The position numbers were made by a program, and so were the translations under genes. The notes beneath the pieces are model-generated. The model did no database searches. It was not told the DNA's origin and worked only from the letters and a program-made list of their open reading frames with translations. DNA of 64,000 bases. Origin: Bacteroidales bacterium. GTDB taxonomy: Bacteria; Bacteroidota; Bacteroidia; Bacteroidales; JACABE01. The DNA lies in the NCBI GenBank assembly GCA_023251515.1, contig JAHEYQ010000017.1, forward strand, positions 274 through 64,273. Direction: 5' to 3'. Within the stretch, counting starts at the first letter, position 1. Each line of letters starts with the position of its first letter. Below, piece by piece: positions 1 to 64,000 of this stretch.

Positions 1-99
1 AGTGATTAACAAAATACTTTTTTTCGCTATTTCGTTAAGTTCATCAATATAAATTGTATCTTTGTCCTTGTTTTTAACTGCTATTCGTGGTATAGTCAT
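1..99 (-). CDS. Hypothetical protein, 5' part only (MTIPRIAVKNKDKDTIYIDELNEIAKKSILLIT...), runs off the left edge
   Basis: Manual translation: ATG at 99-97, open to base 1, same strand as the element's leftward genes. Not in the ORF track. Confidence 0.5.
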   Translation of the reverse strand, partial: MTIPRIAVKNKDKDTIYIDELNEIAKKSILLIT

Positions 100-115
100 T
101 TGTAATAACATTTAT

Positions 116-147
116 AAAAGCTCAGGGAGTGGTTTTCCTGAGCTTTT
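116..147. terminator. Hairpin (terminator/attenuator-like) within the leftward gene cluster
   Basis: 11-bp inverted repeat aaaagctcagg / cctgagctttt with a 10-nt loop and T/A flanks. Confidence 0.55.
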
Positions 148-153
148 TGTTTT

Positions 154-381
154 TTATTTTAATTCAATGTTCAATTTCTCTAAGTCTGTAAAAAACTCGT
201 GTAAATGCCAAAGGAAAGAGGCTTTATCATCATTAATTGTTTCGGCATTCGATAAGTCCGAAAAAATATAAAAAATTATATCTTTTGGATTTCCGTTAAA
301 ATTTCCAATAAAGTTTTCTTTAATTTTTTTAATTAATTAATTTTCTGTTTTTTGTACTGTGTTTTCTTGATCTGTACTCAT
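154..381 (-). pseudogene. Possible small ORF interrupted by an in-frame TAA at 337-339
   Basis: ATG at 381 gives MSTDQENTVQKTEN*, and the same frame continues LIKKIKENFIGNFNGNPKDIIFYIFSDLSNAETINDDKASFLWHLHEFFTDLEKLNIELK* to 154. Confidence 0.3.
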
Positions 382-480
382 TTTTTATTGATATTAAATT
401 ATTTGTTACTTGCTGCAAATAGCCTTAATACTTGCAGCGTTAATTATTTATGATTAGTATAAAAAAACCGATTTTCTTTT

Positions 481-720
481 TTAATCGATATTTTTTAAAT
501 ATTTTTCAACCTCCGACTTAGGTATTAATCCGCTTTTTGTTGTCTTTAAAAAGCCGGTATCTACTAATTTTTTAATAGTCTTATTGCTTTTACCAAGTAT
601 TTTTGATACAGCATTGATAGACAGTAATTTTGAGCTTTCTCTTTTTGTTTCAAATTCTTTTAATGCTTCAAACACTGCAAGCTTTATATCTTCTGTGTTG
701 AATATTGGTCTTAGTTCCAT
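481..720 (-). CDS. Excisionase-like / HTH_17-type DNA-binding protein
   Basis: 79 aa with C-terminal LLSINAVSKILGKSNKTIKKLVDTGFL winged-HTH pattern, in a mobile-element context. Confidence 0.7.
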   Translation of the reverse strand: MELRPIFNTEDIKLAVFEALKEFETKRESSKLLSINAVSKILGKSNKTIKKLVDTGFLKTTKSGLIPKSEVEKYLKNID

Positions 721-737
721 TTATAAATTATTATTGA

Positions 738-934
738 TTAAACTAATTCTTTAACGTTAACTTCAAAAAATGTGGCTATTTTACATAATTCATCATAAGT
801 AGGTGACGTTTTGCTATTAATTATCATTCCCCATCTTTTTTTGTTTATACCAACTTTACTATAAAATTTGTTATCTGGTGTGAAAATAAAATTTTTTTCT
901 CAGATTTTTTAATGAAATTAGAAATATTATTCAT
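738..934 (-). pseudogene. Cro-like XRE HTH gene split by a frameshift in an A7 tract
   Basis: ATG at 934 reads MNNISNFIKKSEKK then goes out of frame. The HTH-like frame FTPDNKFYSKVGINKKRWGMIINSKTSPTYDELCKIATFFEVNVKELV* (stop 738-740) is restored by adding one A to the run at 892-898. Confidence 0.6.
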
Positions 935-1070
935 ATTTTTGTATTTATTATTATTTATAATTAAAAACTAAATTCATATTATTAGGACTGAAAAGTTATA
1001 TTAATATTAATTAGATTCATATAAATTGAACGTCAAATGTAGTTAATTATTTGTTAAACATTATAATCAA

Positions 1071-1787
1071 ATGAAATACAAAATAATAAAAGAAATGTGC
1101 GAAGCAAAAAAAATATCACTACCAGAATTGGCTGAGAAAATTGGAATGTCTAAAGGTGGTATTTATACAGCTATAAATAATGAATCTTTAAAAATAGATG
1201 CTTTGGAAAAAATTGCTGAGATATTAAAAGTTGATATTTCTGTTTTTTTTGAAACTAATTCTGTTGATTCTAATACAAATAAGTATAAAAAAATAATTGA
1301 ATTTATTAGAGAGAATAACGCTTTAAATGAAAGCTCCATCTATGAACATTTATTATCGAAATTGATACAATTTATTTATAATGATGAATTTATGAATAGG
1401 TTTATTAATTCAAATTTGACAAAACAAAATCTTACACAAATGATTGAAATGTCAATGTTTACGGACCTTATTAATAAAAGTGAGTTTGATTTTGATAAGT
1501 TTTATGAATCTGCAATCAATAATTTAAAGAAAGAAGATTTTGTAAAGTTGTTTGGTGGTTTAAGATTTGTTTATTTCTTAAATGCATCTATTAAAAATAC
1601 GAATAATGAACAAACCAAAATTGAGTTAAATGATAGATTAAAGAAAATTTGGGATCAGTATTATGATTATATTTATGCTGAAAATTCTATTTTTAAAATT
1701 ATGAAAAAAGAATCATTAATTGATGATAAAACAATTAGTGAAATATCATCGAGAGTTATAAATTTAAACTTTAGTTTATTTGAATAA
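1071..1787 (+). CDS. XRE-family HTH repressor (cI-like) with an unassigned C-terminal helical domain
   Basis: N-terminal ISLPELAEKIGMSKGGIYTAINNESLKIDALEKIAEILKVDISVFF is a typical XRE HTH. Divergent from the Cro/Xis-like genes. Confidence 0.75.
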   Translation: MKYKIIKEMCEAKKISLPELAEKIGMSKGGIYTAINNESLKIDALEKIAEILKVDISVFFETNSVDSNTNKYKKIIEFIRENNALNESSIYEHLLSKLIQFIYNDEFMNRFINSNLTKQNLTQMIEMSMFTDLINKSEFDFDKFYESAINNLKKEDFVKLFGGLRFVYFLNASIKNTNNEQTKIELNDRLKKIWDQYYDYIYAENSIFKIMKKESLIDDKTISEISSRVINLNFSLFE

Positions 1788-1875
1788 ATTTAGAATGTTT
1801 ACCAATAGTTAACCGAAAAAGAAATAAAAAGGCTATATGTACAAGATATACTGATATTTAAATGTTTGTTGCAAT

Positions 1876-1893
1876 AATCCTGGTAGGTCAACA
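1876..1893 (+). repeat. Candidate att core: duplicated tRNA 3' end (probably tRNA-Gln)
   Basis: AAT-CCTGG-TAGGTCA-A-CA matches T-loop 3' half, T-stem 3' strand, acceptor 3' strand ending in A72 and discriminator. The upstream part of the tRNA is absent. Confidence 0.65.
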
Positions 1894-1921
1894 AAAAGCT
1901 TTACATTTTGTAAAGCTTTTT
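1893..1921 (+). terminator. Rho-independent terminator (likely the original tRNA terminator)
   Basis: aaaaagctttaca-ttt-tgtaaagcttttt followed by further Ts. Confidence 0.8.
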
Positions 1922-2015
1922 TTGTTTTTAACAGACAGATAATAAATAAGTTATTGTTAATTTGTTTTTCTTTTCTATTTTTTGTTTTTTTCTAAGAACT
2001 TTCAAATAAAAATCT

Positions 2016-2023
2016 TATATTTG
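2016..2023 (+). promoter_or_regulatory. Bacteroidetes housekeeping -7 element (TATATTTG) for the kinase pair
   Basis: Matches TAnnTTTG about 90 bp upstream of the ATG at 2114. Confidence 0.5.
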
Positions 2024-2113
2024 TTTTTCATTTTGAATATATTTACTTAAAAATATTCAAAAAATAAGATATTGTTAAGTAGCTGAAATAGTGTTTATAA
2101 TAAGAAAGAGCAA

Positions 2114-5100
2114 ATGGAATTTTCACAAACAATAAAGATTTTATTAATAGAAGATGAGGTAGATTTTTTATCAATTCTTGAAAAAGAATTACATAAAGCG
2201 AATATCTCATTTATAACTTTTAATGAATTTTTATTTGAAAACATTAAAGATCTTGTAATAAGAGAGTCTATTGACTTGATTATAACTGATTACAAATTGA
2301 ATGGATTTCAAGCCACTGACGTTCTAAATTTATTAAAATCTACTCCTGAAATTGCAAATGTACCATGTATTGTTTTATCTAACTACAGTGATGATGAAAT
2401 AATTATTGATTGTATGAAAAATGGAGCTGTTGATTTTATTATGAAGTCAAAAATCAGCAAACTTCCATTTTCTGTTGTTGAAGCCTATTCAAATAAACTT
2501 AAAATAATTGAAACACAGAGGATAAAAATAGAATTAAAACAAAGTGAAGAACATTATAGAAAGCTCATTGACTTATCTCCTAACTCTATATCTTTGCTTG
2601 ATTTAAATGGTAAAATAATTTACGTTTCTCAGAAGAAACTCGAAATATATGGTTACCCGACAAAAGATGAGTTGATAGGAAAAGATGCTATGGATCTGGT
2701 AGCTCCGGAAAGCAAAGAATATGCTGCTCAATGTTTTGGTGATATTTTTGTGAAAAGTATTATTACAAATATTGAACTTTTGTTAATCAGAAAAGATAAA
2801 ACCAAATTCTGGGGTGAATTTTATTTAAGTACAATCCTTGATAATGAGAATAATCCTTCAAATATCATGGTGATTTGTAAAGATATAACAATAGAAAAAC
2901 AAAGAAATGAATTAATAAAAAGAACAGATAGGCAATTTAAAGACTTATTAGAGAGATTACCAGATATTGTTTTGTTACATAAAGACGGAACTCTATTGTA
3001 TGCTAATCATACTGCTATTGAAATGTCAGGCTATAGTTTAGATGAAATAATTGGAAAAAATATTTATAGTTTCATTAATAATGACAATATAGACAACTTT
3101 AAGTTTTTTGCTGAAAAGAAAAATAATGAGGAAAAAGTTGAAGATTATGAAGTTAATGTTTTAATTAAGTCTGGTAAAATTCTTACTGCAATTGCAAGAA
3201 CAACAGATGGGTTTTATAATGGAGATGCTATTTCAATCGTTATTTTGGTTGATATTACCGAACGTAAAAATTTTGAAATTCTTTTAAAGGAAAGTGAAGA
3301 AAGATATCGCACTTTGATTCAAAATTCTTCTGATATAATTACTATTCATGATGAAAATCAGAAAGTTAACTATGTTTCTTCCTCAGTCGAAAGGATATTA
3401 GGCTATAAAGCAAATGATTTTTTGGGAATAAATCCAATGGATTACGTACATCCTGATGATTATGAACTGATGTTGAACGCTTTCGAAGAAGTCATTAATT
3501 CAGAAAATAATGGTGAACCAACCCGATATCGATTCAGACATGCAAATGGAAATTGGGTATATTTGGAAACTATAAGTTCTAATTTTTTTAATATTAATGG
3601 AATAAATGGGATAGTAGCCACATCCAGAGATGTTACCGAGAGAGTTAATTTTGAAGAATCATTAAAATTGCTATCTCATTCAATGATGAGTATTTCTGAA
3701 ATTGCGTCAATAACCGATTTAAATAATAAATTCACGTTTGTTAATCAATCATTTATTGATACATATGGCTATACTCGTGAAGAATTAATAGGACAGGATG
3801 TAAGCATGTTATGGTCGAAAAAAAATTCGCCTGAACTTACCAAAAATATAATCAATAAAAGTAAAGAAGTGAATTGGTCTGGTGAAGTATTAAATATAAC
3901 AAAAGATGGTAGAGAATTCTTGGTTTATCTTAATACAGCCCAAGTTAGAAATGATAGCGGCGAATTAATTGGATTAGTTGGTATAGGAGAAGATATCACA
4001 AAAAGAAAGGCCAATGAAATTGCTCTCAAAGAAAGTCAGGAAAGAACACAAGCTTTATTAAATGCAAATCCTGATTTGATGTTTGTATTTTCCAGAGATG
4101 GTATGTTTTTGGATTACAGAAGCCCTAATGAAAACGAATTAATACAAAAACCTGATTTTTTTATTAATAAAAAAATTGAAGATGTATTAACTCCCGAACT
4201 AGCTAAACTTACATACGAGAAACTGAATTTACTCTTCGTATCAAATGAAAATGTTGTTTATGAATACGAGGCAGTTATAAATGGTGAAATTCATTATTAC
4301 GAAAGCAGACTTGTAAAAAATGGTCAAAATCAGGCATTATGCTTAGTCAGAAATATTACTGAAAAAGTTTTAGCCGAAAGAAGTATTGCTGAAAAAGAAA
4401 TGATTTTCAGTCAATTATTTAATGAATCAACAGATCCTGTTTTGTTATTAAGAGGTAATGAGTTTATTGATTGCAATATAGCTACAGTAAATATATTAGC
4501 ATATAACAACAAAGAGGAAGTTTTATCAAGATCTCCATGGGATTTATCTCCTGAATATCAACCTGATGGTCAATATTCTGCAGTTAAGGCATCTGAAATG
4601 ATTTCTATTGCTTATACAAATGGAAATCACAAATTTGAATGGTTACACAGCAATGCCAAAGGCGAAGATTTTCCGGTTGAAGTAATGTTGACTTCTATTA
4701 TAATTAATAATAAACCCATGTTTTATGTGGTATGGCGAGATATTACTGATCGCAAAAAAGCTGAAAATGAAATTATTAAAGCAAAAGAAGTAGCAGAACA
4801 GGCAAATCAATTAAAAGATGCTTTTATTGCAAATATGTCTCATGAAATCAGAACTCCTTTAAATGGTATTTTAGGAATGACCAGTATTTTAAAAGACACT
4901 TTCGAAGAACATGCTGATGAAGATGAAATGCAGATTTTTAATGTAATTGAATTTTCAAGCAATCGTTTGATGCGAACTATTGATATGATACTCAACATTT
5001 CAAGACTTCAGATTGGAGAGTTTCCCTACAAGCCAGGCAATGTTAATCTTACACAACTCGTTGTCAATTTGGTAAATGAATATCAGATTACAGCCAAGAA

Positions 5101-5938
5101 TAAATCGCTTGAGTTGTTTTTTGAAAATAAATTTAAAGATATAATCATATTTGCTGATGAATATTGTATAACTCAATCAATATCAAATCTTATTGATAAT
5201 GCAATTAAATATACAAATAATGGATTTGTAAAAATTTATTTCTCATATAATAATTACAATCAGCTTGTTGTGAATGTGGAAGATACCGGAATTGGTATTT
5301 CTGATGAATTTATGCAAAAGATATTTATGCCATATTCTCAGGAAGAAACTGGTTATAGCAGAAGTTATGAAGGTGTTGGTTTAGGTTTATCTTTGGTTAA
5401 AAAAATGTTGACTTTAAATCATTCAATAATTTCTGTGAAAAGCAAAAAGAATGAAGGTAGTTGTTTCTCAATTACTTTTAAAAATAGCAGTTTAAATTTA
5501 GATACAATAAGTGAAAAACAAAATATTATGAAAACTAATGAAAATGAATTTGATAAAGTAATAACACCTGTTGAAATGATGCCTGTGATATTGGCTGTTG
5601 AAGATGATAAGGCCAGCAGAGATTACTTAGGAATTGTATTAAAGAAAAAATACAATCTGATTTTTGCCAATTCTGCAGATGAAGCATTACAGCTATTGTT
5701 GGAAAACGAAGTAAATCTGATACTTATGGATATTTCTATCAGAGGTAGCATGAATGGATTGGAATTAACAAGAAAAATAAGGACAGAATTAAAAAATACT
5801 GATTTGCCTATTATTGCACTTACTGCTCATGCATTTGAAAAAGACAAATTGTCTTCACTCGACGCTGGCTGTAATTTACATTTAACAAAGCCATTATTCA
5901 GAAATGACTTATTGAATGCCATCGAAAAATTTGTATAA
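2114..5938 (+). CDS. Hybrid sensor histidine kinase REC-(PAS)x~6-HisKA-HATPase-REC
   Basis: N-terminal REC (LIEDE...IITDY), repeated PAS/PAC ends (DITERK-like), H-box [38 protein letters not shown]-terminal REC (ILMDIS...TKP). No obvious TM segment. Confidence 0.92.
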
Positions 5939-5949
5939 TTTATAAAAAA

Positions 5950-7896
5950 ATGGAATCAGAATCGACCAACTTAATACATATCTTATTTGTAGAAGATACT
6001 TATCATGATATGGAATTGGCTGTTAGGGAATTAAGAAAAGAAGAAATGCAGTTTTTTTCAAAAATTGTAGATACTGAACTTGATTTAATTCGTGAATTAA
6101 ATGAATTTAAGCCCGATATCATAATTTCAGATTATTCGATGCCCGTTTTTGATGGCATGAAGGTTATTAAAGTTGTGAAACAGTTCAATCCCGAAATCCC
6201 TGTTATCGTTTTTACGGGTTCAATTAATGAAGAAACAGCTGTAAAATGCATGAAAGCAGGTGCCTCCGATTATGTGCTTAAAGAAAAAATTAAACGACTC
6301 CCATTTGCAGTAAAAGAAGCTTTGGAGAAAAAACAAATACTTAAAGATAAAAAAGAAACCGAAAATGCGCTTTTATTTAGTAATTACAGGTTTAAGGAAT
6401 TTGCTGAAAAACTTACTGATGTAATATTTATTACTGACATTGAGGGCTTTATTACATATATATCTCCTTCTTCAGAAAAAATATTTGGTATTAAGGCAAT
6501 TGAAATGATAGGGAAATTATATCTACATCTAGTATCAGAAGATGATATAGAAAAAACACAATTGTCTTTCAAAAATCTGATTCTATCAGGAGAACCGACA
6601 ATTAATTTAAACCTGAGATTGAAATATGTTGATAATAAAGAGATTAATTGTGAACTAAATGCTTCATTAATAATGCCCGATTCAGAAACTAGAGGTGTTA
6701 TAGGTATAATAAGGGATATCAGCGATAGAAAAGAATGGGAACGGATTTTGCTCGAATCTAAAGAAAAAGCCGAATTATCTGATAAGATTAAGGATGCTTT
6801 TATTGCGAATATTTCACATGAAATAAGAACTCCATTGAATGGAATTCTTGGTATGACTGAACTTATTGAAGAAGCATTTAAAGAATATGCTACTCCAGTT
6901 GAGATTAATTTTTTTAAAACCATAAAAAATTCCAGTTCAAGATTAATAAGAACAGTTGATTTAATATTGAATTTTTCCCGAATTCAGATCGGCGATTTTC
7001 CAATTAAACCTGTGGGTATTGATTTACTTCATTTTGTCAATAAAATTTTAGCCGAATTTGAATTGATTGCCGAAAGGAAAGGTTTGAAAATTAAATTATT
7101 CTCAGAAATAGAAACCCCATTTGTATTATTCGACGAATATTGTTTGTCTGTAATTGTTTCAAATATTGTAGATAATGCATTGAAATTCACTAATAAAGGT
7201 TTAGTTAATCTGAAAATATACAAATATGATGATTTTATCAAATTAGATATTTCAGACACAGGAATGGGAATGTCATTTGAATTTATTTCACGAATTTTTA
7301 CTCCTTATAATCAAGAGGAAGTAGGTTATGGAAGAAGTTATGAAGGTATAGGTTTGGGACTTTCTTTATCAAAACAATTAATAGAATTAAACCATTCTAC
7401 TTTAACAGTTAATAGTATAAAAAATCAAGGAACTACTTTTTGTATTACTTTCAAAAATATAATTGAAAACAATCAAAATACTAACATAAATAATACAATG
7501 CAAAATACAGATATTCAACTAAATTCCGAAATAAAGCATAATATTTTGGTTGTTGAAGACGACTTTTCAAGTCAGGAATTATTAAATATTATCCTGAAAA
7601 AATCTTTTTTACCTCAATTTGCAGTTTCCGGTGAAGATGCATTAGAATTGATAAAAAACAATAATTTTGATATGATACTGATGGATATTTCTCTAAAAGG
7701 AAGCATCAATGGTTTGCAATTAACCAAAATGCTTAGAAACAATCCATTATATAGCAATATTCCAATTATTGCTGTTACAGCCCATGCGTTTGAAAACGAC
7801 AGAATAGCTTCATTAGAAGCTGGTTGCAATGATTATATTTCGAAACCAATTCGTAAAAATGATTTATTAAATATTATCAATAAAAATTTAGATTAA
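5950..7896 (+). CDS. Hybrid sensor histidine kinase REC-PAS-HisKA-HATPase-REC
   Basis: FVEDTYHD...IISDYSMP REC, one [32 protein letters not shown]-terminal REC (ILMDISL...SKP). Confidence 0.92.
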   Translation: MESESTNLIHILFVEDTYHDMELAVRELRKEEMQFFSKIVDTELDLIRELNEFKPDIIISDYSMPVFDGMKVIKVVKQFNPEIPVIVFTGSINEETAVKCMKAGASDYVLKEKIKRLPFAVKEALEKKQILKDKKETENALLFSNYRFKEFAEKLTDVIFITDIEGFITYISPSSEKIFGIKAIEMIGKLYLHLVSEDDIEKTQLSFKNLILSGEPTINLNLRLKYVDNKEINCELNASLIMPDSETRGVIGIIRDISDRKEWERILLESKEKAELSDKIKDAFIANISHEIRTPLNGILGMTELIEEAFKEYATPVEINFFKTIKNSSSRLIRTVDLILNFSRIQIGDFPIKPVGIDLLHFVNKILAEFELIAERKGLKIKLFSEIETPFVLFDEYCLSVIVSNIVDNALKFTNKGLVNLKIYKYDDFIKLDISDTGMGMSFEFISRIFTPYNQEEVGYGRSYEGIGLGLSLSKQLIELNHSTLTVNSIKNQGTTFCITFKNIIENNQNTNINNTMQNTDIQLNSEIKHNILVVEDDFSSQELLNIILKKSFLPQFAVSGEDALELIKNNNFDMILMDISLKGSINGLQLTKMLRNNPLYSNIPIIAVTAHAFENDRIASLEAGCNDYISKPIRKNDLLNIINKNLD

Positions 7897-8024
7897 GGTT
7901 TTGTTGTAATTTTTCTTTTTAAAGGTAAACCCATTATTTCTGTAGATTAAGTAAAATTTTATATTTTACTGAAATAATATTGCAATAAAAAGAAAAATTA
8001 TATTCTGTATTATCTGAAATTGAG

Positions 8025-8032
8025 TAAATTTG
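8025..8032 (+). promoter_or_regulatory. -7 promoter element (TAAATTTG) for mntP
   Basis: Matches TAnnTTTG and overlaps the TTG used by the ORF caller, so the real start is probably downstream. Confidence 0.55.
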
Positions 8033-8053
8033 CAGTCCAAAAAAAATCAGGTC

Positions 8054-8614
8054 TTGGGAATAATAGAACTTATACTTATAGCAATCGGGCTTTCGATGGA
8101 TAGTCTGGCAGTTTCACTCACAAGTGGGTCATTACAATGTGTTACATATAAAAAAGGATTGCGAATTGCAATTGTATTTGCTTTATTTCAGGCAGCTATG
8201 CCTGTTTTGGGTTGGTTATTAGGTGTTTCTTTTAAGGGCTTTATTGAATCGTATGATCATTGGATCGCATTTTCAATACTTTTTATTATTGGTTTAAAAA
8301 TGATTTTAGAAGCAATTAAAGTGAGCCCTGAAGATAGACAATTTAATATAAATAAAAATTATGTGCTGATAATGTTAGCATTAGCTACTACTATTGATGC
8401 TTTTGTAGTAGGCATAAGTTTTGGATTTCTTGAAGTTAACATCCTTTTGGCATCTTTGGTAATTGGAATTGTTACATTTATTTTCTCATACGGTGGAGTT
8501 TGTCTTGGAAAATTAAACCGTTTCGTAAAACCCAGAACTGCCGAATTATTAGGTGGTTTGGTATTGATAATCATCGGAATAAAAATTCTGATAGAACACA
8601 GTAATAAATTTTAA
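8054..8614 (+). CDS. mntP: Manganese efflux pump MntP family
   Basis: Two DUF204-type repeats: AIGLSMDSLAVS and ALATTIDAFVVG, with 6 TM segments. Start moved to the in-frame TTG at 8054. Confidence 0.88.
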   Translation: MGIIELILIAIGLSMDSLAVSLTSGSLQCVTYKKGLRIAIVFALFQAAMPVLGWLLGVSFKGFIESYDHWIAFSILFIIGLKMILEAIKVSPEDRQFNINKNYVLIMLALATTIDAFVVGISFGFLEVNILLASLVIGIVTFIFSYGGVCLGKLNRFVKPRTAELLGGLVLIIIGIKILIEHSNKF

Positions 8615-8686
8615 ATTAATAAAACTTTATTACTTGTAATTTGTTTTTATACAAACTTTTAAGCGAAATCTATTAATATATATATA

Positions 8687-10045
8687 ATGTTTAAAAAAAT
8701 ATTTTCATTTTTAGTAATTGTTCAATTACTGCATTTCTTGTCGTTTGCACAAATTCCAGCGGGTTATTATGATGTAGCTAATGGATTAAGCGGGCTTACT
8801 TTAAAAACGGCTCTCTATAATAAAATTAAAGGTCATACTGTTGTTAGTTACGGCGGATTATATACCAGCTATCAAACCACAGATAATTTGCCACCCAATA
8901 AAGTATGGGATATGTATTCAATAAAAGCTGATGGAACAGCTAATTATTTCTTTACACATGGGAATAATCAATGTGGTTCATATTCTGGAGAGGGTGACTG
9001 TTACAACCGTGAGCATTCAACTCCTGCAAGCTGGTTTAACGATGCTACTCCGATGTATTCTGATTTATTTAATGTTTATCCCACAGATGGTTATGTAAAT
9101 AACAGGCGTTCAAATTATCCACAAGCAAAAGTTGGAAACGCAACTTGGACTTCTTCAAATGGAAGTAAATTAGGAAGTTGTGGAGCAGCAGGATATGCAG
9201 GTACAGTTTTTGAACCAATTGATAGTTTTAAAGGTGATTTTGCACGTACGTTTTTATATATGGCTACTCGTTATGAAAATTTAGTTGCTAACTGGCCATC
9301 AAATTCTACTGAATGTGCAGCAGTTTATGCTGGAAATAATGGTTTGACTTTTAAACCATGGTATGTAACAATGCTATTATCATGGTGCGCTTTAGATCCT
9401 GTTAGTCAGAAGGAAATAAACCGTAATAATGCTGTTTATGCTATTCAGCATAATCGTAATCCATATATTGATCATCCTGAATATATTACCTTGATTTGGG
9501 GTGGCGGTGCAAATGTTATGGTTAATTCAATTACCGTTTCTGGGCAAGGTGGAAACACTAGTATATCGACAATTAATGGAAGTTTGCAGATGTTGGCTTC
9601 TGTTTTGCCATCAAATGCAACGAATAGCACTTTTACATGGTCTGTAAAAAATCCTAATATCGGTACGATAAGTTCTACAGGATTGCTTACTGCTATCAGC
9701 AATGGTTTGGATACTGTTGTTGCTACTGCAAATGATGGTTCAGGAGTTATTGGTTATAAGGTTATTACAATCACAAATCAAGGTAATGGTATAAACTTTG
9801 CTAATCAGTATAATAATATTAATATTTTCCCAAATCCTGCTGATAATGAAATAAATATTGATTATCGTAATTTGAAAATTCAACCAGAATCTGTTTATAT
9901 AAGTGATACAAGAGGAAGAAAAATTAAAAACGTTTCAAATATAACCGAATTCCAACGAATAGATATTTCAGATTTGGAAAAGGGATTATATTTTGTTACA
10001 TTATCTTTTGAAGGACAGCATTTAACCTATAAATTTGTAAAATAA
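8687..10045 (+). CDS. Secreted endonuclease I family nuclease with Ig-like (Big_2-type) and T9SS type A C-terminal domain
   Basis: Signal peptide, YNREHSTPASW, DLFNV, KGDFART, HNRNPYIDHP motifs. C-terminal IFPNPA...GLYFV...KFVK. Confidence 0.85.
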   Translation: MFKKIFSFLVIVQLLHFLSFAQIPAGYYDVANGLSGLTLKTALYNKIKGHTVVSYGGLYTSYQTTDNLPPNKVWDMYSIKADGTANYFFTHGNNQCGSYSGEGDCYNREHSTPASWFNDATPMYSDLFNVYPTDGYVNNRRSNYPQAKVGNATWTSSNGSKLGSCGAAGYAGTVFEPIDSFKGDFARTFLYMATRYENLVANWPSNSTECAAVYAGNNGLTFKPWYVTMLLSWCALDPVSQKEINRNNAVYAIQHNRNPYIDHPEYITLIWGGGANVMVNSITVSGQGGNTSISTINGSLQMLASVLPSNATNSTFTWSVKNPNIGTISSTGLLTAISNGLDTVVATANDGSGVIGYKVITITNQGNGINFANQYNNINIFPNPADNEINIDYRNLKIQPESVYISDTRGRKIKNVSNITEFQRIDISDLEKGLYFVTLSFEGQHLTYKFVK

Positions 10046-10046
10046 C

Positions 10047-10496
10047 ATGCAAAAAATAAGAATTACAAAACAGTTTAATTTTGAAATGGCGCATGCTCTG
10101 AAGGATTATGACGGTCCTTGCAGAAATATTCATGGACATTCTTACGAATTGTTTGTAACTGTTATAGGTGAGCCAATTACAAATTCAGATTCACCTAAAA
10201 TTGGAATGTTGATTGATTTTGGTGATTTAAAGCGGATTGTAAGAAATTCAATAGTTGATAAGTTAGATCATGCGTTACTTTTAAATAAAAATGCACCAGA
10301 TAATTTAATTTCAGAATTAAAAAAAGGGTTTGCTAATATCACTTTAGTTGATTATCAACCAACAAGCGAAAATATGTTAATAGATTTTGCTGAACGTTTA
10401 AAAAAAGAATTACCAATTCATATCAAGCTTCATAGTATGAAGTTGCGTGAAACGGTTACTTCTTTTGCTGAATGGTATGCATTTGATAATGAATAA
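10047..10496 (+). CDS. queD: 6-carboxy-5,6,7,8-tetrahydropterin synthase (PTPS family)
   Basis: FEMAHAL, CRNIHGHSY, DFGDLK, LDHALLN, PTSEN, LRET motifs. Confidence 0.88.
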   Translation: MQKIRITKQFNFEMAHALKDYDGPCRNIHGHSYELFVTVIGEPITNSDSPKIGMLIDFGDLKRIVRNSIVDKLDHALLLNKNAPDNLISELKKGFANITLVDYQPTSENMLIDFAERLKKELPIHIKLHSMKLRETVTSFAEWYAFDNE

Positions 10497-10521
10497 AAAA
10501 GGGGCTTTAAGCCCCTTTTTT
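10495..10521. terminator. Bidirectional terminator between queD and dsbD
   Basis: aaaaaaggggctt-aagcccctttttt palindrome between convergent genes. Confidence 0.85.
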
Positions 10522-12625
10522 ATTTTGTTTTTTTCTGAAAGTTTTCTAATCCTTCATTTAAGAATTTAATGAAATTTGGTATATGTTTATCGTAGGCTTT
10601 GTTTTCCGCTGTCAAAACATTTTCATCACTATCCATTAATACATAATATGGTTGTGCATTAATATTAAATCGTGTAATCTGAAAATTAAGATTTTTTGAA
10701 CCTAATTTCTTGATGACTTTTCCTTCTTTGGTTGTTACCCATTCGTTTTCATGTAAATCTATAAAGTTGGCATCAGCATATAAAGCTACCATCACATATT
10801 TTTCATTCAAAATTTTCTTAACTTCAGTATCATTCCAAACATTGTTTTCCATTTCACGACAATTTGCACAGGTTTTTCCTGTGAAATCAACAAAAATTGG
10901 TTTATTTACTTTTTGGGCGTAAGCTTTGGCTTCTTCCAAATCAAAAAATCCCTCAAAACCGGTTGGTAAGTGTAATTTGTCAGTATATTTTCTTTTGCCC
11001 AAATCACTTTCATGTTTAGTAGAACCTGCATTTTCAACAATTAAACGATTGATATCGAAGTCCTGAGTAGTCATCGGTGGTACATAACCAGATAATACCT
11101 TCAGAGGAGCTCCCCACAATCCGGGTATCATGTAAACTACAAAAGAAAAAGTTATAATTGCTAAAAATAAACGTGGTACACCAATTTTTTCTACATCACT
11201 ATCACCTTTGAATTTTAATTTCCCTAATAAATAAAATCCTAATAATGTAAATGTTACTATCCATAGTGATAAGAATGTTTCTCTGTCTAATAAGCCCCAA
11301 TTTGCACCCAAATCTGCCATTGATAGGAATTTTAAGCCAAGGGCAATTTCTAAAAATCCAAAAACAATTTTAACTGTATTTAACCAACTACCTGATTTTA
11401 ATCTGCTTAAAACAGAAGGGAACATTGCCAATAAAGTGAATGGAATAGCAAAACCTAAGGCGAATCCTAACATCGATATTAAAAAAACCAGACTATCATC
11501 TGAGCCTGAAGATAATTCAATTAGGGCAGCACCTAAAATAGGACCTGTACATGAAAATGACACCAAAACCGTTGTAAACGCTACAAAAAAAGTTCCTATA
11601 TAGCCACCTTTATCCGCATTTTGATCCGATTTATTGATAATAGAGCTTGGTAAAGTCAGTTCAAACATTCCAAAAAATGATAATGCAAAAATCATAAATA
11701 TTACAAAGAATAACACATTGGGAATCCAATGAGTACTAATGATATACATTGCATCTTTTCCGAGCAATAATGTTAAAAGCAAACCCAGAACCGCAAAAAT
11801 CATGATTATTGAAAATCCAAAGAAATAAGCTTGTTTTAATCCTTTTGATTTGTCTTTATTTCCTTTCATAAAGAAGCTGATTGTCATCGGTATCATTGGG
11901 AATACACAAGGAGTAATAAGTGTAAGTATCCCTGCCAAAAATGCAATAAAGAAAATGGAAACCCAACCTTTATTTTTAGTGTCAGTTTTGTTTGTAGTAT
12001 TTTGTTTGTAATTACTGGCTGTATCTTTAGCTTTTGAATTTGTATCTGATATATTAGCAGTGGTTTGTGTACTGTCTATGTTTTCAGTATTAGAGATTTC
12101 GGTATTGGCAGCAGTTTCTTTAGCATTCGGATTTCCTTTTATTTTAAATTCAAAAGGATTGTCGCTGAAAGGAATACAACTGCCATCATTGCATACCATA
12201 TATTCAAAATTTCCTTTAATAAGAAAGTCTTTTTTGCTTAAGATTTTGATTTTTTGTTTAAAAACAGCTTGATTATTAAAATACTTTACTGTCATTTTAA
12301 ACATATCATCATATTCAGATTCTGGTTTGGGTTCTGATGTTTTTCCTTCAAGTTTATAAGACTTGTCTTTATCAAATTTGAAATTCGTTACAATAGGCCC
12401 ACCCTCTTCCATATATTGGGAATACAAATGCCAGCCTTTATCGATTTTTGCATTAAAAATCAATTCTGCATAAGCTTCATCAATTTGTTTTACAGTGTAA
12501 GTCCATTTTACAGGAATTAAGACTTGTGAAAATGAATTGATTGCGAACGCACTAAAAAAAAGTGTGAAAATAAACGGTAAATAAAATTTGTGTTTGCCCA
12601 TCATGTTTTTTATTTGTTTGAGCAA
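10520..12625 (-). CDS. dsbD: Thiol:disulfide interchange protein, DsbD family
   Basis: N-domain CNDGSC, TM domain TPCVFPM and SFSCTGP, C-terminal thioredoxin FTGKTCANC. Confidence 0.85.
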   Translation of the reverse strand: MLKQIKNMMGKHKFYLPFIFTLFFSAFAINSFSQVLIPVKWTYTVKQIDEAYAELIFNAKIDKGWHLYSQYMEEGGPIVTNFKFDKDKSYKLEGKTSEPKPESEYDDMFKMTVKYFNNQAVFKQKIKILSKKDFLIKGNFEYMVCNDGSCIPFSDNPFEFKIKGNPNAKETAANTEISNTENIDSTQTTANISDTNSKAKDTASNYKQNTTNKTDTKNKGWVSIFFIAFLAGILTLITPCVFPMIPMTISFFMKGNKDKSKGLKQAYFFGFSIIMIFAVLGLLLTLLLGKDAMYIISTHWIPNVLFFVIFMIFALSFFGMFELTLPSSIINKSDQNADKGGYIGTFFVAFTTVLVSFSCTGPILGAALIELSSGSDDSLVFLISMLGFALGFAIPFTLLAMFPSVLSRLKSGSWLNTVKIVFGFLEIALGLKFLSMADLGANWGLLDRETFLSLWIVTFTLLGFYLLGKLKFKGDSDVEKIGVPRLFLAIITFSFVVYMIPGLWGAPLKVLSGYVPPMTTQDFDINRLIVENAGSTKHESDLGKRKYTDKLHLPTGFEGFFDLEEAKAYAQKVNKPIFVDFTGKTCANCREMENNVWNDTEVKKILNEKYVMVALYADANFIDLHENEWVTTKEGKVIKKLGSKNLNFQITRFNINAQPYYVLMDSDENVLTAENKAYDKHIPNFIKFLNEGLENFQKKTK

Positions 12626-12718
12626 AATTAAAAAAACATTTATATAACTAGATATATAAGTATAATAAATCTAGTTAAATAAATGTTAAGTGTCTTATAA
12701 TGAGTAAGAAAGAGGTGA

Positions 12719-12973
12719 TTATAGAACTTCTTCCAAATGAAATTCGTAACCTTCCATAATTGGATTATGAAGTAAATCTTTGCATGCTTTATCTACCATT
12801 TCATTTGCTTTTTCTTTTGAGTCTGCTTCAACTTCCATTGTAATATGTTTTCCGATGCGAACATTGGTTATTTGCGGAAGACCCAGATTTTTCATGCTTG
12901 ATGTAACTGCTTTTCCCTGAGGATCTAACAATGCCTTTAATGGCATAACATCTATTTCTGCTTTGAATTTCAT
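12719..12973 (-). CDS. purS: Phosphoribosylformylglycinamidine synthase subunit PurS
   Basis: LLDPQGKAV, VRIGKHI, LLHNPIMEGY. Confidence 0.93.
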   Translation of the reverse strand: MKFKAEIDVMPLKALLDPQGKAVTSSMKNLGLPQITNVRIGKHITMEVEADSKEKANEMVDKACKDLLHNPIMEGYEFHLEEVL

Positions 12974-13007
12974 ATGTTTGAATATTAATTATTTGAATTT
13001 AAATTTT

Positions 13008-13751
13008 TTACAAAGTCAATTGTTGGATTATTGATAATAAAATGTATAATAATATAATTATCGGTAATGAGGATACATTTAGAAAAATCAAAAGTAATAA
13101 GCTTAATATCAGAAAAATAAATCTGAAAAGATTGTTTTTAATCTTAAAATCTTTAAATTTTAATGAAAATAGCGGAATCTCAACTATTAATAAAACAGAC
13201 ATAATTAATGTCATTATTATTAAAAAATATGGATTTTGGAAAATATTTGCTAAAAATGAGTTGAGAATATTTGATCCCCAATTCATTGGATTATTATTAA
13301 AATAAATAATTAAAGGTGCTGATGACCAGAATATTGCATTAGCTGGAGTTGGTAATCCTAAAAAGGAAACAGTTTGTCTGTCGTCTATATTAAATTTTGC
13401 AAGTCTGATTGCAGAAAATAAAGCGATTAAAAAAGGGAAAAATGTAAGGAAATTGTATTTTTCCAAAAAAGCATATTCTGCAAGATTTTGATTAAGTAAT
13501 TGATAAACAATAATTGATGGAACAACTCCAAATGTTACTACATCAGCTAATGAATCAAGTTCTTTTCCAATATCACTTTTTGCTTTCAGCAAACGGGCCG
13601 CCGTGCCATCAAAATAATCGAAAAATCCACCGGCAAAAACAAGTAATGCAGCTATGGTTAAGTCATACTTAAAAGCTGCTACAATTGCCAAACACCCACA
13701 AAACAAATTAAGTAGTGTTATAAAATTTGGTATATGATTTTTGATTTTCAT
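13008..13751 (-). CDS. pssA: CDP-diacylglycerol--serine O-phosphatidyltransferase
   Basis: CDP-alcohol phosphatidyltransferase motif DYFDGTAAR...GKELDSLADVVTFG, and RLAKFN, FLGLPTP. Confidence 0.85.
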   Translation of the reverse strand: MKIKNHIPNFITLLNLFCGCLAIVAAFKYDLTIAALLVFAGGFFDYFDGTAARLLKAKSDIGKELDSLADVVTFGVVPSIIVYQLLNQNLAEYAFLEKYNFLTFFPFLIALFSAIRLAKFNIDDRQTVSFLGLPTPANAIFWSSAPLIIYFNNNPMNWGSNILNSFLANIFQNPYFLIIMTLIMSVLLIVEIPLFSLKFKDFKIKNNLFRFIFLILSLLLLIFLNVSSLPIIILLYILLSIIQQLTL

Positions 13752-13837
13752 TAGATTATCAGGTGTTTTTTAAGTGTTCAAAATTACAATTTTTTTTTGA
13801 ATCATTACATTTATTACTGATGTATAATTTAATCGTT

Positions 13838-16360
13838 TTAATAACAGTCAAATAAACTAAAAGTCGTGATATTTTTTAATATATTATCTGGTTTGGTTTG
13901 ATGGCTTACTCTTATTGTGTATATTACATTTGGTATTAAATCAAAGTAATTGTCAGAAAATTCAAGATTAGCATTGTTTAGAAAATATAAATTTTTTACC
14001 AGTGTTTTTGATGAAACGTCTATATCTGTGTAATTTTCTGTAGATTTCAGTATTCTGATTTTCGTTCTGGGTTGTGGTAAGTTCAGATTTTTTTGTTTCG
14101 CAAAATAAAGAATTGATTCATATTTAGTTTTATGGTTATCAACTAGTTTTGCATGAAGCAAATAGCTTGAAGTATCTTTTTCAGAAGTAAATAAATGTGT
14201 TTTATCAATTTGATAAATAATTTTCGATGAATTCGCTTTTATTTTAAGATTAAGTTTTTTATTCCATTTAATATTCCCATTAAAATCAATTAGTTGTAAA
14301 TCTAAATCAAATTGTTTATCTGTTTGAAAATCTGAGTTAATCCAAACTTCAATTGTGGTATTATTAATGATTTGAGAAATTAGGATGTCGTCGTAAAGTT
14401 TTTTTACATAATAATGCAATGCTTTCCAGTTGCCATTGTAATCAATACTTGACCATGATGTTACAGGCCAGCAATCGTTAAATTGCCAATACAATGTACC
14501 CATACATTTTGGTTTTGATCTTCGGTGAGATTCAATAGCTGTTTTCATTCCTTCAGCCTGAAGCAATTGGCTGACATAGACATAATAGTTGAAATTTTCA
14601 GGTTTTCTGTAATCTCTTTGCAAATACTCGTTAATAGTTTCAAAACCAGTTGGATGCTTTTGATGATTTCGTAATTGTATAGAATTGAAATTCAAACAAC
14701 TATCATCAACCATCGTTGTTATGGTTTTTAAATCTGGCATTCCCTGAAAACCATATTCCGACATAAATCTTCCGGTTTTCTCTATATATTTCTCAAATGG
14801 TTCTTTGCCCCACCAAACACCCCAATAATGAGAATCACCCTCTGTCATACTTTCTTTGCGCCCCCAACCTTTGCGTGGAGATGTTGAAATATAGGGTGTT
14901 GCATTATTTGAATTTAATACAACCTGAGGCAAAATTTCATGAAATATTTTTTTATAATCATTCCAGACTTTTGTAGAATCATAAGTTGAATAATCTAATT
15001 GCTTTTGCCATCCCCAGTTATGCCAACCTTCATCAATTTCGTTATTGCCACACCACAGAGCTAAACTTGCATGATTTCTGATGCGTTTTACATTGTCAAT
15101 TGCCTCTTGTTTAACATTTTCTGTAAATGAGCTATCGCCAGGATACATCGTACAGGCAAACATAAAATCTTGCCAAACCAAAATTCCATGTTTGTTACAA
15201 AGTTTATAAAATTCATCGCTTTCGTAAATTCCACCACCCCAAATTCTTAGCATATTAAAGTTTGCTTTTTCGGCATTTTCAATCAATTTTTGATATGTTT
15301 TCTGATTGTTTTCTGTCGGAAAACTGTTTGCCGGAATGTAATTTGCTCCTTTAATAAATAGGGGAATATCATTTATTTTAAAATAAAAACTTTCACCAAT
15401 ACTATCTTTGGTATTTATCAATTCAATTTTTCGCAATCCAATTGAAGTATTCGTATTGTATATTTTATTGCCATTGTATATAATTGATACTCCGAACTCA
15501 TATAAATATGGATTTCCTAATTGTTTTGGAAACCATAGTTTGGGTTTGTTTATTGAAAAGGGTATTTTTATTAAATTTTCCCCTTTTTTTAATATGCTAT
15601 TTTGAGTAGCAATAATTTTATTTATTTTAATATCAGTTATTTGTATATTTATATTGTTGTTGCTATTGCTATTGATTTCCAATTCGGTTTCAAGTTTTGC
15701 ATTTTGTGTGGATACTTTTTTTTGAGCAAAATAAACCGATTTTACGTCTAAATTATCAAATGCGTGTAGTTTTACAGCTTTCCAAATGCCACAAGTAACA
15801 AACCTTGGACCCCAATCCCAACCATATTGATAGGGTGCTTTTCGTGTATAAGCCCTTGAATCTGGAAGTTTTACGGATGATTTTCTTTCTTTTTCATTGT
15901 CTTTATTAACTGCTGATTGGAATTTGACAATTAGTTCATTGTTGTTGATTTTTAATAGATTCTTACATTCCATTTCCCATTTTCGGAACATATTATCAGC
16001 TTTAAGAATCAGTTTATCATTAAGATAAATGTCAGCATAGGTATCTAATCCTTCAAAAATCAGGATAATATTTTCTTTTTCAAAAAACTCTTTTTCGACA
16101 TTAAAACTCAGTTTATATTCATAATCCTTTGTTTCAATGTATTGAATTAGTTTTTCATTATTACCATAAAAAGGATCAGGAATTAATTTATTGGCATACA
16201 AATCGGTATGAACACATCCCGGTACTTTGGCTTCATACCATTTGCTTTCATTTGTATTTCTGAAAAACCAATTAGAATTGAGCGTAATTTCTTTAGTTTG
16301 AGAAATTAAGTTTGAAAAAATAAAAAGATTGAATACGATAAAAAGATAAATATTTCTCAT
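13838..16360 (-). CDS. GH2 beta-mannosidase
   Basis: RKAPYQYGWDWGP, KGANYIP, NMLRIWGGG, WCGNNEID (acid/base), MSEYGFQ (nucleophile), signal peptide. Confidence 0.88.
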   Translation of the reverse strand: MRNIYLFIVFNLFIFSNLISQTKEITLNSNWFFRNTNESKWYEAKVPGCVHTDLYANKLIPDPFYGNNEKLIQYIETKDYEYKLSFNVEKEFFEKENIILIFEGLDTYADIYLNDKLILKADNMFRKWEMECKNLLKINNNELIVKFQSAVNKDNEKERKSSVKLPDSRAYTRKAPYQYGWDWGPRFVTCGIWKAVKLHAFDNLDVKSVYFAQKKVSTQNAKLETELEINSNSNNNINIQITDIKINKIIATQNSILKKGENLIKIPFSINKPKLWFPKQLGNPYLYEFGVSIIYNGNKIYNTNTSIGLRKIELINTKDSIGESFYFKINDIPLFIKGANYIPANSFPTENNQKTYQKLIENAEKANFNMLRIWGGGIYESDEFYKLCNKHGILVWQDFMFACTMYPGDSSFTENVKQEAIDNVKRIRNHASLALWCGNNEIDEGWHNWGWQKQLDYSTYDSTKVWNDYKKIFHEILPQVVLNSNNATPYISTSPRKGWGRKESMTEGDSHYWGVWWGKEPFEKYIEKTGRFMSEYGFQGMPDLKTITTMVDDSCLNFNSIQLRNHQKHPTGFETINEYLQRDYRKPENFNYYVYVSQLLQAEGMKTAIESHRRSKPKCMGTLYWQFNDCWPVTSWSSIDYNGNWKALHYYVKKLYDDILISQIINNTTIEVWINSDFQTDKQFDLDLQLIDFNGNIKWNKKLNLKIKANSSKIIYQIDKTHLFTSEKDTSSYLLHAKLVDNHKTKYESILYFAKQKNLNLPQPRTKIRILKSTENYTDIDVSSKTLVKNLYFLNNANLEFSDNYFDLIPNVIYTIRVSHQTKPDNILKNITTFSLFDCY

Positions 16361-16376
16361 ATTAAATTGGCATTGT

Positions 16377-17117
16377 TTATATTGCTTTCAAAATATCTTT
16401 GATTTTTTTTACTCTTAATTCATCTGTGATACTATTCTGAAATTCTGAAATATTTTGAACACCACCCATTTTAATGTATTCGTTTCTGAAAATCATATTG
16501 CTGTCAATGGTTTTTCGCAATGAAACATGGAAATTCTTTGCTCTGGTTTTTTTTGCGATTTGCAGGATATTTTCTTCGTTAATACCACTTCCAGGCATTA
16601 TATCTATTTTATTATCAGATTTATCGATTAGTTCTGTAATTAATTCGCTTCCTTGATCTGCTTTATTTTGTAAACCTGATGTCAAAAGGATATCAAATCC
16701 AATGGAAATTAAATCGTAAAGGCTTTCGAATGGATTTTTCACCATATCAAAAGCTCTGTGAAAAGTCGTTTTCATTGGATAAGATAAATCAACGAGTTGA
16801 CTGCAAATATTTTTATCAATACTTCCATCTGGTTTTAGTATTCCAAAAACAACACCGTCAATTCCTTGATTTTTACACTCTTTGATATCATGTTTAATGA
16901 TTTCCAGTTCAGTGGGATTGTATAAAAAATCGCCACCCCTTGGTCTGATTATTACATGTAATTTTATGGTTAAAAGTCTGCGTGCCTGTTTTATAGCTCC
17001 AAAGGAAGGAGTTGTTCCTCCTTCCAATAAGTTATCGCATAATTCTACTCTATCTGCACCTCCTTTTTCTGCTGCCAGAGAAGATTCAACAGAGTTTGCA
17101 CAGATTTCTAAAAGCAT
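16377..17117 (-). CDS. cutC: CutC family protein (nominal copper homeostasis)
   Basis: LEICANS, ADRVELC, EGGTTPS, IRPRGGDF, TFHRAFD, LTSG. Confidence 0.92.
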   Translation of the reverse strand: MLLEICANSVESSLAAEKGGADRVELCDNLLEGGTTPSFGAIKQARRLLTIKLHVIIRPRGGDFLYNPTELEIIKHDIKECKNQGIDGVVFGILKPDGSIDKNICSQLVDLSYPMKTTFHRAFDMVKNPFESLYDLISIGFDILLTSGLQNKADQGSELITELIDKSDNKIDIMPGSGINEENILQIAKKTRAKNFHVSLRKTIDSNMIFRNEYIKMGGVQNISEFQNSITDELRVKKIKDILKAI

Positions 17118-17120
17118 GAA

Positions 17121-17807
17121 TTACTTGGTTTTATCTTTTTTGTAAGTTTCGTTTAGTCCTTTTAAAACAGCATTGGTAATATCAAGACTGTCATTTGCAA
17201 ATAAAATTCCGCTTAATCTTGATCTCTCCAAAATATACGAATACTTAGGCCCTTGATTAAAGCGTTTGATATATGCAAAAATTGAATCCTGTACCTGAAT
17301 GTTTTTGCTTTGTTTCTTTTCAAGTATTTGATTACCAAGATTTTTTTCAAGTTCCATTAAATCTTGTTGCTTTTGCTGAAGTGCCGCTTCTCTTTTCTTT
17401 TGTTCATTTAGACTTAAAGTTGCTCCAATTTTCAGATAATTATCATATTCAGCTTTAAAAGCCATGCCTTGAGCTTTGTAATTGTTATTCATTTGCATTT
17501 CAAGGTTTTCGAGTTCTTTTTTGGTGTCTTTTACAAATTCGTAATTTTCCCAAAGTGTATCACTGTTTACATAAGCTATAGTTAATGCGCTTTTTATGGA
17601 AACTGGTTGAAAAACCTCTTCTTTTTTAGAAGTAAAATGCAAAATAAACAAAACTGCAACAGCAATAAATATTAAGATATTAAATACAATTCCGCATTTA
17701 GATGTTTTGCAACTTACTGTATTATTATACTTTAATTCTTTTGTCTCAATAATTGGTTTGGTTTGGTTTTCTTCCTGATTTTCGTTTAAGTTATTCTCTT
17801 CGTTCAT
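17121..17807 (-). CDS. OmpH/Skp family periplasmic chaperone
   Basis: TM anchor, IAYVNSDTL, coiled-coil body, YSYIL...ILFANDSLDIT..LKGLN. Confidence 0.75.
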   Translation of the reverse strand: MNEENNLNENQEENQTKPIIETKELKYNNTVSCKTSKCGIVFNILIFIAVAVLFILHFTSKKEEVFQPVSIKSALTIAYVNSDTLWENYEFVKDTKKELENLEMQMNNNYKAQGMAFKAEYDNYLKIGATLSLNEQKKREAALQQKQQDLMELEKNLGNQILEKKQSKNIQVQDSIFAYIKRFNQGPKYSYILERSRLSGILFANDSLDITNAVLKGLNETYKKDKTK

Positions 17808-17828
17808 TTTATTAAATATAAGCGATTA

Positions 17829-20036
17829 TTAATTTCCTAATTCTGACATAAATTTTATTCTCATCAACCTGATTTCTTCTTCAGTATATTCATTTTCACC
17901 TAATTCCATAAGGCAATCTTTAATAGAATCAGATTCAGCTTCTCTGAAATATTCATAAATTTCTTCCTGATGGTATTGATCTACATATTCATCAATATAA
18001 TACTTAATATCAATTTTGGTTCCTGAAGAAACGATGCTTTCAATTTCTGTAAGCAATTCTTCTATGGTTAGATTTTTTGCAGTAGCTATATCTTCCAAAG
18101 CTAGTTTTTTATCTATACTTTGTATGATGTAAACTTTTAATCCTGATTTGTTTACAACAGATTTTACTACCAAATCTTGTGGTCTCTCAATTTCATTTTC
18201 TTCAACATATTTTTTAATGAGATTGATAAACGGCTGAGCATATTTTGATGCTTTACCTGTACCAACTCCGGTTATCTGCTTCATTTCGTCCATTGTAATT
18301 GGATATTGAATGGTCATATCCTCTAATGATGGATCTTGGAAAATAACAAAAGGAGGTAGATTTTCTTTTCTTGAAATTTCTTTTCTTAAGTCTTTAAGTA
18401 AAGCAAATAATGTTTTGTCGGTAGCATTTGAACGTCCGGCACCACCACCCATAACTGCCATCAAATCCTCTTCGTCATCATGTATATAATCATGATCTTT
18501 GGCTATCAATATCTTATATGGTTTTTTTAAAAACTTTAAGCCGTCCTGACTAACTTTGAGTAAACCATAATTTTCGATATCTTTTAGTAATAAATTTTCA
18601 ATAAGAGCTTGACGAACAACGGCATTCCAATAACCTTCAACTTTATCAGCACCTTTGCCGAATTGTTCAAGTTTATCATGTTTCATTTTTTTCAGAGTGG
18701 CAGAGTTTTTGCCAATAAGTATCTGAACTATATGTTTTGCTTTAAATAGTTGTTTTACAGAAATAACTGTTTCAATTGCAAGAGCAATATCTTCCGATCC
18801 ATCGGTTTTTTCTTTGGGGTGATTGCAGTTGTCGCAAGTACTACAATTATCTTGATCATAATTTTCGCCAAAATAGTGAAGTAATACTTTTCTTCTGCAT
18901 GCGGAAGATTCTGCGTATGATACAGTTTCGTTCATTAGTTGCATGGCAATTTCTTGTTCGGAAACAGGTTTGCCTTTAAGGAACTTCTCTAATTTTGCAA
19001 TATCTTCATCACTATAAAAAGCAATGCAATTGCCTTCTCCATCGTCGCGTCCAGCCCTTCCGGTTTCCTGATAATAACCTTCCAGACTTTTGGGTATATC
19101 ATAATGAATAACAAAACGCACATCAGGTTTGTCAATTCCCATGCCAAAAGCAATGGTAGCAACAATTACATCAACATCTTCCATTAGAAATTTATCCTGA
19201 TTATCAGCTCTTGTAACAGCATCTAATCCCGCATGATATGGTAATGCTTTAATGCCATTAACTACCAGCGTTTCTGCTAATTCTTCTACTTTTTTGCGGC
19301 TCAGACAATAAATAATGCCTGATTTACCCATGTTATTTTTTATATATTTGATAACCTCTCTGTTAACATCTTTATTTTTAGGACGTACCTCATAATAAAG
19401 GTTAGGTCGGTTAAAAGAAGAAATATATAAATCAGCATTCATCATATTCAGATTTTTCTGTATATCATGCTGAACTTTAGGCGTTGCTGTAGCTGTAAGA
19501 GCTATGATTGGAACTTTTTTTCCTATAGCTTCAATAATAGGACGCAATCTTCTGTATTCAGGTCTGAAATCGTGGCCCCATTCCGAAATACAGTGAGCTT
19601 CATCAATAGCATAAAATGAAATTTCAATTTCTCTGAAAAATTCAACATTTTCTTCTTTTGTAAGTGATTCAGGTGCAACATATAAAAGTTTCGTTTTGCC
19701 TGATGTTAAATCACTTTTTACATCTTTTATTTCTTGTTTTGAAAGTGAAGAATTCAAAAAGTGGGCTATGCCATCGTCATTGCCGAAATTTCTGATTGCA
19801 TCTACCTGATTTTTCATTAACGAAATAAGTGGTGAAATTATAATTGCAGTGCCTTTTCCTATTATTGCGGGTAGCTGATAACATAATGATTTTCCGCCAC
19901 CTGTGGGCATAATTACAAAAGTGTCTTTTCCAGACATCAGGCTTTTTATTATCTTTTCCTGATTTCCTTTAAAATTATCGAACCCAAATATTTTCTTCAA
20001 ATGTACATGAAGATCTTTATCAACCTTAGTTGCCAT
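17829..20036 (-). CDS. recQ: ATP-dependent DNA helicase RecQ
   Basis: MPTGGGKS, DEAHCISEWGHDFRP, ATIAFGMGIDK, YYQETGRAGRD, Zn-binding Cys cluster, RQC and HRDC regions. Confidence 0.95.
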   Translation of the reverse strand: MATKVDKDLHVHLKKIFGFDNFKGNQEKIIKSLMSGKDTFVIMPTGGGKSLCYQLPAIIGKGTAIIISPLISLMKNQVDAIRNFGNDDGIAHFLNSSLSKQEIKDVKSDLTSGKTKLLYVAPESLTKEENVEFFREIEISFYAIDEAHCISEWGHDFRPEYRRLRPIIEAIGKKVPIIALTATATPKVQHDIQKNLNMMNADLYISSFNRPNLYYEVRPKNKDVNREVIKYIKNNMGKSGIIYCLSRKKVEELAETLVVNGIKALPYHAGLDAVTRADNQDKFLMEDVDVIVATIAFGMGIDKPDVRFVIHYDIPKSLEGYYQETGRAGRDDGEGNCIAFYSDEDIAKLEKFLKGKPVSEQEIAMQLMNETVSYAESSACRRKVLLHYFGENYDQDNCSTCDNCNHPKEKTDGSEDIALAIETVISVKQLFKAKHIVQILIGKNSATLKKMKHDKLEQFGKGADKVEGYWNAVVRQALIENLLLKDIENYGLLKVSQDGLKFLKKPYKILIAKDHDYIHDDEEDLMAVMGGGAGRSNATDKTLFALLKDLRKEISRKENLPPFVIFQDPSLEDMTIQYPITMDEMKQITGVGTGKASKYAQPFINLIKKYVEENEIERPQDLVVKSVVNKSGLKVYIIQSIDKKLALEDIATAKNLTIEELLTEIESIVSSGTKIDIKYYIDEYVDQYHQEEIYEYFREAESDSIKDCLMELGENEYTEEEIRLMRIKFMSELGN

Positions 20037-20151
20037 TTATAAATAAAATTTATTAATTTTTATTATTTGTAAAAGTATTAAAATTTTTCATATTTCACAC
20101 TATTAAATCATTTTTTTTCAAAAATATTATTGCAGATTGAAAAAAATCATG

Positions 20152-20159
20152 TAGGTTTG
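20152..20159 (+). promoter_or_regulatory. -7 promoter element (TAGGTTTG) for the kdsD operon
   Basis: TAnnTTTG match about 65 bp upstream of the start at 20226. Confidence 0.5.
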
Positions 20160-20225
20160 TAATGTAAATTTACGACATTTTTATTAAAATAGTATATAAA
20201 AATAATTTTTTTTAATTTTTTATCA

Positions 20226-21194
20226 TTGAAGACATACGAGGAAATTAAATCTATTGCAATGAATACCATTGCTAATGAGGCTGAATCTATTGTTAATCTA
20301 AAGAATTACATTAATGATGATTTTGCAAAAACTGTTGAATTAATTTATTATTCGCAAGGAAGGACAGTTATAACAGGTATTGGGAAAAGTGCAAATATTG
20401 GTTTGAAAATAGTTTCAACTTTAAATTCTACCGGAACACCGGCTATTTTTATGCATGCAGCCGATGCTATCCACGGAGATTTGGGGATAATTCAACCTGA
20501 TGATGTAGTTATTTGTATATCAAAAAGTGGAAATACTCCTGAAATAAAAGTTTTGGTCCCAATTCTAAAAGATATGGGAAATAAGCTGATAGCTTTGGTT
20601 GGAAATACAAGTTCTTATCTGGCCCTACAATCTGACTTTATTATCAATAGTAGTGTTGAAAAAGAAGCTTGTCCAAATAATTTGGCACCTACATCAAGCA
20701 CTACAGCTCAGTTGGTTATGGGTGATTCATTAGCGGTTGCCTTGCTCGAATGCCGTGGTTTTACTACTCAGGATTTTGCAAAATATCATCCCGGAGGCAG
20801 TCTGGGCAAACAATTGTATCTTAAGGTTTTCGATTTGGCAATTAACAATGAAGTTCCTAAAGTATCACCTGACGAAAGCATCAAAAATACCATAATGGAA
20901 ATAACATCTAAACGTCTGGGAGCTGTCGCTGTTGTTGAAAATGAATTAATTAAAGGAATCGTTACTGATGGAGATTTAAGACGAATGCTTCAAAAAGAAA
21001 ATTCAATAGATTTGCTTTTTGCAAAAGATATTATGTCGTTAAATCCGAAAACAATTTGTAAAGATGAACTTGCGATAAATGCTTTACAGATTATGAGACA
21101 AAATAATATTACACAACTGCTAGTGGTTGATGAAGATAACAAATATTTTGGAGTTATTCATTTGCATGATTTATTAAAAGAAGGGATAATTTAA
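20226..21194 (+). CDS. kdsD: KpsF/GutQ family arabinose-5-phosphate isomerase (SIS + 2 CBS)
   Basis: TGIGKSA, HGDLG, ISKSGNT, EACPNNLAPTSST, YHPGGSLG, TDGDLRR. Confidence 0.88.
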   Translation: MKTYEEIKSIAMNTIANEAESIVNLKNYINDDFAKTVELIYYSQGRTVITGIGKSANIGLKIVSTLNSTGTPAIFMHAADAIHGDLGIIQPDDVVICISKSGNTPEIKVLVPILKDMGNKLIALVGNTSSYLALQSDFIINSSVEKEACPNNLAPTSSTTAQLVMGDSLAVALLECRGFTTQDFAKYHPGGSLGKQLYLKVFDLAINNEVPKVSPDESIKNTIMEITSKRLGAVAVVENELIKGIVTDGDLRRMLQKENSIDLLFAKDIMSLNPKTICKDELAINALQIMRQNNITQLLVVDEDNKYFGVIHLHDLLKEGII

Positions 21195-21195
21195 T

Positions 21196-21552
21196 ATGGG
21201 TAAAACGCTTGATGATTTTAATAATTATCGTTTGAAAATGAATGAGAAAATATTGAACTCGAATGATAAAACGATAAAAAGGATATTCAATGCAGATACA
21301 AATGCTTATTTGCAAGGTGCTTTGGATGTTAAAACGAAAGAATTGATGGGATTATTGGCTTCATTGGTCTTGAGATGCGATGATTGTGTGCGATATCATT
21401 TAATTAAATGCTATGAAAATCAGGTTGGTACAGATGAATTGTTCGAAACATTCGGAATTGCTAATCTTGTTGGCGGAACAATATGTATTCCTCATACAAG
21501 ACGTGCGGTTGAATTTTGGGAAGAATTGATTTCCGAAAACAATAAAAATTAA
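21196..21552 (+). CDS. Carboxymuconolactone decarboxylase / AhpD-like protein
   Basis: GALDVKTKEL...LRCDDCVRYH (CxxC plus H). Confidence 0.8.
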   Translation: MGKTLDDFNNYRLKMNEKILNSNDKTIKRIFNADTNAYLQGALDVKTKELMGLLASLVLRCDDCVRYHLIKCYENQVGTDELFETFGIANLVGGTICIPHTRRAVEFWEELISENNKN

Positions 21553-21589
21553 ATATCAAAGTTACCTATTTTTAAAATAGTTTTAGAAA

Positions 21590-22315
21590 ATGATTTTAAG
21601 AACAGAAAATGTTATTAAAAAATATAAAAGCAGAACTGTAGTAAATGGAGTTTCTGTAAATGTTGAAAGAGGCGAGATTGTGGGTTTATTAGGCCCGAAT
21701 GGTGCCGGAAAAACTACAACTTTTTATATGATTGTAGGGCTGATAAAACCTCTTTCTGGTAAGGTTTTTCTCGATGATTTGGATATAACTGAAATGCCAA
21801 TGTACAAGCGTGCTCAGAATGGGGTTGGTTATCTGGCACAAGAAGCTTCAGTTTTTCGTCAATTGAGTGTGGAAGATAATATTAAAGCCGTTCTGGAGTT
21901 TACAAAATTATCAAAGGTTGAGCAACATGAAAAATTAGAGACTCTTCTGAATGAGTTTGGACTTCAACACATTAGAAAAAGCATGGGCATACAATTATCC
22001 GGTGGCGAAAGAAGAAGAACTGAAATTGCCAGAGCCTTGGCGGTTGATCCAAAATTTATACTTTTAGATGAGCCATTTGCAGGAGTAGATCCAATTGCTG
22101 TAGAAGATATTCAGGCTATTGTAAAAAAGCTTAAAGCAAAAAATATTGGTGTTCTTATTACCGATCACAATGTTCACGAAACGCTAACGATTACTGATAG
22201 AGCCTATTTGCTTTTTGAAGGCTCTATACTTAAATCGGGAACTGCCGAGGAACTTGCCGAAGATGAACATGTAAGAAAGGTATATCTGGGTAAAAACTTT
22301 GAACTAAGAAAATAG
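21590..22315 (+). CDS. lptB: LPS export ABC transporter ATPase
   Basis: [48 protein letters not shown]. Confidence 0.95.
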
Positions 22316-22318
22316 CTT

Positions 22319-22837
22319 CTAATCTTTGTCATACCAACTTGCATACATCGGATAAGCATTTGCTATCCGATTTATCTGTCCTTCAATCAGTGTTTTATCT
22401 AAATTCTTTATTTTTTTTGCAGGAATGCCTGCATATAAAGAACCTTCTTCTATTATGGTGTTTTCGAGTACAATAGCACCGGCAGCAATTATAGAGTTGC
22501 TGCCAATAATAACTCCGTCCATCACTATTGCGCCCATTCCGATTAAAACATTGTCATTGATGGTGCAACCGTGTATAATTGCTTTATGCGCAACTGACAC
22601 ATTGTTCCCAATATTTGTAGCTGCTTTCTGATAAGTACAATGCACAATAGCTCCATCCTGAATATTTACATTATTACCCATTCTGATGGTATGTACATCA
22701 CCTCTTACTACAGCATTAAACCAAATACTGCAATTATTTCCCGTAATTACATCACCTGTAATTGTTGCATTGTCTGCCAAAAAACAATTTTCTCCAAAAA
22801 TTGGTTTTACACCCTTAACTGATTTTATTAAAGCCAT
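22319..22837 (-). CDS. Gamma-carbonic anhydrase family hexapeptide-repeat protein
   Basis: VVRGDV, NIQDGAIVH, VAHKAIIHGC (three His ligands). Confidence 0.88.
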   Translation of the reverse strand: MALIKSVKGVKPIFGENCFLADNATITGDVITGNNCSIWFNAVVRGDVHTIRMGNNVNIQDGAIVHCTYQKAATNIGNNVSVAHKAIIHGCTINDNVLIGMGAIVMDGVIIGSNSIIAAGAIVLENTIIEEGSLYAGIPAKKIKNLDKTLIEGQINRIANAYPMYASWYDKD

Positions 22838-23487
22838 TATATTGTTGATTTTTTGTATTCTGATAATATTTCATTGGTTATAGCTTCAAAATGAAAACCT
22901 AGTTTTAGAAAATGCTCGATAAAACGAGGTAATGCATATAATACCCGTTCTGATGCTTTTAAATTGTCGTGAAAAACAATAATAGCTCCATCTGTTGTGT
23001 TTTCAATTACATTTTGCAAACAATTTTCTTTTGATAAACTGATATCAAAATCACCACTTAATACGGTCCAAAGGATTGTAAAGTAATCTTTTTTAACTTC
23101 ATTTATTTGATTAATATTTATTTTTCCGTAAGGAGGTCTGAATAAGGTTGAATTAATAAAGGTTTCAGCTTTTTTTATGTTTTCAATATATTCTTCGTTT
23201 TTGGTTTTCCATCCATTTAAATGATTAAATGTATGATTGCCAACAGAATGCCCTTTGGATAATATATCGTTGTATAAATCAGAATGTTTAAAAACATTTT
23301 CGCCGACACAGAAAAAAGTTGCTTTAATCTGATATGTGTCTAGAATTTCAAGAATCAAAGGAGTTAATTCAGGAATAGGACCATCATCAAAAGTTAGAAA
23401 TATTTGATTTTTTCCTTTCGGAAAATCCCAAATTACACTTTTGCCCGTGAGCTTTTTTATTAGATATGGTGTTTTTATTAAGTACAA
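22837..23487 (-). CDS. Polysaccharide deacetylase (CE4/NodB)
   Basis: LTFDDGP, GNHTFNH, FRPPYG, IVFHD. Confidence 0.9.
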   Translation of the reverse strand: MYLIKTPYLIKKLTGKSVIWDFPKGKNQIFLTFDDGPIPELTPLILEILDTYQIKATFFCVGENVFKHSDLYNDILSKGHSVGNHTFNHLNGWKTKNEEYIENIKKAETFINSTLFRPPYGKININQINEVKKDYFTILWTVLSGDFDISLSKENCLQNVIENTTDGAIIVFHDNLKASERVLYALPRFIEHFLKLGFHFEAITNEILSEYKKSTI

Positions 23488-23745
23488 AATCGTTTATTTT
23501 ATTGAATTGTAAAATTAATAAATCTATTGTGATTACAGAATATTTTTTTGAAACATAGTATATTTTTTTTGAGATTATAGTATAAATATAACATAATAAG
23601 GTAGATGTAAATTTATTTAATAATTTAAATAACAAGAGTCTAAAAATAAATTTCATAGATTAGATTAAAATGTATAATTTTGAACTGGGTTATTTTGAGA
23701 CATCAAAATAGAACCGCCCGTAAATAAATATTTTATAATTTTAAT

Positions 23746-25125
23746 ATGAATAGGATAAGAATATTAATATTGGATGATGATTCGGCAGTCAGAGAAGAGT
23801 TAGGCGAATTTTTAATTGAAAAAAAATTTGAAACACATACAGCCAGTCTTCCATCTGAAGCTATGGAGATACTGAAAGAGAAGGAGATAGATATCGCAAT
23901 TATTGATGTTAAACTTCCTGAAAAAGATGGTATTTCAGCATTAAAGGACATAAGAAAATTATATCCGGATCTTGAAGTAATTATGATTTCTGGTCATGGA
24001 GATATGGAAATGGTGATTTCTGCAATGCGTGCAGGTGCTAATGATTTCTTTTTGAAGCCTTTCCGGTCAATTGATGTTGAGAATGCTATTGAAAGAACCA
24101 AGCGTTTTTTAAGTATTTCCAAAGAACTAAAAGAGGTAAAATCTAATTATGATTTGATTACCAAAGAGTTAAAATCAAAATTCAGGTATGATTTTATTGC
24201 AGAAAGCAAAGCGATGAAGGATGTATTGAATATGGTTGCCAGAGTTGCAAAAGCAGATAAAACTACAGTTTTGATAACAGGTGAAAGTGGAACTGGTAAG
24301 GAAATGATTGCGAGTACAATCCATTATTTAAGTGCTAGGAAAAACTATTATTTTAATGCTGTTAATTGCTCTGCTATTCCTGATACTTTGTTTGAAAGTG
24401 AATTTTTTGGTCACAAGAAAGGAAGTTTTACTGATGCAGTAGAAAATAAATCGGGTTTGTTTGAGGTTACGAATAAAGGAACTCTTTTTCTGGATGAAAT
24501 TGGTGATTTAAAATATGAATTGCAAGGCAAATTTTTAAGGGTTCTTGAGGAAGGTAAAATATCAAAAATAGGCTCAAGTAAAGTGATTGATATTGATGTT
24601 AGAGTTGTAGCTGCAACAAACAGAGATTTAAGAAAGATGAGTGATGAAGATAAATTTCGTTTGGATTTGTTGCATCGATTGAACTCATTCGTAATCAATC
24701 TTCCTCCTTTGCGTGAAAGGAGGGAAGATATTCCTGCATTGATAGATTATTATCTGGAACAATTTGCAAAACAGTCGAATAAAAAAATAAGTGGCATAGA
24801 TATTAATACCGTTCAAATTTTAACTGATTATTCTTTCCCGGGGAATATAAGGGAGTTAAGAAATATGTTGGAACGTGCAGTAATTTTGTGTGATGATGAC
24901 AAACTCAAATTAAAACATTTTCAGTTTAATTATGGAAATAGCAGTCAATCAAATGTTTTTAGTAACAATGTTGTTTCAAATTTGAATTTGGCTGAAAATG
25001 AGAGAGAATTAATAAAATCGGCATTGCAACAAACTCAAAACAATAAAACACATGCAGCCAAACTTTTAGGTATTGATAGAAAAAGATTATTAAGAAAAAT
25101 AAATTATTACTCAATTAATAACTAA
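23746..25125 (+). CDS. Sigma54-dependent enhancer-binding response regulator (NtrC/AtoC family)
   Basis: REC (ILDDD...IIDVKLP), Walker A GESGTGKE, ESEFFGHKKGSFTDA loop, Walker B LFLDEIG, PGNIREL, Fis-type HTH. Confidence 0.93.
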   Translation: MNRIRILILDDDSAVREELGEFLIEKKFETHTASLPSEAMEILKEKEIDIAIIDVKLPEKDGISALKDIRKLYPDLEVIMISGHGDMEMVISAMRAGANDFFLKPFRSIDVENAIERTKRFLSISKELKEVKSNYDLITKELKSKFRYDFIAESKAMKDVLNMVARVAKADKTTVLITGESGTGKEMIASTIHYLSARKNYYFNAVNCSAIPDTLFESEFFGHKKGSFTDAVENKSGLFEVTNKGTLFLDEIGDLKYELQGKFLRVLEEGKISKIGSSKVIDIDVRVVAATNRDLRKMSDEDKFRLDLLHRLNSFVINLPPLRERREDIPALIDYYLEQFAKQSNKKISGIDINTVQILTDYSFPGNIRELRNMLERAVILCDDDKLKLKHFQFNYGNSSQSNVFSNNVVSNLNLAENERELIKSALQQTQNNKTHAAKLLGIDRKRLLRKINYYSINN

Positions 25126-25132
25126 TTGTTGC

Positions 25133-25244
25133 TGGGCTAAAATGACTTGGTGGTGTATTTTGGCTTATTTTATTTATTTTTGTAAAGATCATATAATCAG
25201 AAGTGTATGTTTATATAATATGAAAGTGGGGTTAAAATGGCTGG
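25133..25244 (+). promoter_or_regulatory. Candidate upstream activator sites for the sigma54 promoter
   Basis: TGGGCTAAAATGAC (25133), TGGTGTATTTTGGC (25151), GGGGTTAAAATGGC (25228), about 65-175 bp upstream of the -24 element. Confidence 0.5.
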
Positions 25245-25309
25245 TTTTTATTTAGTTTGTTTTTATTTCAATTGTTTTTAAATGTATGTAAAACAATGAG
25301 ATAAATTTT

Positions 25310-25325
25310 TGGCACGCAATTTGCA
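25310..25325 (+). promoter_or_regulatory. Sigma54 (-24/-12) promoter
   Basis: TGGCACG-CAAT-TTGCA fits consensus TGGCACG-N4-TTGCW with correct GG/GC spacing. Confidence 0.85.
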
Positions 25326-25335
25326 ATTACATATT

Positions 25336-25424
25336 TGCTTATTCAAAATAAGTTAATAATTTTATATTTTATCTTTTATCTTCGAGGGGTTGGGGGCTGT
25401 CTATTTAGACAGCCCTTTTTTTTT
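25336..25424 (+). ncRNA. Putative sigma54-dependent small RNA (~88 nt)
   Basis: Lies between the -24/-12 promoter (predicted +1 near 25336) and a GC-rich terminator. No ATG-initiated ORF. U-rich body and G-rich 3' segment. Confidence 0.62.
25394..25424 (+). terminator. Rho-independent terminator of the putative sRNA
   Basis: gggctgtct-attt-agacagccc followed by T9. Confidence 0.85.
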
Positions 25425-25428
25425 ATAA

Positions 25429-25464
25429 AAAAAAGGTGCTGATTAAGTCATCAGCACCTTTTTT
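25429..25464 (-). terminator. Terminator of the GSIII gene (second, separate hairpin)
   Basis: aaaaaaggtgctgat-taagtc-atcagcacctttttt, 14 bp past the GSIII stop. Confidence 0.85.
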
Positions 25465-25477
25465 ATTTATTTTAAGA

Positions 25478-27670
25478 TTAATTAATAAATAATAATTCCC
25501 TATATTTTGGCAAAGGCCATAGTTCATCATCTATCATTAACTCAAGACTATCGGTATGAAATCTGATTTGTTCAAAGAATGGTAAAATAAGATTGCAATA
25601 AGCTTTTGCCTTGTCGTGGCTATTTTCAAAACGGTTAGCATGTTTTCTGGCTTCAATCATTTCATTTACCAGCAATTTGATTTGAGTAATATGACCAGAA
25701 ATATCTTTGATATTTTGAATTTGGGTTTTTGCATTTTCCTCCCAAATATCATTAGGTAGAATACTTTGCAAACCTTTGACATTTTCTATCAGAATATTTT
25801 GATAACGGATTGCTACAGGTAAAATATGATTTATAGCTAAATCGCCAATAGTACGTGATTCTATTTGTATTTTCTTTGTATAATTTTCGAGTTTTATTTC
25901 CATTCTTGCCTCTAATTCTCTGTGAGACAAAACGCCTGCTTTTTCATACATATAAATAACGTCTATGTCGGCAAATGCTTTTAAAGCATCAGGTGTGGAT
26001 GAAATATTTGATAATCCCCGGCTTTTTGCTTTAAGAATCCAATCAGTACTATAATTATTCCCATCAAATCTTACTTTTCTTGTATCTGTTATATATTTTT
26101 TCAGAATTTTAGAAATAGCTTCGTCTTTAGTTAGTTTTTTAAAAATAAGTTTGGCTACATCATTTTTAAAACTTTCCAATTGGTTAGCAACCATTGTGAT
26201 AAGAGCAATCATGGGTGCTGCAGAGTTTGCAGATGAGCCAACTGCTCTGAATTCGAATTTATTACCAGTGAAAGCAAAAGGAGAAGTTCGATTTCTGTCT
26301 GTATTATCAAGTAGTATTTCAGGTATATGTGAAATGTCAAGACTTTGACGTTTTTTGTTTTTGGTACTGCCAACAATTGTATCTTTACTTTTTTCAATAG
26401 CATTTAAAATAGCTGTAAGTTGTTCTCCGATAAATACAGACATAATTGCGGGAGGAGCTTCGTTTCCACCAAGACGTAAATCGTTGCTTGCCGAAGCTAT
26501 TGATGCTCTTAGTAAATCATTTTTGTTGTTAACAGCTTGAATGATATTTAAGAAAAAAGTAAGGAATTTTAAATTTGATTCCGGAGTTTTGCCTGGTGTT
26601 AATAAGTTTTTTCCACTATCAGTCATTAATGAGAAATTATTATGTTTTCCAGAACCATTAATTCCCGAATATGGTTTTTCGTGAAGTAATACTCTGAAAT
26701 GATGACGTCTGGCAATTTTCCCCATAAGATCCATTAATAATACATTATGATCAATTGCAATGTTGATTTCCTCATAAAGCGGAGCGCATTCAAATTGATT
26801 AGGAGCTACTTCATTATGGCGTGTTCTTAATGGAATTCCCAACAGATAAGCCTGATATTCAAAATCTTTCATGAAGTTAATTACTCTTTCAGGAATACTT
26901 CCAAAATAATTATCTTCCAATTGTTGATCTTTAGCTGAAGCATGGCCAAATAATGTTCTTCCTGTTAGAGCCAGATCGGGACGTGCATTGTAAAGTGCTT
27001 CATCTACAAGAAAATATTCCTGTTCGATTCCTAATGTTGCTTTTACTCTTTTTACAGTAGGGTCAAAAATCTGAGCAACTTCCGTTGCTGTTTTGTCAAG
27101 ATAATGCAGAGCTTTTAACAGAGGGGCCTTATAATCAAGAGCTTCACCTGTATATGATACGAATATGGTTGGAATACATAATGTTTTTTCAATAATAAAT
27201 GCTGGAGAAGTTGGATCCCAAGCAGTGTAACCTCTTGCTTCAAAGGTATTTCTGATTCCACCATTTGGGAAGCTTGATGCATCTGGTTCCTGTTGTATCA
27301 GACTACTACCATCAAAAAACTCAACTGCTTTGCCTTTATCATCTATATTGAAAAACGAATCGTGTTTTTCAGCTGAACTCCCTGTAAGTGGTTGAAACCA
27401 ATGGGTATAGTGTGTTGCCCCTTTTGAAATTGCCCAGGTTTTCATTGCAGAAGCTATTTCATCAGCACTTGTTCTGTCAATTTTTTCTGAATTATTTATG
27501 GCATTTAATACTTTTTTGAAAGTGTCATTGCTCAAATATTGTTGCATACTTTCATTATTGAATGTCATTTCTCCAAAAATTGACGATACTTTTTCAAACG
27601 ATGGCAATATTACTGGATTTCCAGTTCTATTTGTCGAAATTTCTATTGCTCTGAATCTGTTATTCCCCAT
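25478..27670 (-). CDS. glnA: Glutamine synthetase type III
   Basis: THYTHWFQPLTG, QQEPDASSFP, HNEVAPNQFE, HEKPYSGINGSGKHNN, DRNRTSPFAFTGNKFEFRA. Start moved to MGNNRF (27670), with a TATATTTG -7 element at 27720-27727. Confidence 0.93.
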   Translation of the reverse strand: MGNNRFRAIEISTNRTGNPVILPSFEKVSSIFGEMTFNNESMQQYLSNDTFKKVLNAINNSEKIDRTSADEIASAMKTWAISKGATHYTHWFQPLTGSSAEKHDSFFNIDDKGKAVEFFDGSSLIQQEPDASSFPNGGIRNTFEARGYTAWDPTSPAFIIEKTLCIPTIFVSYTGEALDYKAPLLKALHYLDKTATEVAQIFDPTVKRVKATLGIEQEYFLVDEALYNARPDLALTGRTLFGHASAKDQQLEDNYFGSIPERVINFMKDFEYQAYLLGIPLRTRHNEVAPNQFECAPLYEEINIAIDHNVLLMDLMGKIARRHHFRVLLHEKPYSGINGSGKHNNFSLMTDSGKNLLTPGKTPESNLKFLTFFLNIIQAVNNKNDLLRASIASASNDLRLGGNEAPPAIMSVFIGEQLTAILNAIEKSKDTIVGSTKNKKRQSLDISHIPEILLDNTDRNRTSPFAFTGNKFEFRAVGSSANSAAPMIALITMVANQLESFKNDVAKLIFKKLTKDEAISKILKKYITDTRKVRFDGNNYSTDWILKAKSRGLSNISSTPDALKAFADIDVIYMYEKAGVLSHRELEARMEIKLENYTKKIQIESRTIGDLAINHILPVAIRYQNILIENVKGLQSILPNDIWEENAKTQIQNIKDISGHITQIKLLVNEMIEARKHANRFENSHDKAKAYCNLILPFFEQIRFHTDSLELMIDDELWPLPKYRELLFIN

Positions 27671-27948
27671 AAAACTATAAAATTTAATATATATTAACAA
27701 GTAAATAATAAATATGTTGCAAATATAATCTATTTATTTATTTTATTGTCAAAAAAATATAATTCAGATATAAATTTATCAAAAAAATAAATCTATTATT
27801 GATTTTTTCCAAAATCAGGATTATAAATCATAGTGCATTTATTTATAATTTTGATCTTTTTATTACTTATTTTTATACATAAATAAAGCCTGAAATGTTT
27901 AAAAATCAGGCTTTTGCTATAATAAAGTTTGTAATGTCTTGTGATATA

Positions 27949-30207
27949 TTATTTAATAATTATTTCGTCAGCAAAAATCCAGGTTTTTCCGCCAGCTCCC
28001 GGATGCCAATCGGGACAAACTCCCATGTTTTTTGCTACTATTTTAATGTATTGTGTTTTAATTATCATTGGCAAATCAATTTTATATCTTCTAACCAGCA
28101 TTTCAACATCTTTTGCAGATACCGGAGCGGTTAAAACTCCAATTGATCGAAATTCTATTCCATCTTTAGATATAAAATATTCAAGTTGAGGTGGGAAAAA
28201 TATCCATGAAGGTGTACTTTGCAAAAAGCCTGTAGAAATTGAAGAAAATTCAGTTTCACTTCCTAAATCAATAACTGCAATTAAGTCGTTTCCTTCAAAT
28301 CCTTGCCAGTTTCCGTCTCTGAAATTTGAAGTGCCCAATATACCATCGGTAAGTGTTGCATCTCCATTTGCCCGATAATTGGGGCTATAAGGATATTTAA
28401 ATCTGCAAACTTTTCCGGTACTTTTCGACATTTTGAATTCTCTTTCATAATAAAACTTATTGTCGTCGTTTCCATTGGCTAAAACTGCTATCTTTAGATT
28501 TAGCGAATCTTTAGCTGTTATTGCTTTGGTATATTTAATAGCTTTTCTGTCGGGGTTTGTACCATTGGTTGTATAATATATTTCGGTATCATCCTGTCCT
28601 TTTCCCAGATTTACTGTAATCATCTTTGTTGAAATATCAGAATTTGCATTAAGTATCAAAGGATCGCATTCGAAACCATAATTTACACCTAATGCCTTTA
28701 AGGTTTGATATTGTAATTGTACTTTTTTTCTGAATTCAGTAAAATTTCTATTTTTAGGATATGTCCATAAAACTTCACTCATTGCTAAAATTCTGGGAAA
28801 CATTCTGCCATCCACCTTTTCCTGTGGTGCTCTTTCCGACCATAAATTGCACTCGCCACCAAGTATGTGTTTTTTTTCATCCTCATTTAATTCAGCAGGA
28901 ATTGGATCGAAAGAGTAAACTTTTTCCAGATTTATATTTGAAATATCATAGTCGAAATAAGCATGACTGGTTGGAGAAACTATAGCATCATGTCCGGAAC
29001 GTGCGGCAGCAATAGCACCTTCCATCCCTCTCCACGACTGAACACTAGCACCTTTTGATAAACCACCTTCCAGAATTTCGTCCCAGCCAATAAGTTTTCG
29101 TCCGTTTTTCTGAAGATATTCGTCTATTTGACTAATTAACCATGTTTGAAGTTCATGTTCGTTTTTCAGATTATTGTTTTTCATCCTATTTTGACATTTT
29201 TCGCAATGTTCCCAGCGGAATTTAGGAGCTTCGTCGCCACCAATATGAATATAATCAGAAGGAAATAGCGAAATTACTTCTGACATAACATCTTTCAGAA
29301 ATGCTAATGTAGAATCATTTCCGGCACAATAAATATCTTTAAAAACGCCCCATTGAGTTTCTACTTCTATTTGTTTTCCGGTACATGATAAATAAGGATA
29401 AGATGCAATTGCAGCTACAGAATGTCCGGGAAGTTCAATTTCGGGAACTACATTTACAAATCGTTCTTTGGCATAAGCTACAATTTCGCGAATATCATCC
29501 TGAGTATAAAATCCACCATATCTACTTCCGTCCGATTCAGTTCTCCATGCTCCTGTTTCGGTTAGTTTTGGATACTTTTTAATTTCAACACGCCAACCCT
29601 GATCTTCAGTTAAATGCCAATGCAGAGTGTTCATTTTGTAATATGCCAGCAAATCAATATAGCGCTTTACAAATTCTTTATCCATAAAATGCCTGCCGCA
29701 ATCGAGCAGCATTCCACGCCAAGGAAAACGGGGGATATCAGTTATCTCGAGACATGGAATTCTAATTTCTTGTTCACTAAGCCCTTCTTTCGATTCAAAA
29801 TGGGCAGGAAATAACTGCCTTAATGTTTGAATTCCATAAAATAAACCATTTGGTTTATAGGCAACTATTTTAATAAATGTTTCATTTACATCAAGTTCAT
29901 AACCTTCTAATCCAAATACTGATTTATTATTATCTAATGATAAAATAATACCTTTTGTTTGATTAAACCCTGAGTTAATTACCCTAATATCTTTAATATT
30001 TGCTTTTTCTGATAATAAAATTTTTAAATAATCAGCAATTTTAGCTACAACAGAATCATTATCAGAAGTTATAATCTGAATTTTATCACTGAATCTATAA
30101 AAGCCTTTTTTTAATCCAACAGAAGTTGGTTGAGGTATAATTTTAATCTGAGCATACAAACCCATTGTAAACAATAATATTAATGCAATAAGTATAGTTT
30201 TTTTCAT
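27949..30207 (-). CDS. GH20 beta-N-acetylhexosaminidase with Fn3/chitobiase-type and discoidin-like C-terminal modules
   Basis: PRFPWRGMLLDCGRHF, HWHLTEDQGWR, HIGGDEA catalytic motif, GGECNLWSE. Confidence 0.92.
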   Translation of the reverse strand: MKKTILIALILLFTMGLYAQIKIIPQPTSVGLKKGFYRFSDKIQIITSDNDSVVAKIADYLKILLSEKANIKDIRVINSGFNQTKGIILSLDNNKSVFGLEGYELDVNETFIKIVAYKPNGLFYGIQTLRQLFPAHFESKEGLSEQEIRIPCLEITDIPRFPWRGMLLDCGRHFMDKEFVKRYIDLLAYYKMNTLHWHLTEDQGWRVEIKKYPKLTETGAWRTESDGSRYGGFYTQDDIREIVAYAKERFVNVVPEIELPGHSVAAIASYPYLSCTGKQIEVETQWGVFKDIYCAGNDSTLAFLKDVMSEVISLFPSDYIHIGGDEAPKFRWEHCEKCQNRMKNNNLKNEHELQTWLISQIDEYLQKNGRKLIGWDEILEGGLSKGASVQSWRGMEGAIAAARSGHDAIVSPTSHAYFDYDISNINLEKVYSFDPIPAELNEDEKKHILGGECNLWSERAPQEKVDGRMFPRILAMSEVLWTYPKNRNFTEFRKKVQLQYQTLKALGVNYGFECDPLILNANSDISTKMITVNLGKGQDDTEIYYTTNGTNPDRKAIKYTKAITAKDSLNLKIAVLANGNDDNKFYYEREFKMSKSTGKVCRFKYPYSPNYRANGDATLTDGILGTSNFRDGNWQGFEGNDLIAVIDLGSETEFSSISTGFLQSTPSWIFFPPQLEYFISKDGIEFRSIGVLTAPVSAKDVEMLVRRYKIDLPMIIKTQYIKIVAKNMGVCPDWHPGAGGKTWIFADEIIIK

Positions 30208-31094
30208 AAAGCTGAATTTTTTTTTGATTTAATACTAATTTGAGCAAGTATCATTCCAGCAAGCATTAGCGAACAACCTAAAATGCCTCTGTATGTCATT
30301 GTTTCATTTAGAATAAGCCAGCCTCCAATAACTGCAAATAATGATTCGGTACTAAGGATTATAGCAGCCAATGAAGGATGAGCATTTTTTTGAGCTATAA
30401 TTTGCAATGTAAATGCTACTGCAACAGATAGCAAACCTCCATACAAAATTGGTATCGCTGCTTTCAGGATTCCATCCCATATTATAGGCTCTGAAAAAAT
30501 GGCAAATGTAAGACTTAGTAATCCGCATATAATAAATTGTATTACTGCAATTACGATAGCATTTCCAATAGGGGCATATTTACTTATAATTAAAACATGA
30601 AATGCCCAGATAAAAGCACTCATAAATACATATATATCTCCTTTTGAAGCAGTAAAATTCTCGTTTACGCTAAGAAAATAGATTCCGAAAAGTGCCAAAA
30701 CAGCACCTATCCATACATTTAAACGTGTTTTTTGTGAAAAGATTAATCCAAAAATTGGGACCATAACAACATAAAATCCAGTAATAAAGCCTGCATTTCC
30801 GGCTGTTGTATAAATCATTCCAATTTGTTGCAATGAAGCCCCGCCAAATAGGAGCAATCCACACCAAATACCTCCTTTTACAGAATACTGCATTTGAAAT
30901 TTGGAGAATTGTTTTGGTTTTTGAGCCAATGCAATAGGAATAAGCAATAAGCCACCCAGTAAAAAGCGGCAGGCATTAAAAGTAAACGGACCCGTAAACT
31001 CCATGCCTGCCCTTTGTGCCACAAAGGCAAAACCCCATATTATAGCTGTAATCAGCAATAATAAATCAGAACCTGTTTTGCTTAGTGGCTTCAT
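30204..31094 (-). CDS. DMT/EamA family transporter
   Basis: About 10 TM segments, IWGFAFVAQ, AGFITGFYV, ESLFA. ATGA overlap with GH20. Confidence 0.88.
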   Translation of the reverse strand: MKPLSKTGSDLLLLITAIIWGFAFVAQRAGMEFTGPFTFNACRFLLGGLLLIPIALAQKPKQFSKFQMQYSVKGGIWCGLLLFGGASLQQIGMIYTTAGNAGFITGFYVVMVPIFGLIFSQKTRLNVWIGAVLALFGIYFLSVNENFTASKGDIYVFMSAFIWAFHVLIISKYAPIGNAIVIAVIQFIICGLLSLTFAIFSEPIIWDGILKAAIPILYGGLLSVAVAFTLQIIAQKNAHPSLAAIILSTESLFAVIGGWLILNETMTYRGILGCSLMLAGMILAQISIKSKKNSAL

Positions 31095-31105
31095 TGATAT
31101 GTTGA

Positions 31106-34039
31106 TTATTTGATTAAGATTTCATCAGCAAAAATCCATGCTTTGCCCCCTGCTCCCAAATGCCAGTCGGGGCATTTTCCGATATTTGTTGCTACAACTT
31201 TTACATATTGAGCTTTAACTCCATTAATTTTCTTTACCAAATCTTGTATCATCACATCCGGTTTTTGTAAGGGAACCTCATTTTTCACAATACCAACAGA
31301 TTTGAAAAGAATTCCATCTGTTGACACAAAGTATTCAACTTGTGATGGATAAAAAATCCATGCACCCATATCCTGTAAAAATCCCATACGAATTTCGCGG
31401 ATAGTTTGAGATTCTTTTAGTTTTACTGTAGCTTCCAGATTTACACCTTCATAACCTTGCCAGGTACCTGTTTTGAAATTTTCACCGCCTCTGATCATAT
31501 CAATCAGTGCCAAATCGCCACCAGCTGCATATTGATTTGCATAAGGATTTTTTATAGTAATGCTTCTTCCTTCAGGAATTAAAAATAAAGTTGCGGTTAA
31601 TAATTTACTGTCTGGTAAACCTTCTTTTACAGCAATTGCATTTATTGTAGTTGTTTCTTTAATATCAATTGCTTGTGTGTATTTTGCAGATTTTTTGGTT
31701 GGCATTGAACCATCTAAAGTATAATAAATTTCAGTATTTTTTTCTAAACAACCCAATTCAACTTTTTGCTCTTTCAGAAAAGTAGCTTTGCCTTTAGCAA
31801 TAAATGGAACCGGAATAATCAAATGTTCATTAATGGATGTCATAGGTTCATTTTCATTTCCAATACCCCATTTTTCAGAAGCTTTATTATCCATTTCAAA
31901 AATTATTTCACCACCATTAATAATATCATTGTGAGTAATATAAGATTTGTTGTAATCTTTTCCATTCAGTTTTGCCGATTTAATGTAAAAATTCTTCTTA
32001 GAAATATTTTCAGCTTTAATTGTAAATATTTTCCCATTTTCAAGTTTGACGCTTATTTTCTTAAACATTGGTGTTCCAATTGCATAAACATCAGTTCCGG
32101 GAGTTACAGAATAGAATCCCATAGCACTCATAACCAGCCATGAAGACATTTGCCCGCAATCTTCATTGCCACATAAACCATCTGGTTTATTTGAATACAT
32201 TTCTTTTTGGATGCGATGAACCAGTTCTTGAGTTTTGAAAGCTTTTCCAACATAATTATATAAATATGCAATATGATGACTTGGTTCATTTCCATGAGCA
32301 TATTGACCTATAAGCCCTGTTATATCAGCTTGTTCGCGACCAGAAGTTTTTGATTCCGCATTAAAAAGCATATCCAGTCTTTCTGCCAGTTTCTCTTTTC
32401 CTCCAAGATAATTTGCAAAACCGCTAATATCCTGAGGGACTGAATAGCTATATTGCCATGCATTGGCTTCTGTATAATTGAAATTTACTTCAGATGGTTC
32501 AAATGGTGAGAACCAAAGGTTTTGCATACGGGCGCGCATAAAGCCTGTAGAAGGATCTAATAAATTTTTATATGATTGGGCTCTCTGAATATAAATTTTG
32601 TAATCATCCATTTTATTCAAAGATTTGGCCATTTGAGCAATACACCAATCATCGTAAGCATATTCCAATAATTTTGAGACAGATTCTCCTTCTTCATTCG
32701 CAAAAATTATTCCATATGATTTATAAGATTTCATACCCAATTTTTCTTGTTCTGCACTGGTTTTCATAGCAGCATAAGCTTTTTCAACATCAAAATCACG
32801 AAGGCCTTTCATATATGCATCAACGATTACTGGTACTGCGTGATATCCTATCATACAACCGGTTTCGTTACCTGATAGTTCCCAAACTGGTAAAAATCCA
32901 CCTTCCTCCCATTGTTTGATAAATGTTTTAATAAAATCTGTTGTTCTCTTTTGCTGGGTTAATGTGTATAAGGGATGTGCAGCTCTGTATGTATCCCATA
33001 AAGAAAAGACTGAATAATAATCAAAATCTGACTGATGTGTTTTTAAATCTCTACCTCTGTATTGTCCATCAACATCGCTATATAAATTCGGATTCAGAAA
33101 TGCGTGATACATAGCTGTATAAAATATTGTTTTCTGATCATCAGAACCACCTTCAACTTCAATTTTGCCTAATTCATTATTCCATATTGAATCAGCATCT
33201 TTTACAACTTTATCGAAGTTCCAGTCAGAAATTTCAGTTTCCAGATTTTTACGGGCATTTTCGATACTAACTGCTGATATACCAACCTTTATCATTATAG
33301 ATTCATCTTTTTTTATATCAAAAGTTAAAAATGCTTTCAGATTGGCACCTTTAGCCTCTTTTAATAATGTAGCACTATCATTTACAGCAATATTATATGA
33401 CTTTATCGATTTAGAAAATTTAGCAACAAAAAATACTTTTTGGTCATTAGCCCAAGCCATAGAACGTCTGTATCCTTCAATTTCATCTGGACTATTTATT
33501 TTTATTGAAGATTCAATAACTTTATCACGATGAAGTAAATCTATCAAAATGTTAGAATTATTAGAATCATGAAATGTATATTTGTGAAATCCAACACGTT
33601 TGGTAGTTGTTAATTCAGCATCAACATTGTATTTATCTAATTTCACTTTAAAATAACCCGGTTTTGCAATTTCGTTTTTATGGTTGAAAGCAGAAGCATA
33701 TTCTTTATTGCTCCATTTATATTCACCAGTGGTTGGCATAATTAATACATCTCCATAATCAGAACAACCTGTGCCGCTTAAGTGAGTATGTGAAAAGCCA
33801 TATATAATACTATCAGAATAATGATAGCCACCACAACCGTCCCATCCATCTAAACGAGTATCTGGGCTAAGTTGAACCATGCCAAATGGGAGTGAAGCAC
33901 CCGGATAAGTATGTCCATGCCCACCTGTTCCGATAAATGGATTTACATAATCAGTAATTTTCCCTTTTTTATTTGTATGACATGATAAAAGGGAAATAGC
34001 TAAAACAAAGGAGATAAAAGTGATTTTTTTTAAATTCAT
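31106..34039 (-). CDS. GH92 alpha-1,2-mannosidase family lipoprotein
   Basis: LLSC lipobox, YVNPFIGTGGHGHTYPGA, FSHTHLSGTG, SLWDTYRA, TEANAWQY, GNEPSHH, GNEDCGQMS. Confidence 0.92.
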   Translation of the reverse strand: MNLKKITFISFVLAISLLSCHTNKKGKITDYVNPFIGTGGHGHTYPGASLPFGMVQLSPDTRLDGWDGCGGYHYSDSIIYGFSHTHLSGTGCSDYGDVLIMPTTGEYKWSNKEYASAFNHKNEIAKPGYFKVKLDKYNVDAELTTTKRVGFHKYTFHDSNNSNILIDLLHRDKVIESSIKINSPDEIEGYRRSMAWANDQKVFFVAKFSKSIKSYNIAVNDSATLLKEAKGANLKAFLTFDIKKDESIMIKVGISAVSIENARKNLETEISDWNFDKVVKDADSIWNNELGKIEVEGGSDDQKTIFYTAMYHAFLNPNLYSDVDGQYRGRDLKTHQSDFDYYSVFSLWDTYRAAHPLYTLTQQKRTTDFIKTFIKQWEEGGFLPVWELSGNETGCMIGYHAVPVIVDAYMKGLRDFDVEKAYAAMKTSAEQEKLGMKSYKSYGIIFANEEGESVSKLLEYAYDDWCIAQMAKSLNKMDDYKIYIQRAQSYKNLLDPSTGFMRARMQNLWFSPFEPSEVNFNYTEANAWQYSYSVPQDISGFANYLGGKEKLAERLDMLFNAESKTSGREQADITGLIGQYAHGNEPSHHIAYLYNYVGKAFKTQELVHRIQKEMYSNKPDGLCGNEDCGQMSSWLVMSAMGFYSVTPGTDVYAIGTPMFKKISVKLENGKIFTIKAENISKKNFYIKSAKLNGKDYNKSYITHNDIINGGEIIFEMDNKASEKWGIGNENEPMTSINEHLIIPVPFIAKGKATFLKEQKVELGCLEKNTEIYYTLDGSMPTKKSAKYTQAIDIKETTTINAIAVKEGLPDSKLLTATLFLIPEGRSITIKNPYANQYAAGGDLALIDMIRGGENFKTGTWQGYEGVNLEATVKLKESQTIREIRMGFLQDMGAWIFYPSQVEYFVSTDGILFKSVGIVKNEVPLQKPDVMIQDLVKKINGVKAQYVKVVATNIGKCPDWHLGAGGKAWIFADEILIK

Positions 34040-34050
34040 AATAGATAGAA

Positions 34051-35082
34051 TTATAATTGTTTACAAGATTCTCTTAATTGGAAATAAGATGGAACCACAA
34101 TTTGATCTTTGGCTTTTCTTGTATTTTTATGACTGATTTCATCCATTAATATACTTACTGCATTTTTACTAATGAGATCCAAGGGTTGTGATATTGTTGT
34201 AATTGAAGGTGATAAAAGTTCAAAAACAGGTAAATCATCGAAAGTAATTAACGAAATATCTTCAGGAATTCTAATTTTAAATTTCTTTAATGATTTTAAA
34301 CAAGCTAATGCAATATTCTGATTTACTGTTAAAATAGCAGTAACTTTTTGATTATATTTTATAAGTTTTTCAATATAAAATTCTACGCTTTGTTCAATGT
34401 CTTCAAATGGAATCTGGCAATGTAAATAATGATCTGTATTTACATTCCCCTTTTTTATAGCATCAAAATAACCTTTATTTCTGTCTTTAACTGAAGTTAA
34501 ATGAGGTGGTGATATTGATAGCATTGCAATATTAACATGTCCATTATCAATAAGGTATTTTACTGCTTTAAATGAACTTTTATAATTATCTATTACAACA
34601 TAATTTGTATCCGGAATTTCCGGGAAATATCTGTCAACTAAAACAAAAGGGAAGTTGTCATGTTTCATTAATTTTATTTCCGTATTGTCAACTAAGGTAG
34701 ATGAAATAATTAAACCATCAACTTGTTTGTCTTTTAGCATTCTGATTAAAGATGCTTCTTTGGCATCTTTTTCGTCAGAACTACAGATAATTAAATTATA
34801 GCCATACTTATTGCACTCATCTTCAATGTTTCTAGCCATTTTTGCATAAAATGCATTTGAAATATCTGCAACAATAAGTCCTATTGTATTTGATCTGCCC
34901 AATCTTAGACTTCTGGCAACCTGATTGGGCTTATAATTTAGTTCACGGGTAAAAGCAATTACTTTTTCCTGTGTTTCTTTTTTTATGCCGTTTTTATCAC
35001 CATAGCCATTAAGTACCATTGAGACTAATGTCTTTGATACTCCCATTTTAGTTGCAATGTCTTCTAATCTTACTTTTTTCAT
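34051..35082 (-). CDS. LacI family transcriptional regulator
   Basis: RLEDIATKMGVSKTLVSMVLN HTH, YKPNQVARSL hinge, sugar-binding domain. Confidence 0.92.
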   Translation of the reverse strand: MKKVRLEDIATKMGVSKTLVSMVLNGYGDKNGIKKETQEKVIAFTRELNYKPNQVARSLRLGRSNTIGLIVADISNAFYAKMARNIEDECNKYGYNLIICSSDEKDAKEASLIRMLKDKQVDGLIISSTLVDNTEIKLMKHDNFPFVLVDRYFPEIPDTNYVVIDNYKSSFKAVKYLIDNGHVNIAMLSISPPHLTSVKDRNKGYFDAIKKGNVNTDHYLHCQIPFEDIEQSVEFYIEKLIKYNQKVTAILTVNQNIALACLKSLKKFKIRIPEDISLITFDDLPVFELLSPSITTISQPLDLISKNAVSILMDEISHKNTRKAKDQIVVPSYFQLRESCKQL

Positions 35083-35142
35083 ATGCCAAAGAACTCATAT
35101 ATTCTATCAAATAATCTTTTTAGATTTACAAAAATACAAATT

Positions 35143-35160
35143 TACTAAATCGTTTTAGCA
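35143..35160. promoter_or_regulatory. Candidate LacI operator overlapping the lacI-operon promoter
   Basis: TACTAAATCGTTTTAGCA, a near-perfect CG-centred palindrome just upstream of a minus-strand TATTTTTG element (35129-35136). Confidence 0.6.
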
Positions 35161-35307
35161 ATTTAATAGAAATAAATTTTATAATTTTGTAAAAATAGTA
35201 AAAATATAGATATGTTCTATTTTTATGATAGGATTTTCTTGAAATTTATTTGATATAATATCAATATTTTAAAGTTATTAATAATAATAGAATTAAATTT
35301 TAGTATA

Positions 35308-35338
35308 AAAAAAAGACGCTTTAAAAGCGTCTTTTTTT
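35308..35338. terminator. Terminator downstream of the PPIase gene
   Basis: aaaaaaagacgcttt / aaagcgtcttttttt. Confidence 0.8.
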
Positions 35339-35353
35339 ATTATTTTGAAGATT

Positions 35354-37483
35354 TTAATAGAAAAGTATTCTATTATCTTCAATTTTAGCTTTATCCTGAA
35401 TTACTTTGTAAACATCATTGGCAACTCTTTGTTGATACATGCTCTGCAATTGCATGATTGTCATTGTGTAATCTTTAGATTCAGGTGCTTTTGTAATTTG
35501 ATCTACATTAACAACATAAACACCGCTATTGCCTTTGATTGGTTTAGATAATGAATTTGGTTTAAGAGTAAAAGTAGTACCGATTACTTCTGGTTCATAA
35601 CCTTTTCTGCCTACATTGTATGAAGCAAAATTTAATTGTTCTACGGTATCAACCTGAACATTAAATTTACTTGCAAGTTGGTATAAATCTTTAGTTTGAG
35701 CCAAAGCTGCATTTACTTTTTCTTGAATCATAACTGCTTTTTTATCGCGTTTTACAACAAACTCAAGTCTTGATTTAATTTGTTCCAAAGGAGCAATCCC
35801 TTTTTCACGTACCTCTTTTAAAACAGCAACTATAAAGTATTTATTATCAAATTCAAAAACTTGTTTTGATACATCATTCTTTTTGGTTTCTTCATTAAAA
35901 GCCCATCTAACTAATTCTCTGGCATTTTCAATTCCGGGAATGTTGTCAGACATTTGTTGAATATATTCTGCGGTTCTTTTATTTAAGCCAGATTTTTTAA
36001 TTGAATTTTCAAAAGCCTCAACCGTAGGATTTTCGCTTGCAAACTTATTGGCTTCAGCAAAAATATTTTTGTAGGTTTGATTTGAAGGTTCAAGGTTTCT
36101 TGTAATTAAAGCAATTTGAACCTTTTTTAATGGAATTGTTTTTCCGGTAATATTAATAACGTGAATACCAAACATTGATTCAGCTGTAGTTACATCACCA
36201 ACTTTTCCTTTTAATACAGCATTGTTAAAAGCAGGAACCATAGTTTGATCTGCAAACCAATTTAAATCACCTTTGTTTTCTTTAGCTGATTGATCATCTG
36301 ACAAAGAAATTGCTATTTCAGCTAATTTTGAAGGATCTTTCTGTAACAGAATCTTCAAACTGTCAGCTAATTTTTGAGCGTCTTCTTTGGTTCTTGTTAT
36401 TTTTTCGTTTGCACCGTAGGCTCCTTTAAATGAAATTAATATATGGCTAGCTTTCATTGAATCTGGACGTAATTGTACATCCATAATTTTCCCCATTTTG
36501 TAAGCACCATTATCCATAAATGGAGGAATGATAGTTCCGGCAGCCATGTTAAAAGCAGCAGAATCAATTGCATAAGGAAGTTTTCCTCTTTTAACAAAAG
36601 AACTGTCATATCTGGTGTCAGAATAAGAATTTACAAATTCAGGAATATTTTGAGCTGTTTGTAATTCAGTATAAATATCATTTACTTGTTTTACAGTATT
36701 ATCCAAGTCATCTTTTGATGGAGTAACTTCAAATAATACATAATCGATATCTCTGCTTGCTTCCTGATCAAACTCCTGTTTGTGTTCGTCATAAAATGCC
36801 TGATAATCTTTATCATTTAAAACTACTGCACTGTCAGAAACAGATGAATAATCTACTGCCATCATACGTAATTTAACAAAATCATTTTGAGCTTGATATG
36901 CTTTTTTAGCAAATGCTTTTGGCATATAAAAACTTTTTGTAATCAGATTATTGTATTTTGTACGAATACGGTCAGATTTGATGTATTCTTCAATTGATTT
37001 CCATTGTTTTTGTTCTTCCGGTTTTAATTGTTCAAAATTTTCGATAATCTGTACAACTCTTTGTTTGTCAACCTGACCAGTTTTAGGATTTGTAAAATTT
37101 TGATTTATAAATTGATGCAAAAATTTTCCATAGAACATATCGTTCATTTCTTCAGTAGAAACTTCAATTGATAAATCCTCATATTCTTTACTCATTAAAA
37201 CATCGCTAACCAATTGGTTCCAAACACTTTGTCTTACCTGGTAAGTCTCTTGTGATGTTAAACTTTCTTTACGTTGTTGAGTTTTAATTTGTTCTAGTTG
37301 TTGTTCAACTTTCTTTTCAAATTCAGGATATGTTATGTTTTCTCCGTCAACTACCCCTAATTGTTTGTTACTAAATGCTCTGGTTCCTTTAAATGCATCT
37401 TGCAATACAAAACCTGCAATAGCAATACCAATTAGAATAATTAGTAAACCTGATCTTTTTCTTATTTTTCCTATTATTGCCAT
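35354..37483 (-). CDS. PpiD/SurA-like membrane-anchored peptidyl-prolyl isomerase chaperone
   Basis: MAIIGKIRKRSG plus TM, SurA_N region, parvulin KASHILISF...KGDLNWF...MVPAFN. Start moved to 37483. Confidence 0.85.
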   Translation of the reverse strand: MAIIGKIRKRSGLLIILIGIAIAGFVLQDAFKGTRAFSNKQLGVVDGENITYPEFEKKVEQQLEQIKTQQRKESLTSQETYQVRQSVWNQLVSDVLMSKEYEDLSIEVSTEEMNDMFYGKFLHQFINQNFTNPKTGQVDKQRVVQIIENFEQLKPEEQKQWKSIEEYIKSDRIRTKYNNLITKSFYMPKAFAKKAYQAQNDFVKLRMMAVDYSSVSDSAVVLNDKDYQAFYDEHKQEFDQEASRDIDYVLFEVTPSKDDLDNTVKQVNDIYTELQTAQNIPEFVNSYSDTRYDSSFVKRGKLPYAIDSAAFNMAAGTIIPPFMDNGAYKMGKIMDVQLRPDSMKASHILISFKGAYGANEKITRTKEDAQKLADSLKILLQKDPSKLAEIAISLSDDQSAKENKGDLNWFADQTMVPAFNNAVLKGKVGDVTTAESMFGIHVINITGKTIPLKKVQIALITRNLEPSNQTYKNIFAEANKFASENPTVEAFENSIKKSGLNKRTAEYIQQMSDNIPGIENARELVRWAFNEETKKNDVSKQVFEFDNKYFIVAVLKEVREKGIAPLEQIKSRLEFVVKRDKKAVMIQEKVNAALAQTKDLYQLASKFNVQVDTVEQLNFASYNVGRKGYEPEVIGTTFTLKPNSLSKPIKGNSGVYVVNVDQITKAPESKDYTMTIMQLQSMYQQRVANDVYKVIQDKAKIEDNRILFY

Positions 37484-37680
37484 AGTTATTTTTTTAAAAA
37501 TAGTGTGCAAACTTACAATTTTTTTTTAAATTATAAGTTATCATTAACTGTTTTTTTTATTGATTTTATTAAAATTCTTACTCTTATGTAGGAACAAGTG
37601 ATAGAAATTGTTTAGTTTCTGAATAATTCTTATTTTAGGATATAATAATTTCATATTTTTTGATGTGTTTTTTTTGATTC

Positions 37681-38268
37681 TTATTCTTCTTTATCAAGAT
37701 TTATTTTTCCTCTCGGACGTCGTAGTGTATAATTGTTGAAGCTTTCGTCAGAATCAAATCCATCGCCATATAACGTCTCGTCTTTATTTACCTTTTTTAC
37801 TAGTGTGTTTGAAAATATTTTTTTTGAGTTCTGGTCCCAATTCAGATTTTCGGTATAAATAGTATCTCCTTTTGCAAAATCAATAATTATTACATTGTTC
37901 TTAATTTCCATGGTTTTGTTGTCTTCGTAATTAATAGCATAATTAGCAGTTAGTTGTGATTTTATTTTTTTATTTATGTCATAAAATACAACTTTCAAAC
38001 CTTTTGGGAATTTTGAATAAGATTGTTCGGTTTGGTATCTGTCTAATTGCGGACTGGTCATCAGAAGTATAATTCTGGTGGAATCGCTTCTGATCAGACT
38101 GATATTTTTTGCTGATTCTACAGGCAGATTGGTATAGTTTTTTATTGAATTGATTTTTTCCAAATCGTTCTTACAAGATGCCATTACGATACAAAATGAA
38201 GAAACATAGACTCCTATCAAATAGAGTCTATGTTTTTTATTAATTTGTATTTTTAATGGATTCTTCAA
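37681..38268 (-). CDS. lptC: LPS export periplasmic protein LptC
   Basis: MASC lipobox-like site, FPKGLKVVFY, TENLNWD, LYGDGFDSD, and the coaX-TPR-lptC context. Start uncertain (TTG at 38268 chosen). Confidence 0.72.
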   Translation of the reverse strand: MKNPLKIQINKKHRLYLIGVYVSSFCIVMASCKNDLEKINSIKNYTNLPVESAKNISLIRSDSTRIILLMTSPQLDRYQTEQSYSKFPKGLKVVFYDINKKIKSQLTANYAINYEDNKTMEIKNNVIIIDFAKGDTIYTENLNWDQNSKKIFSNTLVKKVNKDETLYGDGFDSDESFNNYTLRRPRGKINLDKEE

Positions 38269-38275
38269 ATTTTGA

Positions 38276-39577
38276 TTATCTAACAGTGGTTGTTTCATTA
38301 ATCCAGCAACCAACTTTGTATGAATCCCCTTTTTTTAGTCCGTAGAAGAATATATTTTCATCACTAGGGAATGCTCTTGAATAAGATGAAATTCTGCTGT
38401 TTGCTAAATCTGCAATAGAAGGATCAACTCTTTTGGCTTGATTGTATTTATCTACGGCAGCCCAATAAGCAACTTTGCTTGTCAGATCGTTATCACCACA
38501 TTGTTTGGCACTTTGTGCATATAAATCGCCAATGATAATATATGGCATTCCATCGCCTGGCTTAGCATCAAGTGCTTTTAATGCAAAACTTTTTGCTGTT
38601 GAAAATTGATTTAAATTTCCATAAATATCGGCCAATAATAAACAAATTCTAGCTTTATCAACGTTTTCAGTCATTTTTTCTGCTGCATCATTCAGATATT
38701 CAGCAGCTTTAGAATATTGTTTTTTAGAGTATGACATTTTTCCCATTAAATATGCAGTCTCTGGAGTTGGTTCTAATTTGTATAAATTTTCTGTTGCTTT
38801 GAAAAACAATGGATCGTCTGTGCATTTTTTCTTGTCCAATATTTTTGTAATTTTTTTCAAAAGCACGATGTCATTTGGATTTTGTTTGAATTTTTTTCCA
38901 TAAATGGCAACTAATTCCTGACATGATGTATAAGGCTCGATTGATTTTTCAATATTTTGCAAAACTTTGTCGTATTCATCTTTGTTTTTTACATCATTTG
39001 CCATATTTTTTTCAATAAGATCACTGATAGCATCATAATTGTCAAGTATTAATGTAGAATCTCCTTTACCAGTTTTAACATATTCTATTGTTGATAAACA
39101 ATAATTGTACATAACGATTGGTTCAGCATAATTTCCGCTAATATCAACAGCTTTTTTAAACAAATTGTAGATTTGTTCTTTTTCTTTTGGTCTGTAATTG
39201 AGCAAATCCAAGCCTTTTTTGCCAAGATTTAAACCTTCTTTACCGAAAAATTCAATTCTTTTATCCCAAACAATCAAAAGTGTATCAACCAATTTTTCCT
39301 TATGTTTTGCATCTTTTTCATTATCAATCGCATATTTTAAAATATTAACTCCTCTGATAAAAGTATTTTCACTTGCCATAGGGCATTTCATGAAAACTTC
39401 TCTCCATGGTTTAAAAGCATCTTTATAATTTTGTTGTTTGTAAAATTCACCATATAAAGAGATATTGGTAATGCATTCAATACTGTCTTCAGATGTTTTT
39501 CCGTACTTTTGTGCTGTAGCCGACAAGCTGATAATCAGAATACTTGCCAATGCTATTAATTTAATTGTTTTCATCAC
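38276..39577 (-). CDS. TPR-repeat periplasmic protein
   Basis: Signal peptide, helical TPR-like repeats, C-terminal FFYGLKKGDSYKVGCWINETTTVR. Confidence 0.75.
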   Translation of the reverse strand: MMKTIKLIALASILIISLSATAQKYGKTSEDSIECITNISLYGEFYKQQNYKDAFKPWREVFMKCPMASENTFIRGVNILKYAIDNEKDAKHKEKLVDTLLIVWDKRIEFFGKEGLNLGKKGLDLLNYRPKEKEQIYNLFKKAVDISGNYAEPIVMYNYCLSTIEYVKTGKGDSTLILDNYDAISDLIEKNMANDVKNKDEYDKVLQNIEKSIEPYTSCQELVAIYGKKFKQNPNDIVLLKKITKILDKKKCTDDPLFFKATENLYKLEPTPETAYLMGKMSYSKKQYSKAAEYLNDAAEKMTENVDKARICLLLADIYGNLNQFSTAKSFALKALDAKPGDGMPYIIIGDLYAQSAKQCGDNDLTSKVAYWAAVDKYNQAKRVDPSIADLANSRISSYSRAFPSDENIFFYGLKKGDSYKVGCWINETTTVR

Positions 39578-39597
39578 TTTGTTTTATTTACTGTTCT

Positions 39598-40890
39598 TTA
39601 ATCAAATTTTCTTTTGTAAAACCAGAAATCGTATGCTGAAAACCCTATTGTAAATTTTGTAAAGTTTTCTTCAATTAAGCCGTTGTTTTGAGTTCCTTTT
39701 TTCCCAAACTCAACTCCAAGATTAATTGTTGATTTACTTTTTCTGAGTGGTAATCCTAATCCAAAACTTATGCCAAACTCATTTATTTGTTCTCCATAAA
39801 GTTTTAAATTGCTTGGTTCAAATCTAAACCCTGCTCTATATGTTATCCTTTTAAAATAATTTGATGAATTAGAATTGGGTTTAATCATTCCTCCAATTGA
39901 AATACGGAAACTATTATTGAGGGTGTCATTAACTCCTTTGTAAGAATAATCCTTCCAGTTCTGCCAATTAAAATCAGCACCAATCAACCATTTGTTTTTC
40001 TTTTCGAGAGAAAAGCCTATACCAGCACTCATTGGCAGGTGAATTCTGTTTTGCTCTGATTTACTTAAAGAGGAGGTATCATAAACATATTCATAACCAG
40101 AACTTGTTTCGGAATAAGAGTATGATAATTGATCATCAGTTACATTTCCGTTAATAGCATTACTAAAAACAATACCGCTTCCGAAAATATAATCGTTTTT
40201 AAGATTTTTGAAATACTGTAAACCAAAATTAAATTTAAAATTCCCGTAATTGTTTGAATTTAATACTTTTACATTAAAAACATAAGCAGAATCCAAAGGA
40301 GCTACTATTCTGCTTTTATCTATAGTGCCAAATAAATACGATACATTTACACCAAATGACAACTTAGAATTAATTTTAATTGCCTGTCCGATAAAGAACT
40401 GATTAATTCCTCCATTTCCTTCATATCTGAAATCAACGCTTCCATAATTTGGAACAGATTGATGATCAGTGATTTTGTATCCAACACTACTGTATGGCAA
40501 CAAGCCAAAACTTGCTTTCCACCAGCGGTTTATGGGGAATCCAAACGTTAAATAAGACAATGATGTATAATTTGACTTTTGACTTAATCCGTTAGATTCA
40601 AGCGTAGTAAAATTGCTCAACATTCCACCTTCAAAAATAAATGAAAGTGAATCAAATTTTGTATATGATGCAGGATTGTTGAAATTCACAGAGTTGGGTG
40701 TAGCAATTGCCAGCCCGATACCACCCATTCCGCTGTATTGACTGTTGCTATATGACTGCAATTCTCCGATTCCGAATCTTGAATAAGGAGAGTGTATCCT
40801 GTTTTGAGCTTGTAAAGTCCCTATTGTTGAAACGAGGGTCAACAATATGATTATTAGTTTATTAAATTTAATTTTCAACATTAAAATCAA
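39598..40890 (-). CDS. Outer-membrane beta-barrel protein (FadL/TodX-like)
   Basis: SPYSRFGIGEL, GMGGIG, NNPASY, alternating beta-strands, WFYKRKFD end. Confidence 0.65.
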   Translation of the reverse strand: MILMLKIKFNKLIIILLTLVSTIGTLQAQNRIHSPYSRFGIGELQSYSNSQYSGMGGIGLAIATPNSVNFNNPASYTKFDSLSFIFEGGMLSNFTTLESNGLSQKSNYTSLSYLTFGFPINRWWKASFGLLPYSSVGYKITDHQSVPNYGSVDFRYEGNGGINQFFIGQAIKINSKLSFGVNVSYLFGTIDKSRIVAPLDSAYVFNVKVLNSNNYGNFKFNFGLQYFKNLKNDYIFGSGIVFSNAINGNVTDDQLSYSYSETSSGYEYVYDTSSLSKSEQNRIHLPMSAGIGFSLEKKNKWLIGADFNWQNWKDYSYKGVNDTLNNSFRISIGGMIKPNSNSSNYFKRITYRAGFRFEPSNLKLYGEQINEFGISFGLGLPLRKSKSTINLGVEFGKKGTQNNGLIEENFTKFTIGFSAYDFWFYKRKFD

Positions 40891-41596
40891 GTATTATGTT
40901 TAATCCGAATAAAACGATATTTGGAAATGCAAAGATGCTATTTTTAATTATCTTGTCAAAATATTTCATATCTCCACCACTTATTATTACTTTTAAGTCG
41001 GGATATTTTTTTTTATAATTTGATATAATATTCTCTACTTCAGCTATTGAGCCATTAATTACTCCCGATAAAATTGAATTTTCTGTACTGTTACCTATTA
41101 ATGCCGTTGATTTCTTATTTTTGAGTATTAACGGTAATTTATCAGTAAAATTATGTAGAGCCTTAAATCTTATTTTAATTCCCGGCGAAATAGCACCACC
41201 CCAATAATTTGAGTTTTTGTCAATGAAATCGTAAGTAATACAGGTTCCGGCATTTATAACCAATAAATTGCTGTTGTTATATGTGATATTAGCTGAAATA
41301 ATTGCCGCTAATCTGTCATTACCAAGTGTTTCGGGTGAGGCATATTTGTTTTTTATAGGAATTGGAGTATCAGTAGCAAGTTCAATAAAACGAAAATTGG
41401 TTTGTAAATAGCTGTAAATGTCTTTATTATAGTTAATTACTGAAGATAAAATTGCTGACTCTATTGTGAATGAAGCGATAAAATCCTGAATATTTTTTAG
41501 AGAAATTTTCTTAAAAGCTTTAATCGCAATTAATTGATTGTGATCAAAAATTGCAGCTTTTTGTAATGTATTTCCAAAATCTAAGATTAACTTCAT
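40868..41596 (-). CDS. coaX: Type III pantothenate kinase
   Basis: LDFGNT, TLGNDRLA, INAGTCITYD, GGAISPG, ISGGD. Confidence 0.92.
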   Translation of the reverse strand: MKLILDFGNTLQKAAIFDHNQLIAIKAFKKISLKNIQDFIASFTIESAILSSVINYNKDIYSYLQTNFRFIELATDTPIPIKNKYASPETLGNDRLAAIISANITYNNSNLLVINAGTCITYDFIDKNSNYWGGAISPGIKIRFKALHNFTDKLPLILKNKKSTALIGNSTENSILSGVINGSIAEVENIISNYKKKYPDLKVIISGGDMKYFDKIIKNSIFAFPNIVLFGLNIILDFNVEN

Positions 41597-41678
41597 TTTT
41601 TATTTAAAGTGCAAAAATAGACAAAAAACTTATATATAAAAACGAAATATCTAAAAATCAAATAAATAAATTTATTTT

Positions 41679-42383
41679 TTATTTGTTATAATCAACTTCT
41701 TTGGCTAATAAGCCTTTTTCATCGTAAAATTTCCAAAGACCTGTTTCTTTTCCTTCCTTATAAAAGCCTTCGTATCTTTTGTTTCCATTTTCGTACCATA
41801 CATTTCTAATACTGTCATTTACATCATTTTTGAAGTATCCTTCACTCCATCTATTTCCGTTTTCGTACCAGTAATTCCAGTTTCCTTCGCGTTTATTGTT
41901 TTTGCTGCTACCCTGCATTTGGATTTTGTATGAAGGGTAAAAGAATAATTCATTAGCTGTTTCATCATTTTGTTTACTATAAATACAATGATAAGGTGAG
42001 CCATTTGGATAAATTTCAATAACAGCCAATTGTAATGAATTATCAAAATATGGATTTTGATCTGGTTTTAATATTTGCCATTTTTGAGTAGCAATGGATG
42101 TTGTTACTTCTGTTGATGCAAATAGTTTGCCGTTTTCGTACCAATATTCCCATTTACCGGCTCTAATTCCATTTTTATATTCACCTTTATAGCTTTCTTT
42201 CTGATTTTGATAATATCCGATTTCTCTGGTTTTAATTTTCACATCATTTTTTTTGATGAAGTAACAAATCACTTTTGGTGAACCATCAGCATATTTTTCG
42301 GTAATTTCCTTTATTTCGCCTGAACATGAGATCATTAAAGCTAAAGTAAGGATAAAGTAAAAAAATCTTTTTATTTTTGTCAT
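41679..42383 (-). CDS. MORN-variant repeat lipoprotein (YwqK-like)
   Basis: LMISC lipobox and repeated GxWxYWYENGxx units. Confidence 0.7.
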   Translation of the reverse strand: MTKIKRFFYFILTLALMISCSGEIKEITEKYADGSPKVICYFIKKNDVKIKTREIGYYQNQKESYKGEYKNGIRAGKWEYWYENGKLFASTEVTTSIATQKWQILKPDQNPYFDNSLQLAVIEIYPNGSPYHCIYSKQNDETANELFFYPSYKIQMQGSSKNNKREGNWNYWYENGNRWSEGYFKNDVNDSIRNVWYENGNKRYEGFYKEGKETGLWKFYDEKGLLAKEVDYNK

Positions 42384-42415
42384 ATTTATAAAAAATTAAA
42401 AATGATATACTAATT

Positions 42416-44311
42416 CTAAAGATTTAAAATTAAATTTACTATTGAATTTACATCAAAGTTACATTCGGTTTGTAATTCATTTATAGTACCATGTTCCACA
42501 AATCTATCGGGTACACCCAATCGAATGATTTTTTTATTATATTGATTTTCAGAAGCAAATTCCATTAATGCAGAACCTAATCCACCATTAATAACACCAT
42601 CTTCCAACGAAATAATATTTGAATATTTGTTGAAAGTAGTATGTAATAATTTGGTGTCCAAAGGTTTTAAAAATCTGATATCACAAATTCCGATATTGAT
42701 ATTTTTCTCGGCTAATATTTCGGCTGCTTTTAATGCCGAATTGCCAATATGACCAATAGAAATGATAACCGTTTGATCTCCTTCTTTTAACATTCTTCCT
42801 TCGCCAATATTTAGTTCAGAAAAAGGTGTTTTCCATTCGGGCATAACGCCTCTGCCTCTGGGATATCTGATCACAAAACTACCGTTTTTACCTAACTGAG
42901 CAGTAAACATCATATTTCGCAATTCTTCTTCATTTAATGGAGAACAGATAATTAAATCGGGAATACATCTGAAAAAAGCGAGATCGAAAACGCCATGATG
43001 TGTTGCTCCATCTTCGCCAACCAAGCCACCTCTGTCAAGACAGAAAATTACTTTTAATTTTTGGAGTGCAACATCGTGAATTACCTGATCGTAAGCTCTT
43101 TGCATAAAAGAAGAGTAAATGTTGCAGAATGGAATCATGCCTTGAGCAGCCATGCCGGCTGAAAAAGTTACAGCATGTTGTTCGGCTATACCCACATCAA
43201 AAGCTCTGTCGGGCATTTTTTCCATCATTAAATTTAGAGAACATCCGGAAGGCATTGCTGGAGTAACTCCGATAATTTTCTCATTCATTTCGGCAAGTTC
43301 AATAATTGTTTTGCCAAAAACAGTTTGATATTTAGGTGCTAACTTATGAGTACATTCCAATTTGATAATTTCGCCGGTTTTACGATCGAAAGTGCCGGGA
43401 GCATGATATGTAGTCGGATCTTTTTCAGCTTTTTCCAATCCTTTACCTTTTGTAGTAATAATATGTAAAAGCTTGGGACCCGGAATATTTTTCATATCTT
43501 TAAATATTCGGGTTAGATTAATTACATCATGCCCATCTACCGGACCGAAATATCTGAAATTTAAAGATTCGAATAAATTGCTTTTTCTTAGAAGTGTGGT
43601 TTTTAATGCATTGCCTATTTGGCGAACCAGAGCACGTGAATTTCTTCCATAAGGACTTCCACCTCCCATAAAACGCCAAACTTTGTCCTTAAATCTGTTG
43701 TAAGATTCTGAAGTTGTTATTTTTGTGAGGTATTCACTCAGAGCTCCAACATTTTTATCAATAGCAATTCCGTTATCATTTAAAATAACCAGCAAATTGC
43801 TTTTTGCAACACCTGCATGATTTAAAGCTTCAAAAGCCATGCCGGCAGTCATTGAGCCATCACCAATAATTGCAATATGCTGACGGTCATTTTCTTTTTT
43901 AAGAGCTGAAGCAACAGCCATACCTAAAGCAGCAGAAATAGATGTGGATGAATGACCTACGCCAAATGAATCATATTCACTTTCGCTCATTCTCGGAAAA
44001 CCACTAATTCCCTGATACATTCTATTGGTATAAAAAATATTTTTCCTACCGGTAAGTATTTTATGTGGATAAGCCTGATGCCCAACATCCCAGATTAATT
44101 TATCATAGGGTGTATTGAAAACGTAATGCAATGCTGTAGCTAATTCTACTGTGCCGAGACTGGCACTCAAATGCCCGGGATTGTATGAAATTACATCAAT
44201 AACAAATCGTCTCAACTCATTGCAGAGTTGAGGTAATTGATTTTCGTCAAGTTTTTTTAAATCTGACGGATAATCTATTGAAGATAAGAGTTTTCCGGGT
44301 TCTACAACCAT
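42416..44311 (-). CDS. dxs: 1-deoxy-D-xylulose-5-phosphate synthase
   Basis: GHLSASLG, WDVGHQAYPHK, GDGSMTAG...LNDN, DVGIAEQHA, DRGGLVGEDGATH. Start moved to MVVEPG (44311), after a TAATTTTG element at 44335-44342. Confidence 0.95.
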   Translation of the reverse strand: MVVEPGKLLSSIDYPSDLKKLDENQLPQLCNELRRFVIDVISYNPGHLSASLGTVELATALHYVFNTPYDKLIWDVGHQAYPHKILTGRKNIFYTNRMYQGISGFPRMSESEYDSFGVGHSSTSISAALGMAVASALKKENDRQHIAIIGDGSMTAGMAFEALNHAGVAKSNLLVILNDNGIAIDKNVGALSEYLTKITTSESYNRFKDKVWRFMGGGSPYGRNSRALVRQIGNALKTTLLRKSNLFESLNFRYFGPVDGHDVINLTRIFKDMKNIPGPKLLHIITTKGKGLEKAEKDPTTYHAPGTFDRKTGEIIKLECTHKLAPKYQTVFGKTIIELAEMNEKIIGVTPAMPSGCSLNLMMEKMPDRAFDVGIAEQHAVTFSAGMAAQGMIPFCNIYSSFMQRAYDQVIHDVALQKLKVIFCLDRGGLVGEDGATHHGVFDLAFFRCIPDLIICSPLNEEELRNMMFTAQLGKNGSFVIRYPRGRGVMPEWKTPFSELNIGEGRMLKEGDQTVIISIGHIGNSALKAAEILAEKNINIGICDIRFLKPLDTKLLHTTFNKYSNIISLEDGVINGGLGSALMEFASENQYNKKIIRLGVPDRFVEHGTINELQTECNFDVNSIVNLILNL

Positions 44312-44422
44312 TTGTTTTTTTTTTAACGAGTTTGCAAAATTAGTGTAAAAATTTGAAAATTCTAAACGATAATGCTTTTGAATTATTGCATTAATAAGTT
44401 TTTTTAAGAAATATGAATGCAA

Positions 44423-44458
44423 AAAAAATAGCTGATACCTGAGTATCAGCTATTTTTT
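44423..44458 (-). terminator. Terminator of gap
   Basis: aaaaaatagctgatac-ctga-gtatcagctatttttt. Confidence 0.85.
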
Positions 44459-44475
44459 AATTATAAGTAGATAGT

Positions 44476-45507
<1,032 letters not shown>

Positions 45508-45611
45508 TTAATGCTTTAGCTTTTTACCAGCATTATTATTTTCAGTCGTCAAAATTAGATAATTTATTTGAAAATTAGCCTTTATTTCAGATTAAAAAAT
45601 TCTAATAAATA

Positions 45612-45650
45612 AAAAAAGAGATAATATCCGGCTCATATTATCTCTTTTTT
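45612..45650. terminator. Terminator downstream of the type B T9SS cargo gene
   Basis: aaaaaagagataatat / atattatctctttttt. Confidence 0.75.
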
Positions 45651-45665
45651 AAAGATTTAGAATGC

Positions 45666-48008
45666 TTATCTTATGAGCATTACCGAACCTGGTTTGCTTC
45701 TTCTGATTCCAAGAATATCTTTGTAAATTACCAGATAATTATAAACTCCGGATGGAAGTTCGTTATTATTTGTTTTTCCATTCCAGCCGTAATTAATATC
45801 TTTTGATTCGAATACCAATTTGCCCCAGCGGTCGTAAATGTATATTTCAAATTCCTGAGTACCCATACCCATAATCTTGAATTCATCATTCAAACCATCA
45901 CCATTTGGTGTAAATGAATTTGGTACATAATAAGTACCATCTGGACGAACAATAACCCATATTTCAGTTGAGTCAATACAACCAAAAGAATTTGCTGCAA
46001 TAAGTTTTACCAAATAGCGTCCGGTATCCTGATCGCTATATGTGTGATAAAAATTAGCTTGATTTGAAGTTGCTCCGTCTCCCAAAGTCCAGTACCATGT
46101 TGTTGATGAGGTATTTCCATCCAACAGGTGTACAATTGGGCTAAAAATTGAAACTGGATTTGGAGTTGCAATTATATGAGGAACAGGTAATAAACTTGTG
46201 TTAACGGTAACGTTTGCTGCATTTACACAAGTATTTGTATCAATTCCAACTACAGTATATGTAATAGTGGTTGAAGGTGTTACAACAGGATTGCTTAAGT
46301 TTTGTTGTCCGTTCAGTGAATTATCTGGTGGATTGGAAGTCCAATGATAAGTATTTGCACCACCGGCTTGTAAATTGGCTGGTTCGTTCGGACAAATTGT
46401 TGATGGATTTGTAGTAGCAGTAACTGTTGGAAGTGGATAAACAAATACAGTAACTGTATCTGTATCAGTAAATGAGAAGAAATTAGTAGCTGTAACAACA
46501 TAAGTTGTTGTTGTGGTAGGATTTACTTTTATTGTAGCATTAGGATTTCCATTATCCCATAAATATGTTGTACCTCCCGAGGCTGTTAGAATAGCTGTGT
46601 CTCCAAGACAAATACTTGTATCAGGTCCGGCATCTGCAAATTCGCAATCAACAATAACTAACGCCGAATCTTTTGCAACTTTCAAACAGGCATCAGTTAC
46701 ATTAACTTTAAAAAGTGTAGTTGATGTAAAATTAGGGTTAACAATGGGTGTACTTCCTGCACCGTTATTCCATGAATATTGGTATGGAGTTATTCCACCA
46801 CTTGTAATTACCTTAAGTTGAGATGTATTATTACATATGGTTGTATCGCCATAAGCAGTTGCAACTAAAGAATCATAGTTCATAATGTTAAAATTGAGTG
46901 TATCCAGATCACCACAAAGCGAGGTTTGTATTACAAGTTGTATGGTTTCTGTAGGTTCTGTAATATGATCATAATATGGAGTAAGATTTAATTGTACAGA
47001 ATTTTGGCCGGTTGGAATAATTAATGTATTCGGAATTAGCGGATAATCAACACCATTGGTTGCAGTTCCTCCTATTGAAACTATAGGAATTTGATAAGGA
47101 TAGGTAACATTATAAGGATAATTGAATGTTAGAATTATATTATTACAACCTTCAATTGCATTGGTAGCTGAAACAGAAGGCATTGAATAAGCGGTATTAA
47201 TTGAAATCTGTGGGCTGCTGAAGCTATTTGCTTCTAAGAAAACGCCTGAATCATACGAAGCATCACCACAATCTGCAATTGCAAGTTTCATATGATATTG
47301 AGTACAAGGTATTACCAAAGCCCAAGCAGTTAAAACTGTTGTAAAACCGTCATACTGTATAGAAGAACCACTATTTGTAATAAAATATTGTGAGTTTGTT
47401 GTAACATTTACATTGTCAATACATACAGGTAAATTTGTATTTGGTATCAAAGCAATATTTTTATTAACATAGCTTGCTCCCAATGGATTAAAGCCTGAAA
47501 TAAAAAATCCGAAAACATCGTTAAAATTAGTATTAACAAATTCAGGATATTCTTCTGATCCAAATACATAGCGAAATTTAATTGTATCTGATAATGGTAT
47601 AAAATCAAATTCAAGAACAGCAGATTCATTGACAGTTTTATTTGGCACAAGAGCCTGAAGTTGAGGGTCATTAGTAACTGTTGCCATCCCTGAAGGAGTA
47701 GTTGTGCTTCCTGATGAATTTGGCCCAACTGCTCCGGAAATTCCACCACTACCTAAAAACAAACCACTTGTAATTCCCAGGTTAGTTGCAGTTGTACCAG
47801 TTGTAAAAGAACCCATCATAGCACCAGTTAATGGAGCCGTAGAACCATTAAATTTCACATTGCTAACTGTTACTCCGGTGCCAACAAGTATGTTTTGTAC
47901 AAGCGTTTGAGGTGTTGTTCCTGAACCAGATACAACATTCAATTGTGCTTTTGATGAAAATCCAATAGTTGTGAGCAAGGCTATAATTAATATTTTTTTT
48001 ATATACAT
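45666..48008 (-). CDS. T9SS type B cargo (gliding-motility-associated CTD) surface protein with choice-of-anchor L-like N-domain and Ig/PKD repeats
   Basis: LEFDFIP...FRYVFGSEEYPEFV...DVFGF, AIADCGDASYDSGVF, PKD WYWTLGDG, CTD VPNSFTPNGDGLNDEF...IYDRWG...G.V.LIR. Confidence 0.8.
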   Translation of the reverse strand: MYIKKILIIALLTTIGFSSKAQLNVVSGSGTTPQTLVQNILVGTGVTVSNVKFNGSTAPLTGAMMGSFTTGTTATNLGITSGLFLGSGGISGAVGPNSSGSTTTPSGMATVTNDPQLQALVPNKTVNESAVLEFDFIPLSDTIKFRYVFGSEEYPEFVNTNFNDVFGFFISGFNPLGASYVNKNIALIPNTNLPVCIDNVNVTTNSQYFITNSGSSIQYDGFTTVLTAWALVIPCTQYHMKLAIADCGDASYDSGVFLEANSFSSPQISINTAYSMPSVSATNAIEGCNNIILTFNYPYNVTYPYQIPIVSIGGTATNGVDYPLIPNTLIIPTGQNSVQLNLTPYYDHITEPTETIQLVIQTSLCGDLDTLNFNIMNYDSLVATAYGDTTICNNTSQLKVITSGGITPYQYSWNNGAGSTPIVNPNFTSTTLFKVNVTDACLKVAKDSALVIVDCEFADAGPDTSICLGDTAILTASGGTTYLWDNGNPNATIKVNPTTTTTYVVTATNFFSFTDTDTVTVFVYPLPTVTATTNPSTICPNEPANLQAGGANTYHWTSNPPDNSLNGQQNLSNPVVTPSTTITYTVVGIDTNTCVNAANVTVNTSLLPVPHIIATPNPVSIFSPIVHLLDGNTSSTTWYWTLGDGATSNQANFYHTYSDQDTGRYLVKLIAANSFGCIDSTEIWVIVRPDGTYYVPNSFTPNGDGLNDEFKIMGMGTQEFEIYIYDRWGKLVFESKDINYGWNGKTNNNELPSGVYNYLVIYKDILGIRRSKPGSVMLIR

Positions 48009-48148
48009 ATACTTAGTTATTTAAAAAATCAAAAATAGTAAAAATGTATTAATCAGACAATATCTAAGCTTAATAAGTTGCCCAAAGTTTTGTTAATAGA
48101 AATTAAGGCAACAGATTTTGGTTTTAAAAAGCGAATATATAATCTTTT

Positions 48149-49420
48149 TTATTTTGTGTAAAAGTCAATCATCCATTGGGTTGCACGTTTGCATACAGGA
48201 CAATAAGCATTGTATTTAACTGATTTCATGGTGCAATCAATATAAGGACGATAAACCCCTTTGCTCATATATCCACCACCTTCATAAACGCCAATAATTT
48301 TTTTGTTTTCTTCTGTTGCAGGTGTTGGAATTGGCGTGAATTTATTCAGCATATTTTTCCATTTGCCTTCAAAATTTACCAATGTTGTGATATTGGGTTC
48401 CCACGGTTCAACCGTTAATGGATAAAAATCTTCAACACTTACTTCTGAAGTATAATATTCGTCACCCAAGCCTGCAAAAGCATGCCCAAATTCGTGTTGA
48501 ATCAGGAAATTAGCTACAGCATTTCCGGCAGCAGCAGTGCAATAAAAATTATAAATGCCACCACCGCCATATTTTTCGGTATTACACATTATAATAATCT
48601 GATCGTAAGCAACATTGGTTAAAGCATCATGCAAAGTTTTGTTTTCCAGTGTCATCAGATATCTGTCAGAATTAATAGTGTTGAAACTACAACCAACCGC
48701 AGTTTTTACATTGAAAGTATCAATGGGGTCGGTAATGCCCGATTGAGCCGAAATGGCTGCTACTCCCCAGATATTGATTTTGTTTGCATTTTCATTAAAC
48801 GGATTGGCTTTGAGAATATAATTATTGAATTTCTCAAAATCTTTCTTCATTTTGTCAATTTCGTTTATAGTATATCCATCAGCAATAATTGCAATATCAA
48901 GCTTTTCTGAACTTTCTCCCGAAAAATGAAGGGCATTTATTTCGAATTTATTTTGTTTTGGTTTTAAAATAAAATCTTTTTTTAAGTCAATAATCATATT
49001 TTCAACATTTTGCCAGTTGTTCAAAGAGTCTCTGCTTTGAAATACAAGTTTTACCACATTTTTAGGGTAGGGGATAAGCACCGTTTCAGAAAAATTTCCG
49101 CAACTTCCTTTTCCTTCATTGGTTGTTCGCCATTCGGCAAATAAACTTGAATAAGCTCTTGAATAAATTAATATGCCTGACGCTGTATCATACATCATTA
49201 TGCGAAATTTTCCATAATCAAAGGTGTCAATCAAATTTACTTTTGATCCTGCCCAAACGTTTTTCTCTATCAGTTCGTCTAAACGATAGTATTCATGTAT
49301 GAAATTTCCTGAGTGAAAATAGTCTATCCGTAATGTTTTGTTTTCAAAATAATTACTGAACTGTGAAAATCCTTGTATTGAAAAGCAAATCAATAAGATT
49401 GAAAGTAACGTTTTTTTCAT
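48149..49420 (-). CDS. Peptidase M64 family metallopeptidase
   Basis: HEFGHAFAGLGDEY zinc motif, YEGGGY..KGVYRP...C.MK...YCPVC. Confidence 0.88.
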   Translation of the reverse strand: MKKTLLSILLICFSIQGFSQFSNYFENKTLRIDYFHSGNFIHEYYRLDELIEKNVWAGSKVNLIDTFDYGKFRIMMYDTASGILIYSRAYSSLFAEWRTTNEGKGSCGNFSETVLIPYPKNVVKLVFQSRDSLNNWQNVENMIIDLKKDFILKPKQNKFEINALHFSGESSEKLDIAIIADGYTINEIDKMKKDFEKFNNYILKANPFNENANKINIWGVAAISAQSGITDPIDTFNVKTAVGCSFNTINSDRYLMTLENKTLHDALTNVAYDQIIIMCNTEKYGGGGIYNFYCTAAAGNAVANFLIQHEFGHAFAGLGDEYYTSEVSVEDFYPLTVEPWEPNITTLVNFEGKWKNMLNKFTPIPTPATEENKKIIGVYEGGGYMSKGVYRPYIDCTMKSVKYNAYCPVCKRATQWMIDFYTK

Positions 49421-49667
49421 GATTTATGGAATTTTAATATGCGAAAATAGTTTAAATTTTATTAAAATGACGGTTTGTATTCAAATTATTTATAATTTTG
49501 TACTGCAAATTTATTAAAATGCAAAAAGTAAATAAAATAGGTTTTCCAAAAAAGATTCTTCTTTTAAACATAAAGGACAGAGATAGTTTTGTTCTGTAAA
49601 TCCCGTTATATCTATATTTTTTAAATTATTATTTTCATTCAATTTACAAACATAAAACTATTCAAAA

Positions 49668-51044
49668 ATGAATTTACCATTTGCAGAATCATACAAAATA
49701 AAGATGGTTGAACCCATCAGAAGAAGTACTCGTGAAGAAAGAGAACAATGGATAAAAGATGCCAAATACAATCTTTTCAATTTAAGAAGCGATCAGGTTT
49801 ATATTGATTTGCTAACAGATTCAGGAACAGGTGCAATGAGTGACCGTCAATGGAGCGAAATGATGCTTGGAGACGAAAGTTATGCAGGAGCTTCTTCTTA
49901 TTATAAAATGAAAAATGCTATAAGCAAAATACTTGGTTTTGAGCATTTTCTGCCAACACATCAAGGTAGAGCTGCTGAAAATGTATTGTTTTCAGTATTA
50001 GTAAAAGCCGGAGATTTTGTTCCCGGAAATTCTCATTTCGATACTACCAAAGGTCATATCGAATTTCGTAAGGCAAAAGCGATGGATTGTACTATAGATG
50101 AAGCATTTGATACAGAAATTTATCATCCTTTCAAAGGAAATATTGATTTAAATAAACTGGAAAATGTTATGAAATCGGTTCCAACCGAAAAAATTCCATT
50201 TATTATCGTTACTGTTACCTGCAATTCATCAGGTGGTCAGCCGGTTTCAATGCAAAATCTGAAAGATGTAAAGCAGATAGCCGAAAAATATGGTAAAATC
50301 GTAATTTTCGATTCAGCCCGTTTTGCCGAAAATGCCTATTTTATTAAGATGCGGGAAGAAGGCTATGCTGATAAATCTATCAAAGAGATTGTAAAAGAAA
50401 TGTTTTCGTATGCAGATGCTATGACCATGAGTAGCAAAAAAGATGCTATTGTAAATATGGGCGGTTTTATAGCAATGCGAAATGAAGAATTATGGCGTCA
50501 GGCTAGTGTTTTCAATATCATGTTCGAAGGTTATGTAACTTATGGCGGTATGTCGGGTCGTGATATGAATGCTTTGGCTCAGGGACTTGATGAAGGAACC
50601 GAATTTGATTATCTGGAAACCCGTATCAAACAAGTTGAATATTTAGGCTCTCGATTGGAAGAGTTTGGTATTCCGTTTCAGAAACCAGTTGGCGGACATG
50701 CTATTTTTATTGATGCAAAAAAAATACTTCCTGTATTGCCTAAAGAACAATATGTTGCACAAACCTTAGGTGTTGAATTGTATTTGGAAGCAGGTATCAG
50801 AGGCGTTGAAATAGGAACTTTGTTAGCTGATAGAGATCCTGTTACCCGCGAAAATCGTTATCCGATTCTGGAGCTTTTGCGTTTGGCAATTCCACGCAGA
50901 GTTTATACTAATAATCACATGGATGTAATTGCTGTTGCTTTGAAAAATGTTTTTGATCGCCGCAACGAAATTACTTCAGGCTTAAGTATTGTGAGAGAAG
51001 CTCCTATAATGAGACATTTTACAGTTGAAATGGAAAAAGTCTAA
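49668..51044 (+). CDS. tnaA: Tryptophanase (beta-eliminating lyase; tyrosine phenol-lyase not excluded)
   Basis: IDLLTDSGTGAMS, GDESYAG, HQGRAAE, DSARFAENA, PLP lysine MSSKKD, RLAIPRRVY. Confidence 0.82.
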   Translation: MNLPFAESYKIKMVEPIRRSTREEREQWIKDAKYNLFNLRSDQVYIDLLTDSGTGAMSDRQWSEMMLGDESYAGASSYYKMKNAISKILGFEHFLPTHQGRAAENVLFSVLVKAGDFVPGNSHFDTTKGHIEFRKAKAMDCTIDEAFDTEIYHPFKGNIDLNKLENVMKSVPTEKIPFIIVTVTCNSSGGQPVSMQNLKDVKQIAEKYGKIVIFDSARFAENAYFIKMREEGYADKSIKEIVKEMFSYADAMTMSSKKDAIVNMGGFIAMRNEELWRQASVFNIMFEGYVTYGGMSGRDMNALAQGLDEGTEFDYLETRIKQVEYLGSRLEEFGIPFQKPVGGHAIFIDAKKILPVLPKEQYVAQTLGVELYLEAGIRGVEIGTLLADRDPVTRENRYPILELLRLAIPRRVYTNNHMDVIAVALKNVFDRRNEITSGLSIVREAPIMRHFTVEMEKV

Positions 51045-51066
51045 TTTCAAAAAATAATTAATATTT

Positions 51067-51106
51067 AAAGACGATGCAGGTTAAAAATCAGCATCGTCTT
51101 TTTTTT
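51067..51106 (+). terminator. Terminator of tnaA
   Basis: aaagacgatgc...gcatcgtcttt plus T-run. Confidence 0.8.
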
Positions 51107-51152
51107 AAAAATATAAATATTTAAAAATAAGTGTTTTATAAAAAACATACAA

Positions 51153-51599
51153 ATGGAAAAAGCAAAAAGATATCAAAGAATTTATACTCAATTGGAACAA
51201 TTGTTACAGAAAAGTGATGATATGGAAGCCAGAATGTGTTCGGTAGTAGCAGTTTTGCATCATAAAATGGATGGCTTTTTCTGGACTGGTTTTTATTGTT
51301 TGCGAAATGATAAGTTGATTGTCAGATCTTATCAAGGTTCGGTGGCTTGTATGGAACTGAAAAAAGATACCGGCGTTTGTTGGGCTGGGATTAATCAACA
51401 AAAAACCATAGTAGTTCCTGATGTAGAACAATTTCCGGGTCATATTGCCTGCGATTCACGCTCACGTTCCGAAATTGTTGTCCCACTTCACGATAAAAGT
51501 GGCAGTATCATTGGTGTTTTGGATGTTGATAGTAAAGAACTTAATACATTTGATGAAACAGATGCTGAATGGCTCGAAAAAATTGTTGGATTAATATAG
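51153..51599 (+). CDS. GAF-domain free methionine-(R)-sulfoxide reductase-like protein (MsrC/YebR)
   Basis: FFWTGFY, YQGSVAC, GVCWA, DVEQFPGHIACDSRSRSEIVVP, VLDVDS. Confidence 0.82.
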   Translation: MEKAKRYQRIYTQLEQLLQKSDDMEARMCSVVAVLHHKMDGFFWTGFYCLRNDKLIVRSYQGSVACMELKKDTGVCWAGINQQKTIVVPDVEQFPGHIACDSRSRSEIVVPLHDKSGSIIGVLDVDSKELNTFDETDAEWLEKIVGLI

Positions 51600-51621
51600 T
51601 TTTTTCACTTCTTAAACAACC

Positions 51622-51646
51622 CAACCCTTTCCGTTTTATCTCGTCT
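51622..51646 (+). promoter_or_regulatory. Candidate ECF-sigma promoter upstream of the C25 protease pair
   Basis: CAAC-N16-CGTCT, about 150 bp upstream of the ATG at 51798. Confidence 0.45.
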
Positions 51647-51797
51647 AAATTGAAACTATTAATACACACTTAGTTAACAACTGATTAACATGCAGTAAAT
51701 GAATAAGATTATAATTTTACATGATTATAAGCAAATTCACTAATTTGTTCATTGAAAGCATATTAAGAATTGACTCTAAATTTAAACTTTATCAAAA

Positions 51798-54700
51798 ATG
51801 AGAAAACTTTACACGTTTTTTATGTTGTTGGTTTGCATAATGCTAACTACCGCAAATGCCCAAATTATTAAAACGGGAATTTTTGAAACAACCAAATTGC
51901 AACTCAAAGAAAATTCAGCAACACGGTTTGTTGTAAAAAATTCTGTTTCAGAGTTTAATATAACAACAGTTGTTACAGAAAAAGGAATGTTCTCAAAAAT
52001 AGAAATGCCGGGATATACACCCGGAAATGAAGTTGGAAAACCAGAATTACCTGTATTAAGAAATCTGATTGAAATTCCTTATGGCGCAAATGTAGTAGTC
52101 AATATCAAAAACGCTGAAGTTAAAACGTTTAACCTTAACTCATTGGGATATAATGGCAAGCTTATTCCTTGTCAGCCTCCTGTTTCAAAAAGTGATAAAG
52201 AAAAGAAACCACTGCAATTAGATAAAAATGAATATGCTAAGAATCAATTGCTTTCGTTACCACTGACAAATGTTGAATATCTTGGAAATATGCGAGGAGT
52301 TAGAATTGCACGCCTTAATATTTCTCCGGTTCAATATAATCCTGTTAGTAATACTATCAAAGTTTATACAAATATTGAAGCTGAAATAAAATTTGAAAAT
52401 GCTGATTTAGCGACTACTAATTCTGAAAAAAACAAAAAGTTTTCACCTTATTTCAGTAGTTTCGAATCAAGATTATTGAATTCAACAAATAAATCTGTAT
52501 TTAAAGATTCAATCTCAAAATATCCTGTAAAATATGTAATTGTTTCTGATCCAATGTTTCAGGCAACTTTACAGCCATTTATACAATGGAAAACCAAAAA
52601 GGGCTTTAAAGTGATAGAAGCTTATACCAATAATGCAGCTGTGGGAAATACAACAACATCTATTAAAAGCTATCTGCAATCATTATATAATGCAGGCACA
52701 GCCTCAGATCCCGCACCAACTTATGTTTTGTTTGTGGGCGATGTTGCTCAGATTCCTGCGTTTACAGGAAGTACAGGTAGTCATGTTACTGATTTGTATT
52801 ATTGTGAATATACCAACGATTTTTTTCCTGAAGTTTATTATGGAAGATTTTCGGCTCAAAATGTAAATCAGTTAACGCCTCAAATTGATAAAACGCTTCA
52901 ATATGAGCAATATATGATGCCTGACAAGTCTTTTTTAAACAATGTTGTAATGATAGCTGGTGTTGATGCAAGTTTTGGTCCAACACATGCTAATGGACAA
53001 GTAAACTATGGTACATCCACTTACTTTAATTCTGCAAATGGATTTAACTGTAGTAGTTATTTGTATCCTGCTTCACAAAATAGTGCAGCCCAGATTATTC
53101 AGAATGTGAGTAATGGAGTTGGTTTTGTAAATTACACTGCACATGGTGGTTCGGATGGTTGGGTTGATCCTGCTTTTAACGTTACTGATGTAGCTGGATT
53201 ACAAAATGAAGGTAAATATCCACTGATGGTTGGAAATTGTTGTGTTACCAATAAATTTGAAGTTTCGGAATGTTTTGGCGAAAGTTTATTAAGAGCCAAT
53301 AAAAAAGGAGCTATCGGATATATCGGTGCTTCAAATAATTCAACTTGGGACGAAGATTTTTGGTGGGCTTGTGGTGTTGGTACTGTTACTGCTAATCCGA
53401 CTTATGCTTCCTTAGGTTTAGGAGCTTTAGATAGAATTATGCATACTCACGGAGAACCTTTTTCTCAATGGTATGTTTCTCAAGGACAAATGATTAATGC
53501 TGGAAATCTGGCAGTAAGTCAGGGTTCTCCTTCAAGTTATGATTATTATTGGGAAATCTATCATTTGATGGGAGATCCTTCTTTGATGCCATATTTTAAA
53601 ATTCCAACTGTAATGAATGCCACTTATATGCCCTTATTGACTTTGGGAAATAGCTCATTTACAGTAAATACCGAAGCGTATGCCTATGTTGCAATTTCGA
53701 TGAATGGTGTACTAAAAGGTGCTGCTATGGCTGATTCAATGGGTGTTGCTATAGTTAATCTGAGTCCGATATCAACACCGGGTACTGTTGATCTTGTTAT
53801 TACCAAACAAAATCGTCAACCCATAATTACAACAATTCCTGTTGCAACTCCAACGGGTCCTTATGTTAATCTGAATAATTTTCAACTAACCGATGCTTCC
53901 GGAAATAACAATCAGGCAGCCGATTATGGTGAAATTATAAAAATAGATGTAAATCTAAAAAATATTGGTGTTGATGTATCTAATAATGTAACTGCCACTT
54001 TATCTTGTAATAACCAGTATATTAATATAACAGATAGTACTGAAATTTATGGAAATATAAACGCAGGAATTGAAAAAAGCGTTACTTCGGCTTATACTTT
54101 TAAAGTTGCTGATTTAGTTCCCGATCAAACAGTTGCAAATTTTACATTGAAAATAAAAGACAATGTGAATAATACATGGAGTTATAACTTCAATATTATT
54201 CTAAATGCACCTGTTTTGAATATTATAAAAATGACAATTTCAGATCCAACTCCGGCAAATAACAATAACAGATTGGATCCGGGCGAAACAGCAAGTTTTA
54301 AATTTGAAGTAAGTAATTCAGGACATGCAGATGCATTAAATACAACAGCAATCTTAAACTCACCAACTTCATTTATATCAATCAATAATCCGAATATTAA
54401 TTTAAATAGTTTTGCAAAAGGCAGTACAAATCAGTTAACTTATACAATCACTGCGAATAATACGACTTCAAATGGTGGTAGCTATTTGCTTAATTTAAAT
54501 CTAAATTCACAACCTTATTCAGTTCAGCAATCTTACAATACTTTTATTGGTATGATGGCTGAAAATTTCGAATCTGCAAATTTTACCAAATACAATTGGG
54601 ATACAGTTGAATCACATCCATGGACTATTACTAATACCGGAGCTTTTGAAGGTAGCTATTGTGCAAAATCAGGTGTAATACCAGATTCTGATACTTCAGC

Positions 54701-55259
54701 ATTTTCAATTTCAATTGACGTATTAACAAACGATAGCATCTCTTTTTACAGAAAAGTATCTTCCGAAAATAATTATGATTATCTCAATTTTTATATTGAC
54801 AATAACAAATCGGGACGTTGGGCTGGTGTTAAAGCATGGGCAAGAGTTGCTTATGCAATTACTCCCGGTCATCATTTATTAAGATGGGAATATGTAAAAG
54901 ATCAATCAACTGCTTCAGGTAGCGATTGTGCATGGGTTGATTTTATTGTTTTTCCTGCTATTCAGTCATTTGTTGGTGTTGATGAACCTAAAATAACAAA
55001 TATATCTGATTTCAGAATTTATCCAAATCCTGCTTCTGACATTATCAATCTGAATTATACTTTACTTGATGAAAATTCAGCAGTTTTGAGAATTTTTAGT
55101 ACAAATGGTCAATTGGTTTATAAAGAGGAAATTGACAAACAGTCAGCTGGAAATTATACTTCAATAGTAAATACTTCTTTTTTAAGCAGAGGGGTTTATT
55201 ATTTAACATTACAATCAAAAAATCAAATACTTACACAAAAATTAATTCTTACTAAATAA
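51798..55259 (+). CDS. C25 (gingipain-family) cysteine protease, Kgp-like, with propeptide, Ig-like repeats and T9SS type A CTD
   Basis: Propeptide GKPELPV, catalytic NYTAHG and GNCCVT, STWDEDFWW, EIYHLMGDPSL, CTD IYPNPA...GVYYL..KLILTK. Confidence 0.88.
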   Translation: MRKLYTFFMLLVCIMLTTANAQIIKTGIFETTKLQLKENSATRFVVKNSVSEFNITTVVTEKGMFSKIEMPGYTPGNEVGKPELPVLRNLIEIPYGANVVVNIKNAEVKTFNLNSLGYNGKLIPCQPPVSKSDKEKKPLQLDKNEYAKNQLLSLPLTNVEYLGNMRGVRIARLNISPVQYNPVSNTIKVYTNIEAEIKFENADLATTNSEKNKKFSPYFSSFESRLLNSTNKSVFKDSISKYPVKYVIVSDPMFQATLQPFIQWKTKKGFKVIEAYTNNAAVGNTTTSIKSYLQSLYNAGTASDPAPTYVLFVGDVAQIPAFTGSTGSHVTDLYYCEYTNDFFPEVYYGRFSAQNVNQLTPQIDKTLQYEQYMMPDKSFLNNVVMIAGVDASFGPTHANGQVNYGTSTYFNSANGFNCSSYLYPASQNSAAQIIQNVSNGVGFVNYTAHGGSDGWVDPAFNVTDVAGLQNEGKYPLMVGNCCVTNKFEVSECFGESLLRANKKGAIGYIGASNNSTWDEDFWWACGVGTVTANPTYASLGLGALDRIMHTHGEPFSQWYVSQGQMINAGNLAVSQGSPSSYDYYWEIYHLMGDPSLMPYFKIPTVMNATYMPLLTLGNSSFTVNTEAYAYVAISMNGVLKGAAMADSMGVAIVNLSPISTPGTVDLVITKQNRQPIITTIPVATPTGPYVNLNNFQLTDASGNNNQAADYGEIIKIDVNLKNIGVDVSNNVTATLSCNNQYINITDSTEIYGNINAGIEKSVTSAYTFKVADLVPDQTVANFTLKIKDNVNNTWSYNFNIILNAPVLNIIKMTISDPTPANNNNRLDPGETASFKFEVSNSGHADALNTTAILNSPTSFISINNPNINLNSFAKGSTNQLTYTITANNTTSNGGSYLLNLNLNSQPYSVQQSYNTFIGMMAENFESANFTKYNWDTVESHPWTITNTGAFEGSYCAKSGVIPDSDTSAFSISIDVLTNDSISFYRKVSSENNYDYLNFYIDNNKSGRWAGVKAWARVAYAITPGHHLLRWEYVKDQSTASGSDCAWVDFIVFPAIQSFVGVDEPKITNISDFRIYPNPASDIINLNYTLLDENSAVLRIFSTNGQLVYKEEIDKQSAGNYTSIVNTSFLSRGVYYLTLQSKNQILTQKLILTK

Positions 55260-55271
55260 TAATTTAGTTTT

Positions 55272-58200
55272 ATGATAACTAAAAGAAATATTCTAATAAT
55301 ATGCTTATTGTTAAGCATTTACATTGTAAATGCTCAAAATACAGTTTCTAAAAAGAACAATGATGTTGCTAAAATTCAGCTGATTTCTTCAGATTTAGAA
55401 ACTTCGATTGTAAAACTTTCTTTTGATAATTTTCAGACTAAAGATATTCAGACTACCAGCGGTTTATCGAAACAAATATCATTAAAAGGTGCAGTGCCAA
55501 TGCTTTTGGCTGGAGCTCCTGAAATGTTGAGTGTATCAACTTCGATAATAATTCCGGATAATGCCGAAATGGATTTAAAAGTGATTTCTGAAGATTACAC
55601 TGATTATCAGAACATAAATATTATTCCATCAAAAGGAAATCTTACCAGAGATATAAATCCTTCTTCCATTTCTTATGTTTATGGAAAACAATATCTTGTA
55701 AATGAGTTCTATCCTGGTAAATTGGCAGAATTGCAAAAACCTTATATTTTAAGAGATTATCGTGGTCAAACCATTTGTTTTTATCCATTTCAGTATAATC
55801 CGATTACTAAAGTTTTAAGGGTTTATCATACTCTTACTGTAAAAGCTACCAATATAGGTATCAGTAATTATAATACTTTGCAGAGAACCAAAGCTTTCTC
55901 TAAAGTTGATGGTGAATTTCAAAATATATATAAATCACAATTTATTAATTCTAATTCAGGAAATAATAAATATACTCCTATTGAAGAAAGTGGTAAAATG
56001 CTGATAATATGCCCAGACCAATTTATGGCTTCTGTAATGCCTTTGGTAAAATGGAGAAATATTTCAGGAATTCCAACACAGATTGTAAGTGTAACAACTG
56101 CAGGTACAACAAATACAGCAATCAAATCATATATTTCTAACTATTATACAACCAATGGATTAACTTATGTGATTTTGGTTGGGGATGTTGCTCAATTACC
56201 AACATTTACAGCTGGTGGCGGAGGTTCAGATAATACTTACGGATATTTACTTGGCAATGATCATTATCCTGAAGTTTTTGTAGGAAGAATTTCTGCTGAA
56301 AGTTTTGTGCATGTGAGTACGCAGGTTCAAAAAATATTGACCTATGAGATGAATCCTTCAAATGGAAATGGTTGGCTGAACAGAGGAACCGGAATTGGCT
56401 CTGCCGAAGGTCCCGGTGATAATAATGAATATGATTATCAACATATCAGAAATATCAGAACCAAACTGATGGCTTACGAAAATGCAGCTTGCAGCGAATT
56501 ATACGATGGTAATCAGGGTGGTGTGGATGCAACGGGAAATCCTACTGCTGCAATGGTTAGCAATGATGTAAATAATGGAGTTGGTGTTATGTATTATACC
56601 GGACACGGTTCAGATAATTCATGGGTAACAACCGGATTTTCAAACACTCAGGTGTCTTCGTTAACAAATACAACTGCCTGGCCGTTTATTTTTTCGGTTG
56701 CCTGTGTAAATGGCAATTTTACTGCGGGAACTTGTTTTGCTGAAGCTTGGATGCGTGCCACATCAAACGAACAGCCTACGGGTGCTGTAGCTACTTTGAT
56801 GTCAACTATCAATCAAAGCTGGAATCCTCCAATGTATGGACAAGATGCTATGATAGATATACTTACAGAGAGTATTCAGGGAAATATCAAAAGAACTTTT
56901 GGTGGAATTTCTATGAATGGATGTATGAAAATGAACGATCAATATACGACTCAGGGTGACGAAATGACAGATACCTGGAATATTTTTGGAGACCCAGCAT
57001 TGATGATCAGAACTGATACAGCAAAGCCAATGAATGTTACTCATAATTCGGTGATCTTTATGGGTACTACTACTTTTGCAGTAAACTGCAATATGGAAGG
57101 TGCAAGAATTACATTGAGTATTAATGATTTGCCTATTGGTTCTGCATTGGTGAGCAATGGAGTCGCTAATATTTCTTTTGCAGCATTAACCAATATTGAT
57201 AGTATTAAAGTTGTTGCAACTGCTTATAATAAAATACCTTATATCGGAACTGTTCAGATTATTGTTCCTTCAGGTCCATTTATTCAGTTAAATTCAAATC
57301 AAATAATTGATATTAATGGAAATAACAATAATATAGCTGATTATAACGAAAATATTTCTTTAAATGTTGATTTGAAAAATTTGGGAGTTGCAACGGCAAA
57401 TAATGTTAATGCAACAATTTCAACTACTGATACTTCTGTAGTTATTACAGATAATCAGCATAGTTGGGGAAATATTAATGCTGGTAATACAAACACTCAG
57501 ATTAACGCTTTTGCTGTTCATATCAAAAATAATATTGCTGATCAGCATCTGGTTAATTTTAATATGACAATTACTGATGCTTCTTCAAATACATGGAATG
57601 CAAATTTCGGATTAACTGTTAATTCTCCGCAATTGATCAGTAATAACTTCATCATAAAAGATAGTATTGTGGGAAACAATAATGGCAAACTCGATCCGGG
57701 TGAAACTGCAGTGATTTTTATTCCATCTTCAAATATCGGACATAGTAATTGCCAGAATGTAAATGCTTTGCTAACCGCTACAAGTCTTTATATAAGTATT
57801 ATAGGCTCAAATACATATAATTTTGCAAATCATAATATCGGATTAAATTATTCGGCAGGGTTTAAAGTAAAAGTAGATTCTGCAGTTCAGATTGGAAGCA
57901 ATGCTGAATTCTCATATAAACTCACTTCCGGTGCGTATCAATCTCAAACTTCATATATTCAGGCTATTGGTTTGGTAAATGAAGATTTTGAATTGGGTAA
58001 TTTTACCAAATTTAATTGGACACAAGGAACTTTTCCATGGACAATAATTACTGCAAATCCTTATGAAGGAACTTATTCTGCCAAATCAGGAGCTATTGCA
58101 AATAGTAAAACTTCGGTATTATCTGTTATGGTTAACGTTACAGCTAATGATACGATTTCTTTTTATAAGAAAACATCTTGTGAAACGTCTTCTCCAAACA

Positions 58201-59126
58201 CTCCATCTTATGATTATCTCGAATTTTTTATCGATAATACTTCAATGGGTCGCTGGGATGGTGAAACTCCCTGGTCGAAATCTGCTTTTGCAATTTCAAC
58301 TGGTGTACACACTTTAAAATGGTCGTATAAGAAAGATAATTACGGTGTTTCGGGTAGTGATTGTGCTTGGATTGATAATATAAAATTTCCGGCAGGATTT
58401 GTTAGCAAATCTCCTTTAAGTTGTATTTTAACAGCTACAGATGACAGTATTTGCGAAAATGAAAGTGTTCAGTTATTGGCTACTACAAATGGCGGACTTG
58501 GTGGTAATTCTTACAATTGGGTATCCAATCCGACAGGAGTAGTAATTTCAGGAGCCAATCCTACTGTTAATCCCACTCAAACAACAACTTATAATTTAAC
58601 TATTACTGATGCAAGTAATGCAACATATAATTCTAATATTACAATATTTGTGATACCAGCACCTTTAGCTGCAAATATAACTCAATCAGGTAATCAGTTG
58701 ATTTCAAGTTCATCTGCTAATAATCAGTGGTTTAATGAAAGTGGGATAATTGCAAACGCAACTTCAAATACATATATACCAACAAATACCGGTACTTATT
58801 ATGTAAAGGTTTTAAATTCGGAAGGGTGTTTATCAATTGCTTCTAATTCTATTTATGTGGGTTTTACCGGTATTGAAGAAAGTGAAACTGATGAAATAAA
58901 AACTTATCCAAATCCTTTTAATAATGAGTTTATTATAAATATTAAATCAATTGAATCAGCTCAAATAAATATTTATAATTCTGTCGGTCAGATTATTGAT
59001 AGCAGGATTTGTAATTGTGGTGAAAATATTAAAATAAATGCAGTAAAATATAATAAAGGTGTTTATTATATTAAGCTAAAAACGAATGATAGAATAACTA
59101 TTAGAAAAATAGTAAAAGTTGATTAA
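55272..59126 (+). CDS. C25 (gingipain-family) cysteine protease, Rgp-like, with propeptide, Ig-like repeats and T9SS type A CTD
   Basis: ILRDYRGQ propeptide, GNDHYPEVFVGR, YTGHGS, VACVNG, MSTINQSW, WNIFGDPAL, CTD TYPNPF...GVYYI..KIVK. Confidence 0.88.
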   Translation: MITKRNILIICLLLSIYIVNAQNTVSKKNNDVAKIQLISSDLETSIVKLSFDNFQTKDIQTTSGLSKQISLKGAVPMLLAGAPEMLSVSTSIIIPDNAEMDLKVISEDYTDYQNINIIPSKGNLTRDINPSSISYVYGKQYLVNEFYPGKLAELQKPYILRDYRGQTICFYPFQYNPITKVLRVYHTLTVKATNIGISNYNTLQRTKAFSKVDGEFQNIYKSQFINSNSGNNKYTPIEESGKMLIICPDQFMASVMPLVKWRNISGIPTQIVSVTTAGTTNTAIKSYISNYYTTNGLTYVILVGDVAQLPTFTAGGGGSDNTYGYLLGNDHYPEVFVGRISAESFVHVSTQVQKILTYEMNPSNGNGWLNRGTGIGSAEGPGDNNEYDYQHIRNIRTKLMAYENAACSELYDGNQGGVDATGNPTAAMVSNDVNNGVGVMYYTGHGSDNSWVTTGFSNTQVSSLTNTTAWPFIFSVACVNGNFTAGTCFAEAWMRATSNEQPTGAVATLMSTINQSWNPPMYGQDAMIDILTESIQGNIKRTFGGISMNGCMKMNDQYTTQGDEMTDTWNIFGDPALMIRTDTAKPMNVTHNSVIFMGTTTFAVNCNMEGARITLSINDLPIGSALVSNGVANISFAALTNIDSIKVVATAYNKIPYIGTVQIIVPSGPFIQLNSNQIIDINGNNNNIADYNENISLNVDLKNLGVATANNVNATISTTDTSVVITDNQHSWGNINAGNTNTQINAFAVHIKNNIADQHLVNFNMTITDASSNTWNANFGLTVNSPQLISNNFIIKDSIVGNNNGKLDPGETAVIFIPSSNIGHSNCQNVNALLTATSLYISIIGSNTYNFANHNIGLNYSAGFKVKVDSAVQIGSNAEFSYKLTSGAYQSQTSYIQAIGLVNEDFELGNFTKFNWTQGTFPWTIITANPYEGTYSAKSGAIANSKTSVLSVMVNVTANDTISFYKKTSCETSSPNTPSYDYLEFFIDNTSMGRWDGETPWSKSAFAISTGVHTLKWSYKKDNYGVSGSDCAWIDNIKFPAGFVSKSPLSCILTATDDSICENESVQLLATTNGGLGGNSYNWVSNPTGVVISGANPTVNPTQTTTYNLTITDASNATYNSNITIFVIPAPLAANITQSGNQLISSSSANNQWFNESGIIANATSNTYIPTNTGTYYVKVLNSEGCLSIASNSIYVGFTGIEESETDEIKTYPNPFNNEFIINIKSIESAQINIYNSVGQIIDSRICNCGENIKINAVKYNKGVYYIKLKTNDRITIRKIVKVD

Positions 59127-59141
59127 CCTTTAATTTAAAAT

Positions 59142-59172
59142 AAAAAAAGCCTGACTTAAGTCGGGCTTTTTT
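59142..59172. terminator. Bidirectional terminator after the C25 pair
   Basis: aaaaaaagcctgact-ta-agtcgggctttttt. Confidence 0.8.
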
Positions 59173-59331
59173 TATGTTATACCAATGTGATTTATAAATT
59201 AGTTCATTTATTAAAGGTATAATGCCGATCAGAAATATGTTATAGTTTCAAGAGCAAAGCGAATTGGACTATTACATATTTCATTTCGGTATTATTATAT
59301 GAATATCAGCAGTATAATAAAATTTATTAGT

Positions 59332-60669
59332 TTAGTCTTTGATAAGATGGTTTTCTTTAAGCAAGTTTAAATCTTTTCCTACTTTATAATTCATTTTTAA
59401 TAATTGTTCTTTGGTTGGTTCTTTTGTTGCTTTAATCATATAATATTCATGTATTAATCTGGCTAATAATACACAAGCTGAACAATTATGAGAAAAAGGT
59501 TTGTAAATATCTTTATATGGCTCGTAAATGATATCAGCCAATTCAAAGGCTTTTTTCTCAGCAAAACAAATGCTAAGATTATCGTTGAAATTATTAATAA
59601 TTTGTAACAAATTGGTATCGTTAATATTACCAAGATTTTCCAATCCCAAACCATACATACACGAACGAACGCCTCCGTTTGGTGAAATGGTAATCATATT
59701 TGGCTGAAAGAAACCTTTTCCCTTGCATTGGCTATTTGTAATCAATTCTTTAAGAGAAAAATTGTTATTATAATGATGTTCAAAGCTAACAGCTCCTCCC
59801 ATATCAACCAAATCCATAGTGATTGGTGTCATATATTTTAATATATTGACTTCCAGGCTTATTTTTACATAATGTAAAAATGAATTCAAATGCTCTTTTA
59901 TTTCGGGTGAGGAAATCAATTCGTAATTTAATCCGATTGTTTCACAAGCCTGAATAATGGTAGTTAATTGCTTAACACCTGCTTTGTCTTTATCAAATCG
60001 GGAATCGAAGCTTAATGCCAATTGATTTAATCCACTCGATTTGAGTTTTTTAATTAAAGATAGTGGTGATGAGAACCTTTGATTGGCTGCTTTAAAGAAA
60101 AATTTGTTTCCCCAGAATGAATTGGTAAACAGTCTGGTAGGAATACCGTAACTTGATGCATACCTGATTAGTTCAAATATGTCGGTTTTTGCAAGTAATG
60201 CTTCGCCACCGGTAAAATTGATTCCATTTTGCAGTAAACCAGCAAAATAAGCATCTGCAATTATTCTTTTTGCATTTTCGAAACTAATTTCTTTGCCATG
60301 GAATTTTTTTCTGACAGTTTTTAGTAAACAATGCGGACAGTTTGAATTGCATTCATAAGTTAATTCAAAATTAAGAGCTTCTATATGACCGAGCGGGAAA
60401 TGTTCGTATTCTTTTTTTGCTTTTTCTGATAATATATCAAATTGAGATTCTGAAACTTCTGATATTTTCAGAAACCCAAGTTCAGCTAATTTTTCAATAT
60501 TTTTATCATCATTAACATTTTTTAATCCAAGCAATCCTTCGTAATAAAGCTGATATAAGGTTTTTGTCAGCTTTTCCGACGAAAGTTTAGCCATTGCCAA
60601 TCTGTTTTTAAGCAAATCGCTTTTAATCAGATTGCAACTGAGATTAGTTAATTGAATCGCTTTAATCAT
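59332..60669 (-). CDS. Radical SAM protein with N-terminal extension and a possible Twitch/SPASM-like C-terminal region; function unknown
   Basis: CNSNCPHC (CxxxCxxC), FTGGEALL, LFTNSFW, later Cys in SQCKG, VRSCMYG and HNCSAC. TAGGTTTG -7 element at 60691-60698. Confidence 0.8.
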   Translation of the reverse strand: MIKAIQLTNLSCNLIKSDLLKNRLAMAKLSSEKLTKTLYQLYYEGLLGLKNVNDDKNIEKLAELGFLKISEVSESQFDILSEKAKKEYEHFPLGHIEALNFELTYECNSNCPHCLLKTVRKKFHGKEISFENAKRIIADAYFAGLLQNGINFTGGEALLAKTDIFELIRYASSYGIPTRLFTNSFWGNKFFFKAANQRFSSPLSLIKKLKSSGLNQLALSFDSRFDKDKAGVKQLTTIIQACETIGLNYELISSPEIKEHLNSFLHYVKISLEVNILKYMTPITMDLVDMGGAVSFEHHYNNNFSLKELITNSQCKGKGFFQPNMITISPNGGVRSCMYGLGLENLGNINDTNLLQIINNFNDNLSICFAEKKAFELADIIYEPYKDIYKPFSHNCSACVLLARLIHEYYMIKATKEPTKEQLLKMNYKVGKDLNLLKENHLIKD

Positions 60670-60738
60670 TTGAAAAATTGTTTTACACTACAAACCTAAG
60701 AATTTTTTTTCAATTAAAGATGTTTTTTTAGTTAAATT

Positions 60739-61152
60739 TTACTTTTCAAAGAAAAAAAAGAAAAAAGCAGCAGCCCATTTTTTATCCACATTAGGCAAAT
60801 AACCTATGGTTTGATAGTTTTGATTCTGAATTTTTCCATCTTTACCCACGTATCCTACGCATTGGTAATTTTGATTTTCTACTCTTCCGTCATCTTTTAT
60901 ATAGCCTATGGTTTGATAGTTTTGATTCTGGATTTTGCCATCTTTAATAATATATCCAATGCATTGGTAATTCTGGTTTTCTACCCTGCCATTATCTTTA
61001 ATATATCCAATAGTTTGATAATTACTATTTTGAATTCTGCCATCAGTATTTATATAACCAACTGTTTGATAGTTTTGATTTTGAGCTCTTTGTTGTGTAA
61101 ATCCGATTATTGTTATAAACAATAAAATAAGTGTTATAATTGTTTTCTTCAT
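60739..61152 (-). CDS. Secreted small protein of 17-aa tandem repeats (resembles Bacteroidetes 5-fold beta-flower proteins)
   Basis: Signal peptide, five full plus one partial [QE]NQNYQ[TC]IGYIxxDG[RK][IV] repeats, C-terminal AAAFFFFFF. Confidence 0.65.
   Translation of the reverse strand: MKKTIITLILLFITIIGFTQQRAQNQNYQTVGYINTDGRIQNSNYQTIGYIKDNGRVENQNYQCIGYIIKDGKIQNQNYQTIGYIKDDGRVENQNYQCVGYVGKDGKIQNQNYQTIGYLPNVDKKWAAAFFFFFFEK
60790..61085 (-). repeat. 51-bp tandem repeats with 102-bp higher-order periodicity
   Basis: Recurring ttgatagttttgatt and gcattggtaatt motifs alternate every 51 bp. Confidence 0.8.
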
Positions 61153-61177
61153 TTTCTGAAATGGATTATTAGTGCAT

Positions 61178-61228
61178 AAAAAAATCCGAAATCACTACAG
61201 CAAAATTTTTGCCAAAGTGTTTCGGATT
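61178..61228 (-). terminator. Long interrupted-stem terminator of frr
   Basis: aatccgaaa...cact...gcaaa/tttgc...agtg...tttcggatt, with a T7 run on the minus strand. Confidence 0.65.
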
Positions 61229-61246
61229 AATAAGTTTGCGACGATG

Positions 61247-61810
61247 CTATACAGTCATAATGTCTTTTTCTTTTGTAATAAGATGTTTGTCAACCTTTTC
61301 GATATGTAAATTGGTTGCATCCTGAATTTCTTTTTCAAGAACTTTAATTTCGTCTTCCGGAATACCATCTTTTTCTAATTTTTTGGCAGCATCCATAGCT
61401 GTACGTCTGATATTGCGGATACTTACTTTTGCATTTTCAGCTTCAGCTTTAGCTCTTTTAACCAATTCCTTACGGCGTTCTTCGGTTAATGGTGGTACTG
61501 CAATGCGAATAAGTTCGCCATTATTTTGTGGATTAAAACCTAAATTTGCTGCCAATATTGCTTTTTCAATCGGAGAAATCATGCTTTTTTCCCAAGGTTG
61601 AATTGCTATCTGACGTGGGTCAGGTGTGCTGATATTTGAAATGTTTTCGATAGGAGTTAAGGCTCCGTAATAATCAACTCTAACGCCTTCAAGCATTTGT
61701 GGACTAGCTTTTCCTGCTCTGATTTTTTGAAATTCACGGTCGAGATGAAGCACTGCATGTTCCATGCCTTCTTTGGCTTCATCTAAACAAAATTGAGATT
61801 CTTCGGTCAT
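61247..61810 (-). CDS. frr: Ribosome recycling factor
   Basis: IRAGKASP, VDYYG, IQPWEK, LGFNPQNNG, VPPLTEERRKEL, IRNIRR. Confidence 0.96.
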   Translation of the reverse strand: MTEESQFCLDEAKEGMEHAVLHLDREFQKIRAGKASPQMLEGVRVDYYGALTPIENISNISTPDPRQIAIQPWEKSMISPIEKAILAANLGFNPQNNGELIRIAVPPLTEERRKELVKRAKAEAENAKVSIRNIRRTAMDAAKKLEKDGIPEDEIKVLEKEIQDATNLHIEKVDKHLITKEKDIMTV

Positions 61811-61861
61811 AGTATTTGCTTTTTAAACTGATTGCACAAAATTACAAAATTTTTATTTTAA

Positions 61862-62569
61862 TTAACCTACAAGGGTGCCAACTTTTTCACCATCTATTAC
61901 TTTTTTCAGATTGCCGCTTTTGTTCATATCAAAAACAATGATAGGCAATTTGTTTTCCTTGCAAAGTGTAAAGGCAGTTAAGTCCATGATATTTAATCCC
62001 TTTTCGTAAACTTCGTCAAATGAAACGCTTTCGTAACGTGTAGCTGTAGGATCTTTTTCAGGGTCTGCTGTATAAACTCCATCTACACGGGTTCCTTTAA
62101 GCATTACATCAGCCTGAATTTCAACTCCCCTTAAGGCAGAAGCTGTATCGGTTGTAAAAAACGGATTGCCTGTTCCTCCAGATATTATAACAACATGTCC
62201 ATCTTTCAATAAATCAATGGCTTTTGAACGGCTCATTGAAGTACAGATCGGATCTATTGCAATGCCTGATAATAATGTGGTTTTTACACCCATTTTTTTA
62301 AGTTCTGCCTGCAATGCCATACTGTTGATAACGGTAGCCAACATACCCATATAATCGCCCTGAACACGATCCATACCTTTGGCAGCACCCTGCAAACCAC
62401 GGAAAATATTACCACCACCTATTACGATGGCTACTTCCACTTTTTCTTCTACAATTGCTTTAATATCATTGGCATAACGCTCTAACATATTAGGGTCAAT
62501 ACCATATTGCTGATCACCCATCAGCGATTCGCCGCTGAGTTTCAATAAAATTCGTTTGTATTTAGGCAT
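61862..62569 (-). CDS. pyrH: UMP kinase
   Basis: RILLKLSGESL, GGGNIFRG, DYMGMLAT, GTGNPFFTTD, VDGVYTADP. Start moved to MPKYKR (62569). Confidence 0.96.
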   Translation of the reverse strand: MPKYKRILLKLSGESLMGDQQYGIDPNMLERYANDIKAIVEEKVEVAIVIGGGNIFRGLQGAAKGMDRVQGDYMGMLATVINSMALQAELKKMGVKTTLLSGIAIDPICTSMSRSKAIDLLKDGHVVIISGGTGNPFFTTDTASALRGVEIQADVMLKGTRVDGVYTADPEKDPTATRYESVSFDEVYEKGLNIMDLTAFTLCKENKLPIIVFDMNKSGNLKKVIDGEKVGTLVG

Positions 62570-62897
62570 AAAATTTCGATTTTTTATTTCAAAGAACAAA
62601 CATAAGAATTTTTTTTGAAATTGAAATGGTTTTTGCTTTTAAAAATAAAAAAATTGAAAATGGAGTGTTTACAAACAGATATTACTAATATTATTAATAT
62701 GTAAATTAATTGTTTATGGTGTTTTATTTATTTGTAATTAATCTTACTATTATATTAATGCTTAAAGTTGATTTTATCAGAATCTCTCTCTTTTCCTATA
62801 AATATTTTAAGTTTCTCAATTAAGAAACTTATCTTACATTCAAAATAAAAAATCAAAATTTATTCAGAAACAGTTTTTGCAGGATAATAATAATTCC

Positions 62898-62905
62898 TAA
62901 CTTTG
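62898..62905 (+). promoter_or_regulatory. -7 promoter element (TAACTTTG) for the mutase
   Basis: TAnnTTTG match 32 bp upstream of the ATG at 62938. Confidence 0.6.
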
Positions 62906-62937
62906 CAGCCATAATAAGTATCATTAAATACAAAATA

Positions 62938-64000
62938 ATGAGACCCGATTTTAAAAACATTGATTACAAACCACTATCGGCAACTGGAAAATCGTTTGCC
63001 GAATGGGAAAAAGAATCAGGTATTCAGAAAGAGTGGAATACTCCTGAGCAAATACCTGTTAAACCGGTTTATGGCGAGGACGACCTTAAAGGGATGGAAC
63101 ATCTCAATTATGCCGCCGGTATTCCTCCATTTTTAAGAGGACCTTATTCAACCATGTATGTGATGAAACCCTGGACAGTACGTCAGTATGCCGGTTTCTC
63201 AACAGCTGAAGAATCCAATGCTTTTTATCGCCGAAATCTGGCTGCCGGACAAAAAGGTTTGTCTGTAGCATTCGATTTAGCAACTCACCGCGGTTATGAT
63301 TCTGATCATGAAAGAGTTGTGGGCGATGTAGGTAAAGCAGGTGTTGCTATCGATTCTATTCTGGATATGAAAATCCTTTTCGACCAGATTCCTTTGGACA
63401 AAATGTCGGTTTCGATGACCATGAACGGTGCTGTTTTACCGGTGTTGGCCTTCTACATTGTAGCTGCCGAAGAACAAGGCGTTAGCATGGATAAACTGAG
63501 CGGCACCATTCAGAACGATATTCTGAAAGAATTTATGGTGCGTAATACTTATATCTATCCGCCATTGCCATCGATGAAAATCATTGCCGATATTTTTGAG
63601 TTTACCTCTAAAAATATGCCTAAGTTCAACTCTATCAGTATTTCGGGCTACCATATGCAGGAAGCCGGAGCTACTGCAGATATTGAACTGGCTTATACTT
63701 TGGCTGATGGTTTGGAATATCTGCGTGCTGGTGTTAATGCGGGTATGGATATCGATGCATTTGCTCCACGTTTGTCTTTCTTCTGGGCTATCGGCATGAA
63801 CCATTTTATGGAAATTGCCAAAATGCGGGCAGCCAGAATGTTGTGGGCAAAACTGGTAAAACAATTCAATCCTAAAAATCCTAAATCACTGGCTCTGAGA
63901 ACACACTCTCAAACCTCAGGATGGAGTTTAACCGAGCAGGATCCATTTAATAATGTAAGTCGTACTTGCATAGAAGCTATGGCAGCTGCATTAGGTCATA
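62938..64000 (+). CDS. scpA: Methylmalonyl-CoA mutase catalytic subunit, truncated by the window edge
   Basis: Manual translation from the ATG at 62938: [10 protein letters not shown]...[58 protein letters not shown]...[11 protein letters not shown]...[13 protein letters not shown]. Not in the ORF track. Confidence 0.95.

Follow-up and report, generated by a model that had tools for sequence, protein, structure and literature searches.

A probable new small RNA family of uncultured Bacteroidales with conserved sigma-54 promoters, in a predicted circuit resembling LuxO-Qrr

The forward-strand segment 25337-25424 of the window, by which is meant the whole 64-kb (64,000-nucleotide) stretch of DNA that was analysed, is very probably a real and previously undescribed regulatory RNA gene of about 87 nt, with a predicted +1 at 25336/25337. 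The segment bears the marks of a stand-alone small RNA gene, namely a promoter of its own, an intrinsic terminator, flanks that differ from locus to locus and no conserved open reading frame. The explanation favoured here, held with somewhat better than even confidence, is that it is one of three sibling genes for a trans-acting small RNA that would be driven by sigma-54 and an NtrC-type regulator and would act post-transcriptionally by pairing.

The promoter that an earlier note on this DNA had pointed out is indeed a perfect TGGCAC-N5-TTGC, TGGCACGCAATTTGC at 25310-25324 (+), and displays the -24 GG (25311-12), the -12 GC (25323-24) and the exact spacing expected of a sigma-54 promoter; the element as a whole reads TGGCACGCAATTTGCA (25310-25325, +). 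It is the sole zero-mismatch occurrence in the 64-kb window, and the 4.3-Mb genome holds seven such matches on both strands, compared with a composition estimate of about two per genome and about 0.03 per window. Among the related copies of the RNA that have upstream sequence, all 20 keep TTGGCA[C/T]-N4-TTTG at a fixed distance to the RNA, while the promoter spacer and the segment between -12 and +1 vary. Sequence conservation starts at G25337, one base past the +1 predicted from the -12 GC. Elsewhere in the genome, one perfect sigma-54 promoter (C17:26146, -) lies directly downstream of the gene of another enhancer-binding protein, and a further one (C39:60792, +) is found about 2.8 kb upstream of its enhancer-binding protein gene.

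The RNA is laid out as a 5' hairpin (25337-25353), some 37 nt of unstructured, U-rich sequence that includes the motif CGAGGGG, and a terminator, and a 91-nt RNA folds at -23.4 kcal/mol (z = -3.6 relative to shuffles). The descriptions of the transcript in the earlier note largely stood. ATG is absent from 25326-25424, in agreement with the stretch of about 88 nt for which no ATG-initiated frame had been seen, and the three UUUUAU repeats recur with a 7-nt period at 25360-65, 25367-72 and 25374-79, as three UUUUAUN heptads within 25360-25380 in the unstructured region. The RNA has its own terminator as claimed, a hairpin at 25392-25417 followed by T9 (25416-24), which a terminator scan delimits to 25392-25424 (+) with an 11-bp GC-rich stem and an ATTT loop. 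The second hairpin is likewise a separate one: it occupies 25429-25464 outside the RNA, is flanked by an A-run and a T-run, and adjoins the stop of the convergent gene for a type III glutamine synthetase (GSIII; 25478-27700, -; Pfam GSIII_N, Gln-synt_C), for which it would be the terminator. This hairpin is missing from the other two paralogs of the RNA and from the relatives, and GSIII is the convergent neighbour at this locus only. The G-rich stretch proposed as a pairing seed is present at 25383-25396, but its role as a seed did not hold up as stated, since the conserved part is CGAGGGG only and the remainder belongs to the variable 5' arm of the terminator.

The genome itself contains three near-identical copies of the RNA in a DNA search, one on the contig of the window (C34) and the others at C10:7122 (+) and C21:42735 (-). 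From GCTTATTC to the T-run, these paralogs differ in one terminator base only. Each is preceded by TGGCACG-N4-TTG[C/A], and the 12 nt that separate the -12 element from GCTTATTC vary from copy to copy. The unit described in the earlier note is real, and it is multicopy, with three siblings in this genome, a fact that had escaped the note. Counting the relatives, the promoter and terminator unit recurs at the three loci of this genome and at 20 or more others, and on comparison this recurrence of promoter, RNA and terminator together is more than chance. In a DNA run that contains the organism (X2), depth reaches 15.6 in the unitig for 25337-25408, in contrast to 3.9 and 6.8 for its flanks, and this higher depth marks the boundaries of the repeat.

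Not one of the first 54 nt of the RNA (25337-25390) varies between three genera, the regulator proteins of which are just 66-75% identical. In the terminator stem, 7 of 11 pairs show compensatory changes; the observed covariation was reached by none of 500 shuffles, and slid controls collapse. No variation is seen in the 5' hairpin or in a weak second helix, and covariation therefore neither supports nor refutes the pairing of either. The earlier note had made its proposal depend on conservation of promoter and terminator behind orthologs, and both are conserved behind the orthologous regulators. It is extremely improbable that the unit is a dispersed repeat, a mobile-element remnant or a tiny-peptide gene devoid of small RNA function, even though it is multicopy with sharp repeat boundaries. 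The copies keep a functional-looking promoter, phased upstream sites, a covarying terminator and one orientation, lie at loci that are syntenic across species, and are accompanied by neither terminal repeats nor a transposase, and a copy that lost its promoter (in genome G011, described below) has decayed. As to a peptide, there is no ATG, and the only open frame, which persists in some copies, needs a TTG start codon, which only one of the three paralogs has, and indels shift the frame in relatives; peptide coding was rejected.

The family is narrowly distributed. One GTDB family of uncultured Bacteroidales, spanning three genera, has 17 genomes, of which 14 carry the RNA in one to three copies each, and in these 14 genomes the covariance model built for the RNA (R1) scores 91-111 bits. 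R1 found no match outside the family in a 401-genome sample of the order Bacteroidales (about 397 other genomes), and an exact 30-mer scan of some 185,000 species returned matches confined to the family. A metagenome scan with a 19-mer recovered six true copies and zero new diversity. The carriers are uncultured and are represented by MAGs of lake, groundwater and wastewater origin, and the known range of the family amounts to about 17 uncultured species. Weaker R1 matches within the family (38-46 bits) were set aside as plain terminators having no sigma-54 promoter, with the exception of the decayed G011 remnant. Permissive Rfam scans of 3 kb and of 105 nt returned no family at threshold; sub-threshold matches to the L20 leader, AniS and STnc370 are caused by the terminator and by U-richness, and were dismissed.

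The protein encoded at 23746-25125 (+) is a 459-residue NtrC-type response regulator and sigma-54 enhancer-binding protein with Pfam REC, AAA+ Sigma54_activat and HTH_8 domains. It presents a Walker A motif (GESGTGKE), the receiver residue Asp54 and a sigma-54 contact loop, GSFTDA, that is kept in all orthologs, and it does not attain the cut-off of any named NCBIfam equivalog, AtoC, NtrC, LuxO and GlrR among them. The canonical contact loop is GAFTGA; the loop of this regulator differs from it, with the F and T kept, and this counts against the favoured explanation. A further point against assigning the RNA to this regulator is that the genome encodes at least five other enhancer-binding proteins. 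The features expected of an activator are nonetheless present, in that an AAA+ protein bearing the contact loop is combined with phased sites about 80-200 bp upstream. Upstream of the regulator, the window contains genes for a KdsD-like SIS/CBS protein, a CMD-family protein and an LptB-like ABC ATPase (20226-22315). In proteobacteria lptB classically precedes rpoN; here the LptB-like gene precedes the gene of a sigma-54 activator, with two reverse genes in between, and does so directly in several relatives.

Presence of the regulator goes with that of the RNA across the family. In seven genomes of the genus the regulator lies directly upstream of one RNA copy, with about 185 bp from the stop codon to the copy, and a regulator ortholog occurs in 13 of the 14 carrier genomes and in none of the three non-carriers, which possess only paralogs of 40-45% identity. 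The 13 orthologs comprise those of 12 carriers (66-88% identity) and a partial one in G007, where the N-terminal 183 residues, 76% identical to the G005 protein, are found at a contig end; in the fourteenth carrier (G012), an RNA copy starts at base 5 of its contig. No RNA copy was found beside the regulator in the sister genera g2 and g3, and none of 29 loci of regulator homologues in other families (50-57% identity) has a sigma-54 small RNA unit within +/-1.5 kb. At one locus of G010 (L104, G010:C297, about 1750-2240), the position right after the regulator gene, at which relatives have the promoter of the small RNA, is taken up by a GC-rich insertion of structured appearance that starts ...CCAGGTGCGTGGGCTTGTCC... 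and runs off the end of the contig; the insertion has no Rfam match at gathering score and may be a mobile element or an intron.

The locus of G011, a sister species, amounts to a natural knockout. Comparison of G011 (L105, G011:C27, about 5806-6612) with G008 (L080, G008:C8, 3338-6100), whose flanking proteins are 87-99% identical, reveals that about 2.4 kb have been lost in G011; gone with them are the gene for the LptB-like ABC ATPase, that of the regulator, the promoter with its activator sites, and the RNA's 5' half. What is left of the RNA, its 3' part, has about five substitutions at positions that are invariant elsewhere and retains the terminator hairpin. This decayed remnant argues that the invariance of the RNA depends on its expression. 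The core of the original proposal, a two-component system acting through sigma-54 on a small RNA, is accordingly supported comparatively, by the co-occurrence of regulator and RNA and by their joint loss.

The remaining components of such a circuit can be located in the genome. The rpoN gene, whose absence would have spoken against the reading, is present as a 491-aa frame on another contig (C78; Sigma54_DBD, 171.9 bits), and rpoN occurs in 17 of 17 genomes of the family. Description of the regulator as an orphan was correct insofar as it is unlinked to a kinase gene here, but in the sister genera g2 and g3 it forms an operon with a multi-PAS histidine kinase. The genome has a 53%-identical ortholog of this operon kinase at C46:59574-62414, unlinked to the regulator. 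This histidine kinase is 946 aa long, carries a membrane anchor at its N terminus and contains several PAS domains. An ortholog of the kinase is found in 8 of the 14 carrier genomes only, so the orphan label is partly right. Genomes that bear the kinase tend to have two to three copies of the small RNA, and those that do not, one.

Upstream of the promoters, regions that are otherwise unalignable have in common a 17-bp palindrome, TGnGTYAWWWTRACnCA, phased at about -82, -160 and -178 from TGGCA. At the window locus the predicted proximal activator site (site 1, GGGGTTAAAATGGCTGG, 25228-25244) stands at -82, with its centre about -100 from the start site, and two predicted distal sites follow: a weaker one of 8.4 bits at -159 (site 2, TGGTGTATTTTGGCTTA, 25151-25167) and an imperfect 17-bp palindrome with a matrix score of 12.9 bits at -177 (site 3, TGGGCTAAAATGACTTG, 25133-25149). 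The -160 position recurs in many relatives. A matrix derived from proximal sites only gave 17 hits of at least 12 bits between -200 and -100 in the 21 regions that lie upstream of copies, compared with 0.03 expected, and distal-type sites occur at -139 to -183 upstream of 16 of the 21 copies; conversely, when the matrix was trained on distal sites alone, the highest-scoring proximal position fell between -80 and -84 in each of the 21 regions. The genome has 307 loose sigma-54-like sites, of which those of the three RNA genes alone have convincing palindromes, and four others have single weak ones. Since the combination of palindrome and promoter is limited to these three genes, the predicted direct regulon consists of the small RNA genes alone. 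Position and co-occurrence suggest that the regulator binds the palindromes. A single activator-like site of 16.5 bits (TGGGTTATTTTGAGACA, 23686-23702) is predicted 60 nt before the start codon of the regulator gene, and autoregulation is tentatively possible; this site is conserved in the closest relative, G009, only, and not in five more distant orthologous loci.

The genes that lie downstream of the RNA bear on a different explanation, by which the element would be a cis-acting promoter with a leader and attenuator for the next gene, for example that of adenine deaminase at the C10 locus or of a 472-aa protein at C21. Two of the three copies in this genome, as well as the copies of G009, G010 and G012 that precede adenine deaminase genes, do have a co-directional gene 50-280 nt downstream. 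At the window copy and in G001, G003, G005, G006, G007 and G008, however, the gene that follows is convergent, so that a leader function is ruled out at most regulator-adjacent copies. Downstream genes are moreover unrelated between loci, and past the regulator-adjacent copy five species have the gene for MqnE (aminofutalosine synthase), G009 and G010 that for a C-terminal processing peptidase, and this genome that for GSIII. The terminator is strong and covarying, and no alternative antiterminator pairing is evident. A leader function for the element is thus regarded as very improbable.

The sequence of events proposed for the favoured explanation, a sigma-54-driven trans-acting small RNA, can be stated as follows. 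The multi-PAS kinase at C46:59574-62414, the best candidate, would phosphorylate the regulator, and the phosphorylated regulator would bind two to three of the 17-bp palindromes, whose centres lie about 100, 178 and 196 bp before the start. Thus bound, it would open the -24/-12 promoter for transcription of the small RNA by sigma-54 RNA polymerase, which, to judge from sequence and comparison, would run from about 25336/25337 to the covarying hairpin and T-run. The small RNA genes are predicted to be the only direct targets of the regulator, as the qrr genes are for LuxO. The RNA itself would act post-transcriptionally by way of its invariant, mostly unstructured U-rich region (nt 17-53), most likely in pairing with A-rich 5' UTRs or start-codon regions of several mRNAs, and an RRM-type RNA-binding protein may take part in the pairing. 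Precedent for such a mode is found in Bacteroides small RNAs composed of a single-stranded region and a terminator, which pair with AU-rich translation-initiation regions and bind the RRM protein RbpB (PMC11697453).

Base pairing as the mode of action is given a little less than an even chance on the present analysis. Neither duplex energies calculated against 3,227 crude 5' regions of the genome nor the number of complementary stretches of at least 13 nt counted with blastn rose above reversed or shuffled controls, and no notable pairing was seen with the mRNAs of the regulator, the kinase, rpoN, GSIII or ade. The best single candidate target is a site at C52:31146-31160 in the 5' UTR of a minus-strand gene (29895-31109) for a BNR-repeat-like protein with a T9SS sorting domain, where a 15-nt perfect complement (17 nt with wobble) to nt 33-47 of the small RNA lies 37-51 nt before the start codon. 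This site, a weak candidate, is an invariant island in the close relatives G012 and G009 only and is absent in G010, G003 and G001. Four RNA-labelled runs contain the sequence of the small RNA, as contigs of 215-255 nt and depth 2-4 that may represent DNA carry-over or read-through; since these contigs include promoter DNA, transcription of the small RNA is only predicted. The remaining runs with the sequence are of DNA or of unspecified type.

The same gene under the same control could alternatively yield a protein sponge, the heptads and AU-rich single strand of which would titrate an RbpB-like RRM protein or ribosomal protein S1, in the way that CrcZ titrates Hfq/Crc and RsmZ titrates RsmA. 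Such a role would be in keeping with the tandem arrangement of three U-rich 7-nt repeats where the RNA is unstructured, several gene copies would suit a mechanism that depends on dosage, and complementarity to mRNAs is not enriched. In known sponge RNAs, the short motifs alone are conserved and their number and spacing drift, and it is here that the alternative falters, for the 54 nt are wholly invariant across three genera, with inter-repeat and non-repeat positions included. Three motifs would also be few for a sponge. The motifs of established sponge RNAs, GGA in loops for CsrB/RsmZ and A-rich AAnAAnAA with variable spacers for CrcZ, are absent from the small RNA. The genome does encode one RRM_1 protein (C72:1140-1349), and the preference of RbpB for single-stranded AU-rich RNA (PMC11697453) would fit a sponge. 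Sequestration is accordingly considered unlikely, and a pairing RNA of the Qrr kind is preferred to a sponge because the whole block is conserved, inter-repeat positions included.

Carried further, the pairing reading leads to a more speculative and, at present, doubtful proposition, that of a switch having the RNA as its sole direct output. In such a switch, a PAS kinase would act through the NtrC-type regulator and sigma-54 on one to three small RNAs, an arrangement that would have evolved independently of LuxO-Qrr in a phylum lacking Hfq, and the RNA with its 54 invariant nt would be a hub with multiple partners, through which a redox, metabolite or population signal would reset translation at many AU-rich start regions. 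If true, this would provide the first defined regulon, and the first circuit from an enhancer-binding protein to a small RNA, for sigma-54 in Bacteroidota. The sigma-54 regulons and small RNA networks of this phylum are poorly mapped, and a literature search found no description of a sigma-54-dependent small RNA in Bacteroidota. The present unit is a compact module with a natural knockout and a convergent parallel to the LuxO-Qrr design, the full cis-regulatory logic of which is legible from sequence: a kinase candidate, a regulator, three predicted sites, a promoter, an RNA and a terminator. The module illustrates how RNA families of uncultured lineages may be assigned to regulators by phylogenetic profiling.

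Circuits of this kind are known from other bacteria. In the GlrK/GlrR-GlmY system of Enterobacteria and the CbrA/CbrB-CrcZ and CrcY systems of Pseudomonas, a two-component enhancer-binding regulator acts at a sigma-54 promoter, and the small RNA gene lies beside the regulator genes. The unit described here resembles GlrR-GlmY and CbrB-CrcZ in just this combination of a two-component enhancer-binding regulator with an adjacent sigma-54 small RNA. GlmY and CrcZ sequester proteins by means of specific motifs, directed at RapZ in the one case and comprising A-rich Hfq/Crc sites in the other, whereas those motifs are absent here and no RNA homology emerged in the Rfam scans; the regulator, too, scores 302 bits compared with a GlrR cut-off of 763. 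Within the phylum, the closest likeness in form is to the FopS/GibS RNAs of Bacteroides thetaiotaomicron (RF04319), multicopy paralogous RNAs of which FopS is produced from a housekeeping sigma-ABfr promoter (PMC11697453). Shared with these are the phylum and order, the multicopy state at a length of about 70-90 nt, a single-stranded conserved region followed by a terminator and, as probable partners, AU-rich translation-initiation regions and an RRM protein. The small RNA described here nonetheless differs from FopS in its 5' hairpin, its conserved sequence and its sigma-54 promoter, and the FopS model (RF04319, BTncRNA_FopS) gave seven weak hits over the whole genome at E <= 10, none of them at the RNA loci C34:25610, C10:7149 and C21:42621.

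Bacteroidota is, to our knowledge, a phylum without Hfq, and the nearest counterpart in design comes from elsewhere, from the LuxO/sigma-54/Qrr1-5 system of Vibrio. There, an NtrC-type regulator fed by kinases attaches to upstream sites and activates the sigma-54 promoters of near-identical sibling small RNAs (PMC4878744). The likeness lies in sibling small RNAs as direct outputs of the regulator, as is predicted here, with one copy beside the regulator gene, and in a long, absolutely conserved unpaired region followed by a terminator. The differences are equally clear. There is no similarity to Qrr in sequence or structure, the Rfam matches at E <= 10 do not include Qrr (RF00378), the regulator scores 313 bits against the LuxO equivalog cut-off of 800, and the present unit belongs to another phylum and has another activator palindrome and a multi-PAS kinase as the candidate sensor. 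To judge by these parts, the unit is like Qrr/LuxO in design and is not a member of that system: the small RNA family is new, and the type of circuit, which resembles LuxO-Qrr, is one already known.

What the first reader, a model, noticed from the sequence alone, without database searches (positions are those of the whole stretch)
51798..59126. Tandem Kgp-like and Rgp-like gingipain homologs outside Porphyromonas
Seen: gene 1 has NYTAHG / GNCCVT / STWDEDFWW and gene 2 has YTGHGS / VACVNG / NEYDYQH / MSTINQSW. They are 12 bp apart with one terminator. From recalled P. gingivalis sequences, these match Kgp (NYTAHG, GNCC, SYWGED with the S1 Asp) and Rgp (NYTGHG, VACVNG, ESDIQH with the S1 Asp, STINQSW). 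Inference: a co-transcribed Lys- plus Arg-specific pair giving trypsin-like coverage, possibly reflecting an ancestral arrangement of genes that are unlinked in the pathogen.
Basis: partly seen in the sequence, partly recalled or inferred. Interest (0 to 1): 0.65.

Follow-up and report, generated by a model that had tools for sequence, protein, structure and literature searches.

The report
Lys- and Arg-gingipain-type protease operon
An uncultured environmental Bacteroidales bacterium carries, back to back, a Lys-gingipain-type and an Arg-gingipain-type secreted protease gene. The pair is real, but it is a typical copy of a gene pair found in dozens of Bacteroidales families, so it is an ordinary member of a widespread and little-studied arrangement.

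Summary
Two co-oriented ORFs, g1 (51798-55259, 1153 aa) and g2 (55272-59126, 1284 aa), lie 12 nt apart. A strong hairpin terminator follows g2 only. Both have the gingipain layout: signal peptide, C25 propeptide, C25 catalytic domain, Ig-like domain and T9SS sorting domain.

- **Subfamily:** g1 matches solved Kgp far better than RgpB (E 2.6e-91 vs 1.3e-29). g2 does the reverse (4.3e-94 vs 1.2e-11). In a tree rooted on PorU, g1 falls with Kgp (100/100) and g2 with RgpB (99/99).
- **Active sites:** all catalytic residues are kept. All ten RgpB S1-pocket residues and five of seven Kgp S1 residues are identical, and the other two are conservative changes. Lys versus Arg specificity is therefore well inferred but not assayed.
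- **Distribution:** the pair is not rare. Among 301 species genomes sampled across the order, about 55% have a Kgp-type gene and about 38% an Rgp-type gene. At least 53 genomes from 33 families carry the same K-then-R tandem. All 50 fetched loci confirmed it; with one further K-then-R locus the median gap is 38 nt (51 loci).
- **Co-divergence:** the two genes diverged together (Mantel r 0.69).

The arrangement probably predates the unlinked genes of P. gingivalis. This is a new member of a known kind, of moderate-to-low interest.

The parts
51798..55259 (+). g1: Kgp-type (Lys-gingipain-type) C25 cysteine peptidase precursor, 1153 aa
   Evidence: ORF. Pfam Propeptide_C25, Peptidase_C25, Peptidase_C25_C and Por_Secre_tail. 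Best solved relative is Kgp 4rbm at E 2.6e-91, against RgpB at 1.3e-29. Kgp clade 100/100.
51798..51860 (+). g1 signal peptide (aa 1-21, ...TTANA|Q); Gln at +1
   Evidence: Read from the sequence. The cleavage site is inferred. Gln at +1 fits the Bacteroidetes 'Q-rule' (own knowledge).
51861..52505 (+). g1 inhibitory prodomain (aa 22-236), predicted to end at K236|D237
   Evidence: PF08126 E 1.8e-19. Matches the Kgp prodomain 5mun at E 5.5e-41. A conserved basic-acidic site lies at aa 236/237 in 56 K-type sequences: K 30, R 20, followed by D/E in 43.
52506..53603 (+). g1 catalytic domain. D390/H449/C482 correspond to Kgp D388/H444/C477. S1 pocket: T447, N480, C481, W517, D520, plus V456 (Kgp A451) and F521 (Kgp Y517).
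   Evidence: Alignment to 4rbm. Site conservation 57/57 for D388, H444, N475, C477, W513 and D516. Residue roles from PMC6426963.
53604..53852 (+). g1 IgSF ('tooth root') domain
   Evidence: PF03785 E 1.3e-16. Aligned to Kgp through chain residue 455.
53853..54512 (+). g1 two Ig-like (CARDB-like) beta-sandwich domains
   Evidence: Weak CARDB hit, E 8.7e-4. AF2 model with pLDDT mostly above 90, all-beta. Foldseek hits are generic Ig-type domains.
54513..54968 (+). g1 jelly-roll (CBM/MAM-like) module, probably a binding domain
   Evidence: AF2 pLDDT 82. Foldseek best hits are CBM22/61/16 and meprin MAM, TM 0.55-0.63. No Pfam, NCBIfam or PDB sequence hit.
55017..55256 (+). g1 T9SS type A C-terminal sorting domain
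   Evidence: PF18962 E 1.4e-12; TIGR04183 E 1.8e-11.
55260..55271 (+). 12-nt intergenic spacer, too short for a terminator hairpin or a promoter
55272..59126 (+). g2: Rgp-type (Arg-gingipain-type) C25 cysteine peptidase precursor, 1284 aa
   Evidence: ORF. Same four Pfam domains. Best solved relative is RgpB 4ief at E 4.3e-94, against Kgp at 1.2e-11. RgpB clade 99/99.
55335..55970 (+). g2 prodomain (aa 22-233) ending ...NNK233|Y234TPIEE. The P1 residue is Lys, where P. gingivalis Rgp has Arg.
   Evidence: PF08126 E 1.6e-32. Matches the RgpB prodomain 4ief_A at E 8.5e-35, and the mature RgpB N-terminus YTPVEE aligns to g2 Y234. Junction survey: K 31, R 16, other 9 of 56.
55971..57023 (+). g2 catalytic domain. 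H445/C478 (E379) correspond to RgpB H211/C244 (E152). S1 pocket: D388, T443, G444, G446, V476, Q515, W517, M521, all identical to RgpB.
   Evidence: Alignment to 4ief_B and 1cvr. 57/57 conservation of D163, H211, G212, V242, C244, Q282, W284 and M288. Residue roles from PMC9559808.
57024..57266 (+). g2 IgSF domain
   Evidence: PF03785 E 8.4e-15.
57267..58400 (+). g2 two Ig-like domains plus the jelly-roll module, colinear with g1 (36% and 51% identity)
58401..58895 (+). g2-specific extra Ig-like region (about 165 aa) that g1 lacks
   Evidence: Weak Ig_7 (CHU_C-associated) hit, E 1.1e-4. Unaligned to g1.
58896..59123 (+). g2 T9SS type A C-terminal sorting domain
   Evidence: PF18962 E 8.8e-10; TIGR04183 E 1.5e-10.
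59140..59175 (+). Intrinsic-terminator-like hairpin with a U-run after g2
   Evidence: -20.7 kcal/mol, z -7.2, 0 of 200 shuffles as stable. Sequence.

Best explanation
The locus is a two-gene operon for two T9SS-secreted, cell-surface cysteine endopeptidases of the gingipain family (MEROPS C25). It belongs to a free-living, uncultured, low-GC Bacteroidales bacterium. The upstream gene encodes a Kgp-type enzyme predicted to cut after Lys. The downstream gene encodes an Rgp-type enzyme predicted to cut after Arg.

Each protein is made as a zymogen. It would be exported by Sec, passed through the T9SS by its C-terminal sorting domain and handled by the genome's PorU sortase. It becomes active when the N-terminal prodomain is cut off at a basic residue. 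In this window both predicted junctions carry Lys (g1 K236|D237, g2 K233|Y234), so the Lys-specific partner is the natural candidate to activate both.

Together the two enzymes would cleave proteins after both basic residues and supply peptides for growth. The post-catalytic Ig-like and jelly-roll modules probably serve as stalk and binding parts.

Shown: gene structure, domain content, subfamily membership, conservation of catalytic and S1 residues, presence of PorU, and conservation of the tandem. Inferred: specificity, co-transcription, activation order and nutritional role.
For: - **Domains:**
- **Reciprocal best matches to solved Kgp and RgpB:**
- **Tree rooted on PorU:** g1 with Kgp at 100/100 and g2 with RgpB at 99/99.
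- **Active sites:** the Kgp triad, five of seven Kgp S1 residues (two conservative changes) and all ten listed RgpB S1 residues are identical in the window. The core residues are invariant in 57/57 relatives of each type. Residue roles come from PMC6426963 and PMC9559808.
- **Secretion machinery:** the genome encodes exactly one K-type, one R-type and one PorU (NF033707, 1268 bits).
- **Operon signals:** 12-nt gap and a single strong terminator.
- **Conservation of the tandem:** the K-then-R tandem on the same strand occurs in 53 of the listed genomes, from 33 families. All 50 fetched loci were confirmed. In 51 K-then-R loci (these 50 plus L093) the median intergenic gap is 38 nt and 31 gaps are 50 nt or less. 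Distances between partners are correlated (Mantel r 0.685, 0 of 2000 permutations as high).
- **Prodomain junctions:** a basic residue is present in about 84-89% of relatives.
- **Neighbourhood:** an M64 peptidase, another T9SS cargo protein and a beta-eliminating lyase sit nearby, which suits a proteolytic, amino-acid-using lifestyle.
Against: - No enzyme of this environmental clade has been assayed, so specificity rests on alignment at 40-45% identity to the solved enzymes.
- Two Kgp S1-lining residues differ in g1 (A451V, Y517F).
An internal promoter in the 3' end of g1 cannot be excluded; the sigma-70 scan is uninformative for Bacteroidota.
- The g1 prodomain junction is placed by alignment and conservation, not by experiment.
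- Junction residues in the two partners do not change together once phylogeny is taken into account. A selected 'one activator for both' design is therefore not supported by comparative data.
Confidence: 0.82

Rival explanations
1. The two genes are recent lineage-specific paralogues with the same, or no particular, P1 specificity. On this reading the Kgp/Rgp resemblance is superficial motif similarity.
For: Both share one architecture and are colinear over about 1100 residues. The jelly-roll module is 51% identical between them.
Against: The catalytic domains are only 32% identical to each other, but 40-45% identical to Kgp and RgpB respectively, with E-value gaps of 60 to 80 orders of magnitude. 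They fall in separate, strongly supported clades, each containing the P. gingivalis enzyme. The S1 Asp sits at different, subfamily-specific positions (D520 vs D388), invariant in 57/57 relatives. There are no near-identical DNA tracts between the genes.
Confidence: 0.04
2. One or both proteins are not degradative endopeptidases. Instead they would be PorU-like sortase/transpeptidases or processing enzymes for other T9SS cargo.
For: PorU is itself a C25 member. Gingipains in P. gingivalis also process other surface proteins (PMC10394638).
Against: The genome has a separate bona fide PorU (NF033707, 1268 bits). PorU orthologues form the outgroup on a branch 1.75 changes per site long. g1 and g2 have the inhibitory prodomain and their own T9SS sorting domains, like secreted gingipains.
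Confidence: 0.05
3. The pair is adjacent but independently transcribed, and the tandem persists only through shared descent with no functional coupling.
For: Four genomes have the reverse order, R then K (L095-L098). One has an S8 subtilase gene between the two (L094). Some gaps reach 150-412 nt. Many genomes have only one of the two types.
Against: A 12-nt gap with no hairpin here and a single terminator after g2. 31 of 51 relatives have gaps of 50 nt or less. Adjacency is kept in 33 families, down to about 50% amino-acid identity between relatives.
Confidence: 0.12

Closest known systems
Lys-gingipain Kgp of Porphyromonas gingivalis (MEROPS C25; PDB 4RBM, 4TKX, 6I9A; prodomain 5MUN)
   Same: - Prodomain, catalytic domain and IgSF domain align end to end with g1 (E 2.6e-91 and 5.5e-41).
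- The triad D388/H444/C477 is kept.
- S1 residues T442, N475, C476, W513 and D516 are identical.
- Both carry a T9SS sorting domain.
- g1 falls in the same clade.
   Different: - About 40-45% identity only.
- g1 has no haemagglutinin/adhesin region: there is no Cleaved_Adhesin or DUF2436 hit. It has two Ig-like domains and a CBM/MAM-like jelly-roll instead.
- A451V and Y517F line the pocket.
- The prodomain junction has Lys where Kgp has Arg.
- The gene lies directly upstream of an Rgp-type gene. In P. gingivalis, kgp (PGN_1728) is far from rgpA (PGN_1970) and rgpB (PGN_1466) (PMC8861167).
- The host is a free-living bacterium.
Arg-gingipain RgpB of P. gingivalis (PDB 1CVR, 4IEF)
   Same: - g2 aligns from the mature N-terminus YTP(V/I)EE to the end of the IgSF domain (E 4.3e-94).
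- H211/C244/E152 are identical.
- All listed S1 residues are identical: D163, T209, G210, G212, V242, Q282, W284, M288.
- The prodomain is homologous (E 8.5e-35).
- Both carry a T9SS sorting domain.
   Different: - g2 is 1284 aa, with about 540 extra residues of Ig-like and jelly-roll modules between the IgSF domain and the sorting domain. That matches neither RgpB (short) nor RgpA (adhesin domains).
- The P1 residue at the prodomain junction is Lys rather than Arg, so self-activation by an Arg-specific enzyme is not expected at that site.
Environmental C25 'gingipain-like' exported peptidases of anoxic sediments and MAGs (PMC6752024; Thermoprofundales, PMC6461988)
   Same: Uncultured anaerobes encode abundant secreted C25 peptidases that are thought to feed on detrital protein. 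In one estuarine sediment C25 made up 41-45% of signal-peptide-bearing peptidase genes.
   Different: Those reports treat C25 as one Arg-preferring class. They do not separate Kgp-type from Rgp-type or describe the paired operon. In six literature searches I found no paper that does.
PorU, the T9SS sortase (C25; NCBIfam NF033707)
   Same: Same Pfam catalytic family. It is present in the same genome.
   Different: It is the outgroup to both genes and has a different architecture. g1 and g2 do not hit NF033707.

Membership tests
MEROPS C25 / Pfam PF01364 gingipain family | Peptidase_C25 catalytic domain above the curated cut-off | tested here: met
   g1 212 bits and g2 188 bits against a cut-off of 23.
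MEROPS C25 / Pfam PF01364 gingipain family | Catalytic Cys-His dyad in the conserved contexts | tested here: met
   g1 H449/C482 and g2 H445/C478 align to Kgp H444/C477 and RgpB H211/C244. Invariant in 57/57 relatives.
Secreted gingipains (Kgp/Rgp), as opposed to PorU | N-terminal inhibitory prodomain (PF08126), IgSF domain (PF03785) and T9SS C-terminal sorting domain | tested here: met
   All three are found in both proteins. No NF033707 hit, and PorU is the outgroup.
Kgp subfamily (Lys-specific) | Clusters with Kgp to the exclusion of Rgp and PorU | tested here: met
   A 22-row clade holding g1 and PDB Kgp has 100/100 support. phmmer gives 310 bits to Kgp against 106 bits to RgpB.
Kgp subfamily (Lys-specific) | S1 pocket: D516 salt bridge, T442, N475, C476, W513, A451, Y517, plus the third triad residue D388 | tested here: met
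   D520, T447, N480, C481, W517 and D390 are identical. A451V and Y517F are conservative changes. Residue roles from PMC6426963.
Rgp subfamily (Arg-specific) | Clusters with RgpB to the exclusion of Kgp and PorU | tested here: met
   A 21-row clade holding g2 and PDB RgpB has 99/99 support. phmmer gives 319 bits to RgpB against 46 bits to Kgp.
Rgp subfamily (Arg-specific) | S1 pocket: D163 anchor, T209, G210, G212, V242, Q282, W284 lid, M288 | tested here: met
   All are identical in g2: D388, T443, G444, G446, V476, Q515, W517, M521. Residue roles from PMC9559808.
Kgp / RgpA proteinase-adhesin polyproteins | C-terminal haemagglutinin/adhesin region (Cleaved_Adhesin PF07675, DUF2436) | tested here: not met
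   There are no such Pfam hits even at E up to 10 on the C-terminal parts. The jelly-roll module has no sequence match to any solved structure, and its best fold matches are CBMs and MAM. The genes therefore belong to the Kgp and Rgp catalytic subfamilies but are not proteinase-adhesin polyproteins.
Kgp / Rgp | Measured cleavage after Lys or after Arg | not testable with these tools
   Needs enzyme assays.
Operon | One transcript covering both genes | not testable with these tools
Only the spacing and the terminator speak for it.

The most novel reading that the evidence does not exclude
The K-then-R operon may be the ancestral protein-foraging module of the order, from which the scattered gingipain genes of P. 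gingivalis descend. It may also work as a two-enzyme zymogen cascade. In this bacterium both prodomain junctions carry Lys, so the Lys-specific enzyme would be the master activator of itself and of its Arg-specific partner. That is the reverse of P. gingivalis, where the mature Rgp N-terminus (YTPVEE; Tyr228 in RgpA, PMC10319874) and the Kgp N-terminus follow Arg residues, as I recall, and Rgp drives maturation.
Probability: 0.25. Interest if true: 0.55.

Novelty: new member of a known kind. Interest (0 to 1): 0.36.

Why it matters
Gingipains are usually presented as virulence factors peculiar to P. gingivalis and its closest relatives (PMC10394638). They are absent from other Porphyromonas species (PMC8861167).

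This locus and its relatives show that the split into a Lys-specific and an Arg-specific enzyme is old. It is spread over dozens of mostly environmental Bacteroidales families, typically as one compact gene pair.

That recasts the pathogen's enzymes as a re-tooled version of a common nutrient-acquisition kit: adhesin domains added and genes dispersed. It also suggests that the 'gingipain-like' activity measured in anoxic sediments (PMC6752024) has a Lys-specific half, which Arg substrates alone would miss.

The window itself adds only one more typical example, so its individual value is modest.

Tried and rejected
1. **Coordinated K/R switch at the two prodomain junctions.** Raw counts look concordant (K,K 22; R,R 10; mixed 12). 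Phylogenetically independent contrasts give no support: of 7 pairs, 0.7 go the same way, 2.0 the other way and 4.2 show no difference. Rejected as evidence for a selected single-activator design.
2. **Gene conversion between the two genes, as seen elsewhere in this scan.** None here: the longest shared DNA tract is 55 nt at 76% identity. It does occur in relatives: L094 has 1,962 nt at 99.9% and L045 has 1,419 nt at 98%.
3. **Homology of the jelly-roll module to the gingipain haemagglutinin/adhesin domains.** There are no Pfam, NCBIfam or PDB sequence hits. Fold matches are generic CBM/MAM jelly-rolls, and no gingipain adhesin domain appears in the top 50. Left open, not supported.
4. **Locating P. 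gingivalis among the unnamed held genomes to check gene linkage directly.** The two families whose enzymes are nearest to Kgp and RgpB (f33 with 77 genomes, f34 with 57) contain no hit above 50% identity, so neither is Porphyromonas. The unlinked state in the pathogen therefore rests on the published locus tags PGN_1970, PGN_1466 and PGN_1728 (PMC8861167).
6. **The generic promoter and terminator scan.** It gave promoter-like sites at background frequency and missed the real hairpin.
7. **Fold search with the whole three-domain C-terminal model.** It returned only generic Ig-type hits with low TM scores, so the last domain was modelled on its own.


Full report
**1. The observation**

The window holds two long co-oriented ORFs exactly where stated: g1 at 51798-55259 (1153 aa) and g2 at 55272-59126 (1284 aa). 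The stop of g1 and the ATG of g2 are 12 nt apart.

Fourteen nucleotides after the g2 stop there is a 16-bp hairpin followed by a U-run (59140-59175). It folds at -20.7 kcal/mol, z = -7.2, and none of 200 shuffles is as stable. The generic scan missed it and found no credible terminator between the genes.

**2. What the proteins are**

Both proteins carry the same four Pfam domains well above cut-off: Propeptide_C25, Peptidase_C25, the C25 C-terminal Ig-like domain and the T9SS sorting domain (TIGR04183). Both start with a signal peptide ending ...NA|Q.

| Query | Kgp catalytic + Ig domains | RgpB catalytic domain | Own-type prodomain |
|---|---|---|---|
| g1 | E 2.6e-91 (310 bits) | E 1.3e-29 | Kgp prodomain, 5.5e-41 |
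| g2 | E 1.2e-11 | E 4.3e-94 (319 bits) | RgpB prodomain, 8.5e-35 |

The alignment of g2 to RgpB begins exactly at the mature N-terminus: YTPVEE in RgpB, YTPIEE in g2.

**3. Subfamily test**

I built a maximum-likelihood tree of 51 catalytic domains. It included g1, g2, the two solved P. gingivalis enzymes (sequences copied from the tool alignments), homologues from related loci and seven PorU orthologues as outgroup.

The tree places g1 and Kgp in a 22-member clade (100/100) and g2 and RgpB in a 21-member clade (99/99). PorU is separated by a long branch. The window's genome contains exactly three C25 genes: these two and a bona fide PorU.

**4. Active sites**

Residue roles were taken from the Kgp-inhibitor structure paper (PMC6426963) and a review of the RgpB structure (PMC9559808).

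- **g1:** it keeps the Kgp triad (D390/H449/C482 for D388/H444/C477). It also keeps S1 residues T447, N480, C481, W517 and the salt-bridge residue D520 (= D516). Two lining residues change conservatively (A451V, Y517F).
- **g2:** it keeps H445/C478/E379 and all eight listed S1 residues of RgpB: D388 (= D163), T443, G444, G446, V476, Q515, W517, M521.
- **Relatives:** across 57 sequences of each type, the core positions are invariant.

Lys versus Arg specificity is therefore a strong inference, but nothing here measures it.

**5. Architecture beyond the gingipain core**

Between the IgSF domain and the sorting domain, both proteins have about 370 residues that no Pfam model describes well (a weak CARDB hit only). 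An AlphaFold model (pLDDT 86) shows three beta-sandwich domains.

The last domain was modelled alone (pLDDT 82). It is a jelly-roll whose best fold matches are carbohydrate-binding modules and the MAM domains of meprin and LAST-MAM (TM 0.55-0.63).

There is no Cleaved_Adhesin or DUF2436 signal. These are therefore not proteinase-adhesin polyproteins like Kgp and RgpA (architecture in PMC10319874).

g1 and g2 are colinear. The jelly-roll is their most similar part (51% identity, against 32% for the catalytic domains). There is no near-identical DNA between them. g2 has an extra Ig-like region of about 165 aa.

**6. How common the pair is**

The catalytic domain of g1 alone finds more than 4,900 protein clusters in the public collection. 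Many are annotated only as 'C25 family cysteine peptidase'.

Among 301 species-representative genomes drawn evenly from the window's order:
- 198 match g1, about 166 of them at E < 1e-80.
- 144 match g2 at E <= 1e-40, about 115 of them at E < 1e-80 (the E < 1e-80 counts are my tallies from the tables).

Crossing the two truncated place lists gave 53 genomes in 33 families with a K-type gene followed, on the same strand and 3.3-4.4 kb downstream, by an R-type gene. All 50 such regions that I fetched showed abutting reading frames. Four genomes have the reverse order. One has an S8 subtilase gene inserted between the two.

Independently, every one of the 13 loci from named MAGs where downstream sequence exists has a second C25 gene directly downstream (36-94% identical to g2 in the catalytic domain). 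The bin names include Lentimicrobiaceae, Prolixibacteraceae and freshwater-lake Bacteroidales bins.

In 51 K-then-R loci (the 50 plus L093) the median gap is 38 nt, and 31 gaps are 50 nt or less. Pairwise distances among K-type genes correlate with those among their R-type partners (Mantel r 0.685, 0 of 2000 permutations as high). The pair has therefore been inherited as a unit for a long time.

Earlier notes of this scan had met the same K/R tandem in at least three other genomes. I treated those as leads; my counts are independent of them.

**7. Relation to P. gingivalis**

In ATCC 33277 the three gingipain genes are PGN_1970 (rgpA), PGN_1466 (rgpB) and PGN_1728 (kgp) (PMC8861167). They are hundreds of genes apart.

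Other Porphyromonas species lack gingipain orthologues (same paper). A Porphyromonas-wide study found them only in the gingivalis-gulae-loveana group (PMC10394638).

In my tree the nearest relatives of both Kgp and RgpB come from one genome (G033), where the K-type and R-type genes lie 9 kb apart on one strand. Another genome in the Kgp-proximal clade (G289) has the direct tandem. Linkage is thus found on both sides of the deepest split within each subfamily. This makes the tandem the likely ancestral state and the pathogen's scattered genes the derived one.

Vertical descent versus horizontal acquisition therefore stays open.

**8. Mechanism**

The best-supported account is a secreted, T9SS-dependent pair of zymogens that together cut after Lys and Arg and feed a proteolytic, amino-acid-using anaerobe. 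The neighbouring genes suit this: an M64 peptidase, another T9SS cargo protein and a beta-eliminating lyase lie just upstream.

One feature adds a possible reason for the coupling. The residue before the mature N-terminus of the R-type enzyme is Lys in the window and in 31 of 56 relatives. It is Arg in 16. The K-type enzymes have a conserved (K/R)|(D/E) site at the equivalent junction, which is K236|D237 in g1.

With Lys at both junctions, the Lys-specific enzyme could activate both proteins here. An Arg-specific g2 could not remove its own prodomain at that site.

The apparent concordance of junction residues between partners disappears under independent contrasts. I therefore present the cascade as a hypothesis, not a finding.

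**9. Verdict**

What does not hold is the implied rarity. C25 peptidases are already known to dominate the exported peptidase genes of anoxic sediments (PMC6752024), and both gingipain subfamilies are common in Bacteroidales.

I found no paper that describes the conserved Kgp-type/Rgp-type operon. That is a small but real gap in the literature. This window is simply one typical instance: a new member of a known kind, of moderate-to-low interest.

Noticed in passing
window 54513-54968 (g1 aa 906-1057) and 57927-58400 (g2 aa 886-1043): This roughly 150-aa jelly-roll module has no Pfam or NCBIfam model. A profile built from 25 copies finds 15,313 representative proteins (11,280 at E <= 1e-10). 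Many carry numerous tandem copies, up to 33 in a 7,781-aa protein. It looks like a very widespread, uncatalogued repeat domain with a CBM/MAM-like fold.
   Followed up: partly
L094 (G033:C11:46000-60700) and L045: In some relatives the K-type and R-type genes share long, nearly identical 3' tails: 1,962 nt at 99.9% in L094 and 1,419 nt at 98% in L045. This indicates gene conversion of the non-catalytic part. In L094 a T9SS-secreted S8 subtilase gene sits between the two.
   Followed up: partly
L095-L098 (G222, G094, G123, G243): Four genomes have the reverse gene order, R-type then K-type, again with abutting frames.
   Followed up: no
alignment of 57 R-type catalytic domains: The position of RgpB Glu152, often listed as a third catalytic residue, is Gln in 33 of 57 environmental R-type enzymes. 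It is Glu in the window. This suggests the residue is not essential across the subfamily.
   Followed up: no
L093 (G289:C91:2800-13500): A K-then-R tandem whose two proteins both end in dockerin-like calcium-binding repeats before the T9SS sorting domain. This is read from the translations; no Pfam search was run on them.
   Followed up: no
window 60739-61152 (-): A small secreted protein made of QNYQ(T/C)(I/V)GY(I/V)...DG(R/K)(I/V)(Q/E)N repeats. It matches Pfam Bflower_2 (5-fold beta-flower) at E 1.9e-35.
   Followed up: no
window 45666-51044: Just upstream lie a CHU_C-type T9SS cargo protein with PKD and SprB repeats, an M64 (IgA-peptidase family) metallopeptidase and a beta-eliminating lyase of the tryptophanase / tyrosine phenol-lyase family. 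This makes a small cluster of protein- and amino-acid-degrading functions.
   Followed up: no
L014 and L016: K-type genes 52-60% identical to g1 in the catalytic domain sit on short contigs binned as Cloacimonadota and Zixiibacteriota. This is either horizontal transfer out of Bacteroidota or mis-binning.
   Followed up: no
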